A stretch of DNA of 14,726 nt from NCBI GenBank assembly GCA_043825875.1, contig JBDRRF010000050.1:1-14726 (forward strand), given 5' to 3'. The DNA is from Pseudomonadota bacterium. GTDB taxonomy: Bacteria > Desulfobacterota > Desulfobacteria > Desulfobacterales > RPRI01. How positions within the stretch are numbered: position 1 is the first letter of the stretch; each line of letters begins with the position of its first letter. The notes under the pieces were generated by a model, which was given only the letters and a program-made list of their open reading frames with translations, ran no database searches and was not told the origin of the DNA. This document shows, piece by piece, positions 1 to 14,726 of this stretch. Made by a program: the position numbers and the translations under genes.

Positions 1-236
1 TCCTTATTCTCTTTAACAAATTCCTCAATCTCTTCAATCTCTTCTTCTGTTAATTGCTCTTTGTTTTGTATCTCAACAGATACATCATAGTCGCTGAACT
101 TTGGGTCTTGCTTTTCATACCTGAAAGCGATGACTATTTTACCATTGACTTCTAACGTAATTTTTTCTTCGGTCTCAAAATAAATAAACTCTTTTAATTC
201 ATAAGCGCTGGTATTAATACGACAATATACCGGAAT
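1..236 (-). pseudogene. Start-less open frame running off the window edge (acidic hypothetical protein fragment, possibly frameshifted)
   Basis: Manual translation of 236->3 gives 78 sense codons (IPVYCRINTSAYELKEFIYFETEEKITLEVNGKIVIAFRYEKQDPKFSDYDVSVEIQNKEQLTEEEIEEIEEFVKENK). It looks protein-like but has no ATG/GTG/TTG after the TAA at 239-237. An overlapping 34-aa ORF (298->194) lies in another frame. Confidence 0.35.
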
Positions 237-514
237 TTATCATGAAACAAAAAACGATTTTTCCCCTTTTTCATTATTTTAAACCGGATCGAGTTCATAA
301 GATTTTTCAATATTGTTCAGATTCAAGGAATGTGATAATTTCAAAAGTGTTATTATATTTAAGGTTAACAAAGTCGAAAAAAATATAATAGGCTTTGCTA
401 CTTAGCCTAAAGCACCTATGTCAGAGTTGTGCTTATTCATATCAGTTAAGTTATGTAGTTATATAATAAACAGACAGTATTTTTTATAGGTATATTTCTC
501 TTTACATACACAAA

Positions 515-536
515 TGTAGTTTATCAAGAAACTACA
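515..536. promoter_or_regulatory. Inverted repeat, candidate operator upstream of the ATPase/chemosensory cluster
   Basis: TGTAGTTT-ATCAAG-AAACTACA: perfect 8-bp arms with a 6-bp spacer, ending 26 bp before the ATG at 563. A half-site TGTAGTT recurs at 454-460. Confidence 0.45.
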
Positions 537-562
537 GTTTTAGATAAAGGAATTAGTTATAT

Positions 563-2956
563 ATGACCATCAACCCTTCAAAGGAAACCCAAATTAAAAA
601 TAAAATCAAAGAAGCCAAAATTTACTATTCCATGGGGATGCTTGGTGATGCTTTGCATATTTATGAGCAATTACTGTCAGACAATTCCTTTGCTGATTCA
701 ACAGAATTCAAACATATTCAAGAAAAAGTAACCCAGATAAAAAAAGAAGTTAATAACAGCAAAATAATCTCAACGCCCGATTTATCAGCACGTGATATTA
801 ACATAATTGAAAAAACGATAACAAATACAGGAAATATTAAAGATATTATTAATAATGCACTTGCTCTTAAAGAGCTCGGACTTGCGAAAAAGTCCTCTAT
901 AGAATTTGAAAAATTACTAAAATTCGATTGCTCAAAAGAAGGGTATACCCCGCTTATAATAATTACTGAAATACTTTTAAATCTACTTAAGGTTGAACCT
1001 TTTGATACAGTCCTTGACAAAGCAAATAAAACAATTAGTGAAAATAAACTTAAGCCCATAGATATATCTCAGATAAAATTATGGCTTGGTAAGGAACTGG
1101 CCAAAAAAGACCACAATGATATTGCAATTTCATTATTCAAGGAAGCAACAGATCTTGACCCTAATAATGCAGAAGCATCGAAAAAACTAAATGCCATGCT
1201 ATCTAATTCTTCCAATAATTCTAAATTTGATCTTCTTCTCAGCTCATCATTAGTTACTCAGGATCAGCTCCAAAAAGCTCTGGATCTTTCAAAAAAAACC
1301 GGTAAAAGCATCGAATCGGTTCTGATTGAAACTTTTAATATTGAGAAACAGGACATAGGCAAATCCCTTTCATTGTATTATAATTGTCCTTTTAAAAGTT
1401 TTGACCCATCGTTGCCGGTTCCTATAGAGCTTATAGGAAAACTAAAAAAATCTTTTCTTCTTCATTATACTTGGGTTCCGTTAACCTGGGAAAAGAGCTA
1501 TATAGAAATTCTTGTAGATGATCCGAAAGATCTCAGAAAAACAGATTATATAAAGGCTTTGATGGCAAATCAAAGTATAAAATTTTCTATAGGAATTAAA
1601 GAAGATATAATAAAATATATAGCGTATTTCTTTTCAGCAGAAAAATCTTCTGAAGCAATGGAATCAAACCTTGATAATCTTGATCTTCTTATACCTGAAT
1701 TTTCTTTTGAAGAAGAGGAAGAAGAAATTGATACAAGCAAAGATATCGATGAATCTTCCAGCCAGGTAGTAAGGCTTGTTGATCAGATCATTGTAACAGC
1801 TTACAGAAAAGAAGTCTCCGATATTCATTTTGAACCCTCCCCTATTACCAAAAAGGTCAGTGTCCGTTTTAGAATGGACGGCGTTTGCAATGAATACCTC
1901 CAGGTTCCAATTACAATGGCACCGGCTGTTATTTCAAGGCTGAAAATTATGGCCGGCCTTGATATTGCCGAAAGACGGCTCCCACAGGATGGAAAGATCA
2001 AAATGAACCGCAGAGGTATACCTACATTTGAGCTGCGCATGTCTACCATGCCCACTGCGGGCGGTTACGAAGATACGGTTTTAAGAATTCTTGCAAAAGC
2101 AGGCGCAATGAAGGTTGATGATATGGGCCTTAATGAACGCAATTTAAAAATTTTAAAAAAGATCATCAGCATGCCATACGGGCTTGTACTAGCTGTAGGC
2201 CCCACCGGTTCCGGCAAAACCACAACTCTTCATTCCGCTCTTGGCCACATTAATAAACCGGAAATAAAAATATGGACAGCAGAAGATCCTATTGAAATCA
2301 CTCAGCTAGGTTTGCGCCAAGTCGAAGTCAAGCCAAGAATAGGACTCGATTTTTCAAGGGTTATGCGCGGTTTTCTACGCCTTGATCCCGATGTTATCAT
2401 GATTGGTGAAATGAGGGACAAAGAAACAGCTTCGATAGGTATAGAAGCATCCTTAACAGGCCATCTTGTCTTTTCAACTCTTCACACAAACAGCGCTCCG
2501 GAAACTGTAACCAGGCTTCTTGATATGGGACTTAATCCTCTTAATTTTTCAGATGCATTCTTAGGTGTTCTAGCGCAAAGATTAACAAGAAGATTATGTG
2601 CAAAGTGCAAAAAAGCATTCAATCCCTCAAAAGATGAATTTTATGAATTAGTTACTGAATACGGAGAAGATAAGTTTGAAGCAACAGGTATAAAATATTC
2701 TTCCGATCTTGTTTTATATACACCGGCAGGATGTGAAGCCTGCTCTGGATCCGGGTATAAAGGAAGAATGGGAATACATGAACTTATGGAAGGCACACCC
2801 ACAACAAAGGGTCTTATAAAAAAAGCTGCAAATACGGAAGAACTTTTTACGCAGGCCTATAAAGATGGAATGACAACCTTAAAACAAGACGGAATAATTA
2901 AAGTCATTAAAGGAATGACGAGTATGGATGAAGTCCGAAGAGTCTGTATAAACTGA
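563..2956 (+). CDS. GspE/PilB-family secretion/pilus assembly ATPase with N-terminal TPR-like region and degenerate MshEN-like domain
   Basis: 797 aa. Walker A GPTGSGKT (aa 546), Asp box AEDPIE, Walker B LRLDPDVIMIGEMRD, His box GHLVFSTLHTN, Zn motif CAKC...CEAC, plus SDIHFEP and ERRLPQDG motifs. TPR-like helices in aa ~15-210. RBS AAGGA upstream. Confidence 0.93.
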   Translation: MTINPSKETQIKNKIKEAKIYYSMGMLGDALHIYEQLLSDNSFADSTEFKHIQEKVTQIKKEVNNSKIISTPDLSARDINIIEKTITNTGNIKDIINNALALKELGLAKKSSIEFEKLLKFDCSKEGYTPLIIITEILLNLLKVEPFDTVLDKANKTISENKLKPIDISQIKLWLGKELAKKDHNDIAISLFKEATDLDPNNAEASKKLNAMLSNSSNNSKFDLLLSSSLVTQDQLQKALDLSKKTGKSIESVLIETFNIEKQDIGKSLSLYYNCPFKSFDPSLPVPIELIGKLKKSFLLHYTWVPLTWEKSYIEILVDDPKDLRKTDYIKALMANQSIKFSIGIKEDIIKYIAYFFSAEKSSEAMESNLDNLDLLIPEFSFEEEEEEIDTSKDIDESSSQVVRLVDQIIVTAYRKEVSDIHFEPSPITKKVSVRFRMDGVCNEYLQVPITMAPAVISRLKIMAGLDIAERRLPQDGKIKMNRRGIPTFELRMSTMPTAGGYEDTVLRILAKAGAMKVDDMGLNERNLKILKKIISMPYGLVLAVGPTGSGKTTTLHSALGHINKPEIKIWTAEDPIEITQLGLRQVEVKPRIGLDFSRVMRGFLRLDPDVIMIGEMRDKETASIGIEASLTGHLVFSTLHTNSAPETVTRLLDMGLNPLNFSDAFLGVLAQRLTRRLCAKCKKAFNPSKDEFYELVTEYGEDKFEATGIKYSSDLVLYTPAGCEACSGSGYKGRMGIHELMEGTPTTKGLIKKAANTEELFTQAYKDGMTTLKQDGIIKVIKGMTSMDEVRRVCIN

Positions 2957-3024
2957 TCACAATAATCAACTATCCTATGCACCCTTTTTTGCCGGCAACT
3001 TAGGAATAATTTAAAGGAAACAAT

Positions 3025-3831
3025 ATGTCAAAAACCGCCCTTGTAGTTGATAATGATTTCTTTTTTGTCGAATTTCTATCAGAACTTCTTGAGAGTAGGG
3101 AATATAAAGTCATAAAAGCCTACGATGGGAAAGAAGGCATTACAAAAATTGAAGATGAAAATATAGATTTAATGTTTGCTGATATTGTAATGCCGAAAAT
3201 TGACGGAACAGAGCTGATAAAATTTGCACGAATGAAATATCCTGAGAATTGTTTTGCTATAGTAGCGGTTTCAGGCACAATAATAGAACGTATAGATACT
3301 CTTACCAGCATAGGTGCCGATTATTATATAGCTAAAGGCCCTATGGAAAAAATGGCGGTTAACATAAGTGAATTGATAGATAAAATTGAAAACAATACTT
3401 TTAATAAATCCGAAATCGCCGAAATAATCGAATCCGGGAATCTTTTCCCAAGAAGAGAAGCAGTTGATCTTTTAGATTCCATCAAGTTTCATAAAGCTAT
3501 AATAGAATGCGTTGGTTTCGGCATTGTAAATATTGACTTTGACACAAAAATTATTGGAATAAATTCATGCGCCATAGACATATTAAACAAGACCACCATT
3601 GAACTTTTAAACCGACCCGTTACCGATATTTTCTCTCCCGAAGACAAATCAAAATTTATTAACACAGTAAAAAATTTTGTTAAAAACAATGAATCTAACG
3701 AAACCTCATTTACTACTATTATTAATTCAAAAAAAATAAGAGTTGTAATCACGTTATTAAAAGTTGAAAATAAAGTTATAGGACTGATACTGGCTTTGGA
3801 GGATTGCGACAAATGGGAAGAACAAGCTTAA
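3025..3831 (+). CDS. Response regulator: receiver domain plus C-terminal PAS domain, no output domain
   Basis: REC: VVDND acidic pocket, D53 in FADIVMP, S83, K104. The C-terminus is PAS-like (IIECVGFGIVNIDFDTKIIGIN...ELLNRPVTDIF). RBS AAAGGA. Confidence 0.88.
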   Translation: MSKTALVVDNDFFFVEFLSELLESREYKVIKAYDGKEGITKIEDENIDLMFADIVMPKIDGTELIKFARMKYPENCFAIVAVSGTIIERIDTLTSIGADYYIAKGPMEKMAVNISELIDKIENNTFNKSEIAEIIESGNLFPRREAVDLLDSIKFHKAIIECVGFGIVNIDFDTKIIGINSCAIDILNKTTIELLNRPVTDIFSPEDKSKFINTVKNFVKNNESNETSFTTIINSKKIRVVITLLKVENKVIGLILALEDCDKWEEQA

Positions 3832-5126
3832 AAAACAAACTTATAATGTATTTTTTAATTCTGCTGTTGATTGTAATTGTCGTAATTGCAACAGTAAATC
3901 AGACCACAAATGATTTCTTTTTAGCTCAGGGGCTTTCGATTGCTCTTGCTATGGCTATTGGAACCGTGTTTGGAATTATTTTTTCGCGATCAATTACTTC
4001 GCGTTTAAATAAACTTAGCAATGCCGCCAAAGAAATTAGCTGCGGCGATTTAACACAAGAAATACAAATCATATCCAGCGATGAAATCCGGGATCTTGAA
4101 GAAGTATTTTCTTTAATGGTTAATCACCTTAGAGCGTTGCTTCTTGATATGAAAAATGTTTCTTATAAAATCCATACCACAAACTCAATGTTAAAAATAC
4201 TGGGGAAAAAGCTTTTAGAAAACAGTAATGATATAGATATCACAGCAAAAGTTATTGCGGAAAGTTCTGCCAAACAAACGGAAATTGTAAACTACACTAC
4301 TTTAAAGTTTAACAACACTATCAAGGTAATGGATAAGCTGGTCAAACAGTCAACCCAAACTATTTCAAAAGCAGATGACGCAATCAAAAAAACTCAAAAA
4401 GGGGAAATAAATGCACGTGAAATAATAAGTCATCTTGAGCTTGTACTTAAACAAATGAGTGACTCCGCTCAACCTATTTCGAGATTACCTGAAAAAGTAG
4501 AAAAAATAAAAATAGTGACAAATGTAATAGAAGGTATTTCCCAGAAAACAGATCTTCTGTCTCTCAATGCTTCAATCGAAGCAACAAGAGCCGGTGAATC
4601 CGGTAAAGGTTTTGCCATAGTTGCCGAAGAAATAAGAAATATGGCTGAAAGTTCAAAACAGTCATCAAAAGCTATTGCAAAGCTAGTTGAAGATATTCTG
4701 GAAGATAATCATATGCTTAAAAATTTCTTAGCCAAGAATCAGTCGGAAATTGATAAAGGAAATAAAATTATACACGGTATTCTTCAAACATTTAGTGATA
4801 TGCTTCTTGGTGTAAAAGATATATTTTCTGAAATAAAAACAATTGAAGAAACCACAGTTTTACAGGCCCAGGAACTTAGAAGTTTTTCGGAACATTTCCA
4901 AAAGCTTTCTGTTTATGCATCCAGAAACTATGAATCTACTCAAAAAACTACTGTTTCAGCAACTAACCAGAAAAATGAAGTTAAAAAAATGGCAAGCGCA
5001 ATAAATTTGCTGGACAAACTTTCTCAAAAGATGATGGAAACGCAACAGCATTTCATCCTTCCTGAACAGCCGCAACAAATGCCAATAAAGTCTAATAATG
5101 AAAATAAAGATGATAAACAGCTATGA
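3813..5126 (+). CDS. Methyl-accepting chemotaxis protein (2 TM, minimal periplasmic loop, HAMP, ~44-heptad signalling domain), DifA-like architecture
   Basis: Hairpin motif QKTDLLSLNASIEATRAGESGKGFAIVAEEIR and HAMP (GDLTQEI...DEIRDL). Two hydrophobic helices are separated only by NQTTND. ATG 3813 is preferred over TTG 3804 because GGAGG lies at 3798-3802. Confidence 0.93.
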   Translation: MGRTSLKNKLIMYFLILLLIVIVVIATVNQTTNDFFLAQGLSIALAMAIGTVFGIIFSRSITSRLNKLSNAAKEISCGDLTQEIQIISSDEIRDLEEVFSLMVNHLRALLLDMKNVSYKIHTTNSMLKILGKKLLENSNDIDITAKVIAESSAKQTEIVNYTTLKFNNTIKVMDKLVKQSTQTISKADDAIKKTQKGEINAREIISHLELVLKQMSDSAQPISRLPEKVEKIKIVTNVIEGISQKTDLLSLNASIEATRAGESGKGFAIVAEEIRNMAESSKQSSKAIAKLVEDILEDNHMLKNFLAKNQSEIDKGNKIIHGILQTFSDMLLGVKDIFSEIKTIEETTVLQAQELRSFSEHFQKLSVYASRNYESTQKTTVSATNQKNEVKKMASAINLLDKLSQKMMETQQHFILPEQPQQMPIKSNNENKDDKQL

Positions 5127-5539
5127 AATTATTTGTTTTTAAATCAAAAGATAAATATATTGGAATAGAATCCGAACATATTTACAGGATAATTGATGAT
5201 TATAAAGTAACACCGGTATGCCTTACTCCAAAATGCTATGCCGGCCTGATATTTTATAGAGGAGAACTTTTTGATGTAATAAATATCAAACTTCTTCTTG
5301 GAAGTTCAGAATACTCCGAAAATGCTTATGATGAATTAATACAAAACCAGCGTATAATTATTGTAAAATGGCACAATAAAAAGCTTGCTGTTATTCCGGA
5401 TGAAATAATCGGTATGATATGGATAGACGGCAACTTCGAAAGCTTAAGCATATATCAACACGAAGATAAAAATATAAATTTAATAACACCTGATTATATC
5501 TGGAAAAAATTATCAGAGCTTTCCTATGGATATCACTAA
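5123..5539 (+). CDS. cheW: CheW-family coupling protein
   Basis: 138 aa with a CheW-like pattern (YIGI...IYRII...VTPV...GLIFYRGELFDVINIKLLLG...IIIVK...LAVIPDEIIG). It lies between the MCP and CheA and has an ATGA overlap with the MCP stop. Confidence 0.85.
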   Translation: MKLFVFKSKDKYIGIESEHIYRIIDDYKVTPVCLTPKCYAGLIFYRGELFDVINIKLLLGSSEYSENAYDELIQNQRIIIVKWHNKKLAVIPDEIIGMIWIDGNFESLSIYQHEDKNINLITPDYIWKKLSELSYGYH

Positions 5540-7118
5540 ATATGAAAAGATATTTGCCCAGGAATCAGGCAAATATCTAAAAGAACTTGAAGATCTATTA
5601 ATGCAGGTCGAAAAGGATTTGTCAAACCTTGCTTTGTGGGCAGAGATTCATGGCAAAATCCATTCGATTAAAGGTATGGCAAGAGCTCTTAGTTTGAATA
5701 AAATTTCAGATTTATGCCATTTAATGGAAGATTGGAGTCTGACTTTTCAAAAGGGCACAATAAATAGTTCTCCCGATGCTGTACAAGCCCTTTTTGACAG
5801 CTCTGATTTTCTAAGATATCTTGTTTCAAAAAAAGGAAGTATTGACACCTTTGAAGATCAGGAATTGTATAGCAGTCTGATATCCAAATTTGAAAAAAAT
5901 CCTTCCGAACTTACTAAAACAGGATCGGCAACTCAGACAGATCAAACAACAAACCTTTATAAAACTTCTGCTTTAACTATAGATCATGTAAAAATAAAGT
6001 ATTCATTTATTGAGGAGCTTCTTGGATTAACACAGGAAATACAGCTTCTTGCTAAAAATTTTCCAACTTTTTCAGATAATCAGATGACATCAGGTCTTAA
6101 AAACTGGATTGATCATTATGCCACTTTAATGAAAGTTCTATATTTCAAGTTAACACAGCTTAGATTGATGAATGTCGGTGATTTTGCAGATCTATTTTTA
6201 AAAAGCATAAGAAACATAGCCAAAGAATCTAATAAAAGTGTTAATATTGAAATAATCGGCAGTGAAATACAGGCGGACATTACACTTCTTGAGCGTCTTC
6301 GTGAACCAATGATACATATTTTCAGAAACTGCATCGCTCATGGTATTGAACCGGCAGAAGAGCGAACCAATATAGGAAAACCTGCAAACGGTAAAATTAC
6401 AATTGAAACAAAAAGTGAAAAAGAGAATTTATTCATCAAAATCCGCGATGATGGACGCGGTATAAACAAGTCTTCTATCATTCAATATCTCAAAGAAAAG
6501 CAATCAATGGATGATGAAGATATTGGCAGAATGTCTGAAGAAGAACTCTACAATACTATTTTAAGTCCGGAATTTTCTTCATCTGCCAAAACAACGGAAT
6601 TATCCGGCAGAGGTATTGGCATGAATGTAGTTGCTCAGTCAATCGATTACCTGGGGGGCTCTTTATCCATATCTTCGGAAATTGGAAAGGGAACAGAGTT
6701 TACTATCAAATTACCGCTGTCACTCTCAATCATTTATGCAATTGTATTTTCAATAGGAAAATATAACCTGGCGGTCCCCACCCTATATGTCGAATCAATA
6801 AGCAACATAGATGCATCTTCTGACGAAGATATTACATCTTATTATGACATTAAAAAATATATCGGAGCAACAGATAACGAAAAGAGTCCCTTTAATGTTT
6901 TAAATTTAAAATACTTCAACAGTCAGTCAGCTATTATTGGCAATAAACCCAATTTGCGTTTTCTGGTGGATAATATAATCGGAAACCGGCCTCTTATGGT
7001 ATTGCCTACAGGAGAGCTTTTATCAAGTATAAAACTTTTTTCCGGAATAGGTATCATGGAAAACGGAGATATCGCCCTGCTTCTTGACATAGAGAATCTT
7101 CCACCGCAAAAGCATTAA
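5526..7118 (+). CDS. cheA: CheA-family histidine kinase (HPT, dimerisation, HATPase, CheW-like P5; no P2)
   Basis: HPT H46 in HSIKG, N box HIFRNCIAHGIE, G1 DDGRGI, G2 SGRGIGM, GKGTEFTIKLPLSLSI, and a C-terminal CheW-like region ending FSGIGIMENGDIALLLDI. 14-bp overlap with cheW. Confidence 0.93.
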   Translation: MDITKYEKIFAQESGKYLKELEDLLMQVEKDLSNLALWAEIHGKIHSIKGMARALSLNKISDLCHLMEDWSLTFQKGTINSSPDAVQALFDSSDFLRYLVSKKGSIDTFEDQELYSSLISKFEKNPSELTKTGSATQTDQTTNLYKTSALTIDHVKIKYSFIEELLGLTQEIQLLAKNFPTFSDNQMTSGLKNWIDHYATLMKVLYFKLTQLRLMNVGDFADLFLKSIRNIAKESNKSVNIEIIGSEIQADITLLERLREPMIHIFRNCIAHGIEPAEERTNIGKPANGKITIETKSEKENLFIKIRDDGRGINKSSIIQYLKEKQSMDDEDIGRMSEEELYNTILSPEFSSSAKTTELSGRGIGMNVVAQSIDYLGGSLSISSEIGKGTEFTIKLPLSLSIIYAIVFSIGKYNLAVPTLYVESISNIDASSDEDITSYYDIKKYIGATDNEKSPFNVLNLKYFNSQSAIIGNKPNLRFLVDNIIGNRPLMVLPTGELLSSIKLFSGIGIMENGDIALLLDIENLPPQKH

Positions 7119-7150
7119 AGCCAATCGAACTTTAATAAAGTATGCCGGAT

Positions 7151-9685
7151 CTAATTATTCTCTATGTGATACCCGGCTTCCCCCTCGTAGATTAATGTAT
7201 GAGTCCTTTGTGCAATTTTTTCAGGATCAACTTTAATCTTCGCAACGCCTGATTCCATGGCAGCACGTGCAACTGCCGCAGCAACCGCTGGAGGAACGTT
7301 AAAATCCATGCCCCTGGGAATAATAGATTGTGGATTAAGTTTTTTATCTGAAACAAGAGCTGCTACGGTTCTTGCTGCCGCTATCTTCATCTCCTCATTT
7401 ATTATTCTTGCACGAACATCCAGCGCTCCTCTGAATACACCCGGAAAAATCAAGGAGTTATTAACCTGATTAGGAAAATCGGATCTTCCCGTAGCAACAA
7501 TCAATGCCCCGGCCTCTTTTGCCTCATCCGGGTGAATCTCAGGCGTTGGGTTGGCAAGCGCAAATATAATAGGATCTTTTGCCATGGTTAAGAGCATTTC
7601 TTTTGTAAGAACTCCGGCAACGGAAAGACCTATAAAAATATCGGAACCTTTAATTACTTTCGCAAGATCTCCTTTTATTTTTTCCGGATTTGTCTGCTCA
7701 GCCATTTCATCCTTCATCCAGTTCATACCTTCTTGCCGCCCTTTATATATTGCGCCGTTTTTATCACAAAGTATAATGTGTTTTACTCCTATTTCCATTA
7801 TCAGTTTGCAAACTGCAATAGCTGCTGCACCAGCTCCGTTTATTATAACCTTTACATCCCCAGCTTTTTTGCCGGATATTTTAAGTGAATTAAGTAAAGC
7901 AGCTGTAACAATAATAGCGGTACCATGCTGGTCATCATGGAATACCGGAATATCCATCTCTTCTTTAAGACGTCTTTCGATATAAAAGCAACGGGGCGCA
8001 GATATATCTTCTAAATTTATCCCTCCGAAAGTAGGGCTCATTCTCTTTACGATCTCCACAATTTCATCTGCATCCTGAGTACATAAACAGATCGGAAAAG
8101 CCTCAACTCCTGCAAAAGTCTGGAACAAAATTGCTTTTCCTTCCATTACAGGCATTGCGGCCTGCGGGCCTATATTTCCAAGACCAAGCACAGCACTGCC
8201 ATCTGTAACAATGGCCACAAGATTTCCCTTGGCAGTGTAGTCATATATCAATTCGGGGTTTTCCCTGATCAGGCGCGCCGGCGCTTCTGCAAAAGGAGGC
8301 ATGTAAAACTGGCCGAGAATATAATTATCCTTGATCGCTATTTTACTTCTTATCTGGAGAACCCCACGGTATCGCCTGTGAAACTCAAGCGATTCTTCCT
8401 CAATCGACTTTTTTTTCGGATCAGGCGGATCAATAGGCCACTGCCCTTCATATACATACCTGCGGGTCATATCGGAAATAACAGCAGGATCAACATCTCC
8501 TTTGGCTTCCCCTGTCTTTATCGCAGCCTTTGCAACTGCTTCCGCTATTTTTGGCGCAACCCGAAAGTCGAATATTTTCGGCATAACATGCTCAGGATTA
8601 AGCTCCTCGGAACTCACACAATCAGCAAGAGCCTGAGCCGCAGAAAGTGCCATATCCGTATTAATATTGCTTGCCCGTGTTTCAAGAATGCCTCTGAAAA
8701 AGCCCGGAAAAATCATTGCAACATCAGACTGATTAGGAAAATCCGCTCTGTTAAACACCATTACTTTTGCACCTGCATGGCGCGCTTCATCAGGCATAAT
8801 TTCAGGATGAGGAGTAGAAAGGGCAAATACTATCGGGTCTTTTGCCATGGATTTTATCATATCTCCGTTAAGAACATTTCCGGATGAAAGACCGATAAAA
8901 ACATCTGCCCCTTTTAGAGCCTGCTCTAGAGTTCCAATAAAATTATCAGGATTTGTGTTTTTAACTATTTCCCACTTCGCCCAGCTCATTCCTTTCAGAC
9001 GGTATTTATAAAGTGAGCCGTCCCTGTCGCATACTATCACCTGTTTTATCCCGGCTTTTACTAAAAGGTCCGCGCTTGCAAGTCCGGCCATACCAGCTCC
9101 GTTTATTACTACCCTGGAGTTAACAATATCCTTATCAACAACCTTCATTGAATTTATCAAAGCGGCAAGAACGGGAATTGCAACTCCAAGCCCATGATTA
9201 TTAAATACCGGTATATCTGCAGCTCTTTCAAGATGATCGGTAATAGTAAAGCTCTGGGGACTTGCAATGTCTTCAAGGCAGAACGCTCCAAAAGTTGGTG
9301 TAAGAGCCAGTGCAGTTTCAATAAACTCATAAGGATCTTTTGTTCTGATGCATATCGGAAGGGCATCTACACCGGCAAATGTCTTGAATATAACAGACTT
9401 TCCCTCCATAACAGGAAGAGCTGCTTCAGGCCCTGCATGCCCAAGCCGAAATAGTCCGGAACCGTCTGTTAAAATACCTACTGTGTTTCCGCGACATGAT
9501 AACAAATAAGACTGTACCGGGTCTTTGGCTATTTCCAAACAGGAAGAAGCAACTCCGGGAGTATAAACAAGGCTTAATATCCTTGAATCCTTTATTGGTA
9601 TCTTGGGGGAAACACCTATAACTCCACGATAACGTTTCCTGTATGCAAGAGCTTGTGCTTCCTGATTAATAATATTTTCCGGCAT
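7151..9685 (-). CDS. Tandem (internally duplicated) NAD(P)-dependent malic enzyme, two small-subunit ME modules in one 844-aa chain
   Basis: Two ~420-aa repeats, each with LPVMEGK/MPVMEGK, TFG..LEDI, NGAG.A, DFPNQ and FPG.FRG, and each ending in a YEG motif. Start placed at ATG 9685 (RBS AAGGAG at 9697-9692) rather than GTG 9745. There is no PTA domain, so this is not the MaeB architecture. Confidence 0.92.
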   Translation of the reverse strand: MPENIINQEAQALAYRKRYRGVIGVSPKIPIKDSRILSLVYTPGVASSCLEIAKDPVQSYLLSCRGNTVGILTDGSGLFRLGHAGPEAALPVMEGKSVIFKTFAGVDALPICIRTKDPYEFIETALALTPTFGAFCLEDIASPQSFTITDHLERAADIPVFNNHGLGVAIPVLAALINSMKVVDKDIVNSRVVINGAGMAGLASADLLVKAGIKQVIVCDRDGSLYKYRLKGMSWAKWEIVKNTNPDNFIGTLEQALKGADVFIGLSSGNVLNGDMIKSMAKDPIVFALSTPHPEIMPDEARHAGAKVMVFNRADFPNQSDVAMIFPGFFRGILETRASNINTDMALSAAQALADCVSSEELNPEHVMPKIFDFRVAPKIAEAVAKAAIKTGEAKGDVDPAVISDMTRRYVYEGQWPIDPPDPKKKSIEEESLEFHRRYRGVLQIRSKIAIKDNYILGQFYMPPFAEAPARLIRENPELIYDYTAKGNLVAIVTDGSAVLGLGNIGPQAAMPVMEGKAILFQTFAGVEAFPICLCTQDADEIVEIVKRMSPTFGGINLEDISAPRCFYIERRLKEEMDIPVFHDDQHGTAIIVTAALLNSLKISGKKAGDVKVIINGAGAAAIAVCKLIMEIGVKHIILCDKNGAIYKGRQEGMNWMKDEMAEQTNPEKIKGDLAKVIKGSDIFIGLSVAGVLTKEMLLTMAKDPIIFALANPTPEIHPDEAKEAGALIVATGRSDFPNQVNNSLIFPGVFRGALDVRARIINEEMKIAAARTVAALVSDKKLNPQSIIPRGMDFNVPPAVAAAVARAAMESGVAKIKVDPEKIAQRTHTLIYEGEAGYHIENN

Positions 9686-9703
9686 TGAAATCTCCTTAAA
9701 AAA

Positions 9704-9777
9704 GGGTTCCTGGTTTCGATGGTTCAAGAGATAAACCCACTTCACTTGAATCCTTGAACCCTGGAACCATTGAATCC
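9704..9777. repeat. Inverted pair of degenerate octamer tandem arrays (consensus TTGAACCC)
   Basis: Right array TTGAATCC-TTGAACCC-TGGAACCA-TTGAATCC (9746-9777). Left array GGGTTCCT-GGTTTCGA-TGGTTCAA (9704-9727) consists of reverse-complement variants. The arrays are 18 bp apart. Confidence 0.75.
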
Positions 9778-9783
9778 TTAATA

Positions 9784-10464
9784 TTATATTTTTGAACCGT
9801 TTTTCACAGCTTTGGTTGCAAGATAATCGGCAAGTTCATTTTCTTTATGGCCTGCATGACCTTTGACTTTAATAAGTTTAATATCATTAAAACTTCTCAT
9901 TTTTACTTTAATTGAATTTATTAATTCAATATTTTTTTTTGGTTTCCAGTTTAAACAAAGAACACCGTAAGAATAAGAACTATCTGTAAATATTCTTACC
10001 GGTTTTTTTGTTGTCTTAAGCTCTGCCAGGGCAACTCTTATTGCTTCCAGTTCTGCAATATTGTTAGTAGCAATTCCTATATACTGTGATATCTCCTTTT
10101 CAAGTTCTCCGAAACGCAATAAAACCCCAATACCTGAAGGTCCCGGATTGCCAGATGATGCGCCATCAGTATAAATACAAACAGCATCCGAAGGGATAAC
10201 TTCTTCCTTGATAAAAACGTTAACAGATTTTTTTAAAGAATTTTTATTTGATACTTTTTTATCATCTTTCGACCCATCTTTTTTTATAGAATCTACAGGC
10301 TCAAGTTTATTTTCAAAAACCCAGTATTCATAGTCCTGCTTAGTATTATATTTAATCAATACTTTTCCGTTTTTAATTACCGGTTTTTCTTCGGATGAAA
10401 AGGCCTGCCAGACTTTGTTGCCCTTAAACATCTTTCTTTTCCATAAGATATCATTTTCTTCCAT
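9784..10464 (-). CDS. rnhA: Ribonuclease HI with ~90-aa N-terminal extension
   Basis: Catalytic motifs YTDGASSGNPG, TNNIAELEA, IFTDS, KVKGHAG and NELAD are all present. Confidence 0.92.
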   Translation of the reverse strand: MEENDILWKRKMFKGNKVWQAFSSEEKPVIKNGKVLIKYNTKQDYEYWVFENKLEPVDSIKKDGSKDDKKVSNKNSLKKSVNVFIKEEVIPSDAVCIYTDGASSGNPGPSGIGVLLRFGELEKEISQYIGIATNNIAELEAIRVALAELKTTKKPVRIFTDSSYSYGVLCLNWKPKKNIELINSIKVKMRSFNDIKLIKVKGHAGHKENELADYLATKAVKNGSKI

Positions 10465-10492
10465 AATTAATAACCCAGCCTACAAACCAAAT

Positions 10493-11668
10493 TCACGAGT
10501 AAAGATGATATTTACAGCTTATATCAAGATATTGCTCAAGCTCAACTTTCCACGATTTTTCTATATCTTCAATATCAGCATTGTTTTCAATTGCACTGCG
10601 AATCTCAGGATTTCCGGTGATAAGATCTATAGGATATTTTTCAAATTCATATTCATAAGGAGGAAGTTTCCACTCGAAATAATTTCTATAGCATTGAAAT
10701 ACTGCTTGAAGCAATTTCAAAGATGAATAATATGGTTTATATTTAATGGGATCTGTAACATGAATCTGGAAACCTCTGCACAGCTCACCCTGCCATTTGT
10801 TTGATGTGGGCTCAAATGCAACCGGTCTTAATATGGCACCGGGAAGTTTGTTGCCACCTAAAAAAGATATGATTTTATCAGTTTCTACAAACGGGGCTCC
10901 AAATATTTCAAAAGGCTGAGTTGTACCACGTCCTTCCGAGATATTTGTACCTTCCCATATAACCTGGCCTGGGTAAACAATGGCGGAAACAGGATTCGGA
11001 AGATTCGGAGAAGGAGTAATCCATGGAAGAGAAGTTTGCCAAAAAAACATATCTCTTCTCCATCCTTTCATAGGAATTACTTCAAGATCACAGTTTATAT
11101 TAAAATGTTTATTGAAAAGCTGTGCCAGTTCTCCTATTGTAAGGCCGTGTCGCATTGGTATGGGGTAACGCCCCACAAAAGAAATGTATTCGGAAGAAAG
11201 AATGTTGCCTTCAACCGCAATACCACCTATAGGATTAGGCCTGTCAAGAATAACAACTTTCTTGCCAAATTTCTTAGCAGCCTCAAGGCAGTATGACATT
11301 GTATATATAAAAGTATAAACGCGCGTACCTACATCCTGAAGGTCTACAAGAAGAATATCAATAGGCTCAAACATCTCTTTTGTCGGTATTCGTGTTTTTC
11401 CATATAAACTGAAAACCTGAATGCCAAGCGTATTATCTACAATGTTTTCAGACTCAATCATATTATCCTGTTTTTCTGAAAAAAAGCCATGCTGGGGAGA
11501 ATAAAGAGCAGCAAGTTTTTTAGGAAATTTTTCGTTTATCAATTCCCTGGCATGATTAAAATTACTGTCAACAGAAGCCGGATTGCATAAAAGTCCGAAG
11601 CGCTTTCCGGAAATAAATGACGGAGGTGATTTTATAAAATTTTCAAGTCCGCTAAAAGCAGTAGTCAT
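10493..11668 (-). CDS. namZ: DUF1343 / NamZ-family exo-beta-N-acetylmuramidase
   Basis: Motifs SPQHG, SLYG, DLQDVGTRVYTF, LDRPNP, RHGLTIGELA, PSPNLP, EGTNISEGRGTTQPFE. RBS AAGGAGG. No obvious signal peptide. Confidence 0.9.
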   Translation of the reverse strand: MTTAFSGLENFIKSPPSFISGKRFGLLCNPASVDSNFNHARELINEKFPKKLAALYSPQHGFFSEKQDNMIESENIVDNTLGIQVFSLYGKTRIPTKEMFEPIDILLVDLQDVGTRVYTFIYTMSYCLEAAKKFGKKVVILDRPNPIGGIAVEGNILSSEYISFVGRYPIPMRHGLTIGELAQLFNKHFNINCDLEVIPMKGWRRDMFFWQTSLPWITPSPNLPNPVSAIVYPGQVIWEGTNISEGRGTTQPFEIFGAPFVETDKIISFLGGNKLPGAILRPVAFEPTSNKWQGELCRGFQIHVTDPIKYKPYYSSLKLLQAVFQCYRNYFEWKLPPYEYEFEKYPIDLITGNPEIRSAIENNADIEDIEKSWKVELEQYLDISCKYHLYS

Positions 11669-11690
11669 TATATATAAATACCTCCTTCAG

Positions 11691-13250
11691 TTATTGTTTA
11701 CTCCATACATCTTTAAGATCATCGCTAAACTGATACCGGATTCCATTTTCATTTAAAATCTCTTCAGTGGCCGTTTCAATCTCATTATGCTTAAAAACAA
11801 GGCATTCACTTCTTGTGTTTGCAAATCTGAAGATAACAAATTCTTCCTTGTTATCTCTTAATGTCTCAACAAGATGAACCAGGTTTTTAATCGGCACATC
11901 ATTTACACTTTTAATTACTCCAAATGGGCCTCTTGTATCATAGCCTTTGGTAATCCTGTGGGAAAACATGGGGGAAAATACAGCGACCAATTCTTCACCC
12001 TCAAAAGAAACATTATCCGACATGCGAGTCACAACAGGGCTCCCGATAGCAGCCAGTAAAAGCGATATTTTATCGGTTTTCAATACTTGCTGAATATAGA
12101 ACTGATCTAATTCAACAAAAACCAGTGGGCCATAAATAAAATATCTTGGATAATTGAAACCTTTAAACCTTATAAGCTTTTGAGATTCAACGCTCACAGG
12201 CACATCTATCTTTAGCTGCTCTTTCTTTCGGATAATAGTAAGCGGAACTTTTCCATCTTTGGCTATCCTTGGGACAAGATAAGTGGCAGGAAGTCTTAAG
12301 TCTCCGTTGATCCTGATACGGCCTTCATTGTCAATAGAATAATCACCAATATGAGTGATAATATCCCATGGTTTAAGTGGAAAGTCAGGATATATGTTTT
12401 TTACTCCCTGGACCACCATTCCGGTTGTCTCGCCTGAAAGATTAAGACTTCTGCGCAACGCATCATTTTCAAGCGTCTGCATCTGGATCCCATTTATCAT
12501 AGGTTGCCCTTCATAGCTACCATCGGCTGCATCTTTTAAAAACATTTGAATTTCTTCAACAGGAATAAGAAACCCGATGCTTTCAGCAGCCATAATCTTA
12601 CTGCAAACAAGACCAATTAACTTCCCATCGGCTACTGCGGCTCCGCCACTATTGCCGGGGTTTAGTGCAGCATCAATTTGTATCAGCAAACTTGGAAGCC
12701 CGTAAAAAACCGCCCGATACTCTATTCTTGAAACAATCCCTTCTGTAACAGATTGCTCAAAACCACCCATAGGATATCCGTACACAGAAACAGGATCTTT
12801 TGCTTTAGGAAGCTTGTCCTCAAAATATAAGGGAGGGTTACTATCAAAAAATTCATCATTGTTTATTTGCAGTAAAGCAAGATCAACTTCAGGAGATTGA
12901 GCTATTACTTTTGCCTCAATCTTATCGGCCGATTGATAGGGTTGAACATAGATCTGCTGAGCAAAAGCAACTATATGCGCATTGGTGAGTATTCTGCCAC
13001 CTTCAATTATCACACCTGAGCCTGAAACCTCACGCTGAGTATGTTTGGTCCAGGGTCGTATTATATCCGGCAATCTTTGAGTAGCAATTATTTTCACAAC
13101 AGATTGAGAAATCTGATCTTCCGCATACACTGTAGATGCAGAAGAACAGATGACAAAAACACTTAAAAGAAGAATTATAATGTTATTCACAAAACATATT
13201 TCTTTTGTACAGTTGGGAGCACAGCTATTTTCTTTTGTATTAAATCTCAT
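11691..13250 (-). CDS. Exported HtrA/Deg-family trypsin-like serine protease with two PDZ-like domains
   Basis: Triad TNAH / DLALL / GNSGG, also GSGVII and IQIDAALNPG. Hydrophobic signal region ending VYA. PDZ-like segments (LKPWDIITHI; VIKSVNDVPIKNLVHL). RBS AAAGGA. Confidence 0.92.
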   Translation of the reverse strand: MRFNTKENSCAPNCTKEICFVNNIIILLLSVFVICSSASTVYAEDQISQSVVKIIATQRLPDIIRPWTKHTQREVSGSGVIIEGGRILTNAHIVAFAQQIYVQPYQSADKIEAKVIAQSPEVDLALLQINNDEFFDSNPPLYFEDKLPKAKDPVSVYGYPMGGFEQSVTEGIVSRIEYRAVFYGLPSLLIQIDAALNPGNSGGAAVADGKLIGLVCSKIMAAESIGFLIPVEEIQMFLKDAADGSYEGQPMINGIQMQTLENDALRRSLNLSGETTGMVVQGVKNIYPDFPLKPWDIITHIGDYSIDNEGRIRINGDLRLPATYLVPRIAKDGKVPLTIIRKKEQLKIDVPVSVESQKLIRFKGFNYPRYFIYGPLVFVELDQFYIQQVLKTDKISLLLAAIGSPVVTRMSDNVSFEGEELVAVFSPMFSHRITKGYDTRGPFGVIKSVNDVPIKNLVHLVETLRDNKEEFVIFRFANTRSECLVFKHNEIETATEEILNENGIRYQFSDDLKDVWSKQ

Positions 13251-13282
13251 AGGATCCTTTCATACATCTTAACATTATTTAA

Positions 13283-13306
13283 TTTGCTGTTTTGCTGTTT
13301 TGCTGT
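13283..13306. repeat. Perfect tandem repeat (TTTGCTGT)x3
   Basis: Three exact 8-bp units at 13283, 13291 and 13299, lying 33-56 bp upstream of the protease start. Confidence 0.85.
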
Positions 13307-13334
13307 TTATAATCCTAATACTTTGTTCTTACTA

Positions 13335-13363
13335 TATATATCGACAAGTATTTTGAAAGTCAA
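13335..13363 (-). promoter_or_regulatory. Candidate sigma-70 promoter for the protease-namZ-rnhA-malic enzyme run
   Basis: Minus strand reads TTGACT-N17-TATATA. The -10 lacks the conserved final T and the region is AT-rich. Confidence 0.35.
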
Positions 13364-13600
13364 CGCTTAAGGTACAGATTATCTGCTTTATATCATAAGA
13401 TTTCGGAAAAGTTTCGGATGGTAACTACTATACAGATCAAAAGCAAAGTTCAGGTATAAAAGCAAGATCAAATAATCCTGTATTCTTTGTGCAGATATAA
13501 CTTCATAAACTGCTTTAAATGCATGGTTTGTATGAAAAGAAAAATAGGATGGAATTGCCTGATAAAAAATACAAGTATGTTTAGAGGGTAGATAATAAAT

Positions 13601-13648
13601 GAAATAAATAAGGCAGGTATTTTTAAAAATACCTGCCTTATTTATTTC
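13601..13648. terminator. 48-bp perfect palindrome, probable (bidirectional) intrinsic terminator of the PEP-CTERM gene
   Basis: GAAATAAATAAGGCAGGTATTTTT|AAAAATACCTGCCTTATTTATTTC. The GC core AGGCAGGT/ACCTGCCT is followed by a T-rich tail on both strands, 34 bp past the stop at 13683. Confidence 0.8.
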
Positions 13649-13682
13649 TTAGATAAAAGCCATATTTTCATATAAAAATATG

Positions 13683-14465
13683 TTATTTATTTAACTTGCG
13701 CCTTAATCCCATAAGCCCAAACAAACCGGTTCCTAAAAGGAGGAATGTGGCAGGCTCAGGAACGCGATCAATAATCACAGGTGTAACAGTTGTACCAATC
13801 GTTACTATCTGGTCAGCAGCAGTACCGTATCCCAACTCAAAGACATCAAAAGAACCTGTTTCAGAAAATGCAGCATGAAAAGATTGGCCCCAATTAGAAA
13901 GTTCAGCAGTGGTCAGCCCGGCATATAAACCACTATAATCGCCAGCAGAAGTAATAGCAGTTATATTTTCACTGCTAAAACTGTCAAATGCTGATAATCC
14001 CCAAGAAGCTGGGAGATAAGAAAACGGATCTGAAGCATACACTGGGAAAGCAAGAATACCGGTTTCATCCGCAGCTCCTGAAAATAAAACAGCTCTTTCC
14101 ATAAATGTTGCGGCAGCAGCATTGCCATAATATGTATGATAATCGGCGTCATGGCCCGTTAGGATTTTGTTGCCGGTAATACCAGCTGTCAATATAGCAG
14201 AGTCAAGCCCGGACATATCATAGCTACCAGCAGACCAGCCAATAACCAAAGCTTCATAATCCCCGGATGAAAGATCTGAAGCAGTCACAGGGTTAGATGC
14301 ATCCCGGACATCGTAACTAAATCCTAAGGAAGCCATTGCACCTTCCAGAACATATTGACTCCCTCCTGATGCGTAAACTAAGTATGTACCATCTGCATTT
14401 GCAAAACCCACAATTCCAAATAATAAAATTAAAATAGTAACACCTGCCAAAAATTTCTTTTTCAT
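13683..14465 (-). CDS. PEP-CTERM sorting domain-containing exported protein
   Basis: Signal peptide MKKKFLAGVTILILLFGIVGFANA. C-terminal VPEPATFLLLGTGLFGLMGLRRK (PEP, TM helix, basic tail). RBS AGGAG. Confidence 0.95.
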   Translation of the reverse strand: MKKKFLAGVTILILLFGIVGFANADGTYLVYASGGSQYVLEGAMASLGFSYDVRDASNPVTASDLSSGDYEALVIGWSAGSYDMSGLDSAILTAGITGNKILTGHDADYHTYYGNAAAATFMERAVLFSGAADETGILAFPVYASDPFSYLPASWGLSAFDSFSSENITAITSAGDYSGLYAGLTTAELSNWGQSFHAAFSETGSFDVFELGYGTAADQIVTIGTTVTPVIIDRVPEPATFLLLGTGLFGLMGLRRKLNK

Positions 14466-14556
14466 TTCTTTCTCCTACATTTGATAGATAATTAATAATA
14501 CTTGTAGTCATGCAGCCAATTGCCTGATTTTATACATCTCTATTTTTATAAAATAT

Positions 14557-14572
14557 TGCAATTTATATACCA
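14557..14572 (-). promoter_or_regulatory. Sigma-54 (-24/-12) promoter of the PEP-CTERM gene
   Basis: Minus strand TGGTATATAAATTGCA has exact GG-N10-GC spacing matching TGGCAC-N5-TTGCA, about 90 bp upstream of the ATG. Confidence 0.8.
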
Positions 14573-14668
14573 ATTAGTTTTTCAACATGTATTTTATATA
14601 TAACTAATTGTAAATTATACCATATTTGTTTCAGCTAATTTTGGTGTCTTCTTTGCTGATACCTAAAC

Positions 14669-14685
14669 TGTAAAATATTCCGACA
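14669..14685. promoter_or_regulatory. Enhancer-binding-protein site (PrsR-type) upstream of the sigma-54 promoter
   Basis: TGTAAAATATTCCGACA (TGT-N11-ACA; TTTACA end on the minus strand), about 100 bp upstream of the -24 element. It resembles the motif I recall upstream of proteobacterial PEP-CTERM genes. Confidence 0.65.
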
Positions 14686-14726
14686 CTATTCATAAACTAA
14701 ATATATATATTTATATTTAGTTAAGT

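Follow-up and report, generated by a model that had tools for sequence, protein, structure and literature searches.

A tandem malic enzyme whose two unequal halves probably share one composite active site

The stretch of DNA analysed here (the window, 14,726 nucleotides) encodes an 844-aa chain in which two malic enzyme (ME) units of the small type follow each other in tandem (7151..9685; this and all features below lie on the minus strand). It very probably forms one composite active site to which both halves contribute, as indicated by the reciprocal conservation of their motifs, the equal selection acting on them, the place that models give to the Y41 arm, and the retention of YTPG in shortened relatives. 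This core is common to two of the alternatives weighed below. The fuller reading preferred here, in which the single composite site is accompanied by a second site that still binds a ligand, stands at roughly even chances.

The gene is defined by an open frame without internal stops, by Pfam matches to the 844-aa chain (PF00390 and PF03949, twice each) and by the alignment of its two halves, which agree at 190 of 408 positions (47%, E 3e-124); each half is a PF00390 plus PF03949 unit with a small-type fold. A Shine-Dalgarno-like AAGGAG (9692..9697) lies 6 nt upstream of the ATG at 9685, and because the open frame is also exactly 844 aa long in two same-genus genomes, this ATG rather than the GTG at 9745 is the likely start codon. 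Judged from the sequences, the gene is neither a chance frame nor a mis-join, because the homologue matches listed (at least 120) are all 833-871 aa long, with query coverage of 97-100%, and 7 of the 17 genus genomes encode the tandem ME in a single open frame. It is the only match in each of these seven genomes and the sole ME of the source genome (99.8% complete), and among 301 genomes of the phylum at least 38 encode it in one frame. The tandem ME is common in the window's phylum and has named relatives in other groups. In five of the seven genus loci it is flanked by rnhA upstream and cheA downstream, and the other two loci differ; the neighbours at the seven loci gave no pathway hint, and a scan for promoters and terminators stayed at the level of shuffled sequence (6 vs 9.2 and 5 vs 3.0).

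The N-half (aa 1-415; 8441..9685) is a degenerate small-type unit which, according to alignment, conservation and models, would act as Tyr donor and dimer-interface partner. Its Tyr arm (aa 37-49, 9539..9577; Y41 codon 9565-9563), the predicted donor to the C-half site, keeps Y[TS]PG in 198 of 199 full-length homologues; in the full-length relative P0338, both loops are without a Tyr. The HDDQ motif is replaced by N162-N-H-G165 (9191..9202), which places N163 at the catalytic-triad Asp, a position occupied by Asp in none of the 199 homologues and by Asn in 181. Further site positions vary across the family: residue 138 can be E or D, position 139 accepts D, N, S, A, G or T, and position 164 accepts H, Q, D, E or G. 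K96 is kept in 173/199 with R in 24/199, and just 8 of the 142 representatives have Asn as the nicotinamide contact at the MaeB N300 position. The Rossmann glycine motif G196-A-G-M-A-G201 (9083..9100) is present, with G196 and G198 in all 199 homologues. Alignment mapping further identifies D220, R229 and K237 (8975..9028) as counterparts of D233, R242 and K250, which contact the NADP+ 2'-phosphate in MaeB, and this trio is complete in 198/199 doubles vs 87/132 single-unit MEs. Mean top-residue frequency in the N-half is 0.96 for the adenosine subsite vs 0.55 for the malate/nicotinamide subsite, with residue sets chosen after the profile had been seen and with structural glycines at most adenosine-subsite positions; the mapped D220, R229 and K237 are the only direct ligand evidence within the adenosine subsite.

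A linker (aa 416-428, 8402..8440), modelled as coil with a block pLDDT of about 85, leads into the C-half (aa 429-836, 7178..8401), a catalytic small-type ME unit without the canonical Tyr loop. Its remodelled loop, Y461-M-P-P (8294..8305; family consensus YLPP), points toward the dead site; Y[TS]PG occurs there in 0/199 homologues and Y461 is kept in 186/199, with a top-residue frequency of 0.61 for the loop vs 0.93 for the N arm. The remaining catalytic motifs are invariant (199/199 each): the catalytic Lys K517 (MaeB K107; 8135..8137), E559-D560 (MaeB E149-D150; 8006..8011) and H583-D-D-Q-H587 (7925..7939). In the MaeB numbering followed here, the catalytic Lys is coordinated by the Asp D174 (PMC7902834). 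Alignment to Bdellovibrio MaeB assigns this role to D584, the N-half counterpart of which is N163. The next Asp, D585, is presumably a metal ligand. Nicotinamide and substrate contacts are provided by ANP711 and TGRSD...NQVNN743 (7457..7555), with N712 in 198/199, R734 in 199/199 and N742 in 198/199 homologues. Finally, the NADP+-type cofactor signature mapped from MaeB, D641/R650/K658 (7712..7765), is found in 190/199 and points to a preference for NADP. A first-pass annotation of this DNA had named many of these residues, and all of them were found where it placed them, both in the N-half (Y41, K96, E138, D139, N162-N-H-G, TDGS73, NGAG195, STP290, FNRAD311 and NQSD318) and in the C-half (Y461 in FYMPP, K517, E559, D560, HDDQHG583, ANP711, TGRSD732 and NQVNN739).

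Taken together, the chain holds the full catalytic set for one site, Y41 plus K517/E559/D560/D584/D585, and consists of two unequal units on 844 aa rather than one 40-50 kDa unit with two equivalent sites. The reciprocal pattern holds throughout the family, with the C-half K/E/D/D/D/N set intact in 198/199 full-length doubles. Among 37 representatives below 70% identity, 36 have the N-half Y[TS]PG and 36 the C-half set, while none has the N-half Asp163 or Y[TS]PG in the C-loop. Conservation extends to the loss of the motifs but not to the exact replacements, for which the first-pass annotation had suggested it as a check, since NNHG occurs in 25/199 and YMPP in 4/199 homologues. As a control, the Y-x-P-G loop is found in 131/132 and K/E/D/D/D in 132/132 single-unit MEs, a count that leaves out the N-half fragments P0183 and P0232. 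The 80 loci from a genome-collection scan with generic patterns served as single-unit controls, and by length none of them is a full double ME. Judged from the sequences, a two-gene heterodimer also lacks a convincing example, as the stand-alone N-type matches are contig-edge fragments or apparent frameshifts. Across 21 pairs from seven genus sequences, the N-half has a dN/dS of 0.046 and the C-half one of 0.043, with 0.063 vs 0.077 for their Rossmann domains, so that by this measure both halves are under equal purifying selection. The earlier proposal of selection rather than decay is supported by these ratios, by conservation in the 199 homologues, by structure models and by the deletion forms.

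Structure prediction is consistent with the same arrangement. AlphaFold2 returned the whole chain with pLDDT 93.1 and pTM 0.92, and the halves modelled as two chains scored 0.93, compared with 0.00 for the best of 3 controls; the mark applied to such models is reached by 116/157 solved complexes and 2/215 mismatched pairs. Two-chain runs agreed in at least 96% of contacts, with partner pLDDT of at least 91 and an interface that takes in N-half residues 37-53 and C-half residues 515-520, although this pass may reflect resemblance to solved ME homodimers. Both models, single-chain and two-chain, pair N with C; in them, with conservation in agreement, the Tyr comes from the crossover arm of the partner unit and the active site is complete within one chain, as in large-subunit MEs. 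Indeed, two large-subunit MEs that use an own-chain Tyr cover the N-arm plus C-half of the model: 1efk residues 96-560 align on 29-833 (Z 39.3, rmsd 2.4, 376 aligned) and 6urf residues 80-547 on 26-839 (Z 35.5, rmsd 2.8, 368 aligned), for which an ungapped start puts Y41 at 6urf residue 95, adjoining the catalytic Tyr96. Of 31 large-subunit rows, only 13 align as arm plus C-half, and 18 on the N-half alone, which is uninformative on the arm. Both the folding as a pseudo-dimer and the placement of the Y41 arm are modelled features, and in the models the arm lies where large-subunit MEs hold their own catalytic Tyr. The single-site pseudo-heterodimer put forward in the first-pass annotation, with Y41 and C-half K/E/D/D in the complete site, agrees with these models as well as with family conservation, dN/dS and the natural deletion forms. 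No solved chain spans both halves, the best TM-score by query length being 0.47.

This natural deletion series comprises shortened relatives of 479-812 aa in which the N-half Rossmann domain is decayed or deleted and the arm and dimer domain are kept. All 33 examined carry a single Y[TS]PG at the N-terminus together with the complete C-unit motifs, whereas a canonical C-unit Tyr loop and the N-half Rossmann motif are missing from all 33. A 509-aa member is modelled with pLDDT 90.9 and pTM 0.91, and its Y29 arm overlays the own-chain Tyr region of large-subunit MEs. The most eroded forms display the large-type order, with the Tyr helix before the R-G-x-x-x strand. In the tree, the 33 form the sister group of the full doubles (0.978); a single origin for all shortened forms is doubtful, as P0340, P0349 and P0363 (plus nine in one tree) fall outside or are unresolved. 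As read from their sequences, the shortened relatives show a two-subunit enzyme becoming self-contained. Since all 33 lack the N-half Rossmann motif, regulation cannot explain why the first half is retained in every member, and the site-2 ligand is, on this evidence, dispensable in some of them.

The available data are compatible with a model in which an obligate small-subunit ME homodimer became a single chain by tandem duplication, after which the two copies would have divided the labour between them. In small-type MEs, supply of the catalytic Tyr in trans is established (PMC7902834; bioRxiv 10.1101/2020.07.07.192161). The chain would fold into an intramolecular pseudo-dimer, in which site 1 would combine Y41 from the N-half crossover arm with K517, E559, D560, D584, D585 and the Rossmann fold of the C-half, and would convert malate and NADP+ to pyruvate, CO2 and NADPH. 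Site 2, composed of N-half K96/E138/D139/N163/H164 and the Y461 loop, would be catalytically dead. The parts of this site for malate, metal and nicotinamide have drifted, whereas its adenosine/2'-phosphate part has been retained, so that binding of NADP(H) or a related nucleotide most likely persists there and may tune site 1 via the common interface.

This model has to be weighed against the possibility that the composite site is the same and the N-half has a purely structural part, supplying the Tyr and one side of the dimer, with a Rossmann domain that serves folding or packing and binds nothing relevant. The shortened relatives without an intact N-half Rossmann domain, the confident fold of the 509-aa member and the wide variation at site-2 substrate and metal positions favour such a structural role; the adenosine/2'-phosphate residues are kept in the doubles, yet the domain that carries them is deleted in these relatives. 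However, the D/R/K trio is more complete in the N-half than in the catalytic half and in single-unit MEs, R229 and K237 are near-invariant though neighbouring site residues have drifted, and the N-half Rossmann domain has a dN/dS no higher than its catalytic counterpart. We therefore regard the purely structural N-half as a real, if minority, possibility. A newly gained, different catalysis at site 2, beside malic enzyme activity at site 1, could account for the frequent retention of K96, N163, Y461 and the Rossmann fold. New chemistry should fix residues, yet positions 138, 139, 164 and 96 vary, and site 2 is deleted in the shortened relatives. The suggestion of a new activity made in the first-pass annotation is accordingly very unlikely, given the free variation at the positions that would have to serve catalysis and metal binding.

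The persistence of Y461, for which the Y41 model has no need, might instead suggest a self-sufficient C-half, with C:C pairing between chains, Y461 as the working Tyr and the N-half as an appended regulator like the PTA domain of MaeB. Such an arrangement leaves the near-invariance of Y41-T-P-G unexplained, as the arm would face dead N:N sites. Moreover, the Y461 loop is more variable than the N arm and is gone in shortened forms that keep all other catalytic motifs, and N pairs with C in both models, which makes this reading highly improbable. Lastly, a few database entries seem frameshifted or collapsed (P0121, P0126 with P0171, P0135), as would fit an assembly artefact or a recent duplication undergoing decay. 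The halves share just 47% identity, though, the family includes 142 homologues at below 90% mutual identity, the one-frame gene recurs across the phylum and dN/dS is about 0.045 for each half; homologue lengths, genus genomes, dN/dS and phylum counts already contradict this explanation, and its probability is negligible.

The tandem ME probably sets malate/pyruvate/NADPH flux in the genus genomes that carry it, because it is their only ME, and it does so under an ordinary annotation. It furthermore offers a clean case of subfunctionalisation within a single polypeptide, accompanied by a natural series of deletions. Members of 480-510 aa may provide a compact ME with one chain and one site for mechanism studies and CO2-fixation engineering, where their appeal is that a homodimer does not allow its two sites to be altered separately. 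Three structural ME classes are named in the literature consulted (small, large and ME-PTA hybrid), and beside these the tandem ME is a fourth layout. No published description of it was found in the literature searched, and in the N47 physiology paper both the word 'malic' and the locus tag are absent. It is unlikely that the tandem MEs are at once an undescribed fourth structural class, with the dead site as a redox-nucleotide sensor, and that their members, shrinking from 844 to 479 aa, represent living stages from homodimer to self-contained enzyme. The boldest extension would derive the large-subunit MEs, human included, from a similar but earlier round of duplication and erosion, which would explain why the Tyr helix precedes the R-G-x-x-x strand in large MEs and follows it in small ones. 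Descent from the tandem family itself is unsupported, as the tree puts the four large-subunit sequences outside the tandem clade; with only these four rows on a very long branch, it is compatible with an independent earlier event.

Comparison with known systems places the tandem ME among several designs. In mammalian hexokinase I, eukaryotic phosphofructokinase and the yeast NAD-dependent isocitrate dehydrogenase IDH1/IDH2, catalytic and regulatory parts arose by duplication; catalysis is lost at one of the homologous sites, which may turn into an effector site, and in the dehydrogenase the regulatory subunit also contributes residues to the catalytic site. The design principle is shared, the folds being unrelated or distant, whereas the tandem ME has no effector shown and its second, non-catalytic half is being deleted in some lineages. 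The ME-PTA hybrids MaeB, DME and TME are of like size (about 85-90 kDa) and likewise join a small-type ME unit with the NADP-type D/R/K signature to a catalytically dead enzyme domain. In contrast, no family match indicates a PTA domain in the tandem ME, both halves of which are ME (NF009501 score 698.8, below the cut-off of 1178), the additional 'hook' insert of MaeB has no counterpart in the aligned tandem ME, and the dead domain of the tandem ME is an ME copy that, in the models, donates a catalytic residue. With large-subunit MEs (human ME1/2/3, E. coli MaeA, M. tuberculosis MEZ), the likeness lies in the own-chain Tyr region overlaid by the Y41 arm; identity is only about 25%, the chain falls outside the large-type family of about 60 kDa (NF010052 score 200.9, below the cut-off of 326), and the 509-aa form gives Z of about 30 with large-subunit vs 46 with small-type chains. 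As the large-subunit sequences lie outside the tandem clade, this likeness is best read as convergence. The fold of the small-subunit MEs (5cee from Ca. Phytoplasma AYWB, 1vl6 or TM0542 from T. maritima, 1ww8/2dvm or PH1275 from P. horikoshii) is shared by each half at 42-51% identity, with 5cee aligning on the N-half over 387 residues (Z 51.7, rmsd 1.2), and their dimer geometry with a crossover Tyr arm matches the models. Unlike them, the tandem ME places two unequal units in each chain and would form one complete site rather than two.

The minus strand at 9685-7151 encodes one 844-aa frame without a stop, preceded by AAGGAG 6 nt 5' of the ATG, in which Pfam places two stretches each of the malic enzyme (ME) N-terminal domain and the NAD-binding domain. 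Its N-half (aa 1-415) and C-half (aa 429-836) are identical at 190 of 408 aligned positions, bearing out the single-chain double ME proposed in the first-pass annotation, and every motif listed there lies at the residue assigned to it in both halves. The gene is the sole ME of a genome that is 99.81% complete. Downstream, on the opposite strand, lies a chemotaxis-like cluster, and RNase H, NamZ and a trypsin/PDZ protease are encoded upstream; the rnhA/cheA flanks are kept in five of the seven genus loci compared, across which the flanking genes give no clue to the pathway. The cluster (563-7118, plus strand) is a compact chemosensory one adjoining a pilus ATPase: a PilB/GspE-type ATPase whose N-terminus carries a TPR comes first, and after it come a receiver-PAS protein, an MCP, CheW and a CheA-like kinase. 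The RNase HI (9784-10464, minus strand) carries an N-terminal extension of ~90 aa without a Pfam match, conserved in the genus loci. Directly upstream of the ME ribosome-binding site, a short repeated element of TTCAAGG-type units (9736-9790) gives 60 blastn matches at E <= 0.01 in the genome, with similar pieces on unrelated contigs, and looks like a dispersed REP/MITE-type repeat.

Passages of PMC7902834 describe how small-type MEs need a dimer to form their site, the tyrosine being supplied by the other protomer. For MaeB, the Bdellovibrio ME-PTA hybrid, they name Y52', K107, E149 and D174, together with D233/R242/K250 as determinants of NADP+ specificity and N300/V330 as nicotinamide-site residues. 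On alignment, Y52' corresponds to Y461 or Y41, K107 to K517, E149 to E559, D174 to D584, D233/R242/K250 to D641/R650/K658, V330 to V741 and N300 to N712. Conservation was assessed in 199 doubles (120 search matches, 59 further long proteins and 20 genome loci), which reduce to 142 when clustered at 90% identity and to 37 when clustered at 70%. The Y[TS]PG loop stands in the N-half of 198 and in the C-half of none; the K/E/D/D/D/N set is present in the C-half of 198, and N-half position 163 is Asp in none. Single-unit controls have the Tyr loop in 131 of 132 cases and the K/E/D/D/D set in all 132. One protein, P0338, is the exception to both the N-half loop and the C-half set, with no Tyr in either loop; this full-length double of 860 aa, its ANP/NQVNN positions altered as well, may be inactive or differently employed. 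The idea that particular substitutions are fixed did not hold, since NNHG occurs in 25 of the 199 and YMPP in 4; the most frequent forms among 120 doubles are HNHAHG and YLPP. That selection rather than decay shaped the pattern is upheld by these reciprocal motifs and by equal dN/dS in the halves (N-half 0.046, C-half 0.043; 21 pairs from seven sequences of the genus; dS approaches saturation for the two that are most divergent).

AlphaFold2, given a 120-row alignment, folds the whole chain with pLDDT 93.1 and pTM 0.92. Folded as separate chains, the halves score 0.93 (best of three controls, 0.00), a mark that 116 of 157 solved complexes attain, as do 2 of 215 mismatched pairs. At least 96% of contacts are the same between runs, and the partner's pLDDT is no lower than 91; this pass may reflect likeness, because solved ME homodimers exist. 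The modelled interface includes N-half 37-53 and C-half 515-520. Large-subunit MEs, which carry the Tyr on their own chain, served as a probe for the position of the Y41 arm. Human ME (1efk, 96-560) aligns on model residues 29-833 (Z 39.3, rmsd 2.4, 376 aligned) and M. tuberculosis MEZ (6urf, 80-547) on 26-839 (Z 35.5, rmsd 2.8, 368 aligned). Both run from the N-half arm through to the C-half, and with an ungapped start Y41 falls at residue 95, adjoining MEZ Tyr96. Of 31 large-subunit rows in a longer list, 13 align as arm plus C-half and 18 on the N-half alone; the structure search found no solved chain spanning both halves. Modelled interface, arm overlay and conservation together argue for the suggested pseudo-heterodimer with one complete site.

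The tandem ME is real and widespread. All 120 homologues among the matches listed in the protein search measure 833-871 aa, with query coverage of 97-100%, and source names among them include Desulfobacterium sp., NC10, Chloroflexi, Thermomicrobiales, Deltaproteobacteria and Nitrospinae; Ca. Brocadiales and Desulfobacterium sp. N47 are further named carriers. Within the genus, 7 of 17 genomes have it, as their only ME match. In the phylum sample, at least 38 of 301 genomes, from 11 families, carry a single open frame of 823-989 aa with two ME matches, a lower bound counted by eye among the matches listed. One of the sampled genomes, G258, contains two complete frames for the double ME plus a further copy, probably cut by the contig end. 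In a FastTree built from 120 N-halves, as many C-halves and 134 single-length proteins, N-halves (1.0) and C-halves (0.974) are recovered as separate clades, each sister to the other (1.0), and the two sequences that seem out of place are N-half fragments; this sister relationship points to a single duplication behind these 120 doubles. Both halves close with a YEG motif (aa 412-414 and 833-835; 8452-8444 and 7189-7181) in almost every double, and most single-unit controls lack it. P0353 (848 aa) has the opposite layout, with HDDQH in a first unit lacking the YTPG loop and YTPG in the second, and is a possible independent tandem with roles reversed. P0135 (423 aa), a single-length chimera joining a dead N-half front to a C-half back, reflects either deletion between repeats or assembly collapse.

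The N-half search also returned three shorter proteins in which an intact catalytic unit is preceded, at a long distance, by an N-terminal YTPG, and a search with one of these gave 34 proteins under 800 aa among the 120 matches listed. Leaving out P0127, a truncated full double, 33 shortened forms of 509-709 aa remain. Each of the 33 keeps a single N-terminal Y[TS]PG along with intact EGK, NLED, HDDQH, ANP, TGRSD and NQxNN. The N-half glycine motif and a canonical C-unit Tyr loop are missing from all of them; the one match to a pattern falls in the linker. Their names point to Melainabacteria/Gastranaerophilales, and in the tree their catalytic units form the sister group to those of full doubles (0.978). 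A set of 150 representatives at 50% identity contains 20 shortened forms (479-812 aa, two shared with the 33), whose Tyr-to-HDDQH spacing is 234-513 residues vs 120-123 in singles; one cluster includes a Planctomycetota protein. The trees suggest several separate erosions of the first copy. Nine shortened forms of 614-727 aa (P0346, P0347, P0350, P0354, P0355, P0359, P0360, P0369 and P0394) form their own clade with long, divergent N-parts, which might, at a guess, point to microbial eukaryotes. From 709 down to 479 aa, the series P0178, P0174, P0190, P0250-P0277, P0282, P0306, P0375, P0377, P0390 and P0397 retains from the first copy only the Tyr arm and the dimer domain, a remnant that, judged from sequence, is what a one-site model would need. 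The 509-aa P0306 models well (pLDDT 90.9, pTM 0.91); all 31 large-subunit rows align on it from residues 1-15 to 509, and therefore include its Tyr arm, and small-type chains outscore large-subunit ones (Z 46 vs 30).

We predict with high confidence that the tandem ME has one composite active site, joining the Y41 arm to the C-half catalytic residues. A C-half sufficient by itself is very improbable, being hard to square with the invariance of the Y41 arm and the loss of the Y461 loop. The second site, built from N-half residues and the Y461 loop, has a mean top-residue frequency of 0.55 at malate/metal/nicotinamide positions (0.98 in the C-half) and of 0.96 at adenosine/2'-phosphate positions (0.93 in the C-half), for residue sets chosen after the profile was seen and rich in structural glycines. 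Its variable core makes a newly gained activity there quite unlikely. The sharper sequence datum is the D220/R229/K237 signature, found in 198 of 199 N-halves, at the C-half counterparts in 190 of 199, and in 87 of 132 singles. An N-half that is purely structural is a lesser prospect, tentatively entertained, and is favoured by the deletion series of shortened forms. With the composite site as the working model, chances seem about even that the second site of full-length members still binds NADP(H) or a related nucleotide and would thereby tune the first.

A bioRxiv report (10.1101/2020.07.07.192161) gives three ME classes, small, large and chimeric, and bacterial MEs of 80-90 kDa are described as PTA fusions in sections of PMC8100219 and PMC12704298. 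Passages of PMC11134350 and PMC12137691 contain nothing on the tandem layout, and a literature search covering main texts, few of them from subscription journals, found no description; the tandem ME is apparently undescribed so far. It is predicted to work like small-subunit MEs but lacks that class's one-unit homodimer, and, having no PTA domain, it falls outside the hybrid class, as the distinction from MaeB first drawn had implied. Nor is it a large-subunit ME, yet its model appears to converge on the self-contained site of that class. The design is reminiscent of hexokinase I, eukaryotic PFK and yeast IDH1/IDH2.
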